This document shows, piece after piece, positions 1 through 64,000 of a DNA stretch of 64,000 nucleotides (positions within the stretch are counted from its first letter, which is position 1; each line of letters begins with the position of its first letter). Made by a program: the position numbers and the translations under genes. This DNA is from Piromyces finnis finn. Lineage: Eukaryota; Fungi; Neocallimastigomycota. The stretch spans positions 62,001 to 126,000 of the forward strand of contig MCFH01000032.1 of the NCBI GenBank assembly GCA_002104945.1, given 5' to 3'. The notes beneath the pieces were generated by a model that did no database searches, was not told the origin of the DNA, and worked only from the letters and a program-made list of their open reading frames with translations.

Positions 1-426
1 AAAAACTAATCCATTGAATTAATATTGTTATATATTATATTATATATTTATTATTATTATTAACTCATGGGTAATAGATAGCTATTTCAATTGCTTTCGT
101 AATATTAAATTTATTGTAAGTATCAAAAATAAAATATTGCGGTTAATAATTATTCTTTAATCCTCAATATTTATTTTTATTATTATTAATGTATTTATTT
201 ATGTCTTGAATAAATTTCCTTTGTTTATTATTATTAAATATTATTACTCTTTTTATCATATGGCTATTAAATATTTTATTGTATTTTATTATTACTACAA
301 TGACCATTATTATTGACTTTTTTTTTTTTCCAATTCTAAAAAAAAAAAAAACTATAAAGTTTCAATTTCGAAATTATTTCCAAACATTTTTCTTTCCTAA
401 GTGTTTTTATTATTTTATTATCTTGG

Positions 427-873
427 TTGGTTGTATGTTGTATTACCACATCCTTCAGACAATACACCACACATAAATATTATGTTCGTATTGGCGATAA
501 TGACAAAGATGATGATAATTATAATTCAGAAGAAATATCTACAGCTAAAAAACCACATTTTAAAAAAAAGTATTTAGAATATTTCAATATATTAGGTAAA
601 AAAATGGATTTTAAACGTTTTGATATAACCAATGATGAGGAAGTACCAAATTCACCTTATTTTGACATTAAGAATTATATTAGTTTGGGACTTTCACTTT
701 TGATTATTGGATTAACCATTGGTTTTCAAAATTGGTGGCATATCAATAAATTAATTCCTTTTGTTCCTTTGATCATGGCTAGCGTTAATCTTTATGCTTC
801 AGTTATCATTGATGAAACTACTACAGAAATAAATAGTTTAAAAGGTTATAAATCACCATATAAAGGTGCTTAA
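427..873 (+). CDS. 3' exon of a probable small membrane protein of unknown function (5' exons unresolved)
   Basis: The ORF reads as protein from about YYVRIGDND, has two hydrophobic stretches (ISLGLSLLIIGLTIG; LIPFVPLIMASVNLYASVII) and ends SLKGYKSPYKGA-stop, followed by an A/T-rich 3' flank. A GTAAGT donor at ~116 suggests upstream exons that I could not join reliably. Confidence 0.5.
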   Translation: MVVCCITTSFRQYTTHKYYVRIGDNDKDDDNYNSEEISTAKKPHFKKKYLEYFNILGKKMDFKRFDITNDEEVPNSPYFDIKNYISLGLSLLIIGLTIGFQNWWHINKLIPFVPLIMASVNLYASVIIDETTTEINSLKGYKSPYKGA

Positions 874-1304
874 TTACTCTAACAAAAATAAAAACATCGT
901 TAAAAAAAAAAAAAAAAACCTTTTTTTTTTTTTTTTCCCCTTCATATATAAATAATTGTAATGAACGCATAGGATTTCAATTTAACATGTATAACTATTT
1001 CAAAGTTTTAACCTTTTCATATATATATAATTTAGGATACTAATTAATTGAGCATCATCATCATCATCATTATAATAAAAATAACCAACAATATATATAT
1101 CATTAATTCTATTAATAACACTATTATTATCAACATTAATGTTATTTGTTGCCATTATATTTATTTTTTTAAACTTTAAAATTTATAGAATGATAATTAT
1201 GGGTATGATTTTGGGGTTATTTTTTAACCTTTTAAAAAGGTTTATTTTTAAATAAAATGAGAAAGAATCGAATTTTCTTATATTTGAAATGTGTATAAAA
1301 ATAA

Positions 1305-1352
<48 letters not shown>

Positions 1353-1726
1353 TAGTATTAGTGTTTTTGCTATTATTAGTATTATAGTTATGGTGCTATT
1401 GTAATTGATTAGGAGGTTAAGAGGTTATTATTAAATAATGAATTTAAATATATATATAGAACTATAAATGTATAAAAGAAAAGAAAAAATAAACCATTGT
1501 CCCTAACTATATTATAACATTTGGTATATAAAAAATCAATTTTAAAAGTAAAAAAAAAAAATATTTATCATCATCATAAAAAAAAAAAAAAAAGTCTATT
1601 ATAAATAGAAAGATACAGATCAACTATGGAATTCTTAAAACTTGATAAAGATATTCATACACACACATATATATACATATGCATATATATAATAAAAAAT
1701 GATGGAGATGAGGCATACAGGGAGGT

Positions 1727-3512
1727 TTAATCCATATATTTTCTTTTTAATTTATCATCTCTTTTTTGTTTCTTCATTTTTTTAAAATGTTCAATTTCTT
1801 TACGACTAAGTTTTCTTTTACCCGATTTATTGTTGTCACCTTCTCCTCCTCTGGATTGATGAATTGTATTGTAATGTTGTTGATAGGCCTCTGGATTGAA
1901 ATAGTATTGCATTTGACGTTCACCTTTTGATTCTGGAGTGAAATAATCTTTAGTATTTATCATAATATCACTTGTATTTTGTTGAAAACGTCCAGTTCTC
2001 TTGTTGAAATATCCAGAAACTAATGATAATAAATGAATAGTGAGTTATGAATACATTAGCATCAATATAAATAGAAAAAAAAAATAGTGAATTATGAATA
2101 AATGAGCATCAATATAATATAATAAATAAATGAATAGTGAATTATGAATAAATGAACATTAATATAATATAATAAATAAATGAATAGTGAGTTATGAATA
2201 AATTAGCATCATATAAATAATAATAATTGTAAAGAAAAAAAAAATTTTTTTCGTATTTATTAATTTTTGTCTTATATATGTTTTTTAAATTTTAATTTCT
2301 ATATATATTAATTATATCATTTAAATGAGTTTTTTTTTTTTGTCACATATTAATTAATTAATTATTATCAATTTCATTATTATTATTATTATTGTTGTTG
2401 TTGCTATCATCATCATCATTATCATTATCACTGATGTTATAATTCCTTTCATTATTAATATTATTTCTTTCTTTCAATTTATTATTTTTTTTTTAAACAA
2501 AACATGTATATATATATATATTTAAAAATAATTTATATTCTATTTATTTACCTGAATATTCTTGAAATTGTCCTGGAGTTGTCGTTGAGGAGGAAGTTTC
2601 TTGTGGTGGGTAAACATATTGTTGTGGTGGATAGTTCCAATAGTTTTCATAATAATTTGTTGCGGTTGTTGAAGCTGTTACACCAGTATCACTTTCTTTA
2701 TCGGTATTATCTTTTTCACCGCCTTCTTTTTTATCTTTGTCTGGTCCTGAAAGATCACCAAATTTTTCTTTGGCATCATCAATTTTATTGAGTAAAGAAT
2801 CAAAATTGGATAGGGTATCTTTATCTGCTGGTGCAGAATAATCAGTTGGATAGGCTGCATAATTATATTGATCGTAATAGGATGCATATTGTGAATAGTC
2901 ATAACCACTAGTAGCATCATAACCATAATAATAATTAGGATCTGTTGGATTGGTATATACTGATGTTGATGGATCAATTGTAGTTGTTGTTGCTAATGTT
3001 GTGGTAGTGGTGGTAGTGGTGGTATTATTATTATTATCATTTTCAGTTTCTTTTTCTTCTTCTTGTTGTTTTTGTTGTTGTTCTTTTAGGGCTTCTTCAT
3101 ACCCTTCAACTTCAATTTCATAATCTTCATCACCAGAAGCGAGGTCTTGGGGACTTGCATCATCGGATTTCTTTTCATTATTTTTTGTTTCTACTTTATC
3201 TTCATTACCTTCAAATGGATTGTCCCAAGTAACCTCATCTGTTTCTGTATTCCAATAATAATAATTTTTTGTATTTTCATCCCAACAAGCTTCCCATACT
3301 GAATTTTCTGGCATTTTTAAGGGTGGTGGTGGTGGTGGGGTTAATGCTTCTTCTTTTTCATCTTTAGGTTGAACTGCTGTATTGGATTCACTATCAGTTA
3401 TGTTATTATCGGTAGTAGTATCATTTTCCGCAGTGGTAGTATTTTCTTTTTCTATTGAATCATTAATTTCTTGAACGTCACTGGTTGAACTAGTACTGTT
3501 TTCCACTGACAT
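1727..3512 (-). CDS. WW-domain protein, 2 exons (3512-2552, 2019-1727), 417 aa
   Basis: WW motif WEACWDENTKNYYYWNTETDEVTWDNP after a poly-Pro run. A phase-1 intron (G|GTAAAT at 2551; TTAG| at 2020) joins in frame to give YSVSGYFNKRTGRFQ...RQMQYYFNP...KRKLSRKEIEHFKKMKKQK, which resembles the conserved C-terminus of a fungal WW protein family. Confidence 0.85.
2028..2222. repeat. Degenerate intronic tandem repeat (AATAAATGAATAGTGARTTATGAATA core, ~4 copies)
   Basis: The core recurs at ~2028, ~2082, ~2127 and ~2176 inside the WW-gene intron. Confidence 0.75.
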
Positions 3513-4475
3513 ATTTTTGTAATTATTTTGGTATATATATAGGTATTTGATTTAAAAAAATGATTTAAATTTTTTTTTTTTTTTTAGAGATTATTTAAAA
3601 TAACAATAATTTTTTTTTTTTTTTTTTTTTTAAAAAATGTTATTACAGATTATTCAATGGTGATTATTAATACTGTTATTGTTGTTATTGCTGTTGAATC
3701 CTAATGAATTTCTTTTTTTTTTTTTAAAAAAAAAAAAGATTTTGAAATTTTAAAATTTTAAAATTGAAAAAAAAATTTTTATTTTTATTTTTATTTTTAT
3801 TTTTATGTTAAATTTTAATTAATAAAAAAAAAAAAAAAAAAAATTATATAAATATAAAAAATATTTATTTTTACTATTAATGATTATTATTAATTATTTT
3901 TTTTTTCTTATTAAACTTTGTCTTTTTCATTATTATTCTAATTATTATTATTCTAATTATTATTACTACTATATTCACTATTAATGATTATTATTATTAA
4001 ATATTATCACTTTTTATTATTTATTATTCAAAGTTTAAAACTTTTTTACTTTTGCTATTTATTGAAAAAAAAAATAAATTTTAAAACTATATATATACAA
4101 TATTTTTTATTTTATTTTTATATTTTAATAGATTTTATTTATTTATTAAATATCTAAAAGATATTTTTTTATTATAAAATGGATTATTAAAAAAATTGAA
4201 ATGAAATTTCGAATTTCATAAAGTTTTTTTTTTTGATTAATGTATTAGGTGGTGGTGAAGGTGACTCTCTATATATGAATACTAAAATTGATTATTATTG
4301 GTGTTGTTTATTATTATATTATTATTAGTATTTCATTTTTTTAAATATAATTAATTATATTAGTTATAGAAAGAGTTTTTTATTTCTTGCTTTATTTTCC
4401 CTTTTTTTCCCCCCCTTCCATTATTATTATTATTATTTTTTCTTCTTCTTTTTTTTTTTTTATTCACTCTGCAAA

Positions 4476-5220
4476 TTAGTTATTCATTTTTTGTTTGGCA
4501 AGAGCAACCATAATTTCATTTTCTGAACTAATTAAGAAATTGGTATTATCTGTTTCTATAGAAATGGTTGGTTTTGAATTATCTAATGAAATGGATTGAG
4601 CACGGTTAACAAGTGAAGAAACATAAGCAGCTTTATTACTATTAATTGTTCCTTTGCCTTTTTTTTTTTTTTTTTTTAATTTTTTTAAATAAATGTAGGT
4701 ACGCATGATATATAGTGTTATCCCATTATTATTATTATTTTTTTTTTTTAAAAAAAAATATTAAATTATATTAAATTGAATTTATATAGAGAGAAATGTT
4801 TTTTTTTTTTTTATCATTATTTCATATTATAGTTATTATAATAATGGATATATATATTTGTATGAGGATAAACGTATAAACAGATAAGATATATTATAAA
4901 TTGTTTTTTTTTTTTTTTAAAAAAATTATATTTAATTATATTTTATATTTCTTACATCCTAAACATAATCCGTTATTATCAGTAACTAATATTCCTTTAA
5001 CATCTTCCATGGATGAACTATAAATATTTCAGTTTTAATAAGAAAAAGGTAAAAGATATACAAATAGATAGATAAAATAAATGATTATTTATTAATATTA
5101 ATATTATTTTTTTTTTTAAATATATATATACATTAATAGTATTAATTTTTATATTTATCTATAAAAAACTTTTTTATTTTATTACTATTTTTGAATGGTA
5201 TTTTCAAATTGGTTTTCCAT
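4476..5220 (-). CDS. LAMTOR5: Ragulator complex subunit LAMTOR5/HBXIP orthologue, 3 exons (5220-5186, 5017-4956, 4657-4476), 92 aa
   Basis: Spliced product MENQFENTIQKYSSMEDVKGILVTDNNGLCLGCKGTINSNKAAYVSSLVNRAQSISLDNSKPTISIETDNTNFLISSENEIMVALAKQKMNN. It aligns nearly gap-free with animal LAMTOR5 ([33 protein letters not shown]...VVCLESDNGNIMI, recalled). Both introns are GT-AG, the phases (2, then 1) are consistent, and the total is 279 nt. Confidence 0.88.
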
Positions 5221-6062
5221 TTTCTTTTCTCTTTTTTTTTTAAATATAATTATAAAAAAATAGAAAGAAAAAAAAAAAATTAAATATTAAATATTAAAAT
5301 TTTATATATATATTTTTTTTTTTTTTAAAATTAAAAAAAGTGAATTTTTAAAAATCCACTTCGTTTTAATAAACCAATCGACCACCACATATTGTCAACT
5401 ACACTCCCATTTTATGATGCTTAATTTAGAATTAAAAATAAAAAAAAATAAAAAATATATATGTAAAAGCGGATCCTTTTTTCACAATTTTATATGTTTA
5501 TTAATAGTTTTAGATTTTATTATAAAAGGTTGATATTAAATAAATAAGTAAATAAATAAATAAATAAAATAATTATAATAATAATTAAAAAGAAATGTAT
5601 TTATATAAATTGTATACTATAGAATTGATGATGATAAATAAATAAATAATTACTTTGCTTTTTTTTTTTACTATAAATTATTTTTATAAATATAAAAAAA
5701 TTATATATAAATTATCTATATGAATTATTTATAATACTATTGTTATTATTTCAAAAAAAAAAAAAAAAAAAGTCTTCTTTTGTAAAAATCTTTTATATAT
5801 TATTATCATCAGCATCATCACCATTCTTATCATTATCGTCATCATCATTGCTATTTTATTATTATAATTTAGATGAAAAAAAAAAAAGTTTTTGATTTAT
5901 AGAGAGAAAAGAAAAAAAAAATTATTATAGAGCATCAAGGAAATCAAGGAAAAAGTGGTGGTGGTGGTGGTCATAGAATATAGAGTAAAGGAGAAAAAGG
6001 TATATATATATATACATATATATATATTATACGCGTAGGTTATTGTGAATTTTTTTTAAAGG

Positions 6063-7871
6063 TCAAGAATTAAAAAGATTGGAATGGAAATTTGAATTGT
6101 TATTATTGGAATTCGGTGAATCTGGTGAATGCGTATGATTAAAAATACTAGTATTAATACCAGTGGTAAGATCATTTGCAATAGAAGCGGTAATACCGGA
6201 AAGACCACTATTACTGAAATAATTGGAATTAAACGTGGAAGGAATCTTAATAATGTCTAAATCACTATTGCTATAGATGTTTGCATCGACATCATTTAAC
6301 GTATCCATTGGATTAGACATTAAAGTGGAATCTGGGAGTGATGTCGTGGGATAATTGGGAAGGGTAAGATTTGGTGATGAACGCATTTGAAAATGATTTT
6401 GGGTTGGTGAATCTTTTGAAGTGTCATGATCTAATGAAATAAAACTACCGGATTCTTGATGATGATGATGATGTTGGGGTTGAGAGGGGGGTTGATTTAT
6501 ATAAACTTGCATACCGGAAACGGAAACTAAACCATTATTAAGTAGAGGATGATTAGAGGTAAGGGAGGTGGCAGCATTCACTGATGGTGATTCTGCATTG
6601 GAGGAACTACCGCCGGCATTACGATTTCCACGACGAGAACGTTCAAAAAAGGTCCGAATTTGGGTACGATTTGGAATACGATGTTTTGGAATGTTATATT
6701 TAATTGCCATGGCTTCTGCTTGTCGTAGGAAACGATTATAGGTAATATCTTTACTAAGGGCGGCACGACAAGCTTCACTCATGATACGATCAGAGGGTCT
6801 ATACTCTGATATTGGTCCAAGAATACCATGAAGATTTTTGCCGTAAACTACAGCTTGTTTCAAATTACTTGCGTAAATTTCAATCTTTAGAGTGGCATTA
6901 CAAGAAATTTTAAAGGAACGATGACTAGAGGTGGTACCGTTCGTTGATTTATTGTCTTCTGGTGTAACATCAGAATGATGAATACAATCAAAATTACGTT
7001 TCATGCTATTACTTTGACCTTCCATAATAATGGAATTTTCATTACGATAGAGGTGAGAAGAATGTCCATCTCCAGAATGGGATGGTATCGGGGAAGAGGC
7101 AGTAGGAATACCAATAACATGAGAGGATTGATTCATGGAAGATTTAATTCGTTTGGCTAATTTTTTACCTCCTTTTCCAAATTCAGCTGTATCTGTATCG
7201 ACGGTTTGTAAGGAAGAAACTATTGATGGACACCATGGATACCCTTTACAAAAGAATCGTGAACCATACATCATACTTTGTTTATCAATTAAATCTTTTG
7301 CTTTACGGTATTTTGGACTTCTTGGATCGTTTGTTTCTGGTTCCCAACTCAAATCTAAAGATTTTGATGGCATATTATTTCTTTCCCCTTCTAAACCTCC
7401 AATATAATTAATTTTTAAGAATCCTGGGTGTCGATCGGTAGCAGAACGTTGTACACGCCAATCCTGCGGTTGATCTTCAAAAAATTTTGGAATATCATTC
7501 GTTTTAATAACCGTAATTAATCGCCAACCACGATGGGTATTCCGATGAACAGCTTCTTCAATCTCTTTTGGAATATCCAAAAATACAGGGTATATAGCAT
7601 TAAGTTGTTCCTCGGGATCTGTCGTATTCTCTTCATCACTTTGATGTGAAGGATGATTAGGTTCTTGTACTGACATTGGATTTTCATCTCTTGAATGAAT
7701 CTCTGACACAGTATTGGATGAGAAATGTTGTTGTTGTTGTTGTTGTTGTTGTGACGAGGGTGGTTGATGACCTTTATTTGTAGAAGAATAAAATGGAAAA
7801 TAATTTAAAAGGTTAGAATTATATTTTTTTAATGGGTTGGTATTATTATGATAAATGTTTAAATCATGACG

Positions 7872-7959
<88 letters not shown>

Positions 7960-8152
7960 TTTTTATTATTAGTATTATCATGATAATGTTTATTTTGATT
8001 ATTATTATTATTTTGATTATTACCTTTAGTTTTATGATGACTATTTTTATTTTTATTATTAGTATTGTTATTATGACTACTACTGCTGCTGCTGCTATCA
8101 TCATCATCATTATTGTTATTATTAGGATGCTTGTTGTTGCTGCTGCCGCCGC

Positions 8153-8189
<37 letters not shown>

Positions 8190-9271
8190 TGAATTGTTTT
8201 GGAGGGAGATTATTCCATTAATCAATTGATTTATTCCATTACCGTGAATATCATTAGAATTTAGATGACTACTATTCCCATTCATATTTAATCCGGTGGA
8301 GGTGGTTGCGTTTGTTGGATTAAGGGAAGCAATGGTTGTTAAGCCTAAGGAATTATTTAAAGAGGTTAATGTATGAATACTCGGTAGGGTAATACCTGTG
8401 TTATTAAGTTGATTGATTCCTCCCAGTTGACTGAGTTGTGAAATATTATTAATTTCCGTCGTATTATTATTTCCTCCATTTAATTGATTTAATAGATTTA
8501 TAGGATTGAGGTTATTGATGCCATTAAGATTGGAAAGTCTTTGAAGATTAATACTATTAAGGTTGTTATTCAGTAATCCGTTAAGCGGTAACAGATTAGA
8601 TTGTAGTTGTAGGGATTTCAATAGATTTTGATCGGATAGTGAATTGGAAAGTGTTGTCCGTTGTTTTATATCGGTCATATCATTTTCATTCTCTTCATTT
8701 GGGGTGGTATTCCCATTCCCATGCGTTTTATTTGATGGAGTGGAAGATTGTGGATCTTTTGATTTTAAAAGGTATTTAATTGATTTATTTGTTGCCCCCT
8801 CCAACGCTAGTGACTTATTTATTGTTTCCAACTCCAGAAATTCTGAGGTGTTCGAAGAAGAAGAAGGATGACGAGGAGATAAGGAAGAAGAAGTGGCAGC
8901 CGTTGTCAAGGATTGTGATGGATTATGATAGGTATTGCTATTTCTTAATATTAAAGGATTTTCACAAGTTACATTTTTTAAAAATTCAGCATCGACGGTT
9001 TGACCTGGTGTTAATTTTTTACCATTTTTCCATACCGTTACAAATCCTAATTCTGAAGAAGATCCAATATAATCAGGTCCGAAGAATTGAAGAATACACA
9101 CTTTTAAATCATGAATATCTTCACCTGAAAAGGGTATTTTTGTAGCATCAATATCTGTGGTACGTTTAATCCATACATTTCTTGTGGAATTTAAATTAGC
9201 ATAAGAGGATAGGTAGATTTGTTGAAAAGAATTTGAAGTATTTGAATTGGATGTTTGTTGAGAATGAGAAG

Positions 9272-9305
<34 letters not shown>

Positions 9306-9479
9306 TTGTTGTTGTTGTTGTTGTTGTTGAGAAAATAAAACATTATTTGTAGGTATTGTTGGAGGAGGTGATGATGTTGTATTTCCTGGAGATAATGAAG
9401 GTTCATTCACTGAAAAAGAAGAAGGCTGACCTTCCATATCTAACTCTTCCGTATTTGTCATATTTTCCGGGCTTTTCAT
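6063..9479 (-). CDS. 1138-aa low-complexity probable transcription factor: N-terminal Crinkler/SSK1-type ubiquitin-like header plus central WRKY/GCM1/FAR1-like Zn module
   Basis: Single long ORF with poly-Q/N/T tracts. Two ordered regions: VWIKR..ATKI..EDIHDLKVCI...LTPGQTV...ENPLIL (aa ~100-180) and RFFCKG...SCNATLKIEIY..AVVYGKNLHG followed by a helical segment ending PNRTQIRTFFERSRR (aa ~630-950). The CDS is confident; the domain labels are inference. Confidence 0.8.
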
Positions 9480-12189
9480 TTTTTAATTTTTAGTATTTTT
9501 TTTTTTATTGAAAAAGAATAGGTATATTTAACAAAAAATATATATAGGTATATGGAGTATATGGATGTATTATTTGTATTATTTTCCTTTTTTTTTTTTT
9601 TTTTTTAAAAAAAAAAGATAATATGAATCAATATATATTCATATTATTTTTAAATAACGGATAAGTATGACGATTTTATTTCTATTATTTTTATCAAATG
9701 GATAATATTAAATTAATTTTCTATATACAATAACAATTATAAAATATATATATATATATGTATGATTACTTCTTTTTAATATTTTATTAAAAACCTTTAA
9801 AAATGTATATATATATATATAACTGAAATTTAAATGAAAATTCTAATTTATGTGGAAAGTTAATTTTCTGTGTTGTATTAAAAGTAATATTTTTTATAAT
9901 TGACTATAAAAGGTGAAATGTTGACTATGATGATTAAAATTAATTTTCTCTATTTTATTCGTTTATTTTGTTTTTGTTTTCTTAATGTAAATAAAAATTT
10001 ATATTGCCCGCTGTAGTGATTAAATAGGAGTGTTTAATTTAGTTACTAGATGTATTTCCTTTTTTCCTTTATCTAAGTTATTTATTTAATATATAAAAAA
10101 GATAATTAAATTATTATTAATTTCAAATAAGATAATTGAATAAATAAATATTATATCTATCTAAAACTTTTATACACCATAGATATATAAGAAATGTAGA
10201 TAGTAATGGTATAGAAAAAAAAAAAAAAGGGTGAAAACTATTAAACATTTGAAATAAATCTATTAATAATAGAGAATTAAAAAATAAAACAAAATAAAAA
10301 AGTATACATTATAGTATTTACTGAATTAACGAAATTGGAAAAAAAAAAAAAAAGATGAAAATAATTATTATTCCATCCATAACTAATTAACAAAATGAAA
10401 TGAATAATGCTAATTTATTATTTTTTAGCTATTTTTATCTTTTTAAATCTATAGTTTCATATATCATAACATTCAACTATTATGTAATCAAGAAATCATT
10501 GTAAAGATTATTAATTAAAAAATATATAAATATATTTTATCCTAATCCATATATATATAATTTTTATTTCCATAAAATATTTTACATTGCCAATTTTATT
10601 TATTTAATATATATATATATGTTTTTTTTTTTTAAAAAAAAAAGAGATAAAATTTAAAAGATAAATGGTAAAACTAGTCTATCTTTATAACTGAATATAA
10701 AATATACACATTTCTTTTTCTTTATTAAAAAAAAAAAAAAACATTGGCTACTTACATTTTAATTTTTCAATAAATGTATATATATGATTAAAAAAAAAAA
10801 GTTTTATCGGTTCGATTATGAGTAATGAAAGAAATATATAAAAATTAGAGTTTATTTTTCATCATGGTTCCATTATTTTTTTTTATTGAAGTATGAAAAG
10901 ATGAAAAAAAAAAAAAAAAAGATGAAATTATTTTTTTTTAAATGATAAATGGATTATATATTATTATTTAATTGTTGTTGTTGGTTGTTGTAGTTACAAA
11001 TCAATAAATTGATTCCTGATATATATATGTATATATTTTCTTTTTTTTGTTTATAAAATTTGAAATTATAATTTCTTTTTTGATATAAACATTTACTTTT
11101 TAAAAAAAAAAAAAAAAAGAATATAATAAATGCTATTAAAATTAAAAAGAAAAGAAATTATAATTCTTTTTTTTTTTTTTTAAAAAAAAATAAAAATAAT
11201 GTATAAAATGTTTAAGTTTTTTTTTATATATATATCAAAATATTATATATAATTAAATGTTTATTATTTGAAAAATGGTCCACACACACATATTTATAAT
11301 CGGTAATTTCGCTTTTTTTTTTAAATGTTAAATTTTAAAATTTTATCTTTTTTTTTTTACAAGAAAATTAAATTTTTTTTATTCAAGTGTTCATTTATTT
11401 AATTAGTTATTTATTTATCCATTCATTTATATATATATATTTTAAAAAAAATAAAAGTAACACAAAATATAAAAAAAAAACTACTTTTCCTATTTTCTTA
11501 AAAAGATCTATTTTTTTTTTTTTTTTTACATTTAATAGATATTATTATAATTCATTAGAATTTATAAATTCATAAAGTACTGGTATTGTTTATTATAATT
11601 GAGTAGAATCTCATCAATAAATCGAGTTTAGGGGATTTCTTTTTTTCGCTTTTTTAAATCATTATTTATTTAATAGATTTTTTTATTCCTTATCTAGACT
11701 TTATATTATTTAGGCACTTTTTAAGAAATGAAAAAAAAAAAAAAGAATAAAACCACGAGGGTTTAATATCTTTTTCATTTTACAAAAAAAGCAAGGGTAT
11801 AATAAAAATTCAAGGTCATAGAGTCTATGATCAAAAATTATTATTGAGCGTTTCAATGAAAGTTTCTATTTTCTTTTTCAAAAAAAAAAAAAAAATAAAT
11901 ATTTTAGATCATCGGTTAATTAAACCGAAAAATTTACTAGAATTAAATACGATTTTATGAAATATAATTTTCTTTAAAAGTTAATTAATTAGACACACAC
12001 ACACACACACATTTTATTATAGTATTCCCTTTTTTTTTTTTTTATAAAAATTATTATAATTTTTCTTTTTTGTATTTTTTTTTTATTGTAATTAATTAAA
12101 TAAATATACATAAATATAGTGTAGGTGTTATATTTATAAACATTAATTAATAAGGAAAAAACTTTTTTTTTTTTTTCTTATTAAATTTT

Positions 12190-12233
<44 letters not shown>

Positions 12234-13315
12234 TTAATAAAGTATAGATAAATAAATCACTTTTTCCTTTATTTTTTAAAATAACTATTTTTTTTTTTTA
12301 AAAAAAAATAAAATAAAAAACGAAAGGAAGTAAATAAAAAAAAATATTTATAATTTATAATAATTTATAATATTTATAATATATATATATAAAAGAGTAA
12401 AAATTAACATTAAAAGTAAAAAAAAAAAAAAAAAAAAAGATATTAGTATATAATAATATAAATATCATAAATTTCAATATAAGAAATAAAATGATATTAT
12501 CAACATGGTTAAAATAAAAAAAAATTATATATATAGAATTATAGAATTAATAATAGTTATGATGGTGGTAGTGATTTGGTAGTATTCATTGTTTTTCTTT
12601 TTAACTATTAACTTGTTAATTATTATAAAATAGATTTTTGATTTTTCTTTTTTTTTTTTTTTTCTTAATTCAAAAGAATGAATGTTTTTTTTTTTTTTTT
12701 TTTAATATTGATAATGATAATAACAATGATAATAATGTAAAAAAAAAAAAGTATATATATTAAAAGATTAAAATAAACTATTATTTTAATCAACTACTTT
12801 ATATAAAAACATTATTATTATAAAGTATTATTATTAATTATTAATTATATTAATTATTATTACTTATTTTTTTTTCTTTTTTTTCCCGTTAGGTTGTATA
12901 TATATATAAAAGTTATAAACAATTTTTTTTTATGGTTATTGAATAGATGAAATAAATCATTAATGAATTCATGCCTTCATGAATATCTATATACATGTAT
13001 ATAATGTAAGGTATATATATTATATATATCTTGTTATTTTTTTTTTTATGTAGATTTCTTGTATACTATTGAATTATACTAAATATAGTTTTATTTATTA
13101 ATATATTATATCAATTAATGGGTTTATTTTCTATATTTTTTTTTTTTTTTTAATTTTGTTGTTGTTGTATTTCTCTAATATTTCATTTGAATTTGTATTG
13201 ATCTTCTATTTTCTCCCTCTTTTTTTTTTTTTTTTTTTTTTCTTCTTCTTTTTCTTCTTCTTCTTCTTCCCTGATCGTTATTTTCATTTTTAGTATTATT
13301 ATGTTAAAATATTTA

Positions 13316-13352
<37 letters not shown>

Positions 13353-14291
13353 AAGTAAGTAAGGAGGAAGGCTCTTTAATCTAGAAGGAAAGAAAAAAAG
13401 TTAAAACATTTTAGTATTGAATAACAATAAAATAATGGTTGTAATATTTATTTAATAATAATAGAAAAAAAAAAGAGAAAATCTAAAAAAAAAAAAACAA
13501 CATTTGAATATTCTTTTTTTAAGTGCGGTTAAGATGATTAAAAATAAGCAATCTTTTTTTTTTTTTAAAAAAAATCAAAACTTTTTACTCCTCTAAAAAG
13601 GTGTATAAAATACTATTTTTATCAATTTTTTTCCAATTGTTAATACTACTATTAACTATTAATGATCACGTATAAAAAAAAAAAAAAAAAAAAAAAAAGA
13701 AATATAATGAACCATTTTTTTTTTTTTTTAAAAAATTAAACTTTTAAAATAGGAAGGAAAAGCTTTTGATTAAAAATTAAAAAAAAAATTATTTTATTTA
13801 TTTATTAATAGATTAACGTTTTTCAAAAGAAAAAAGTAAAAAAAAAAAAAGTTAATTAGGATCATTCTCTTTATTTTTTTTTCTTTTCTTTTTTTTTTTT
13901 GGAAAAAGAAAAAGAAAAAGAAATGATTACGTTATTAGAATTATAATAATAGTAATTTTAAAAAAAAAAATAAAATAAAATAAAAAAAATAAATAGTACA
14001 TATATATATATAGTGTGTGTGTGTGTGTGTGTATGTATAATGAAAAAAAAAAAAATATTTAAATTTCAATATTTTCATTGTCTTTTAATAGCTTTTTTTT
14101 TTTTTTTTTTTTTCTTTTCCATCTTTTGATATATTCGTACTATAATTTGGTATAAGTATTAAAAAGTTATAAAAAAAATTTTTTTAATATATTATTTAAT
14201 AATTATATAAAGAATATATAGATATACATATTTCTTTTCATATTATATATAAATTAATAATTATTAAATGAATTAAACTGAAAAGTAGGTG

Positions 14292-14324
<33 letters not shown>

Positions 14325-14939
14325 ATAGAAGAATAATAAAGAATATTACTTGACATTTGACTAATATTATTATAATAATAATAAAAAAAAAAAAAAGGTG
14401 GATAAAATAAATTCTATTATAAATTGATTTATCTTGTTGTAAAAAAAAAAAATAAAAATAAAATACTAATAAAAAGATTGCTTATTTTAATAATTCTATT
14501 TTATTTTTAGCGAGTCTATCTCCATTTTATAGTGTATAGTGTTGTTCATTAAATTGTTGATTTCTAATAAATAAATGAAAAAAAAAGTTGAATTATACTG
14601 TTGTTGTTATTATTTATATTTATATATATATTTCTTCTATTGAAATAATTGATAATAATGGATTGTAAACTTTTTTTTTTCAAAAAAAAATAAATTGTTG
14701 ATTATATTGTGTATATATCTTTCATTTAGATTATTGTCGGTCGAAAGATTATTTAATTTTTTTTTTCTCCATTTTATAAAATATAGTAATTTTTTTTTTT
14801 ATCTTTTCTCTTTCTTTAAAAATAATATTATAGTATTATATATATGTAATATTAAATATTTGTATATAAACTTTTTTTTTTATTTATTTCTAATAAATAC
14901 TTTTTTCTTTTTAAAATAGAAAAAAAAAATTAAACTGCC

Positions 14940-17900
14940 TTAAAAGTCCTATTTTTTTTTATATTATAGAATAGTATATTAAAAAAAAAATATGAATAAA
15001 ATGAAAGGTGGATCATAAAAAATTTTTTTTTTTTTTAAAATAATAATAATAATTACCTTGAATAATTCTTCATAAGGATCTTCACCTTCTTCACCATAAG
15101 AGACATTAATTTCGGGGTAGGATTCAAAGTGACCTGCATCACCTTCATAACGAACATTTGGAATAAATGGTGGTGTAATTTCTAAACGAGCGACTTTATC
15201 CCAATCAACACCAGCAAACCATAAATGATTCTTTATATCTTCACTTCCACCCTTTAAATTACCATAACGATTGGTTAAATCTGAAGTAATTAAATGCTTT
15301 AATAAATTTTTAACCACTGGATTAATATGATCTGGCCAATATATTTTACCAGCTAAAATCTTTTTATATAATTTGACACGATCTTCATCGTAGAAAGGTG
15401 GGAAACCACATAACATTTCATAGATAAGAATACCTAGGGTATACCAATCAATGGATTTACCATAGGCCTTCATTTGAATGGCTTCTGGGGCAAGGTATTC
15501 AGGTGTACCACAAAGGGTATAGGTAATATCTGGAACGTATTTTGCAAAACCGAAATCAATAATCTTGATATGACCAGTGTTATCCAACAATATATTTTCT
15601 GGCTTAAGATCACGATAAATAATATCCATAGAATGAAGATAATCAAAAGCTACAATAACTTCAGCAGCATAGAATTTAGCAACATTATTAGGGAAACGTT
15701 GATATCTTCTTAAACAAGTAAATAATTCACCACCACAAACATAATCGGTAAGGAAAAAGATATGTTGAGCATCTTGGAAGGTATTTTGTAATTTAACAAA
15801 GAATGGATGACGAACATTTTCTAAAATTCTCTTTTCATTCATGGTATGTTCTACTTGATGATTCTTGACGACACATGATTTTTTAATGGCTTTCATAGCA
15901 TAATATTTTCCATTTTCTTTAGAACGGACTAAATGAACTCTTCCAAAAGTACCAGTACCAAGAGTTTGTAAAATAATAATAGAATTCAAGTTAAAACTAC
16001 TATCAAGATTTTGTTTATTGGAAACCAATAATGGGTTGATGGTGGAAGGAACGACTGGAGGTACAACAAGGTTAGCATTTCTTTCTTGTTCTTCCTTTAT
16101 TTTCTTTTCTTGTTCTTCCATTTGTCTTTGTTGTTGTTGTTGCATTTGACGTTGTTGTGTTTGTTGTTGTAACATATGAATTAATTGTTGGTGTTGTTGT
16201 TGTTGTTGTTGTTGTTGTAATTGATGTTGTAATTGGAGTTGTTTCATTTGTTTTTGTTGTTGTAATTGATGTTGTAATTGGAGTTGTTGTAATTGTTTTT
16301 GTTGTAATTGTTGTTGTAACTGATTCATATTAGATGGTAATAATGGATTAATTATTGGTCGATTTTCTTTTTCATTGATGGCTGTTATGGTTGGTGGTGC
16401 AGCACTAGATGGAACAGTAATTAGAGGTGGTTGAATAGATTGTTCTTGTGGTTCTAATTTTGATTCTTTATCTTCTTCCTCTTCTTCTTCTTCTTTTATG
16501 GTTTCAAGTTCTTCTTCCTCTTCTTCTTCTTCTTTTATGGTTTCAAGTTCTTCTTCCTCTTCTTCTTCTTCTTCTTGAATTGTATCTATATTTCTTTCTT
16601 CCTTCATAATTGGCTCTGGTTCAGTTTCATTTTCTATTGGAGCTTCTGTCATGTCTTGATCCATAGCATCACTTTCAGGAATTTCTTCTGGAATTGACAT
16701 GATATTTAATGGTTTAATGAATACGTTTTCATTTATTGTATTTAATGATGACATCATTGGATTTTCATTTATTGTATTCAATGGTTTTATTGTAGAATTA
16801 ATAGTATTATTTACGATATTATTATTTATAAATGGTTTTTCTTCTTGAATCTTTATTTGTGTTGCCTTGTTAACTAATAAATATAAAAAAAATTATTATA
16901 TATGAATAATAGTGACAATAATAAAATGACATTTTTTTAAAATAATTGAAATCGACGGATTTTTATATAACATGTTTTTTTTTAATTAAAATAATTGATA
17001 TAGTTTGATTTTTATAAAATAATAGTTGTATAAATTTTATGTTTTTTTTTTAAGTAGAAAAATTTTATAATAAATAGATAATATTGGTGTGAATAAAGAA
17101 AATCAAGTCATGCTAAAAAATAATATTTATAATAAAAATTTTATATCAATAGATAGATAGAAAAAAAAGGGTTTATTTTACCTGGACTATCTGGAATGGA
17201 AGTAAGGTTAGGTTTATTAAAAGAATTTGCCTTTAATTTATTCAAGAGAGCACTAGTAGAACCAAAGTTTAAATTCATTTTATTATTAGCAAATGTATTC
17301 TTATTAGCGTAGGTACTTTTATAATTTTTAAAAGTATTTGGGAAAGGACCAGCATTAATATTTGGATGATTTAATTTTATATTGAATGGGAAAGTATTTG
17401 CATTATGAGGTGTATTGATGATTTTATTAATATTGGAGTAATTATTATTGGCAAAAGCGATTTTAGAATGATTAAGAGGTGGTGATATTGGTTTCTTTGG
17501 TGATTCTATATTCATTAAATCTAAAGTATTTTTACTTGGTAACTCTGGAACTTGATCTTCTTCTTCTTCTTCTTCTATAATACTATCACTAACTAATGGA
17601 TTATTGCTAAGGAATTTTCTATTATTGTTAAAAGCTATACGAAATAAATTATGAAAAAAAAATGTATTAATAAATCTCTTTTATCCTTATAAAAACTATA
17701 TAAAGAAGGGTAATTTGAAAATAGTATTAATAGTATTGATAAATGGTGTTGATACTGTTGATAGTATTAATAATATAGTAATATTAATAGCATTGATAAA
17801 ATTAATACTACTATACTATTAATACTATCAAAACCATCAACACTATTACCGTACTATTAATATTATCAATACTGTTACTGTACTATTAATATTATCAACA

Positions 17901-18421
17901 CTGTTACTGTACTATTAATACTATCAACACTATTACTGTACTATTAATACTATCAACACTGTTTTACTATCAACATTATGTTACTATACTATTAATACTA
18001 TTTATATTATCAACTCTAACACTATCGTTATTATATCATTAAAAAAAAAAAACTTACTTTTTGGTTGGAAATTGGATAAATTCTTATTTATTCCATTTTT
18101 ATTACTAATAAGTGGATGAAAGTTATTCTTAACATTTGAAAAAGTATTTTGACCAAGGGATGGGCCAACCTTGGATTGAAAAACGTATTTTTGAGTCGAT
18201 TTATTACTTAATTGAGTGTAGGCGTTGGTGGATGAAGAAGAAAGAGGATTTGTGATAGTATTGTTGGCATTAAACTTTGGAATACCTACTGATAAAGTTT
18301 CAGCTTCAATTTTAGTATTCATAGAATTCATAGGAATATCCATGACCATATTATTCTCTTTATTATTATCATGATCCATAGTCATATCATCACTTTCTTC
18401 TTCCTCCATTAATGGAGCCAT
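14940..18421 (-). CDS. pkaC: cAMP-dependent protein kinase catalytic subunit (PKA-C), at least 4 exons (18421-18058, 17634-17182, 16873-15057, 14948-14940), ~880 aa
   Basis: Motifs LGTGTFGRVHL, YAMKAIKK, RFPNNVAKFYAAEV (fungal TPK-like), YRDLKPEN, DFG and TLCGTPEYLAPE. The C-terminal FxxF motif (ELFKDF*) is restored by a 9-nt last exon (AAG|GTAATT at 15056; ATAG|GACTTTTAA). Upstream ORFs 18002-18421 and 17141-17515 join in frame via phase-1 GT-AG introns (total 2643 nt). The true start may lie further upstream (possible acceptor near 18440). Confidence 0.93.
17745..18001. repeat. Degenerate intronic tandem repeat (TACTATTAATAYTATCAACACTRTTACTG, ~29-30-bp unit)
   Basis: About 5-6 imperfect copies between 17810 and 18000, plus an inverse-like GATAGTATTAATA run at 17745-17790, in the first reconstructed PKA intron. 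Confidence 0.75.
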
Positions 18422-21400
18422 AGTATTTTCAAAATTCTGTTTTATCCGTTTTTTTTTTTATTACATATATATAATATTTCATTTAGTCACTTTTTTCTTT
18501 ATATATTTTTTTAATGTTTTTATCATTTAATATACTATTATAACTTTTTATTTTTATCATTATTATTACCTTTTTTTGAAGAATAGTATTCTCTTCGGTC
18601 ATTAACATCTTGATTCTATATATATTACACTATTTATAACTGAAGATAATATTCAATAATTTAAAATAAAATAAAAAATTAATCACTGCCATTAAAAAAA
18701 TAGGCTTTGATAAAAAAATTTTTTTTTAGATTTAAATAAAATTAGTATTTTTATTGAACAGTTTTTAACAGATACTTCAAATGTAAAATGAATTGTTACT
18801 TATATATATTTGTATTTGTATATTTTTTATAAAGCCTATCAAGTTTGGTTTTAGCCTTAAAATAAATAATATTAATATTATTATTGTTGCTATTATTTTT
18901 TTCAATTACCGATCTTTTTTTTTTTTTAACAATTATTTTTATTGATCTTTTGAAAATTTTAAAACACTTTTATTGAAAAAGAATTTTTTTTTGTTACTTT
19001 TTTGTTTATCTGAAATTGTATATTTTTTATCAAATTTTTTGTCAAAATAATCTATTGTTAAAAAATACACATTGTATCTATTGTATCCGTATCCATTATA
19101 TACATTGTACACATATATATATTCTTTTTTTTTTCTCGGTTTAAAATAAAAATAAATTATAATTGTATATCTATTCTTTTTTCACTAGTGTAACCGACTT
19201 TTAAATCTTTTTGGGTAATACAACAAAGTTTATTGTCTCGTTATAGTATTGACTTTACAAATACTATTTTATCTAAATCTAAAAATAAAATTAAATATTT
19301 ATATATATATATAAATAAAGATAGATACTTTGACAAGTTTAACTTTTTGGAAATAGAATATGACGACGACAGATATTTATTTTAAAAAGTATATAAATGA
19401 AATTATTGTATTTCTCTTTGACAAACTTTTTTTTTTTTTTAAAAAAAAAAGAGGATATTCTTTTTGTTAATAAAAATAAAAAATTAAAAATTCTTTAAAT
19501 ATATATGTATATACTATTTTTTTTTCGAGATTTTAAAACTGAATTGACGACAAAGGAAGAAGCTTTTTTAAGAGTTAATAATATTAAAAAAAAACAATAA
19601 CTTTTATATATATGTTAATTTTTTTAATTAAATTATAATATATAAAAGTTATTATTTTCTTTTCTTTTTTTTTTTTTCCTTTTAACTTTAAATTATTTTA
19701 TTATTATGTTTTTTTTTTTAAAAAAAAAAAAGCTTCACAAGAAATATAAATATATTTAAATTTTGGTACTTTTTAAAAGTATTAGTACTACTTTGAATTA
19801 ATTTTTATCACTTTTTTTTTTTTGCTTATTTTTTTTATTATATATTTTCTTATGTCTATTTGTATCCTTCCTTTATTATATTATTTGAAGTAGGGTGTGG
19901 GTGTGGGTGGTGCTTGTTAATTGAATATAACAGATGAATAATTAGGATGTTGTATTAAGTAATAGATTATTAATTAAATTCTTTTATTTTTTTTTTAATT
20001 ATTAATAATTAGTGACACTCTCAATAATAATATAATCAACTTTTATTGATATTAATTCAACATTGAACTTTTTTTTTTTTTTGGATTGATTGAGAATTTA
20101 CAAAAAATTTCAAACTTTTTTTTTTTTATAAAAAGGATAAATAGAAAAAAAAAAATTTTTTTTTTATTTTAAAATTATTATTTTTTAAATTTTTTTATAA
20201 TAAAAAAAGTTTATTAAAAAAAAAAAATTAAAATTTTAAGGAAATGTAAAATGCGATGCCTTTTTTTTTTTTTTACAAGAAAAAAGCTTGAAGTTTTTTT
20301 TTTTTACAAGAAAAAGTTGGAAATTCAATTGAAGAAAGGAAGGAATATCTGAATATTTGAATAATTAAAGAAAAGAAAAGAAATAGTATTAATCAATGAA
20401 TTGATCTTGATAATCTATTAATTTTTATCTATGGCTATGAACATTGAAAAAAAAGGCCAAACCAACAATTTTGGTGCTTGCTTTTCTCGGAGATTTTTTG
20501 GTTATTTTAAACCACATTTTAAAAGAATAAATATTTAATAATATTTAATAATAATAATAATTATTATTATTATTAATTATAATAATTGATAAAATAATAA
20601 CTATTAATTATAATTATTAATAATAAATATTAATAAATACTTTTTAATTATAATATTTAATAATAATACACAATTATTAATTATTATTATTATTATTATT
20701 AAATATTTATTATTTATTAATTATTACTATTTATTATCCTATTTATTAATAATCCTATTATTCTATGATCCTTTTTTATTATTTTTAGTTTGTTTTTTTT
20801 ACACAATACTAATTAATTTATTTAAATAATATAATAAATTAAATTTATATTAAATATCTAATGAAACTAAATTTTAATAAATATAATATCGAAAATATTT
20901 AATTTATTTTATATTAAAGTTGATTCCTTGTCATATAAAATAAATTAAATATTAAAACAAAATAAATTAAAAAAATAATATTTTATTAAAAATAAATTGA
21001 TTTAATAAATTAAATTAATATATTATGAGTTATTTCATATTGTATAACAAACTTTATTTAATAATATTATTTTACTGGAAGGAATGGCTAAAATTTGGCA
21101 GGTTGGAGGGTTGAAAAAGATGAAGAGTTGAAAAAGAAGAAAGGTTGAAAAGTTAAAAAGTTGATATTAATAAAAAGTAAAGATTATTACTGTTCATTAC
21201 TATTTTGTTACTATTTAGTTAATCTTTGTTAATTTTTAATTCTTTTGTTTTATTTTTTAAAATTCCTTTTTTAGTTGTAAAAAAAAAAAAAGGTAAGAAT
21301 TGAATTTTTATAATGAAAATGCGGCAATGAATGAAAAAAACAAGCAAAAAAAAACTTTTTAAAATCAAGTTTTTTTTTTTTATTATTCATTAACAACAAA

Positions 21401-22829
21401 TCGGCGGTGATTTAAAAAAAAAAGCTTTTTTTTTTTTTCCTTTTAAATTTGAATTTGAAATCTATTTCAGTTTGAAAAAAAAAAAAAGTTTGAATTATTT
21501 TTTTTCTTTCTTTCTCTTTTACTAATAAACATTTAACAATCAAACAGACAAACAAACAAAAAAGTATGAAAATATAAAAAGCTTGCTTTTGATTTTGATG
21601 GATGACTTTTAAATGTATTTATTTTGATTTAAATTTAATATATGGTATCTAATATTTTATTGGTGGAAAATAATGTTAAAAAAAACGGCAGGAATGGGAA
21701 AGAGAGCCATTCAATTCATTTATAATGATAATGATATGAAATAAGGAAAAGAAAAATATAAAAGAGAAATAAATAATTAAAAGGAATGATTAAAAGAAAA
21801 TGGTAAAAGGAAAATTAATAGTTACAAAAATAGATTCATCCTATTTTATAGGACATATTCTATTATAAAAAAATTTTGTTCTATAGAAAAAAAATTAATA
21901 GTGGTGGTAGTACTAAAAGTCTAAAAGTACTATTAATTTATTACTTGTTGTAGTGTTAAACCTTGTTATCACCATAACTAGTATTAAATATTATTAAAAA
22001 GGAAGGGTCGAACCTCTATTTCTAATAATAATAAAACTTTTTATTATTTTTTAAACTGAAAAAAAAAAAAAAAAGAGTAAAAATGTTAATGTATGATCCA
22101 TCGATCGATCGAAAGGAATTAAAATTTATTTATCAAAAGTATTAAATAGAAAAATAAATTTTAATTCCTTTCAAAGTATAATACTACTACGATTAATACT
22201 AATAATAAGTAGAAGAAAAAAAAAGAATAGATTTTAATGTTTTTTTTAAAAAAAAAAAAAAAAAAAGATAGTATCGTTAAAATCGCCAAAAATCTAGGAT
22301 AAATACTAATTCATTATAATAAAATCACCATACAATCACATGTTTTATTCTAATTAAATTTATTCAAACAATACATTTATATATGTTGAATTAGCATTAA
22401 TAAAATAATATTAATTAAAGTTTATATTTCTTTCCAACCAACCAAAATTAAAACTATCATCAATTGTGTAACACATTGTAGTATAATACAATATATTTAT
22501 AATATATTATAATATATACGTAATACTAATTGTAATATATTATTAATACATTTGTACAACCTTTTTTTTAAAAAAAAAATGCCAAAATTTTATTTTCCGA
22601 CAATAAGTGCTGAAGGGTGAACTTTTTATTATTGTCATTATTATTATTATTATTATTATTTCAAAAATAAAAAAAAAAAAAAAAGAGGTTTAATTCTTTG
22701 GTATGTTATGTATATTGGTATTAAAAAGAATGAAACCGAAATTATCTATCTTTGAAGAGTTTTTTTTTTTTTTAGGGTAGATGGATGGTTATTTCAATTT
22801 AATTCCACTCTAGATTTAATTAAAATAAA

Positions 22830-25400
22830 ATTTTCTTTTTAAAGTTATACATCATGAGTAAATTTAAAAATGTATCTACACCTTCCATTTCTTGGATTTG
22901 AAATTTAAAATATACTTGATATTGTCTTCTTTATTATCTTTGTTAACAAAAACTTAATTTGTTCCAATCGAATTCTAATGAAATTATTATTTCAAGAAGA
23001 TATTCTAAAAATACTTGTACGCGTAATAATAATTATTTTATCATATTATTATTCATAGATGAGATCAATAAAATAATTATCCAATACTGATATTTCTCCC
23101 CATTTTTTTTTTAGGAATGGAAACAATATCGGCCGGGTGATTTCTTCTTTATAAGAATTAAAAAAAAAAAGTTATTATCCCAAATTTGGTTAAATTAATT
23201 ATATATAAAAACTATGATTATTATTAGCAAAAGTTTTATTTTCAAAGAGATTTTTTTTTTTTTTAATCAAAAGAATTGTTATTAAAGGTAGTGCTCAATC
23301 GGGATACTCTCTCTGGATCCAAAGATTTTAAAGTTTTGTCTTCATCGATAAGAAATAGGCAAGAGTAGTAAGGAATTTCAAATAAAAAAAAAATAATATT
23401 TGGTAGATATGTGCATTTTTTTATTTTTTAAATGGGTATAAAAATTTTTTCTTTAAAATTATTAGTGTTATTGCTAATAGAGTAATAATCTTTTGACTAT
23501 CATTCCTTATTTAAACCATTTTTATGGAGAAAAAGAGAGGAAAAAAATGAAATAGGTTTAAAAAAGAAACTTGACTTTTTATACTACAACCGACCTAATC
23601 CTATACTACTAGAGAATGAAAAAAAAAAAGATATCTAGTATTTAAAAAAAAAAAAAAGAGTATGACTGTCCTTAAAGTAGGGGGGAGGTGAATCTATTAC
23701 TTTCTATATTTTTTCAATCCATTTCATTTCTTATTAGTAAAAAAAAAAAAAAAAAAGATATATCTATTCAAATCAATTCAAGTTCTTTAATATATATTTT
23801 ATTAAACTTGAGATTAAAAGAAATGATTTTTTTTTTTTGATTTTTGATTTATTAGGAAAAGAATTAATTAAAATATTTCAAAGCATCTTTATTTCTTTAG
23901 AGAATGAATTATTTCATCATTCTTGAATTTAATTAAAAATACCTCTTTACTCAATTTTCTTTTATCTTCTGTAGAATTAAAAAAAATGATTTACCTAAAA
24001 AAATTTTTTATTTTCAACTACTTATTAAACCCTATGGATAAATAAATAAAGAAAAAAAGAGGGCAGAAAACACCTTTTTTTCTATTAATGAAATAAGAAA
24101 AAAAAAAAAATAAAAAATGATGAGATTTCTATATAATATGTTTTTTTTTTTTTTTTTTTATGTTTTATCCCTACTAATTATCCCCAATTTTTTACATTTA
24201 TCATGAACTTTAAAAAGTTTTTATTAATAAAATTACTTTATTTTTAAATGAAAAAAAAAAAATCTTTCCTTTTTTTGTACAAAGATTCAGGTAATTTTTA
24301 TTAGATAAATAGAAGAAGAAGAAGGGAAAAAAAAAAGGCATTAAAATAGATCTATTTATTAATATTGATATTGATAAAATGGTTAATACTAATATATTGA
24401 TAATTTATACTTTATCCTAGATATTGGAAGGATTTAGCCAGAATTTCTAGCCAATGTTAAAAAAAAAAAAAAAAAGTATTTTTAACAATACATCATATAT
24501 CATAATTTATTATATGCAAATTTCAATATCAATATATTAACTATTATATCTTGAAATACATATAATAAATAGTATTTTTTTTTTTTTTTTTTGCTGCTAC
24601 AAAAGTATCACTCTAAAAGAGAATTTGTTCCAAACCATCAAACTTTCTGCCCCTTTTTTCATTTCGAATGAAATAATAATTATGTTTAGTTGTTATTTAT
24701 GACTATATTATAAAAGAATTATACATTACTAATGAATTTTTTTTTTACTTTAACAAGAATAGTATTGATGTTCTTGATTATTTATGGTGTTAGCCATTTT
24801 TTTAAAGTTATCAAACTTTTTATTTTCATCTTGCTTCTTTTCATAATCGGACGGCCAATAGTCACCAATAATTTAAGAGAAAATTTTTTTTTTTTTAGAC
24901 TAGAATACACATTTTCTAGTATTTATTTAATTTATGATTTAGGTAATATTAATAGTGATATAATAAATAATAAATGAAAAAAAAAAAAAATAATAATAAT
25001 AAAATATATAAAGATATAAAGTAAAAAAAAAAAAATTAAAGTTGCATAAAAGTTCAATAAACTCTGTAATTTGTACTCTATGGAATTGATTTCTACCGAA
25101 TAAATTAAAAGAAATAACATCAGGTAGGAATAGTGTGATGTCCACTAAAAACTCTCCCATGAGAGCTCATTAGATTTTCATTTCAAACATTGAACTCTGT
25201 ATTACTGGAACATTAGGAATATTCCTTTACCATATCAATACGATATCGGCGCTCTCTTGATAACATTAGGTAGTCTTACTAAACCTATCAAAAAAAGTAG
25301 CTTCATTAAGCTACTGATGATAAGGATTGTATTTTTTTTTTTTTTTTTTGTAAGAAAAAAAAAAAAAAAAAAACCGTGAAACCCTCTACCTATAGAATAT
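22830..25400 (-). mobile_element. Heavily decayed non-LTR retrotransposon (LINE) ORF2 relic: AP-endonuclease to reverse-transcriptase region
   Basis: On the minus strand, broken by stops, frameshifts and A/T runs, motifs occur in LINE ORF2 order: GRGFHG (~25375-25395), NP..LNEATF..VRLPN..ESADI (~25330-25240), IIGD (~24865), FNQIWDNNF (~23194-23168), ADIVSIPKKKWGEISVLDNY (~23135-23075), NNFIR..EQ (~22990-22960). These match the fungal LINE consensus FNKIWD..P.EW..ASIVSIPKKGDLSD.NNYRGISL....NFIRPEQFGF (recalled). Confidence 0.6.
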
Positions 25401-26707
25401 GTGAACCCGATGAACTGTAAAAAGCTTGTCCCTTCAAAATGTTTTTGTTCTGTCGTCTTATTGATTTATAGTTCAAAGTTAAAGTTCCACCACCAAAAAA
25501 AAAAAAGGTAACTATATATATTTGTATATTTGTATATAGTTATAAATTATTTTTCTTACTTTCATTTTAGGGTCATGGTTTGATAGGAATATTTAATAGA
25601 AAGCCTATCCAAAAAAAAAATGTGAATAAGACTTTTTTTTTTTTGAGGTAAAGATTTATTGAAAATATTTTATCACCTGTAGACACTTTATATAATTTTT
25701 TTTTTTTTTTTTTGTTAAAGAGATTAAAAAAAATAGAAATTGAATTGTATAGACTTTTTCCAAGGTCAAGTTTTGTTTTGTTTATTAATGGAAAAATAAA
25801 TAAACTACTCCATTTTTCCATTTTTTTTCCATTTTTTTTTTTTTTTTTTTTACAAAACCTAAATGATTCAGGGTTTGACGATGAGAGAAAGAATAGACTT
25901 TGAAATAGGGAAAATAAAAAAAATAAAAAAAAAAAATCGATTTATTATAATTTTTATTATTTTTATTATATAAATTTTTTTTTATTTATTTTTTTTTTTT
26001 TTATTTTTTTTACAAATTAAATTTGTAAAGTGAATTGTTAGAGAGTAAAAAAAAAAAAAAAAAAAAGGAAGAATTAAATAAATGGTTTAATACTAAAATT
26101 TTATTTTATAATGAAGAGGTGGTTGGTAAAGGATAACATTTTTTTTTAACTTTTTTTTTTTTTTTACTTTTCCCTCTTTGTTGCATTTTACATAAAATAA
26201 ATGAGGGTAAGTCATCCTTGAAATTAAGAGATAGTTTTTCTTTTTTTTTTTTTTTTTTTTTTTCCTTTACATCTTTTTTTTTTTTTTTTTTTTCCTTTAC
26301 AAATGTTGCTTATATTTTTTAATTCTTTTTAATTACTATTATTTTTTTTAAAAAAATAAAAAAAAAAAAAAAAAAAGTAGTAGTAGTAGTAGTAGTAGTT
26401 ATAATTTATTAACATTAATTTTATTATTAAAAAAAAAAAAATAATAACTAAATGATGATAATGGATTAATATAATTATATTTTATTTTTTCTTTTTTTTT
26501 TTTTAAATAAAAAATAATAAAAAAAAATTGTAAAATAAAAAAATATATATTTTCATTGTACTTTTAATATTTTTTTTTTTTATTATTTTTTCGTTTTTTT
26601 TTTTTTGTTCCATTTTAAATTTTGAAAAGATATATATATAAATAGATTATAAATATTTAGGGTAATCGTTGTTGTTGTTGTTGTTGTTGTTATAAAGATG
26701 ATATTAT

Positions 26708-28935
26708 TTATGCTTCTGTTTCTTCTGGTCTAATGAAGAGCATAATCAAATTAAGAATAATAGCAAGACAAACAAGAGCAAAGATAATGTAAATACCCTT
26801 AGTATTATCTAATGGTTCACGGTTTGGATTTCTTGTAATCTTCATAGCTCTCTTATGATAGACAGATAAGGAATAGATCATGAATAATAAACCAACAAAG
26901 GTATATATAACAGAAGTAATACCGATAAAGTCAAACATAGTATGGGTGAATAATTTGTAACTGGTTTTTGAAACACCGTACATAATAAGAGAAAGTGAAC
27001 AACCAGCTAATAAAATACCAACATTCATATATTGTAAAAAGATTCTTTCATTAGCCATGTGAACCTTTGGTTCGACACGTGTTGGTCTCTTAATCTTTCT
27101 TTCCTTCTTTTTCATTTGACCAATCTTGATTTGAATTTCTGGATTGTTTTCTTCAAGAGTACTTGGATCAAATGGAAGGTATACCTTGGTTGGGGTATTT
27201 TCAATGACGGTTGGAACATGAATTGGTGAACGAATATCAATGTGCATTTGGTTGAACCAGTATGGATTACGTGGAATACGGTGTGGAATTAAAGTTGCAC
27301 AACCGTGACAGAATTTAGAGAATTTTGGAGTTTCTTCGACCAAGTGACTATTTTGAATTTCAGTAACCCAAGCTGGTGGTTCCTGACCAACGTGAGTTTG
27401 TAACTTAACTACAAATTGGTATTGTTTACATTAAAGTGGTGATAATAACAAGCAAAGGCATTGCATGTATATATGGAGGAAGAGTAGTGATAAAATATTT
27501 AAAGTTTTATAATAATCATTGAAAGATATTGTAGATTGGTGGTAGGGGATAGGTAGTGATAGTGACAAAATATTAAAAAATATATATATATTTAAAATCA
27601 TTGTTAAAAACCATCTAAATTTTATTGAAAAAAAAACTATACAAACGATATACTATATTCATATAATAAAGTTTATGTTTTACCTTCAAGAACGGCATAT
27701 GGGAAACGAACAATTTCGTTTTCCTTTAATTCTTCAAATGGCCAGTTAATACCGATATCAGTTCTACGCCAGTTACCCTTGGCTCTACCTTCATCTTCAC
27801 GAATAAAGGTTAATTCTGTATCTAAAGAAATACGTACTCTAGCATCATCTGGTAATTGGAAAGCAGTACGATTATAGAAAGTTCTCATGGTTGGAACTAA
27901 GCGTCTTTCCTTGATAGCCTTTTGGTATTCACGAGAAAGGGTTTCCATTTCAAGTAATTCCTTTTCAGTCTTTTTACCTTCAGCACGAAGTTGACGAATC
28001 TTGTTATCAAGAGTATATTGACCAGCGTTGAAAGCATTAACATTACTTTCATCCATAGCAAATCTTTGCTTTACACTGTTATCACCGGTCCAATCTTCGT
28101 GGTGAGTCTTACGTTCAGCAAAAATTTCCTTGTTATCAACATCACCGTACCAACGGTAACGAATAGCGATAGCTTGATCGGTCTTTAAAAGACGACCCAT
28201 ATATAAACCCATATTACTGTTATCGTAGTAAATAGAAGAAATAGCTGGGTTGTATTTTCTACCGTCCTTTGGCTTGAAAACGTTAATTGGAAGGTGACGA
28301 AGAATGAGAGCCTTTAATTCTGTAACGTAATCAGGGTGAACCCAATACTTGATAGACTTTCTAACAAAGTTTTGGTTACTTAACTTTTTCTTTTCCTTAT
28401 TTAAATCACCAGCATTACGAATCAAATTGTATATAATACTTAATTTGGTTAAAATATCATTAACAACAGTTTTATCTAAGAAAAGGTCAGCCCAAATTTG
28501 TTCCATAGTGTCACTAATTTTTATGTCTAAAACACCACTTTGGGATAAGGCAGCATTAATAGATTCCATTAATCTTCTATGAGAAGCGGTAAATTTTTCT
28601 AAAAGACATAAATCTAAAGTGACAGCTTCAACTTCATCTAACATATATTTCCAGTAATTTGGTCCAGATAAAATTTGACCATTTACTTCTACTCTTCTGT
28701 TATTTTCTTGTTGAACCATAGTTTCGTATTCACCAACAGCAGCATGTAATCTTTCTAATACTGCTTTTATAAAAGTAATTGGTTTACGAAAATGACTATG
28801 TAATTGTTTAAGAATATCTTGTGGTTGAGCAGCACGGCCATCGTAACCGATAGCTCTTTCTAAAGAATCTTGATCGGTATAATAAGATTCCCACTTGTTA
28901 ATCTTACAATATTCAAATTCTTTCATAAAAGGCAT
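26708..28935 (-). CDS. VTC4: Vacuolar transporter chaperone 4 (polyphosphate polymerase; SPX + VTC/CYTH + DUF202), 2 exons (28935-27684, 27408-26708)
   Basis: Motifs FVRKSIKYWVHP, ISSIYYDN, IRYRWYG, ERKTH, RTFYNRTAFQLPDDARVRISLDTEL, WRRTDIGINWPF, and after splicing (GAA G|GTAAAA at 27683; GTAG| at 27409) [23 protein letters not shown]...PKFSKF. C-terminal VEPKVHMANER plus three hydrophobic helices. Confidence 0.95.
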
Positions 28936-29029
28936 GTTGACTAAATTTTATATATATCTATAAATAAGTTGGTACTATTACCGATGTTTGAATAGAAACA
29001 AAATGAAAGAATGATTAAAAATTATTGTA

Positions 29030-29255
29030 ATAATGTTGAAAGCATGTTGAAACAAAGTTGGAAAATTTTGAAAAAATGTTGAAAGAGCGTTGAAATAATA
29101 ATGAAATAGTATTGAAAGAATGTTGAGAGAACGTTGAAATAATAATGAAATAGTATTGAAAGAATGTTAAAAATTATTGAAAGAACGTTGAAAAAATATT
29201 GAAATAATGTTTGAATGAATATTGAATGAACGTTTGAAATAATGTTGAAAGAATC
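29030..29255. repeat. Degenerate short-period tandem repeat (RTGTTGAAAGAA / TATTGAAATAA variants) upstream of VTC4
   Basis: TTGAAA/GTTGAA recurs every ~10-20 bp; the block CGTTGAAATAATAATGAAATAGTATTGAAAGAATGTT occurs twice. Confidence 0.65.
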
Positions 29256-29729
29256 AAAATAAATATAATTTTATAGTATTATTATATTGTTTTGTTTTTT
29301 TTAATAGCCATGTTATAATTTGATTTATAGTTGTTTAGAAATAAAATATAAAATATTATTCAATATAAAATAAATAGATTGTTGACAAAATTTAAAAACA
29401 TTTATATTGATTTCATATTTAATAATATTTTTATTAAAAGTGATTATTGTACAGAGTATTTGGTATAATAAATAATTTATAATAGAAAAAGTATTATTTA
29501 TTGAAATACAATATTTATATAATTTTTTTCATAAATAGAAATTGATAGAGTTGGTTGGTAGAGTAGGGTTAATGTTTACATTTTTAATAGTTGATTAGTT
29601 AATTATATATATATAAATAAATAATAAAAAAGATTAATAAATTTGCTTTTTTTATTCATTTTTAGATGAATCTTTTTCTTTTTTCTAAACATTCAAAAAG
29701 CATAGAGATTACTTTTTAAATGTTTATTC

Positions 29730-29730
<1 letters not shown>

Positions 29731-29803
<73 letters not shown>
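29731..29803. repeat. (ATT)n microsatellite, ~24 units
   Basis: Uninterrupted ATT run visible directly. Confidence 0.95.
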
Positions 29804-29807
<4 letters not shown>

Positions 29808-32800
29808 TATTTCTATTCATGTTGTTGTTGTTATTATTATTTTTAATAGTATTGTAATACTATTTTTTTTTTATAAAAACATAAAACATTTATATATATA
29901 AAAAAGGTACATTACTTGTCAAAATAATATGATGATTGTTTATTTTTATTTATTTTTTACTTTTTATTTTTATTTTTTTTTACTCTTTTTTCCCCTTCCT
30001 TTCTTCCTTTTTCTTTACACACAAATATACTTTTTATAAAATTAAGTATTTTTTTTTTAAAATCTGATTGATTTTTGATGAATAAAAGTGTATAAATAAA
30101 AAACGAAAAAAAATAAAAAAATTAATTTTATTTTGAAAAAGATAAAAAAATTTCTGGAAAAAAAAAAATTTTTTTTTTTATATAAAATTAAAAATAATTA
30201 CGAAATTTTATTTTTAATTAATTTTTTTTTTTTTTTTGGCCAAACGATCAATACCACCACCAAGAAAAGAAGTGCTTCCATTCATGGCATCATTCATAGC
30301 ATCATTCATGGTATGATGAATACTAAAAGGAATGAATCAATGGTATGGTACTAAAAAGCATCAACGATTGATGATGGTTTATCAAGTTCTTTTACTTATC
30401 CTATTCATTCCCTATTATTTATTTATTCATTCATTCACTTAACCTTTTTATTTATTTATTCAATTATTTTAGGCATTCCCTAGTATTTATTTATTTATTT
30501 TATTATTGGTTCATTCATTCAATTATTTAGGCATTCAATTATATTTATTTATTTAATTTATTATTGGTTCATTCATTGATATTTTTTAGTATTATTAAGT
30601 TTTCTTAATTAATTAAATGATGAAGCATTATATAATAATTGCATAATCATTTATCAAAAAACCATTTAAACTTCGATTCATTTTAGGATGATACTCAAAA
30701 AAGAAATAGAAATTAATATATTATTAAGTATACTCTATTCAATTAAATAATAAATAAACTCTATTTATTAAATTATATTCAATTTATATTATAATTAAAT
30801 TTTATTGATGACATGATTTATTATTCTTGGAAAATGTTACCTCCTATCCTTTTATTATAAATTAAACTTTTTTCATACAAACTAAATACAATAATAAAAA
30901 ATTAAATGGCTATAATATTATTGTCATATATTATAATATATGGTAAATAGAGTATTTAATTGAACGATGTAAACCATGATAATAGCAATAATTAATATAT
31001 ATTATTTAATATATATTTATATTAAAATATATATTACAATCGATTGGATAAAAAATTAATTCATTAAACTTTTTAATTTAAAATCTTAAAAAATTAATAA
31101 TTAATTTTAATATATTATAATATATCGGTATTATATGGTGAGTAAATTTATTTCTGACATTTTTAATAGAGAAAAGTTTAATCAATAAATAAATTTAATG
31201 AATTAAAAATAGCTCAACCATGAATAATTTAATTTAGCGTATATAAATATATCAAAATACAATGTATTTTTATATATGAAATATTTAAATAAATTATATT
31301 AATAGCAATAAAATAATAATTAATTCTTTCTTATATAAAAATAAATGAATCCTTTGGGATTCAATTTTATAGTGTTGTTGTTGGTTGATAGGATTTCAAC
31401 TTGCCAGAAAAAAACTCATACCACTCCCTTTAACCACACCTTTCCTTTTTCATACCAGCATTTTTGGTTTTATCATTATAATGGCCCAGTTGTTTATACC
31501 ACCAATGGAAATTGTACTATTGAGATTGAATAAACTACGAAATGGTAAATGAATATTTTTTTTAACCTATCGTCTGGGAACACATCATCCTTTCCTTCTT
31601 TTTAGTATTTCCAAGCATGCCTAAGTATTATTCTAAAAAAAATTAAAGTTTAAAAAAATGACTTTAAATGATAAATTATTATTCATTTTTTGTCAATTTA
31701 AAAATTAATATAAATAAATAAAGTTTAAAGGATTGGTTTAAACTGCACGAAACCAACATTTGGCCATTCATTCATCCTTTTTATATGCTTTAGAAAGAAT
31801 ATCAAAAAAAAGTTTTATATTTCATTTTAATAATAAAATCCTTTACTTTTTTTTTTTTGTTTTATGCCTTTCTCTTTTCCTTTTAACAGCAGGTTAAAAC
31901 AGAGATGTCAAGTGTAGGAAAACGGTTGCTTTTTTTTTAAATTTTTTAATTTTTTTGATTTGCTTGTTTCTAATTTATTTAAAAATAGTAAAAACATTTT
32001 TAATTTATTTTTAATTTATATTTAATATAAATTGAGATTTTTAATATATTTTATATTTATTAAAGTTACGTCATGAAAAAATGTTTTTTTTTAGTTTTTT
32101 GACAAAAAAAAAAAAAAACACCAACAATTGACACACACACACACACATAATATAAAAAGTATCTTTCAACAAAGGGTGTTTAAAAGAAAAAAAGTTGGCA
32201 TAGAAATAAAATAGTATTTTTAAAGATTTGTTTATAAAATAGAATGACATAGTATGGATTTTTAATATTGATTTCTAATGGTAAAAAAAATGTTGAAATC
32301 AATATTACAAATTAAATTTGTAAAGAATCAAACTTTAATCATTAATAAAAGGTATATAAAAAAATGAAAATAGCAAAAAGTTTTAGCAAGCAATAAAACA
32401 ATATTATGAAAAAAAATAAAAGTTTAGCCAGGATATTGAATCTTTTTTTATAAAAAAAAATACTATAAAATAGCTTTTTTCATACTAATAATAATAATTG
32501 AATTATTGTTGTGGTTGTTGCTGTTGCTATTATTTCTTCCTTACCTTCTTTTTGCTACTTTATTATAAAAAATAAAAATGGCAATTTTTTTAATTTATTT
32601 TTCATGTCATCTTTTAAGGATGCCTTTTGTGTAATATTTAAAAAATGTGGCGCACTTTAATAATTAAGAGGCAAAAAAAAAAAAAAAAAGAACCAACCAA
32701 ACATTTTTTTCTGCCTACAATAAACAACAAAAATAAAACTTGTCAAAATGACACTTTTTGTCGTTACATGTAGTAGTAGAATAGTAGTAGAATAGTAGTG

Positions 32801-33618
32801 GAATAGTGGTTTAATGAAGACTTTTATGTTTTATCAATTCTCTTTGAATATTATTATTCTTAATAGCAAAAAAAAAACTTGCCTATTTTTCCCAAAAAAA
32901 AACAATTTTTTATTAAAAATATTCATTATTTGGAGACAATTTTTTTTTACTTACCAATAAAACAATAGGTTAAAAATTTTGAAAATGAAAAAGGACACTT
33001 TTTGAAAGAAAGAAAGAAAAGGAGTGATGGTTATTACGAAAATAGCTAAATCCGATATAGTAAGGTTAAAAGGTTAAAAAAAATGATAATGATGATAACA
33101 ATTATTAATATTAATGAATTTGTTATTTCATCACTCAACCTTTACTACTACTAAATCTACCAAATAATAATGAAAAAAAAAGAGTATTGTTAAAAAATTA
33201 GTATGATCAAATCTATTCAATATTTTTCTTTCTCAATAAACATTATAAAAAAAAATACTTTTTTAACACAAAATAAATTTTTATTATGTTATGTTAAAGA
33301 TGTTTTTGTTGTTATAATAATATATATGTTATGGTATTATAGTATTATGAATAATGTTACAATGATATATTATCTATACTTAGATTTTTGTTATTATTAT
33401 ATAATAAACATATTATAGTGTTAATAATGTGCTTTATATTAATCGATATCATTATAATAATATAATAATGTAATATTATAAGGTTCATGTAGAAATAGAT
33501 ATAATTTTATTATAATAATAGGATTAAGTCACACTATTATCCGTTATGATCTTATTATGATAATGATGCTATATTACTTGATTATTATTTATTCTTATTT
33601 ATTACTATTACTGTTATT

Positions 33619-34281
33619 GATTCTTTGATGAATAACATTCAACTAGGTGTAAAAATAGTATAGATCCTTTGATGAATAACATATTTTATAGTGTGATATA
33701 TTATTAGTCAACTAGATGTAAAAATAGTATAGATCCTTTGATGAAAAACATATTTTATAGTGTGATATATTATTAGGTGTAAAAATAGTATAGGATCCTT
33801 TGATGAATAACATATTTTATAGTGTGATATATTATTAGGTGTAAAAATAGTATAGATCCTTTGATGAAAAACATATTTTATAGTGTGATATATTATTAGG
33901 TGTAAAAATAGTATAGATCCTTTGATGAATAACATATTTTATAGTGTGATATATTATTAGGTGTAAAAATAGTATAGATCCTTTGATGAATAACATATTT
34001 TATAGTGTGATATATTATTAGGTGTAAAAATAGTATAGATCCTTTGATGAATAACATATTTTATAGTGTGATATATTATTAGGTGTAAAAATAGTATAGA
34101 TCCTTTGATGAATAACATATTTTATAGTGTGATATATTATTAGGTGTAAAAATAGTATAGATCCTTTGATGAATAACATATTTTATAGTGTGATATATTA
34201 TTAGGTGTAAAAATAGTATAGATCCTTTGATGAATAACATATTTTATAGTGTGGTATATTATTAGGTGTAAAAATAGTATA
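33619..34281. repeat. Homogeneous 61-bp minisatellite, 10 full copies plus a truncated 5' copy
   Basis: Unit TAGATCCTTTGATGAATAACATATTTTATAGTGTGATATATTATTAGGTGTAAAAATAGTA. GATCC occurs at 33663, 33732, 33794, 33855, 33916, 33977, 34038, 34099, 34160 and 34221. There are only a few variants and no unique spacers. Confidence 0.97.
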
Positions 34282-36820
34282 AATTTTCTATAAATCATAT
34301 CTATCCGTTAGTCGTGTTGAAAGTTACATATTATTATATCATCCTATATCATCATCCTATACCTAATTAATATCTTTGTCCATAGTTGAATTCTATTATT
34401 AAAAAGGTATAATGTTATTTAAAAGAGTCATAATTTTATCCATTTGTTAATAACTAATTTTAGAAAAATTACTTGATTATTACCGTATCACCATAACCAC
34501 CATCACTATAGACGTTTAAATTTCTAAATAATAATTATTATAAATAAAATAAAGATGCTGATATTACACTAACTATCGATAAATCAATGGGAATAAATTA
34601 AAGAAAATCTTTATAAATATCATTAATACGCGTATAAAGTCAATGGCCTTTTATTAAAAGTTTTTACAGCAACTCATTCTACATTTTACATTATTAATTT
34701 AATTACATTACATTAAATAATTTTATTAAAATTTTCATATGATTTTTTTATTTAATTTTTATTAATTCAGCTATATTCCACAAAATGACTAGATGTATTA
34801 TCAGTAATTATTAGTATAAATTAGAGACCTGTACGAAATATCCTTTTATAACTAAACTATAAGAAATATTATTAATTATTATTAAACATTATTATTATTA
34901 ATGAAATATATGTTCAACATTTTTATTATTTATTAATATACCTTCAAGATACATTTATTATTGTTACTGCCTTTTTTTTTTTTTTTTTTGATTTATCTGT
35001 CCTATAAAAATTAAAGATTTATCCTTTTTCTTTTATCATTTATTGATTTAAAATTATACATTTATTTATATTTATTTATCATTCATTTATTTATAAATAG
35101 ACATTTATTTATTTCTATTTTATTTATTCATTGATTTATGAGTACACATTTATTTATATTTATAGGATACATTCATTGATTTATAAAAGATTATCATAAT
35201 AATCCTTTTTTATCTTTTCCACATTTATGTACATTAATATACATTAACGTATATTTATGTACAATATTTATCCTTTTATATACTATTATAACGTAATGTA
35301 ATGTATTTAATTTAAAGATTTTTAACTTGGTCCAATACCTGAAGGGTTTTCTGAAAAAGGTGGTATGATTTTTTTCTTCCAAATGGAATTAAATAATTCA
35401 ATAGAATAGATTATAATGTAATATATTATTTTCATATATTATTTAATTAAGATGTTAATTTGTTTTAATAATTGCGAAATCAATGGAAAAAAAGGAAAAT
35501 GTTGAAGTTTTACGAATGAAATGGAAAAAAAAATTAAAAAATTAAATTTAATTTTTTATTATTAATATTCTTTAAATACCTGGTTAGGTCAACCACATTT
35601 TTTTTAGGTAAGGCAGAGGACAACCACATTTCATTTATTTAAAAAAGAATTAAAAAATTTATTAAATAAAATTTTATTTTTTTTTTTTATTGCCTTTCAT
35701 TTTATAAATCGTAAAAGTAAGCATTTATGTAAATAATCTTTTTTTTAAAAAAAAAAAAAAAAAAATTAATAATAATAATATAAAATAAAGTGAAAAAAAA
35801 AAAAAAAGACATTTAATCAATTGAAATGAAAGAAATTTGTGTATAAAAACTCTAAAGTCAATAAATGAAATATTAATAAATATTAATTGAAATTAACAAG
35901 AATTCTTATTTAGCCATTTAAAATTTTTAATAAAATAAATCCATATACAAAAAAATAATAACAATCAAAACTGTAAGCTTTTTCATTTATTTGTATAATG
36001 TATTATATTATATTATATTTTTATTTATATATTGCTTATTCTTTATAATGGTTAATTTGGTAAAAGTAGATATATTAAAAAAAAAAAAAGAATTAAATTA
36101 AAACATCAAAAATACTATTAATGAACATTTTTTTTTTTTTTCAAAAAAAAAAAACTTTATTAAAATAAAGAAATATAAAGATTAACCCTTTTTATTATCT
36201 TATAATTATAAAACTTTTATTATTCATTATTAAATTTGTAAATGTAAAATATTAATAAAAAATAATCTGAAATAATCTTAATAAACTTTTAGATTGTTTT
36301 CTTTTTATATATAAAAAGAGAATATAAATCTTTTCAATCTTAAAATATATTATATTTAAATATATTGTTTTTATCAATAATATATCAATCTTTTTAAAAT
36401 TCATATCCTAAAATATATTGAATTAGTTTTATCAATATAAAAAATATTTAAATAATATTTTCATTTATTTTCATTTATTAATTATTCTTTTTTTTTAATT
36501 TTATATAACACATTATTATCATGTAATATATATTTATATAGAAATTAAAAAAATATATGAAAAAAGTTATGGAATAAAGTTAATATGATATTTTGATAAT
36601 CAAAATTTAAAATTTCAAAATTTCAAAAAAATAAAAAAAAATAAAAGAAAACAAAATATTAAATAAACGACAAATTTCAAATTCCATCTCAATAAAATAA
36701 AATAAAATATCACTATTTTATTATAAAAGAAAAATAGTTAAAACAAAACAAAAAATATAAAAATCTGTATAGTCTTTTTTTTAGTAAAAAAAAAAAAAAA
36801 AGGAAATAAAATTTAAAAAA

Positions 36821-39800
36821 ATGAATATGCTATATTTTGACGATATGCCACTGGATTGGCAATTATCAATGCTAAATAATTCACAAGATGGGGAAAATAA
36901 TGTAAATTTATCATCACTTCAACAAAATCAAAATAATTCACAAAATCAGCCTTCAAAAGAAGAAGCTACGAATTATAAAATGATCGATAATCAACTAAAC
37001 AATTTTTTATTAAATATGGATTTAAAAATGACGGATAATCAATTGGAACATTTCTTATCTAATATGGATCAACCGTTAGTGAATCCTTACCCTCAAGAAC
37101 ATATCGATAATACAACTCAAGGTTTAACATTTCCACCTACAACGATAGTACCTCCTCAATTTTTAGATGCCTCTACACCCGTATCGCATACCAATAATGT
37201 GTTGACAAGAATGAATCATTTACCTGATTTGAATAATATAAATCATACAGAGGTGGCTGTACCTTTATCATCATCGATGAAGCTTGAAACAGAAATACCT
37301 ATCAATTATATCCATGAGCATCATCATCAACAACAACAGCAGCAGCAGCAGCAACAACAACAATTGTTACAACAATTACTTCATCATAAATTAAATTCGA
37401 TACCAGCAGGTACAGATTTGAATTCTGTCAACTATGCATCCCTCATCTACAATAATAATTTGATAAATAATACTAGCCATGATACTGCCATTGGTGGTGA
37501 TGCTTCTGTCGGTGTGAAAAGAAAAGAATCGATACCCGATGTCCCTCTTCTAAACCCAAATACAAATAAAAAAATGAAAAAAATACCTGAAGGATTGGCA
37601 ATGACTCAACCCTCACACCCATATGTCCTACCAACGACAGAGGTTGCCTCATCCACTTCAAATACCATCTCAACTCCTCATCCAAATATGGATTTACATG
37701 TAAATAACTATCCTAATAATTTACAACAAATACCATCCACTTCCCTTCATCAAAATCATGGACTATTTCAATATTTAAATGATATTAAAAATAAAGAAAA
37801 TCCTACCACCACCCCCAACAGTGCCTCACTCCCCACAGCTATCAATTCAAATGTAGATATGAATAATATTTTAAGCACCCTCATTGCAAATTCTCATCAA
37901 AATATGAATTCAGTGATGGCATCCCAAGATACTTTAAATAGAATACCAGAAACAACAGCTGCTGCCACTTCCTCACAACGAAAGAACGGTATTTTACCAA
38001 CCTTAAATACACCTAATAAAGCTGAATCTGATTACTTACACCTCCTTAATACCACCACCCAATCAAAAAAAGGAAAAACGAAAGAAAAAGAGTCAAAAAC
38101 AACGCTTGTGTCACCAAATCTAATTCATATGCCAGCACCGCTCAGTCAACCTTCTGTTCAATCTCAAGAACTACATCAAACAACATCATCTCAATGTCAA
38201 TCCTTTATTCCAGTAACAACCACCTTACCATCCCCAACAGAGGGTCAACCCATGACGGCACATCCAGCATCATCAATAAAATCCCCATTAATTCAGGATG
38301 TCTCAAAAGGTGATGGTAAGGAAGGTAATATCACAGATACCACCACCACATTATTAAGAAAAATTAAAATTGAAGAGTCTGGGTCAAAAAGCAAAAACGC
38401 TATTCACGATGTCACAGGAAAAGCAAAAACTTCACCTACCTCTGTGACCTCCACTGTAACCAATCCACCCCCAAACTACCTATTAAATGCTAATACACCT
38501 ACACCATCTTCGTCTACGCTACCTACAAGTTCCACATCAAATACAAAATTAAACAATGTCAGTTGGGTTAAAACCCAGGAAAAGGGGGAAATGAAAATGG
38601 CTATTTCGAGATTAAAAGTCAAAGATCCTGTTGTTCCTGCCATTCCATTACAAGTCATTAAACATCAAAAAAAGGTAGCCCATAACGCCATTGAACGTCG
38701 GTACAGAAATAATATTAATGATCGTATCAAACAGCTTCAAGATGTTATCCCGGCCCTTCAATACACCAAAAATATTAAAGAAAAAGAAAAGAGTCAAAAG
38801 GAAAAAGGTGGTGGTGATGATGACGTGGTCAAGATTGATGAATCCTTAATTATTGATGGTATCCCAGCAGCTAGAAAATTAAATAAAGCCACTGTATTAA
38901 AATCAGCAACAGATTATATTGTTCACTTGAAAAAGACGAGTACAAATCTAAAGGAAGAAAATAAACGTCTTTTAGACTTTATTAAAAAGATGGGTGGAGA
39001 AGAAATGGTGAATCAATTTGCTGTGGAAAATAGTGATCTCTATGAAGATAAAAATACACAAGAAAATGCCCAGGGAACCTCCACAGCCAAAGAAAAGGAT
39101 AAAAAGAAGGAAAAAGGTAAAAAAGCAAAACAAACGAAACCTGTCCAAGAAGCCAGTCCACCTCATATATATTCTTCGGATTCTCCTTCTCCAACGCATA
39201 TCAATTCATCTTCTTCTGCCTCCTCGACTTCAAATGAAGAGGACACTACCATGTTGGAAGTTCTTGCTGGTGAAAGAGAAAATCAACAAAATAATATAAA
39301 CTTTAATTCTAATTCAACATTTACTACCATGATGGCTTCCTTACTTTTGTTCACCGTAGGATTATTTGAATACGGTTCCTATCTTAATAATACTACCGAT
39401 ACCCTACATCAATACGAAAATTATGATGTGGGTAGTCAAGGTAAAATTTTATCGGCAAGATCCGATGAACCTTGGGTTAAGCCATCATCCCCTGTATCAC
39501 AATCCTTTTATCAATATCTCAAGTCAAAACTTGTTAGAATGGATGAGTATGTTTTTTTTTTTTTATAGATATAAAACTATAGACACAAATCTATAGTCAA
39601 AAACCTATAGTCATAAACCTATAGTCAAAAACCTATAGGCATAAATCTATAGTCAAAAACCTATAGGCATAAATCTATAGTCAAAAACCTATAGGCATAA
39701 ATCTATAGGCATAAATCTATAGGCATAATTGTTATAGTTTTAAAAAAATAAACATAATTTATTAATATTTTTTAAAAGGACATATTCTAATCTTTTATTT

Positions 39801-42338
39801 TATAAAAATTTATATATATATATTATTTATTTATAATTTTTATCCTTAAAATTTAATTGCCTATTATCAATGAAAACGAAATCTATTGCAAATTATAATT
39901 CATCACCATTCCACATTTGTTATTCTTACCTTTCCTTTAGAAATATATTTGTATGCATTGCTTTCTACGTTTTTATTGTTTCCATGATTGTATTAATTGG
40001 AAAGAGAATGATAAGTCATGTCAAGGAAATGAGAAATAGATGTATATCTTCTATTGAAAGCTTTTCCATCATTGATATAATCATACTTCATTATCGACTT
40101 TTTGTGGAAATAATAGTCTATGTCATATCAAGAATTAATCATGGGTTATTTGAATCCTTATTTTATGTCAAGAATTATTCCTACACAAAATTAAGTTTAA
40201 GTCAATGTCGTATGATTGAAAGAGATGTTTTCATTAACAAAAATCAAAAGAGTCAATGCCCAATCGCGGTTTTCAATACCACTCTTCAAATCATTAATAA
40301 TCTCCATTTTGCAACCAATGAAATTTCAAATGCTACCTGTGCCTATATTCTCTATACCACTGCCATTCAATTCTACATTAATTTCCATAATAAGCCATTT
40401 GGTAAGGCCATAGCCCTTCGTATATGGCGTAAAGGTAGTGAATATGTCGCCAAAACAAAGGAGGATGAGAAAGAAGAGTATGAAAGATCCCTTAAGCAAA
40501 GAAAAAAGTATGATGACTATAAAAAAAAGAGAAAGCTTAATATTGCGTGTGAAGCAGTTGCCTACATCATTAATTATATCAATGATAATCCCCGAATTAC
40601 CGAAGAGTTCTTTTCCAAGGGTCATTGGGTAAATTTCTTGGATGGAAATATGTTTGACCGTTGTTCCACACCCTACGATATATCCAATAAAAAATGTCTT
40701 TTAATTACTTTTTCCACCGCCTTCAAATACCATCATTTATTAAACACCTTTAAAAAGCATGGTCTCAAATATATCTATATGGCCCCCTCCATCAATCCGG
40801 AATCTGGAGACCAGACTGAACCTGAAACCGATTCTGATTCCGATAATAATTCTGTCAGCAGCAGCAGCAGCGGTACACCTTCAAAAGAAATGAACGAAAA
40901 GCAAATCAAAGAAAATGTTAAGAATAACTATCTTTCCCTCCCAAACTATTACCTTTCCCTTACCAATTATTACCTTCCATCCAGTAATATTATATCGTCG
41001 ATTGAAGCGCCGCTTCAAAGAATCATGGAAAAATTGATGACCGATAAAAAATCAAAAAAGAAAGAAAAGGAGCAAAATAGTGTACGAAAAATTGATAATA
41101 TTTTAAATGTTATTATCAAGGTAGCCGACAGTTCCCTGATGGTGAATGATATTAATTTGTATTGGTATACCCAAATTCTATGGATTATGGTCTCCTGGAA
41201 AAAAGAGTATTTTAAACCCGTGACATCTGACGCTATCATGAATAAGATCAATGCCCAACTCTTTTATGCCGATCAATTTAGAAAATTAATAATTTCTTCG
41301 GTGACGTCGTACTACCATGATGTAGTGGAAGACGATTCTAGAAATGGAATTCCAAAGTCTAAAGCCATTTACAGTGATGATCTCTACACCACCACCACCA
41401 CCACCACCACCATCTCAGAAGGTAAAGCAAAGGAAGAAGAAGAGGAAGAAAAGCGTGAAGAAGAGTATGTTTCTGAATTTAAAACAGAAACGATTCCTGC
41501 CACATCCGAAACAGACACTTCCAGTAGGGATAATGCCTCTGATGTAGATTTTGAATTAGGACAAGCGTATCAAGGATTAGCCAAGCGTTACTACAGTCAT
41601 CCAAATTATTCGACCGTTCATTTCCTTTCCGATTATACACGTCAATTTATTACACTATCCCTCTTTTCCTGGTTAATGGTTCAAAACAAAAAGTTTCAGA
41701 TTGCCAAGCGTAGTATTGATAAAGCGCATCAAATTTTAGAAAAAATCACCAGTTTTTCCATTTGTAAAGAAGATTTTTCATTTGCCAAATTATTTAAAGA
41801 AGAAAATGATTATTATCCCGATATTATGTTAAAATTTGAGAGAATTGTTGTTATTTTAGCCGGTACCTGGTTAGTCGAATCAGAAAAAATGATTATTAAT
41901 CATGAAAAGCAGCAACAACAGCAGCAACAACAAGAAGAAGAAATAAGGCAAGATTCTTCTCCATCCACCTTCCAATCATTATCTAATGACAACACTTGTT
42001 GTTGTTTTACGGAAAGCATCCGTGAAAGGGGTAATGATGACAAAGGGAAAGAAGAAGAAGAAGAAGAAGATAGGGAGAAGGAGGCATTAGTGGATGAAGT
42101 GATAACCTTGCCCAACCATCCAAAGGATACTAAAATGACGTCTACTACCTCTACGACGCTATCCAAAAAGACCTCTATTGTTGTACCTCCCAAACTTTCC
42201 GAAGGATTTATAAAATTAATTCGTTTTTATCAAGAAATGTTACCTTATATTGGATCGGATAGTATAGCAATAGAATGTTTCAAAACCATTCAACATTATC
42301 AAAATGATTATAAGAAATTATGTTTAGAATATTATTAA
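36821..42338 (+). CDS. SREBP: Sterol regulatory element-binding protein (SREBP/Sre1-like; bHLH-Zip, 2 TM, C-terminal regulatory domain), 2 exons (36821-39546, 39941-42338), ~1707 aa
   Basis: bHLH KKVAHNAIERRYRNNINDRIKQL carries the SREBP-diagnostic Tyr; KLNKATVLKSATDYIVHL follows. TM1 TMMASLLLFTVGLF, then a loop, then TM2 NIFVCIAFYVFIVSMIVLIG. A phase-2 intron (GA|GTATGT at 39547; TTTAG|A at 39940) joins the two ORFs in frame. Confidence 0.9.
39577..39726. repeat. Intronic 14-bp tandem repeat (11 copies) with alternating CTATAGTCAAAAAC / CTATAGGCATAAAT variants
   Basis: CTATAG occurs at exact 14-bp spacing: 39577, 39591, 39605, 39619, 39633, 39647, 39661, 39675, 39689, 39703, 39717. Confidence 0.92.
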
Positions 42339-43162
42339 GCACACCCATCCACCCAACCCATCTACACCCACACACCAAATTTAACAATGATAAAATGAAT
42401 CGTATTAAAAAAAAAAAAAATAACAACAATAAAAAAAAAAATATTTAAAAAAAAAAAATCTATATATTTTACTGTAGTATTTCTTTTAATTTTTTATTTT
42501 TTATATGTAACGTTTTTAGTTTTTTTTTTTTCCCTATTCCTATTTTATTTATTTATTATTTATATATACATATATATAGTTTTATTATTACTATTATTAT
42601 TATTATTTGTATGGATAAAAAGTTTTTTTTTTTTTTTTCTTCCTTCCCATTTTGTAAATATCAAATTCTCTTTATTATAAGAATAAAAAAAAATTACACT
42701 TTATAAAAAAAAAAAAAAGAGCCTAGTTCCTGGTCATCCATGATCCTTCTTGTGGTGTTAAATTTTCCTAGAAAATTTTTTAATCAAAGAAAAAAAAAAT
42801 TTAATATTTTCTATTCTTTATTTAATGTATTCTAATATATTGTTCAATTGAGTTTTTCATTTATTTAATATAATGATAATATATTAATTAAATTTTAATT
42901 TTTCATCAAAAAAGTTTAAAAAAAAAATTTTTTTTATTTTTTTTTTAATTTTTTTTTTATTTATAAAAAATTAATATTTTTTTTCTTTTTTTCTTTTTTT
43001 TTCTAAAAAAAATAAAAAATAAAAAAAAAAAATAAAAAAAACGTCAAATCCGTTAAATTGAAACTTTTTAAAAAAAAAAAAAAATCAATATTGCCTTTTT
43101 GTCTTTTTTTTTTTTTGTCTATCGCCTTTTTTTTATTAAAGAATTTTATCTTTTTTTTTAGT

Positions 43163-43194
<32 letters not shown>

Positions 43195-43617
43195 CACATT
43201 TTACAACAAATTTAATTTTTTAATTTTTTGAAAAATATAAAGTAAATATTTTTTTATTTTTTATTTTTTTTTTTTTTAAATTTTTCTATGTAAAATGGTT
43301 TGGTCATTGACTTTTAAAAAAAAAATTGACACAATTACACCTAAAGCAATATACAATATTTATGGATATTTATGGATATCTGTGGGATGAAATAAAAATT
43401 TAAAAATATTATTAAAATATCAAATATTAAACACGCATACCCATGGATAAACACACGAAACTTTATCCACACCACTAGAAATGGTTAAACTTAAAAGGGA
43501 TGAAAAAAAAAAAAAAAAAAAAATCATTTAAATAATATTTTATAATGGACGATTTATCAATAAAAATTCAAAAAAAAAATAAACACCATTTTTTACGTTT
43601 AATCAATAAAAGAATAC

Positions 43618-43656
<39 letters not shown>

Positions 43657-44036
43657 TTGTGAAAATACCCATAAAGGTTTTTTTAAAAAAGAAAAATGTT
43701 AAAGAAAAAAAAAAATTATAATTAAATTTTATATAGAAAAAACTTTAACCACTTTTTTTTTTATTTTTCAAAAATTTATAAGTATATAATACTAATGCAT
43801 TATTATTCTTATTTAATATATTATTATATTTTAGAAATTAAAGACCTTTTATTTTTTATCTTGGATATAGATTATTTAATTCAGTTTTGTCAATAATAAT
43901 TGTATTATTTTTTTTATTTTCCAAAGCAAACGAAATTTTAAAAAAAAAAAAAAAAACATTAAAATAAAGCAAAGAAAATTATCCCTTTTTTAAAAAAAAA
44001 AGAAAAAAGAAACATATAGAATAGTAATAATAAAAA

Positions 44037-45071
44037 ATGTTGACAGATCTTCAAAGTAAGTAAATAAAAAAAAATTTTTTTTTATAGAATTCAGTTTAAA
44101 CTACACTATAAATATTAAAAAAAAAAAGGTATCTAACCCCAAAATTTTATTATAATATTAAAAAGAAATTGGTGTTGGTTTAACTGCATTTGGTATCATA
44201 TTTATGATACTAGGTATACTTCTTTTTTTTGATGCTGGATTTATCGCTATTGGAAATGTAAATTATATATTATAGAATTATTTTATTTTTTATTATCAAG
44301 CTATTCTTTTAAACAAAAGGAAAATAGTTTGTACTAAAATCCGCCAATAATAAAAACTTGATAATTAATAAGCAAAAAAAATTTTTTTTTTTTTTTCCTT
44401 TTTTAAATATAGATATTATTCTTAGCAGGTATAACAACTGTTATTGGATTCCTAAGAACCATATTATTCTTTAAAAGAAAAAACAAAATATTCGGTACCG
44501 TCTGCTTCTTTACCGGTATCTTTTTAGTATTTTTAAAATGGTAAAATAAAAAAAAATTTTTTTTTTAAATATTTTAAAATGAAAATGTATAAAAATGTAT
44601 TAATTTATATCATCCATGCTATGTATTTGTATTTTATTTTAAATTCTAAAAATCGATAGGCCATTCATTGGTATAATTGTTGAACTCTTTGGTTTTGTTA
44701 ATCTCTTTGGGTAAGTTTGAATAATTATATAATATAATATACCTTTTTTATTTTTATCAAAATCATTTCAAAAAAAAAAAAAATAAAACTAAATTATTAA
44801 AATATTTTATGTTATATAGTGATTTCTTCCCAGTAATATTATCTACTATGAGAAACTTACCAATTATTGGTAATATATTAAATAAACCAGTGGTTAGAGA
44901 AGTATGTGTATAAAATGTTTTACCGAATCAAAAAAAAAAAAATTTAAAAAAATTAAAATATTAATTATAATATTATTATTATATATTCTATATATATCTA
45001 TATTTTTTATTATTATTTCATTATTTCATTAGATGACTGATAAACTTGTTGGAAAAAGACTTCCAGTTTAA
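44037..45071 (+). CDS. GOT1: Golgi transport protein Got1/GOLT1, 6 exons (44037-44055, 44166-44257, 44413-44540, 44660-44710, 44820-44901, 45033-45071), 136 aa
   Basis: Absent from the ORF track. Spliced product MLTDLQKIGVGLTAFGIIFMILGILLFFDAGFIAIGNILFLAG...KNKIFGTVCFFTGIFLVFLKWPFIGIIVELFGFVNLFGDFFPVILSTMRNLPIIGNILNKPVVREMTDKLVGKRLPV matches the Got1 family. All introns are GT-AG with consistent phases; total 411 nt. Confidence 0.95.
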
Positions 45072-46660
45072 TTTGTTTTTGTTTTTTTTTTTTACTATTC
45101 CATTTTACACATTTATATATCAAATAGAAAACTGTTGTTATTTTTTTTTTCAACAGTATAAAACATCAATAAATTATAGAAATCAGGAAAAAAAAAAAAA
45201 AGATGAGCTATAATATTTAAAAAAAAAAAAACTCCAAAATAATACTACAGAAATATTCAATATAAAATTCAGTAATAATAATATTAATAATTAATTATAT
45301 GAATTATTAAAAAAATTATATATATATATCCTTTTAAATAATCACAAGTTTACAATAAAAAATAAAAAAAAAAAAAAAAACATTTTCTTTTTTTATATTT
45401 GTATTTTTATTGCTATTATATATATATATATTTATTTTTTGTTTTTATTTTTTTTTTAGTTTTTTTTAAAAAAAAAAAGAAAGCGAGGGTAGTAACATAC
45501 ATACATTTATAAATTGAAAATTACTTTTTTTTTTTTTTTTCTTTTTCTATAATGAAGATGAACTAATAAAAAAAAAAGAAATTTTAAACCTTTTAAAAAA
45601 AGGTTTGTTATTGTGGATTATTAAAAAAAAAAAAAAAAAAAAAAAGCATCATTTAAATTTCATTTTCCTAATAAAATAATAGATTATAAAAAAAAAAAAA
45701 AAAAAAAAAGAGTAAGACATGTTAAATACACCATTATTTATTTTATTATTATTTATTTATTTCATTCTTTCTTTTCACCGATCAAGAAATTATAAAATAA
45801 ATAATTGAATAAAGGAAGAAAAAAAGAAAAAGTTTTTTTTTTTATATATAAATAAATAAATAAATAAATAAATAATGACCCTAACTAATAAATCGCCACC
45901 ACTGCCATGAATTCATTTTTTTTAAAAAAGTTTAAAAATGAAGTTTATTTTTTAACCTTTTTTTTTTCTCTGTTATTTTTTTAAAAATAAAAAAAAAATA
46001 AGATTTTCTTGTGGATTAACCATAAAAGAAAAAAAAAACTTTCTACGATTATTATTATTTATGATCATATGCCTTTTTTTTTTTTTATTATTATTATTAT
46101 TATCATTGATATTGATATATTGATGATAAATATTGAATATTTGGTATTTTCTAATAAAGAATAAATATATATATATTTTTTAATCTTTATCTATTAAAAG
46201 GATGTTAATAAAAATAAAACTGCAGACAATTTTTCTTTTTTTTTTCAAAAAAAAAATATTTTATTTTATATTATTTTTATTTTTTCTATTTTATTTAGTT
46301 TCTTGTTTTTTTATTTTATTTTTTGTTTTTTTGTTTTTTTTTTTTTTTAGTTTGTTTGTTTGTTTTGTTTATTATCGATTTTGATTTTAAAATTAGAGTT
46401 GTTATTTTATTTATTATTTAAAAAGTTTATTTAATTATTTATTCTTTTTTTATTCATTCATTTTATTCCCTAGTTTTTTTTTTTTTTTTTTTTTTTTTTA
46501 ATAAAAGAACAAGTTAAAAGAAAAAATAAACATGGAAAAGTTTTAAAAATTTAAAATAATAAAATTTAAATTTTAAAAATTCTAAATGAATTTAAAAAAA
46601 AAATAATTTTTATTTTTTTTTTTAATCTTAAAAGAATTTTTTTTGTGGTATGATAATAGC

Positions 46661-46696
<36 letters not shown>

Positions 46697-46965
46697 GAAA
46701 AGAAAAGAAAAGAAAAAAGAGAAATATATTTTAAAAAAAATTACATATTTATTAATAATTATTATTATTTTATTTAAAAAAAAATAAAATAAAATGTAAA
46801 AAAAAAAACTATTAAATAACTTTGAAAATAGATTAGGAAATTTAAAATTTTAATTATAATAAAAGAAAAAAAATAGAGTTAAATTTTTTAAAAATTCTTT
46901 CTATTTTAAAAATTTTATTTAATATCGAAAAACTAGTTTCTTTACCTCGTAAATTATTATTATTC

Positions 46966-47014
<49 letters not shown>

Positions 47015-47122
47015 TTTATAAACTATAGAGATTAATAAGAAATATTATTATAATATAATAATTTTTTTTTTTTCTTAATTATTTTGTAAATTTTAATTTA
47101 TTTAGTTTCTCGATATACACAT

Positions 47123-47165
<43 letters not shown>

Positions 47166-47345
47166 TTCCAAAATAAACTACCTTTATATACAATAAATAA
47201 TTTGTTAATCTATTCTTTATTTATTATAGATAAATCATTTTTCAATTTCAATATACTTAGACTAAAATATAATCTTTTGTAAAGAACAAAAAAAAAAAAA
47301 AAAAAACGAAGATTTTTTTTTTTTAAAGAGCAAAATAAAGATTAA

Positions 47346-50140
47346 ATGAAATTATCCACCAAAAATATTATTTCAGTTGCCATTGCATTGGCAACTACAT
47401 TAAATGTTCATGCTCGTCCAACTGTCGGATTAAAGGGAGTCGATAAGCTTATTCATTCAGAACAAGTAAGTTTTTTTTTATTATTACTATTATTATTATT
47501 ATTAATTTTTATAAAAAAAATATATATATATATAAATATATATAATAAAAGATGAAGATATTTAATTATATAATAATAATAATTTAATTTTTATATTATA
47601 TTCTTTTATTCTTTTTCACATTATTTTATTTTTATTTAAAAAAAAAAAGGAAAAAGTTAACCATAAAGTTAGAGAAGAATTTATTGGATTAGAAGAACAA
47701 GAAAAAGTAATTGATTTTACACCTTATGCACCACTTTTTGATTTAGTTTGTCAATCAGATTTAACAGATTGGTGTAATTTATACCCAGAACAATGTTCCT
47801 ATGTTAAAAGTAATTTTTTTTTTTTTTTTACTTTCTTTTGTTACTTTTTTATTTATGACTTACAATAATAATAATAGTAATAATAATAATTTATAAACCT
47901 TTATTTTTGAAAAAAAAAAATTTTTTTCCGATAATTATAAAACTAATCTCTTTCTTTTCTTTAAAAATGTATATTTATATGTACATTCTCATATAATTTA
48001 TATTTATATATAAAATTATAAAAAAAAAAATCACTTTTGTCTTTTTTTTTTATTATAAATTTCAATAACTATAATACTTACAAATAATAATAATAATCAA
48101 TTACATTATATATCAATTTACCTATTATAATTCTCAATCTAATTAAAAAAAAATGCATTTATCTAAATCTTCCTACCTATACACACACACACACATACAC
48201 ACACACCTCTATACGCATTAACACTACATAAAAATAACTATTCAATATTATTAAAAACTTTTTTTTTTTCATTATGATTCAACATTTTTTAATTAATTAT
48301 CCTACACTTTCATCCTACACTTTTTAAATATTGATGTTTTTTCTTTTTTTTTTTTTTTTTTACTTCTATCTTTTTTAATAATAATAATTAAAAAAAAATT
48401 TTTTATCTAGCTCTTTGTGTTAAAAATGAAAATGATGGCTATTGTGCTTTCGACGTCTACCAAAATTACATTAAACATAGTAATAGCATTGTCAATAATA
48501 TTTATGGTTATATTGATCTTTGTGATGATTGTTTAATTGAAATGGCAAATGAATTCCAAAAAGTTAGCCAGGATGAAGAAATCAAGAATGAAATGAAAAC
48601 TTTTTCAGAAATGTGTAGAGTAAAACTTTTTATGGATTCATATTTAAAGGAAAATCAACATAATGAAGAAGCCATTATTTCTTCTATTGCTTCCTTTGTT
48701 CCATTAGATAGAGCTAAATTAAAAAGAAATGTTGGTAAAATTCATTCCTTTAAAAATCCTGATGCTGGAGGTTTCTTAAAATCCAATGGTAAAATAAAGT
48801 ATGGTCATGTAGGTATAAACGAAAAGATCAATACCTTTATTAATTATAATAAGGAAAGAAGTACTCAAGCTCATAAAAGACAAGAAAATGAAGCAGAAGG
48901 TGGAGTAGTAAATGATGACTTTACCTTATTTAACGCTTTTGCCACCAAAATTTCTACTGCTCTTACCGATATTAAGGAATTAGCCCTTCAAAAAGTCAGT
49001 ACTATTTTTGACAACCTTGAATTTAGTATAAATAGTGTCTTTGAAGAAAAAGAAGAAAGAGTTATCTACGTTTATAATCCAGAAATGATAAAAGAGGAAG
49101 AAGAAGATGACAACGTCATCACTTCTGAATTTCTCAGTGATATTAAAAATATTTTAAATAGTCATGTTGCTTCGGATGATGATAAAGAAGAAGAAGAAAC
49201 TACCCTTGCTATGACCGCCGCCACCACTACTCAAGAACCAACAATGATTGTTGAAGATAATAATACCTTTGATGACAATGATGATAATAACGATGAAATA
49301 CCTACAGAACCTATCGATGATATCTTTCAAATAAACGAAAATCCATCCACCGAAAAGAAATCCAAATTTATTGAAATTTTCCATATTCCTCCAGAAGTAA
49401 AAGAGGAGAATGTTATGGGTATAGCTGCTCTTCCAAATCCAACCGAAACTGAATCCATCGCTGAACCAACCGAAATTCCATCTTCTACCGTTGAACAAGA
49501 AATTCCAACTGAAGAAAGTGGTACTGAAGGTGATGATGAACTCGATGAAGATAAGGAAGATGAAACTGCTCCTCATCAACATGGACATGTTTTTGTTGCC
49601 GGTCCACCAAACGGAAAAAAACCAATAAATAAACCAGAATTCCCAATCTTTAATCCAGGAAAATTTAATCGTCCAAATAAAGGTTGGAAGGTGAAAGGAA
49701 TTCAACAACAAAATAAACATCAATTTTTCGGCGGTAATAGTGAAAAGCCAACCATTCTTCAAACCATTAATAAGATTTTTGAAGAAAATAAATTTAGTAA
49801 ACCTTCCACACCAAATGACCCTTCCGATTTATATATGCCATTTAAGAAATGGGTGAAAAAGAATGAATATGTTGTAAGTAAAAAGGAAGAAGAAGTTGAA
49901 ATTGTCGAAGAAGTCAACATCCATGATAACACTTCAATGGAAGAAAAAAATACTTTTTCTGATATTGATCTTGAAGAAGGAAAATCTATTAAATTAAATA
50001 AACCAGATCATAGAAATAATGATGATGATGATGAAGAAGCGATACAAATAGGAACTAAAAAGATTTCTTTTATTAATAGTGTTCATCCAACAAAACCTTC
50101 CTTAAACTTTAGAAATCATAAAGGAAAAGATACTCATTAA
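47346..50140 (+). CDS. Putative secreted protein with N-terminal Cys-rich domain and long acidic low-complexity tail, 3 exons (47346-47465, 47650-47809, 48411-50140), 669 aa
   Basis: Signal-peptide-like start MKLSTKNIISVAIALATTLNVHA. Canonical donors (CAA|GTAAGT, AAA A|GTAATT) and acceptors give an in-frame join to ORF 48542-50140. Cys cluster LVCQSDLTDWCNLYPEQCSYVKTLCVKNENDGYCAF...LCDDCL. Confidence 0.8.
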
Positions 50141-50639
50141 ATCAAAAAAAAATTATATATATATAGCATAAAATAATCTTTTTTCTTTTTTTTTAAAATC
50201 AATCAAAAGAAACATTTTTTTTTATTTTTATTTTTATATCACCCTCCAATGTAATATATTTATATATTTATTTTAATATATAAGAAGAAAATAATGATAA
50301 AAAAAAAAAAAAAAAAAGCTTTTTTTTTTTTATGTAAATAAATTAATTTAAATTTCTTTTTTTTTTTTTTTAACTTTATAAAATAAATAAAAAATAAAAA
50401 AATAATTTTTTTTTTTTGTGTGTGCATGTTTGTGTGTGCCACTTTCTAGTTTCCTTTTCATATGTAGAAATTTCACCAAAAAAAAGTCATCCTTTTTTTT
50501 TTTTAGGCTAGGAAGAGAATACATTTCTTGTAGTTATTCATTTAAATTTTGATACTATATTATATTAGGTAATAATACATATTGGTATAATAAATTAAAA
50601 TAAGAAAATATATATAAATAGTAAATAAAATAAAATAAT

Positions 50640-51098
50640 CAAGTTACGTGGGATTGGTCCCTCTTTACCTAATAAATTAAATAAAATAAGTAACATCAGG
50701 TAGGACTTTTTTGCAACTTAAATAATTATTTTATATTATTTTATATTACAGTAGGATAGGCGATTTAAATTAAGGTATTTGTTTGTTAGTACACATCTGA
50801 GAACTTTTACTTCCATTATTTAGGCTAACTAATTATTCCAATAATGTTCTCTAGTTTTTTTTTTTTTTTTTTTTTTAATATAAATTTTCATAAGTTTCTT
50901 ATATGGTAGTGAACAAGATTCTTTGGCCCTAAAATATGGAAGGAATAAGTCGGACGAGATCTTTTATAATACAGTTTGATTCTCTCCATTTAATAAAGCA
51001 TTTCACTTGTTGTAATGCAGCACAAATACCTAATACCTGAAAGGGTTGGAATTCTCAAATCTCTTGTAAGAAGCATACAAACGAATAAAATGAATTTC

Positions 51099-51137
<39 letters not shown>

Positions 51138-51250
51138 TATTATTTAGATTTTTATTGTGAAAGCTATTTGACACTTCATAAAACAACAATATTGATAAGC
51201 GATTAGACTCTACAAATTCTATTCCTATTGGGATTAAGTAATGGAGCATA
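50640..51250 (-). mobile_element. Decayed LINE ORF2 relic (post-RT C-terminal region)
   Basis: The minus strand translates, with stops, to YAPLLNPNRNRICRV*SLIN...RNSFYSF...GICAALQQVKCFIKWRESNCIIKDLVRLIP...HYWNN. This resembles the fungal LINE C-terminal block YYAPLLGSNK...RNSF.SLY....IPP..GICA..Q..CF.KWK.S.CII..L...IP (recalled). Confidence 0.6.
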
Positions 51251-52053
51251 GTTAAAAAAAAAAAAAACTTTACTTAAAATATAGGAATGAACGAAAAAAA
51301 AAAAAAATGAAAAATGAACTCAACAACAAAACACTGAATTATTTTACTAAAAAAAAAAAAAAAAAAAAAAAGGCATTTGTTTGTTTTTTAGAGTTCAAAT
51401 ACGAATTTCATGAAAAATTTTTTATTATATTATTTTTATAGATTATTATTATTATTTTCTTATATCTTAATAATGTGGATGATGAATATATAATGTGTGT
51501 GTAATGTATGTGTTATTCGAGGTAAAATGCGTTATATATATATTTTTGATTTAATAAAGAATAATCCTAGAAAGAGTAGTGAGGGATAATCGGTAATTTT
51601 TTTTTTTTTTTTTTTTAAATTATATTTTATGATGTTTTTTTTTTTGTTCTGTTTTTTTTGTTTTTTGTTTTTTTGTTTGTTTTTTAATATTATTACTGTC
51701 TTTTTTTTTATATTGATTATTTTTTGATTTGTTTTGGATTTTCCTGATTCTTTTTCTATTCATTATTATTTTCGATAAATTAATAGTAGAACTGTTTGCT
51801 ATTATTGCTGTGAGTGACCATTCGTTACACTTATATATATAACAGTAGATTATTTGGGATAAAGATGAATTTAATATGGTATATAATAGTCTTTTTTTTT
51901 TTAAAAAAAAAAAAAAAGTTTCATTTTCTAATTTTGTGTGTGTTGAGACTGAACCTGAATTAGCGGATATATTATTAAAAAAAATATATCATTGGATTTT
52001 AATTTAATTCTCTTTTCTTCTTCTTCTTCTTCTTCTCCTTTTTGTTGTTTTTT

Positions 52054-52093
<40 letters not shown>

Positions 52094-52250
52094 CTAAATC
52101 TGTCATGTATCTAATAGGAATATATATATTATATTATAAATACTTTTTGTAAACTTTTTATATATATTTTTGTTATATAAAGTTTTTTTTATTTTTAAAA
52201 AAAAAAAAAAAAAGATAATACTATTTAAATTATTATTATCATTATTACTA

Positions 52251-52297
<47 letters not shown>

Positions 52298-52982
52298 TTT
52301 AACAAAGTAAATAAATGGAATAAAAATAAATCGAATTAAAATAATTATCATTATAAAAACTTTAAAATAGTATATATATTTCTCTTTAAAAAAGTACAAT
52401 AATAATAATATATATTCATAGAAACGATTTCAATATTTTTGATTAACCAAAACTTTTTTTTGTTGTTATTTATTCTCTTCTCGATATATAGAATGAAAAA
52501 TATATCACATAATCCTTATTTGGCTTCTGAAATCTTTTTTTAAATATACTAATGTACTTGAAGAAGAATAATTAATTCGTATTATTATTGTTGTTGTTTT
52601 ATTTTATTATTGTTATTTTTTTTTTTTTTTTTTGGTATTATTATTGCTTGTTTTTAAAATTATGTTGACTTTTATATAAATATATATTTAATGCAACTTT
52701 ATATTACTTTTAAAATGATAGCCAAGGATATTTTTTTTAAAAACTTGTCGATATTATTTAATGGTATGAAATATCTTTTTTTTTTTTTTTTCGATCTTTT
52801 ATTGATTAGAATAATTAACATTTTAAAAACTTGGCTTTTACTTTGTTCTTTCTCTTTTTTTTTTTTTTTTTTACTTTTTTTTTTTTGTAATAAATATGAA
52901 AAAGTGATTATGGATGCTTACATATGTTTATTTTTTTTATTTATTTATTTTCAAGTTGGCTTCATTATTGCTATAATTAACG

Positions 52983-55596
52983 TTATACACCATGAATTAT
53001 ACCGAAATTAGGTCCTTTTTGTATTTTAAGTTTTACTAAATCAATACATGTTTTAGAATCTTCATATGAATCATGACCATCTGTACCATCTTGAATAAAT
53101 CTTTGTAAATATTTATTTGCTAAATATCTTAATCCAAATCTCCACGGTAAACCCATTGGATGTGGATAGAGAAGAACGGTATCTATTACTTTTTCATGAA
53201 TTAACTGATTTTCATAATATATATATATAAATATAAATAATAAAATAATAGATGTTTTTATAGATATGTTTTACATATTAATAATGAGTCCTTTCAACAT
53301 TCATTGTTTAAAATTTATTTTAAATGATGATGACTTACTCTCAGGGCATTTAAATCATTTTCAAGTCTAAAAAAATAGTTATAATATTCGTATTTTTAAT
53401 TATTAGTTTATATATATCAAATATTAAATATTAAAAACATTTATTATACTCTATAATTATTATATTGTGTAAGAGGATTTATTTTATCTAATTTCAATTT
53501 ACCCTTGACCAATGATAATAGTATCTTTACTCATTATTTCAGCCATTTTTTCTTTTACACCATCAAGATCTAATGTAGCTGTACTTAACTCTTTAATACC
53601 AGAGTATCTTGTATTTAAATCTATGATGCAGTTATGTGGTTTACACAATTCATCAAGAACAGTATTTCCTTTCCAATCGACCACAGTTATTCTTGTTAAT
53701 TCTAAACCGCCGGTAGTATATGACTATAATGATTTAATAAATAAGATATCATTTTATATAATGAGCACTAAATTTTAATTTTTTTTCTAAATTATTTCTA
53801 TGTCATATTATGATTTTATACTATTTCTTCTCTAAACTATTTCTATGTCATATTATGATTTTATACTATTTCTCCTCTAAACTATCTCTATGCCATATTA
53901 TGGGTTTATACTATTTCTCTTCTAAACTATCTCTATGCCATATTATGGTTTTGATTTTTTGGTGTTTTTTTTTTTTTTTTTCAAATGTATTTCTATAAAA
54001 AATGAACATCATAAATTAAAATACTCTTACCATTTCGCAATCAAGAGCAACGACTTTTAACAATTTTTTATTCGATGGATCAGCATCTGGAAGTTGAGTA
54101 AATGGAATATCATCTTGTAAACCATCAAATGTTTCACATTTCCAAACGTGTGGACCCCTGGTACATCCTTCACTTCCAACAGTTCCATCACAGCAACTAT
54201 ATAAACGAACCTGAGAGTGAGGTGTTTTTCTTAACTTTCCAAAGTGATAAGAACAAGCTTCTTTTTCCTCATCGGTTAATAAAGGAACATCAGAATTCTT
54301 TTTCGGTGTAAAACGACTTTGACATCGAGCACACGTTTTAATTTTATCTTTAACCGTTGAAAATATTCTACCATAAGTTTTTGAATTATCGACAAAATTA
54401 CTTGGTGAAGAATAAGAAGGTGATCCAGGATTTCTATTTTTATTTTTATTTTCCAATTCTTCCATTTTAATTTTCTCTAATTGCGCTTTCAATATTTCTT
54501 CACGGTGATCTTTATTTGAGTTATATTCATTCAATAAGTCCATGGTTGGGTAGTTTAAGGTTTTAAATTGATCATCTTTTACTAAATAGGTTAAGAGAAG
54601 CTTATAGTCAGCTTCTGAAATACCAAAAGTTTCTTCTTCCTTCTTTATGGCTGATGGAGGTTTGTATATTCCATCAATGCCAGTATCTTGTATTGATGTA
54701 GCGATATTTCTTTGCTTAAGATGTGTTAAAATATGCGAAGCAGACACTTTATAAGTTTTCTTTGAACTTTTATCGTATAATGCCTTTTCCTGATCTATAG
54801 AATGTTGTCTTGCCAAATCTGGATTGATACTCAATATAGGTTGATATATTCTTTGAAATTCTTTAAAAAAAGTTAAAGCCATTTTTTGACGAACATTTCT
54901 TGGAATTTTACTTATGGCTGTAGGATAAATCTTTGGTATGGAACCAGGAACAATACTATTTTCATATTTCTTTTCAAATGCTTCAATTGAACTAGTAACA
55001 TCATCTTTGACATTTGTTGTTGGTAAAGAAGACGTCATTAATTTTGCATTATTTGGGCTAGTATTAATTTTTCCATAGGAAGATGAAGAACTTGTTTTAG
55101 TATGATAATTAGAAGAAACAGACACGGTGTTATTACTACTAATACTATTACTACGATATCTTTTATTATCTCTTTTTTCTTCATCCATTCTTGTTGAATG
55201 AGAGGATGAATTAGAACTATTACTATTCATACTATAATTCTTACTACGACTTAAACTAGTAAAACTTCCACTACTACTATTTCTTCCATGACCACGAACA
55301 TATCCATGATTTTCAATATCTGATTGCACATTAATTTTTTTATATGTTTTCTTTGGACTATGGTCAGCTTTGGGTGAATAATGAGGTGATTTTTTTCCAT
55401 AACTACTTATATTATTTGAATTATTATAACTAGAATAATTATTTTTTGAGTATTTATCACTATTTCCTGAATATGATTTAATTTTGATTTTTTGATTATT
55501 TCTCATTTTATTGTGAGCAAAAGGGCAAAGGTCACCCTTTTCACAATTTGGATAAAAAACACATTCAATATTGGAGAATCGAGTGGTTGGGAACAT
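52983..55596 (-). CDS. REX3: DEDDh RNA exonuclease of the REX3/REXO1 family with N-terminal CCCH zinc finger, 4 exons (55596-54031, 53723-53503, 53366-53339, 53204-52983), 678 aa
   Basis: CCCH CVFYPNCEKGDLCPFAH; REXO1-type helical block; CARC...CSYHFGK...YSCC...EGC...HVWK. The spliced exonuclease motifs are VALDCEM|SYTTGGLEL, IIGQG|LENDLNALR|LIHEKVIDT and GHDSYED. Introns are GT-AG with consistent phases; total 2037 nt. Confidence 0.9.
53781..53948. repeat. Intronic 45-bp tandem repeat, ~3.5 copies
   Basis: The unit TATTTCTATGTCATATTATGATTTTATACTATTTCTTCTCTAAAC repeats with substitutions. The spurious ORF 53810-53998 shows the 15-aa period. Confidence 0.88.
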
Positions 55597-58500
55597 TTTT
55601 TTTTCAAATGAAGTATTTCTTTTATGGGAATAATATTGTATGAATGATAGAAATCAAAAATGATAGTTTTATTTTATATATCTTTTGAGAGAAAATATAT
55701 AATAATAATACTGTGGTTGATAATAAAAAAGGGGGTGATATTAATTTTTTTTAACAATTTTCAAAAAAAAAAAAACAATTTTTCCAATGTTGTAAAATAA
55801 TATATACTTTTTTTTCTTTCTTATTAAAAAAAATTATTATAATTCTATTTAAACAAATTTTGAAAATTTGATATTGATATTTTTTTTTGTATTTTATTAT
55901 AATATTAAAATATGTATATACAATTTTTTTTTTTTTAATTTTTTTTTATTTTTTTTTTTTAATTTTTTTTTTTTTTTTTTTTTTGTATATTATATATAAA
56001 ATAGAAATAAAAAAAAAAAGGAGTGAAAAATATTTGTTTTTCTACATCTTTTTTATATTATTAACATTCTTTCTTTTAATTTCTTTGTGTTTAAAATAAT
56101 GAAAAGTCTATTATTATTATATATATAATATAAAATAAAGGTTAGTATTATAATTTTTTTATAAATTTTTTATATTTTAATATCTTTTAATATGTAAAAA
56201 AAAAAGAAAATATATTTTAATATAATTTAATAATAAAAAATTATATTATATCTTTTAATAAGAAAAAAAGAATATTTTAATTATTTTTTATAATGTAATA
56301 ATATTAATTCTATCCTCCTTGTTATCTATAGTCAATTAGTAAAATATATATATAATATATATATTTTTTTTTTTTTTTTGATATATATTATATGATTTTT
56401 CGCTATTTTAATATATTATCTTTATTGATACTATTCCATAGTCCAATCCTTTGCCATAATAATTACAAATAAAAGAAATTCTGTTTTATTTTTTTTTTCC
56501 TGAATCCTATAGTTATCATTTTAGTGTATATGTATTTTGTATTTTATATTTTATATTTGTAAATGAACTCATTTCCATTATAATAATTGGTACTATTTTT
56601 AATGAAATTTCAAATTCCTATTTCCTTTAATTTATGATTCCCTTTTACTTTTTAGTTTTACAGTAATAACTAATAAAATTTTACCTTTCATGAATTCTAT
56701 AAAAAAAATACTGAAAGAAATTATATAAAAAACAAAAGTTAAAAGAAAGTCGTCTTTTAAAGAAAACAAATAAAAGAAAGAAATAACTAAAAATATTATA
56801 AAATGACGACTAATTCGACTTAATTCATTGACATAAAAAGAATGAATTAAAAAAATAAATTCTCTTCTTTTTCATTATAAAAAAAAAAAATTTAAAAAAA
56901 AAAAGGAAAAATCATTGTTATTTATATTTTATTTTATTTTATAATAATTTCATTATTTATTCCATTATTCAAAAAAAAAAAAAAATTGCTTCATAATATT
57001 AAATAATTTAAAATAAAAATTATTATTGGTATGAAATCAATTAAAAGTAATATATGTATCATTATATTCTAATATATGGTCATTAACTAATAACTAATTT
57101 TATTGATACTATCATTTTTTTAAAAAAGTCATTTTTATTTTTTCATTTATTGTAATATACTCTAATATATTTATAAAATTATTAGATTATATATTATTTT
57201 ATACTTTAATATATTGCATCAAATGGTTAGAATTTAAATTTTTAAACTTTATAATTTATAAAAAAATTTTAAAATAATTATTCTATTGAAAATATATTAT
57301 TATATATATTATATTTAATTAAATGTATTAATATAATATATTGTAATATACATTATCCATTCTATAGAAATTAATTCTACAGAATATTCAATATACTTTA
57401 TAATATATGATGAATTGAATATAAAGACACTCTTTATATATATGTTAATATAATAATAACATATATTGGAATAAAGTTTACATAGAATACAATATACCAT
57501 TTATTTTTATTTATTTTATTCATTAGTTATTATTATAACATTTATTTAGTTTATATTTATATATTTATTTAATTTAATAGGTATCTTTCAAAGTGAAAAA
57601 GTGACACTTTGGATTTTTATGCTGCCATGCACCCATGGCACCTATTCTTTTCATTAAAAAGGTTTCCCTTGTACCAAGGTCTGTTTAAAGGATTCTTTGT
57701 GAAAAGCATTCCTAAACCTTCCTTCAACTCATTCCTACCATTATTAATAAAAATAAACGGGCATGCTATCTTTTTCCCACATCAGAAGGTAAGTTTTAGC
57801 CTTTTATTAATTAATTAAAATAGTAATTACAATAGATTATGATTCAATTATAATATATATGTAAATTTAATTAACAATATAAAATTAATTTAAAATTTCA
57901 AAAGAAATGACAAATAACTGAATAAATAATAGTATATTTAAATGTATATATTAATTAATAAATAAATAAATTTCTAACAAGACAAACAAAAAGAGCTCCC
58001 AATATCTCGTGGATAATCTAAACTTTTAAAATTTATATTAATGAATGATTCTATTAATAACTAGATAAATATAAGTGAATAATTCAATGGATAAAAAAAA
58101 TTAAATAAATGGAGAAAAAAACTTTTTTTAAAAAAAATAAATGAAAGTTAAAACATTTTAAAATTTAATTAATACACGAAAATAACAAGCACAAAAAAAA
58201 AGGTGTGTGTAGGTTCATTACAGCAAGCAATTGCAATTGCAATTAAAGGCACTAATAAATGATGGCAAATGACAAAAAAAAAAAAGGAACAATTACAAAT
58301 TTAATAAAAAAAAAAAAAAAGAAAAGAAATTTTGAATATCTTTTTATTCTAATAATTAAAATGATAATTCATTCATAAAAGAATATATAAAATTGAATAA
58401 ATGTACTGTGTGTAGGTAAAGAGGGAAAAATAAAAAAAGTTTTTATTAATTAGATCTTTTTTAAAAAAAATATATTATTATTATAATTTCACATATTTTT

Positions 58501-58779
58501 TATTCTTTTAAAAAAAAAACATTCTTTTATTATAACAATCCATTAGTTTGATTCTGAATATATGATAAAAAAGCTCTACTCTTTTTTTCAACCTTTTAAA
58601 ATAAAAAAGTAGTATTTAGTTGAGAAAAAAAACAATTATAGATTAAATTTATATATATATATTTTTTTACCTCTTTCATCTTGTTTTTCTTCTTTTCAAT
58701 CTCTTTTTCATATTGATCTCTATTAAAAAAAAAGTTTTAAATATATTTATAGATTAAAAAAAAAAAAAAAAAAAAAAGC

Positions 58780-61700
58780 ATTTATATTTATATACAATTT
58801 TTATTATGTGTTGTTACTTTAAACTTTGTAAATGTTGTTCCATCTCTGTTAATTGGATTTCATATTCTTGAATAATTTTATTTTGACTTTCAATTTTAGA
58901 TATATAACTATTGCATTTCTATAGATGATTAAAGAATAATAATAATAGTATGTGATGGTATGTGATGGTATTATTATTATTATGTTAATGATGATGATGA
59001 TGATGATTCTGTTTACTATATTTATTCTATTTATTCTTTTTACTAAGTTTACTATATTTATTCTATTTATTCTGTTTACTCTTTTTACTATGTTTACTAT
59101 ATTTATTCTATTTATTCAGTTTACTCTTTTTACTAAGTTTACTATATTTATTCTATTTATTCAGTTTACTCTTTTTACTATATTTACTATATTTATTCTT
59201 TTTACTATGTTTACTATGTTTACTACATTGATTTACCTTTTCATTTTGAATTTCTTTTTCTTTCAGTGTTTCAGTTAAGGCTTTAATTTTTTCTTTGTAT
59301 TCTATTGTATCTTTTTGATGTTGATTCTGTTTATTTTCTAATGAATTCTATTCATATTAAAACCAAAGCCAACCAAAATAATATTTTTTTTATGATTAAT
59401 ACTTTTTCTACTCAAAAAAAAAAAAAAAAAAAGACTTTTAAATAAAAAATAAGAGAGTTTTAATTACACTAATTTCTTGATTTATTTTTTTGATTTTCAT
59501 TAATTCTTTACAATATTTCTTCTTGATAAATATTTTTTCTTGATTATATAATTGCATTTGTTGTTCCAATTCCAGATTCTTCTTTCTTCATATTTGAAAA
59601 TAATAATAATTAAAAATATATAAGATTATTAATAATTATTTTCCCATAATGATTCATCATCGTCAACAAATCAATAAATCAATATTATAATCATAGTAAT
59701 AACTATTGTCTTTTTTTTTTACTTTATACTCTTATTCTTCTTTATATTAATTTCAAGGATATCATCCAATTCTTTTATCTTTTTATCCTTTTTTTCTATA
59801 TTCACTTTCAACCTATCTTTTTCATTTTCAACTTCATTTAATTTATTTTTTAAATTTGATTTTTCTTTCTCTAATTGTTCTTTATTCTTTAATGCTTCCT
59901 GTTTTTCTCGAGAGGCTAAGTCTTGAATCTTTATTTTTTTTAAAAAAAAAAAAAAAGTAATAATAATTCATCAATGTAATAAGTTAATCCTATTAGTTCT
60001 ATACATCAATGAGATCACATTTAGATAATATAAAATAATAATATGAAATTAAAAAAAATATTTCAAAAAAATTACTTTTTCAATTTCAAATTTCAAATTA
60101 TGAATTTCGATTTCATAATTTTGTTTTTGTTGAATCGAACTTTTCTTCATAAGAATTAACTAATTTATTATATACAATAAAATAATTTATACTTAAAAAT
60201 AATATTACAGATGATCACAGTAAAAAAAAAAAAAAAAAAAAAAAAGATACTAATAATAATATATTTAATGCTAAAAATAATGTTTTACCTCAGCTTGAAC
60301 ATCATTATATAATTTAATATTCTTTTTATTCACATTTTCTAATGATTTCAGTTTTTGAAAAGTTCCTTCATTTAATACATCCAATTGAATTTTTAAATCA
60401 TCAATTATTTTATCCTTATTTTTTATTGTACTAATCATATAATTTTTTATAAAAGGAAATAGGGAGAAAGGAATAAATTAATAAAATAAATCATTTTTAA
60501 AATTCTCTATTCTTTTTTTTCATTTATTTATAAATTCTACATTCTATATATATGTATATATATATACCTTTCGTGTAGAGAACACTTGTGAAGTATATCA
60601 GACATTTGTGAATCTAATTTTGATTTTTCAGTTATAACTTCCATTCTTACATTACTTAGTTCCAAACTTTAAAATAGATATGCATATGATAACTGTCAAT
60701 AATAAACATTATTAAATCTATATAAAACTTTTTTTTTATTAGATAGTTACTTATGCCTATGTGTAGTGTCTTCAATTTTAATTTTTAATTCTGAAATTTG
60801 ATTATTTAAATTATTATTTTCATTGGTTTTAACTTTTAAATCTTCTTTTAAATTTTTTATTTGCTCTTCTTGTTTATTTACCTTTTTTTTTTTTATCATT
60901 TTATAATCATGTTATGATTATATTATATATACATTTAATTTTTATTTTTATTTTATTTTGTTTCATTTTGTTTTGTTTTTCAAATAAAAAATTAGATATG
61001 TTAACATAAAAAATCAGAATAAATAGTATATATCTATGGGTGTATATATATGTCTTTTAATTTTCTTACTTTTCTTATCCATTTTGAATTTTCATTTTTT
61101 AAACTAGGATTAACACCATAATTATTACTTTCGCATGAAGGTGATGAACTATTTGATACATATGAATTTTCTATTGAATAAATGACAGATATATTATCTT
61201 TTGATTCTTCATGACTCGAATAATTGTTATTACTACTACTAAATTCTGTTGTTTTTTTATAACCTTTATTCGTATTATTGGAATGAAAAGAAAATTTATT
61301 TATTATTTCATTATAACCATGGGATGATAAATAAGAAATTTTTTTCTTCATTTCTTCATATCGTTTCAATAGTTCGTCGTCATCATCATCTCTAATACCT
61401 TTTATATTATATATATATAATTGTTATAATCAAGTAAAATTATTATGAAATATTAATATAAATTAAATAATAGATGATAACATAAATAATATTCATAATA
61501 TATTCATTAATTTCTATATTCATATTTTATATCAACGTAGTTAGAACTTTTCCTTCAATATTATTATGAATTGTAATGTTGTAATGGTATTCAAACATAC
61601 TAGTATAGGAATATAATATCATTAATTATTTTATTTTAATGCAAAAATTAATCAATTTATTCAACATTGCTTCTTTCTTATATCTTCATTTTTACCATAC

Positions 61701-62945
61701 TTTGAATCATATATTTTAAAATTAAATTATAAAACAAAAAAAAAAAAAAAAACTTTTATATAAAAAAAAAATATGCATACATATACTTTGTTCTAAGGTA
61801 TTTAATTTTTCTGTAGAGTCTTTATTCTTTATAATATTCTTGGGATAGGAAATATTATTAATGTCATATTTTGAATTCATTTTATTTGTATTATCAAAAT
61901 CAAAATTAGAAGTAAATGTAGGATTATTTTCTAATGGAATAGTATTCCTATCATAATTTAATCTATAGGTTAAATCATTCTTTGGATATTCTAGTTCATG
62001 GTCATTATAAAAATCATTATTTATGACATTGACATCTACTTTATTCAAACTTTGACTATCTTTTATTTCGCTACATATATTTGGATTAGTTGTATTGGCG
62101 TCGTCATCATTTTTAGGTTTAGTTGTTGTTTTAATGTTGTCAAAATTATTACTAGAAATTTTTGCTACATTTTTACAATTGCTTTCATTAGTGATATTTA
62201 TATTATTATCCGTTTTTCCATTTGAATTCTTATTTGTTATGAAAGAATTGGTAATTTTATCATTCCTTATTACTTCATTACTTTTTGTAATTTCCTCTTT
62301 TTTCTCTATATTAGTTTTATTCCTACTGCTTTTATGATCACTTTCAGTATTATGAAATTCTTCTTTAATATACTCTATTTTTTCAATAATTTCATCATCA
62401 TCATCATCATTAGTAGTAGTAGTAGTAGTAGTATCATCTTTTAATAATCCTTTCAACGAATGATGAAAATCCATATACTTTTCTTCATTCGCATTACTAT
62501 GCATATTTTGAGTAAATATTTCACCATGATCCTCCTTTTCTGTATTTTCACCGTGATTACATGGTATTTCTTTTTTTTTTCTTATGCCCTTTTTTAGCCC
62601 ATGAATGTAATAATAATAATAAAAATATAAGAGTAAAACTATTAAAAAAATATATATTGATTCAGTATTACACTTTATATCTCTATTTACATCATCTTTA
62701 ATATTAAAAGTTAAATCTTGAAAAGCATCATCTAGATGATTATTTTCACTATCATTTATCTGCATTATATTTGGTTAGTAGTTAATAGAAAAATAAAATA
62801 AAACCATTAGATTAACTATTTTTTATATAGAGAGGGATTAAAAAAAAAAAAAAGTTGTATTACACTAAAAAAATTATTATTCACTTCAAAATCTTTTATA
62901 TATTCCTTCCTTAATTTCTCTATATCTGCTTTTTCTTGAAAGCTA
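58780..62945 (-). CDS. Multi-exon coiled-coil/acidic protein of unknown function (exon structure only partly resolved; may extend towards the window end)
   Basis: Coding-like minus-strand segments bounded by GT/AG: FQEKADIEKLRKEYIKDFE (~62942-62884), INDSENNHLDD (after branch point TACTAAC..CAG at ~62780-62760), long N/K/E-rich exons (~62570-61790, ~61370-61060), KSLELSNVRMEVITEKSKLDSQ (~60670-60570) and heptad-rich IQDLASREKQEALKNKEQLEKEKSNLKNKLNEVENEK (~59930-59730). Confidence 0.6.
59009..59225. repeat. Degenerate tandem repeat (TTTACT-based units: TTTACTATATTTATTCTATTTATTC, TTTACTCTT, TTTACTATG)
   Basis: Seen directly; it generates the spurious FTIFILFI ORF 58952-59278. Probably intronic. 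Confidence 0.8.
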
Positions 62946-64000
62946 TTGAATACAAAATAATATGGAATTACTATTAATAAATACTTGATATAAATATATT
63001 TATTATTAATGTTTCTTTTTTTTTCGTTTATTTATTAATTTGATATTTAATGATTAAATACTTTTGATGTAGCATTTTTTAAAAACAAACTAGACTTTTA
63101 AAAAAGTTTGATATATATATATAAATATATATAAAATTAAATTAAAAGAAAAACGAGTATTAAAATTATATTTTCAGCAGCAACAGAAAAAAAAAATAAA
63201 ATGTTTATATACTTTTTAAAAAAAAAAACTTTATAATAAAAAAAGTTTAATTTATAAATTTTCTTACTTAAAAAAAAAAAAAGAGACTAGTTATTCAATG
63301 AATAAAAGTATATCTGATCCTATAATTACAAAATTAAATAGACGTTAATTTAGTTTATTCCTTTCAATTGATAATAATGAATATATGAATATTATTATAC
63401 TAACTAACACTTTTCTTTCTTTTTATAAAAAAAATAAAACTTTAAACAAATTGAATTCTTCTTTTCTTTCTTCAATATTTAATTAAAAAAAAAAAAATTA
63501 ATTAAAAAAAATGGTAGATACATTTTTTTTTTTATTGGTTTTTCAATATATAATAAATTATTTATTAAGCTACATGAAAACTTTATTTAAATGGGATTTT
63601 GATGTCTTCTTTCTTTTAAAAAAAAAAAAGATAAAATACAATAATAAAATAGATATTTTTTAAAAAAAAATAAACGTTAACACCAATAAGTAATAAATAA
63701 AAAAAAATATTGTTTTTTATACATTCTTCTCTATACTTTAAAAAAAAATAATACAATAAGTCATCTTTCTCCATAAAATTATCACTATCTTTGCACTTTC
63801 ATTTTCATTTCTTTCATTTTCATTAAAAAAAAAATAGTCAAAGTTTTTTTCTTTTATTTTCACTTTTTCATAAACATAAATTTTATATAATGAATTTAGA
63901 ATTATTAGGTAAAATTTAAACAATTATTAAATTCTCTTTATACATAGTAACTTTTAATAATTTTTTAAAAAAATACATTCTAATAAATGTTACTTTAAAA

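What the first reader, a model, noticed from the sequence alone, without database searches (positions are those of the whole stretch)
28530..28935. VTC4 polyphosphate polymerase with an apparently inositol-pyrophosphate-blind SPX domain
The N-terminus MPFMKEFEYCKINKWESYYTDQDSLERAI aligns without gaps to yeast Vtc4 MKFGEHLSKSLIRQYSYYYISYDDLKTEL (recalled). Scaffold positions F3, I12, Y18, Y19, D23 and L25 are kept, but ligand residues change: K2>P, Y22>Q, K26>E. The lysine surface cluster also appears gone: after the conserved LxKF, canonical ...KIIKKHDK reads SINAALSQ (nt 28563-28540). Catalytic-domain residues (KYW, RxRWYG, ERKTH, LEVK, KFSK) are intact, so this is not a pseudogene. Established: SPX domains sense InsP7/InsP8 through exactly these basic clusters and activate VTC. 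Inference: this enzyme is uncoupled from inositol-pyrophosphate control (constitutive, partner-regulated, or sensing another ligand), a possible rewiring of phosphate/energy storage in a hydrogenosome-bearing anaerobe.
Basis: partly seen in the sequence, partly recalled or inferred. Interest (0 to 1): 0.8.

Follow-up and report, generated by a model that had tools for sequence, protein, structure and literature searches.

The report
Polyphosphate polymerase with a ligand-blind sensor domain
This gut fungus (Piromyces finnis) and its whole phylum keep an active-looking Vtc4 polyphosphate polymerase in which every residue known to bind the phosphate-status signal (inositol pyrophosphates) has been replaced, so polyphosphate storage is probably controlled differently here than in all studied eukaryotes.

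Summary
The window carries the two-exon Piromyces finnis VTC4 gene (minus strand, 28935..26708, 650 aa, identical to ORX47087.1). Eight spliced transcript contigs from close relatives fix the same start codon.

The catalytic tunnel and membrane domains are intact. The N-terminal 185 aa still model as an SPX fold but fail Pfam SPX. All six inositol-phosphate contacts of yeast Vtc4 (Y22, K26, K133, K129, K132, K136), plus K2, are non-basic here (Q, E, A, S, A, Q, P). They are invariant in 53 of 53 other fungal Vtc4 proteins.

New here:
- The second InsP6 site on the catalytic domain (K300, R302, K320) is also lost (D, S, Q). These are 3 of only 4 conserved basic columns lost there, out of 30.
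- The domain is under purifying selection as strong as the catalytic domain (dN/dS 0.04-0.09) and about 94% identical across genera.
- The phylum has a second Vtc4-derived paralogue (916 aa in P. finnis). Its N-domain is also degenerate.

The most likely reading is that polyphosphate synthesis is uncoupled from inositol pyrophosphates. Binding was not tested.

The scan flagged a similar VTC4 on other DNA of this genome (s1-186162), probably the paralogue. I found no paper on this. It is a new variant of a known kind.

The parts
26708..28935 (-). VTC4 (paralogue A) gene, 650 aa, two exons
   Evidence: The spliced translation is identical to P0129 / P. finnis ORX47087.1. The best PDB match is yeast Vtc4.
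27684..28935 (-). Exon 1 (codons 1-417 plus the first base of codon 418)
   Evidence: ORF list. A GT donor follows GAA G. Transcripts read LEVKLQTH without interruption.
27409..27683 (-). Intron, 275 nt, GT..AG, phase 1, splitting the catalytic LE|VK motif
   Evidence: The intron is absent from the intron-less contigs L001-L008.
26708..27408 (-). Exon 2 (end of the tunnel domain, short linker, three-helix membrane domain, stop TAA)
   Evidence: Pfam hits the VTC C-terminal end and DUF202.
28381..28935 (-). SPX-derived N-terminal domain (aa 1-185): fold kept, ligand pocket removed
   Evidence: No Pfam SPX hit. The AF2 model has pLDDT 82. Its best structural matches are all SPX domains: VIA Z 15.3, rmsd 3.0 A over 180 residues, and Foldseek TM 0.72-0.75. 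dN/dS is 0.04-0.09.
28849..28935 (-). Helices alpha1/alpha2 region (aa 1-29) with K2>P, Y22>Q, K26>E
   Evidence: Residue roles are from PMC9911596.
28537..28596 (-). Helix alpha4 segment (aa 114-133), KFTASHRRLMESINAALSQS. It replaces canonical KF.RLNYTGF.KI.KKHDK. K129, K132, K133 and K136 are lost.
28570..28584 (-). S-H-R-R-L motif (aa 118-122), invariant in both Neocallimastigomycota paralogues, next to the former pocket
   Evidence: One search lists S118 H119 R120 R121 L122 among the invariant columns.
27221..28380 (-). Catalytic triphosphate-tunnel (VTC/TTM) domain, aa 186-480, interrupted by the intron
   Evidence: Pfam VTC E 4e-59. Foldseek 3g3r/3g3q gives target TM 0.92 at rmsd about 2 A. 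119 of 135 invariant columns are kept. The catalytic residues are kept.
27991..28053 (-). Former second InsP6 site (yeast K300, R302, K320), here D295, S297, Q315
26726..27067 (-). C-terminal membrane domain (DUF202-type, aa about 532-645)
   Evidence: Pfam DUF202 E 1.3e-7.
29004..29254 (.). Tandem array of an 11-nt unit (about 23 copies), 69-319 nt upstream of the start codon. It is not part of the protein finding.
   Evidence: Tandem Repeats Finder. It is not present in the 5' UTR of the closest transcript, L002.

Best explanation
This is the Piromyces finnis orthologue of Vtc4, the catalytic subunit of the vacuolar/acidocalcisomal polyphosphate polymerase.

Shown: the ATP-using tunnel domain and the membrane channel domain are intact. 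The N-terminal domain descends from an SPX domain and still models as that helical fold. On the stem of the Neocallimastigomycota it lost all six residues that bind InsP6/PP-InsP in yeast Vtc4, plus K2. The three basic residues of the second InsP6 site on the tunnel domain were lost on the same stem. After that, the gene duplicated into a slowly evolving 650-aa copy (this gene) and a faster evolving copy of about 910-950 aa. Both copies keep the catalytic motifs.

Inferred: the polymerase no longer reads inositol pyrophosphates through its own SPX domain. The domain is kept, under strong constraint, as a structural or regulatory module. It most likely pairs with the N-domain of the paralogue, in the way the SPX domain of Vtc4 pairs with that of Vtc2/3 in yeast. 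Activity would then be either constitutive or set by another input. Yeast substitutions at the same positions (Y22, N123, K129) make VTC constitutively active.
For: - Gene model and identity.
- Start codon fixed by eight spliced transcript contigs, each with an upstream in-frame stop.
- All PBC/KSC positions and K2 are replaced in 7/7 Neocallimastigomycota and kept in 53/53 other fungi.
- Residue roles, and the effect of mutating them (reduced InsP6-stimulated synthesis): PMC9911596.
- Y19F/Y22F, N123A and K129A, introduced in both Vtc3 and Vtc4, give constitutive activity: PMC10167327.
- The second InsP6 site K300/R302/K320 is replaced by D/S/Q. These are 3 of only 4 basic-invariant tunnel columns lost, out of 30. 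By my own hypergeometric estimate the chance is about 1e-3.
- Catalytic residues are all kept.
- The N-domain dN/dS of 0.04-0.09 equals that of the catalytic domain.
- SPX fold of the model.
- Paralogue B exists in P. finnis, Anaeromyces and Neocallimastix. It forms a 100/99-supported clade with this gene on a long stem.
Against: - No binding or activity data exist.
- His119-Arg120-Arg121, invariant in both paralogues, sits one to three helical turns from the former lysine cluster on alpha4. It could form a residual or new anion site.
- Paralogue B keeps Lys at the K26 and K132 positions, so a partner could still sense the ligand.
- The SPX-like model was built from an alignment dominated by canonical SPX sequences. 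Helical bundles also give inflated structural scores (notes).
- I could not test whether the genome has Vtc1, Vtc2/3, Kcs1 or Vip1.
- PBC/KSC mutants of yeast Vtc4 alone lower activity rather than raise it, so 'constitutive' is not the only outcome of a blind SPX.
Confidence: 0.62

Rival explanations
1. The complex is still controlled by inositol pyrophosphates, through another surface. Candidates are the N-domain of paralogue B, which keeps Lys at the K26 and K132 positions. Another is a canonical Vtc2/3-type or Vtc5-type partner that I could not look for. A third is a rebuilt basic site around His119-Arg120-Arg121 of this protein.
For: Paralogue B retains two of the six contacts in all six sequences. 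SHRRL is invariant across paralogues that otherwise share about 31% identity in this domain. That note hints that SPX signalling as such persists.
Against: Two Lys out of six contacts is less than what the yeast triple mutants retain, and those mutants already lose most InsP6 stimulation. In yeast it is the SPX of Vtc4, not that of Vtc3, that acts as the sensor in the assembled complex. The inter-subunit InsP6 site is also lost in both paralogues. Paralogue B also fails Pfam SPX.
Confidence: 0.22
2. The N-domain has been repurposed to read a different signal, such as orthophosphate or sulfate, a nucleotide, or a protein partner. It would then be a new kind of regulatory domain rather than a silent scaffold.
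For: Purifying selection is very strong, with about 94% identity across genera. A lineage-specific invariant block, LCLLEK(F/Y)..SHRRL.E, plus W95-K96 and I147-W148, is shared by both paralogues. Only 14 of 43 canonical invariant positions are kept, so the surface was rewritten rather than merely decayed.
Against: No ligand or partner is indicated by any tool. The N-domain has no sequence relatives outside its own cluster at database-wide significance. Conservation alone is equally explained by a structural role inside the complex.
Confidence: 0.14
3. Artefact: a wrong gene model hides a canonical SPX exon, or the gene is decaying.
For: None beyond the failure of Pfam SPX.
Against: Eight intron-less transcript contigs from three sources begin at the same ATG. 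Each has an in-frame stop 12-21 nt upstream and no ORF in its 133-599 nt AT-rich 5' UTR. In the window, TAA lies 15 nt upstream of the ATG. dN/dS is 0.04-0.09.
Confidence: 0.02

Closest known systems
Saccharomyces cerevisiae Vtc4 (PDB 5IIG, 5IIQ, 3G3Q, 7YTJ, 8I6V), catalytic subunit of the VTC polyphosphate polymerase
   Same: It has the same three-part architecture: N-terminal helical domain, triphosphate-tunnel domain, and three-helix membrane domain. The tunnel domain is about 56% identical. All catalytic residues are kept. The N-domain model superposes on the Vtc4 SPX (Z 15, TM 0.72-0.75).
   Different: The N-domain is only about 17-20% identical and fails Pfam SPX. None of the six PBC/KSC contacts or K2 is kept, nor any of the three residues of the second InsP6 site. 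The acidic linker before the membrane domain is much shorter.
Yeast VTC mutants vtc3/vtc4 Y19F,Y22F; N120A/N123A; K126A/K129A (Pipercevic et al. 2023, PMC10167327)
   Same: Natural substitutions occur at the same positions of Vtc4: Y22>Q, N123>H, K129>S.
   Different: Those are laboratory point mutants in an otherwise canonical SPX, made in both subunits. Here the whole pocket is rewritten and fixed in a phylum. Whether the outcome is also constitutive activity is not known.
Yeast Vtc2/Vtc3 accessory subunits
   Same: The Neocallimastigomycota paralogue B (P0298 in P. finnis) may fill the same place as a second large subunit. This is an inference.
   Different: Neither paralogue is a Vtc2/3 orthologue. 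The window protein scores 116 bits to Vtc2/3 against 284 bits to Vtc4. The two paralogues arose by a lineage-specific duplication of Vtc4, and both keep the catalytic motifs.
Other VTC-domain proteins with an N-domain that fails Pfam SPX: Vavraia culicis (microsporidian) L2GW19, a Phycomyces nitens paralogue KAI9020012.1, Fabomonas tropica
   Same: They have a tunnel domain plus a membrane domain behind an N-domain of about 180-230 aa with several pocket lysines replaced.
   Different: They are independent lineages (for Vavraia). Most keep part of the cluster. Phycomyces also has a canonical Vtc4 (P0080). None was studied further here.

Membership tests
Vtc4 (catalytic VTC subunit) | Triphosphate-tunnel (VTC, PF09359) domain with the catalytic residues (yeast K200, R264, R266, K281, E426, K458) | tested here: met
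   Pfam VTC E 4e-59. K196, R259, R261, K276, E417 and K449 are all present. Foldseek to 3G3R gives target TM 0.92.
Vtc4 (catalytic VTC subunit) | C-terminal three-helix membrane domain (DUF202 type) | tested here: met
   PF02656 E 1.3e-7 on exon 2.
Vtc4 (catalytic VTC subunit) | Orthology to Vtc4 rather than Vtc2/3 | tested here: met
   284 bits to yeast Vtc4 against 116 bits to Vtc2/3. It groups within fungal Vtc4 in the ML tree.
Vtc4 (catalytic VTC subunit) | N-terminal PP-InsP-sensing SPX domain | tested here: not met
   The fold is present, but the Pfam SPX model and all ligand contacts fail.
Vtc4 (catalytic VTC subunit) | Polyphosphate synthesis from ATP in a complex with Vtc1 | not testable with these tools
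   This needs biochemistry. Vtc1 of this genome was not found, for lack of a seed sequence.
SPX domain (PF03105) | Match to the family profile | tested here: not met
   No hit at E<=1 on aa 1-180. A profile built from 53 Vtc4 SPX domains gives only 21.6 bits. hhalign probability is 77-81%.
SPX domain (PF03105) | SPX helical fold (alpha1/alpha2 hairpin on a long three-helix core plus alpha5/alpha6) | tested here: met
   The AF2 model has pLDDT 82 with helices 11-18, 22-29, 38-81, 92-133, 138-150 and 155-174. The top 29 VIA matches are all SPX domains, Z 15.3-11.5. Caveat: the alignment used for the model was mostly canonical SPX.
SPX domain (PF03105) | Phosphate-binding cluster (Y22, K26, K133 of yeast Vtc4) | tested here: not met
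   Q22, E26 and A129 in 7/7 sequences.
SPX domain (PF03105) | Lysine surface cluster (K129, K132, K136) | tested here: not met
   S/A125, A128 and Q132. There is no K or R in aa 122-138.
SPX domain (PF03105) | Binding of InsP6/PP-InsP | not testable with these tools
   This needs ITC or MST with the recombinant domain.
Vtc2/Vtc3 (non-catalytic accessory subunits) | Tunnel domain without the catalytic lysine, closer in sequence to Vtc2/3 than to Vtc4 | tested here: not met
   K449 is kept in KFSKF. The score to Vtc2/3 is far lower.

The most novel reading that the evidence does not exclude
A whole fungal phylum has taken polyphosphate synthesis out of the otherwise universal inositol-pyrophosphate/SPX control circuit. 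It removed both InsP-binding surfaces of Vtc4 and then duplicated the gene. The complex would then carry two potentially catalytic Vtc4-derived subunits in place of the Vtc4/Vtc2-3 pair. The invariant His-Arg-Arg block would mark a new regulatory site. The change may be tied to life in the phosphate-rich gut of herbivores or to hydrogenosomal energy metabolism.
Probability: 0.3. Interest if true: 0.75.

Novelty: new variant of a known kind. Interest (0 to 1): 0.6.

Why it matters
SPX domains are viewed as the common receptor through which eukaryotes couple phosphate transport and storage to inositol pyrophosphates. VTC is the best-studied example.

A natural Vtc4 lacking every ligand contact, conserved phylum-wide and under strong constraint, is a ready-made test of two questions. 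The first is what the SPX domain does apart from ligand binding, that is, autoinhibition versus activation. The second is how polyphosphate synthesis is governed without that signal.

It also bears on phosphate and energy storage in anaerobic gut fungi, which are used for biomass conversion.

The parallel degeneration seen in a microsporidian suggests that the coupling is dispensable in some lifestyles.

Tried and rejected
- **RNA reads.** RNA evidence therefore comes from assembled transcript contigs of close relatives (95-97% identical), not from P. finnis reads. Runs X3/X4 hold 73-78% of the words, as a spliced transcript would, but that is only suggestive.
- **Pfam SPX.** There was no hit on the N-domain.
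- **hhalign.** The mixed A+B alignment against canonical SPX was poor (probability 41%) because of the long inserts of paralogue B. It was redone with A alone.
- **N-domain word search.** It found only its own cluster.
- **Truncated hits.** Hits without a Pfam SPX mark turned out to be N-terminally truncated gene models of Pezizomycotina, not degenerate domains.
- **Literature and supplements.** The supplement of PMC10167327 lists no Neocallimastigomycota entries. Literature searches found nothing on VTC, polyphosphate or inositol pyrophosphates in anaerobic fungi.
- **Other pathway genes.** I could not look for Vtc1, Vtc2/3, Vtc5, Kcs1, Vip1 or other SPX proteins of this genome. No seed sequences with a usable reference were available, and I did not type sequences from memory.
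- **Electrostatics.** Model coordinates are not exposed, so no surface electrostatics could be computed. Whether His119/Arg120/Arg121 face the old pocket rests on helical periodicity only.
- **Rejected readings.** The pseudogene and wrong-start-codon readings were considered and rejected.
Full report
**What is there**

The minus strand carries an ORF that starts at 28935 and reads MPFMKEFEYCKINKWESYYTDQDSLERAI. It runs to PYAVLE and then meets a GT donor. A 275-nt GT..AG intron (27683..27409, phase 1) splits the codon for Val418. Exon 2 (27408..26708) continues with [11 protein letters not shown] and ends in TAA. The spliced product is 650 aa. It is letter-for-letter the GenBank protein ORX47087.1 of Piromyces finnis (P0129), which UniProt names 'Vacuolar transporter chaperone complex subunit 4'. 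The window therefore comes from P. finnis, an anaerobic gut fungus of the Neocallimastigomycota.

**Family assignment**

Pfam finds the VTC tunnel domain (aa 192-417 and onward into exon 2, E 4e-59) and the DUF202 membrane domain. It finds no SPX domain in aa 1-180, even at E<=1. Against the PDB, the best matches are yeast Vtc4 (E about 1e-83). Vtc2 and Vtc3 score only E about 1e-32. A two-domain AlphaFold model (pLDDT 83) superposes its tunnel domain on 3G3R/3G3Q with target TM 0.92 at about 2 A. The yeast catalytic residues K200, R264, R266, K281, E426 and K458 correspond to K196, R259, R261, K276, E417 and K449. All are present, and all are invariant in the alignment.

**The start codon is real**

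TAA lies 15 nt upstream of the ATG in frame.

The 90%-identity cluster of this protein holds sequences from Neocallimastix, Piromyces and Anaeromyces. Eight intron-less contigs carry the uninterrupted coding sequence. They come from an ENA assembly, a JGI sample and six Logan-assembled runs, and they are 94-97% identical in protein to the window. Because they lack the intron, they are spliced transcripts.

All eight begin at the same ATG. Each has an in-frame stop 12-21 nt upstream. Their 5' UTRs are 133-599 nt long, 8-14% G+C, and contain no ORF.

Direct laying of P. finnis reads was not possible. 

**The sensor pocket is gone**

According to PMC9911596, InsP6 on yeast Vtc4 is held by two clusters. 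The phosphate-binding cluster is Y22, K26 and K133. The lysine surface cluster is K129, K132 and K136. Mutating either triplet reduces InsP6-stimulated synthesis in the assembled complex.

I aligned 53 full-length fungal Vtc4 proteins from chytrids, Rozella, Zoopagomycota, Mucoromycota and Ascomycota. These six positions and K2 are invariant in all of them. In seven of seven Neocallimastigomycota sequences they read Q22, E26, A129, S/A125, A128, Q132 and P2.

HMMER and one MAFFT run place a one-residue gap differently in helix alpha4. That does not matter, because residues 122-138 contain no Lys or Arg at all. The paralogue described below reads NIIKA where the canonical sequence reads KIIKK.

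Of 15 columns that are at least 95% basic in canonical SPX domains, only four are kept. Of 43 invariant columns, only 14 are kept.

**A second ligand site is gone too (new here)**

The cryo-EM structure shows a second InsP6 wedged between the tunnel domains of Vtc4 and Vtc3. On the Vtc4 side it is held by K300, R302 and K320. These columns are basic in 53/53 canonical sequences. In the Neocallimastigomycota they are D/E295, S/C297 and Q315.

The tunnel domain has 30 columns that are at least 95% basic. The clade keeps 26 and loses four, and three of the four are exactly this site. By my own hypergeometric estimate, the chance of that is about 1e-3.

So the basic residues of two separate inositol-phosphate surfaces were removed, while the catalytic tunnel was left untouched.

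**The domain is not decaying**

Nei-Gojobori dN/dS between the window and four transcript sequences is 0.04-0.09 for aa 1-185. For the tunnel domain it is 0.05-0.08. dS is 0.3-0.6. The N-domain is about 94% identical across genera.

A model of aa 1-188 alone (pLDDT 82) has the SPX helix pattern. By Foldseek it is closest to SPX domains, with TM 0.72-0.75 to Vtc4 in 7YTJ and 8I6V. By VIA-align it gives Z 15.3, rmsd 3.0 A, 180 residues aligned. The top 29 rows are all SPX domains of Vtc4, rice SPX1, XPR1 and Gde1.

There are two caveats. The alignment given to AlphaFold was mostly canonical SPX. Helical bundles also give generous scores.

By sequence alone the domain is barely recognisable. It scores 21.6 bits to a profile of 53 Vtc4 SPX domains, with hhalign probability about 80%. 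It has no database-wide relatives beyond its own cluster.

**A second paralogue**

The exhaustive representative search put a 931-aa Anaeromyces robustus protein, ORX85130.1, on top. Its orthologues include a 916-aa P. finnis protein (P0298) and a 909-aa Neocallimastix californiae protein.

This paralogue B has long low-complexity inserts. It also fails Pfam SPX. It keeps the catalytic motifs KYW, RYRWYG, ERKTH, LEVK and KFSKF. It shares D and S at the K300 and R302 positions. Of the six pocket contacts, it keeps Lys only at the K26 and K132 positions.

In a maximum-likelihood tree of the tunnel domain, A and B form a clade with 100/99 support on a long stem of 0.61 changes per site, inside fungal Vtc4. 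The order of events was therefore: accelerated change and loss of the ligand sites on the stem of the phylum, then duplication, then near-stasis of copy A.

Across both paralogues the block LCLLEK(F/Y)..SHRRL.E is invariant, although the N-domains share only about 31% identity. His119-Arg120-Arg121 lies one to three turns before the former lysine cluster on alpha4, and H119 takes the place of yeast N123. This is the main reason not to call the domain inert.

Earlier notes of this scan on another piece of the same genome (s1-186162, s1-186235) probably describe paralogue B.

**How it most likely works**

Shown:
- The polymerase is intact and expressed.
- The N-domain is constrained and lacks every known inositol-phosphate contact.

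Inferred:
- The enzyme no longer reads PP-InsP through its own SPX.
- In yeast, the SPX of Vtc4 binds the SPX of Vtc2/3 and this inhibits the complex. PP-InsP, or substitutions at Y19/Y22, N123 or K129 in both subunits, break this contact and give constitutive activity (PMC10167327).
- The natural changes here hit Y22, N123 and K129.
- I therefore commit to a PP-InsP-independent, probably constitutively active or otherwise gated polymerase, whose N-domain serves as an assembly or regulatory module, perhaps with paralogue B. Confidence is about 0.6.

Rivals:
- Sensing through paralogue B, another partner, or the His-Arg-Arg site (about 0.2).
- A repurposed sensor for another ligand (about 0.15).
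- Artefact (about 0.02).

That high phosphate in the herbivore gut relaxed the need for this control is my speculation only.

**Comparison and novelty**

The gene is already annotated as Vtc4, so the enzyme itself is known. The loss of both ligand sites, the strong constraint on the remnant domain, and the Vtc4-derived paralogue were not found in any paper searched.

The condition is not unique in kind. Among 90 representatives with an N-domain, most keep the cluster. A microsporidian (Vavraia culicis), a Phycomyces nitens paralogue, Fabomonas and some unnamed metagenomic proteins show partial degeneration and also fail Pfam SPX. The Neocallimastigomycota copy A is the most complete case seen, with none of the seven positions kept.

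I rate it a new variant of a known kind, with interest about 0.6.

**Not done**

- Presence of Vtc1, Vtc2/3, Vtc5, Kcs1, Vip1 and the state of other SPX domains in this genome.
- Surface electrostatics.
- Any binding or activity assay.

Noticed in passing
window 29004-29254: A tandem array of an 11-nt unit (TGAAAGAATGT on the + strand, about 23 copies, 69% matches). A 44-nt higher-order period is also present. It lies 69-319 nt upstream of the VTC4 start codon. The 5' UTR of the closest transcript contig (L002) does not contain it.
   Followed up: partly
P0298 (P. finnis, 916 aa), P0135 / L009:2001-4796 (Anaeromyces robustus), P0300 (Neocallimastix californiae): A second Vtc4-derived paralogue in Neocallimastigomycota. 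It has long Asn/Gln-rich inserts, intact catalytic motifs and an equally unrecognisable SPX-derived N-domain. It evolves much faster (63-67% identity between genera) than copy A (94% or more).
   Followed up: partly
P0215 (Vavraia culicis L2GW19), P0236, P0151 (Phycomyces nitens KAI9020012.1), P0281 (Fabomonas tropica): Other VTC-domain proteins whose N-domain fails Pfam SPX and lacks several pocket lysines. This includes a microsporidian, another fungal lineage without classical mitochondria. It may be convergent loss of PP-InsP control.
   Followed up: partly
They are not part of the gene.
   Followed up: no
window 27673-27684: If the intron is not removed, the reading frame stops after three codons (GKT*). 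Some database members of the cluster (for example P0134, 416 aa, ending LEGK) and split GenBank models in N. californiae and A. robustus (135-aa 'DUF202' fragments) are such unspliced or split gene models. An earlier scan note, 'Vtc4 that stops before its membrane domain' (s1-186235), may be the same kind of artefact.
   Followed up: partly
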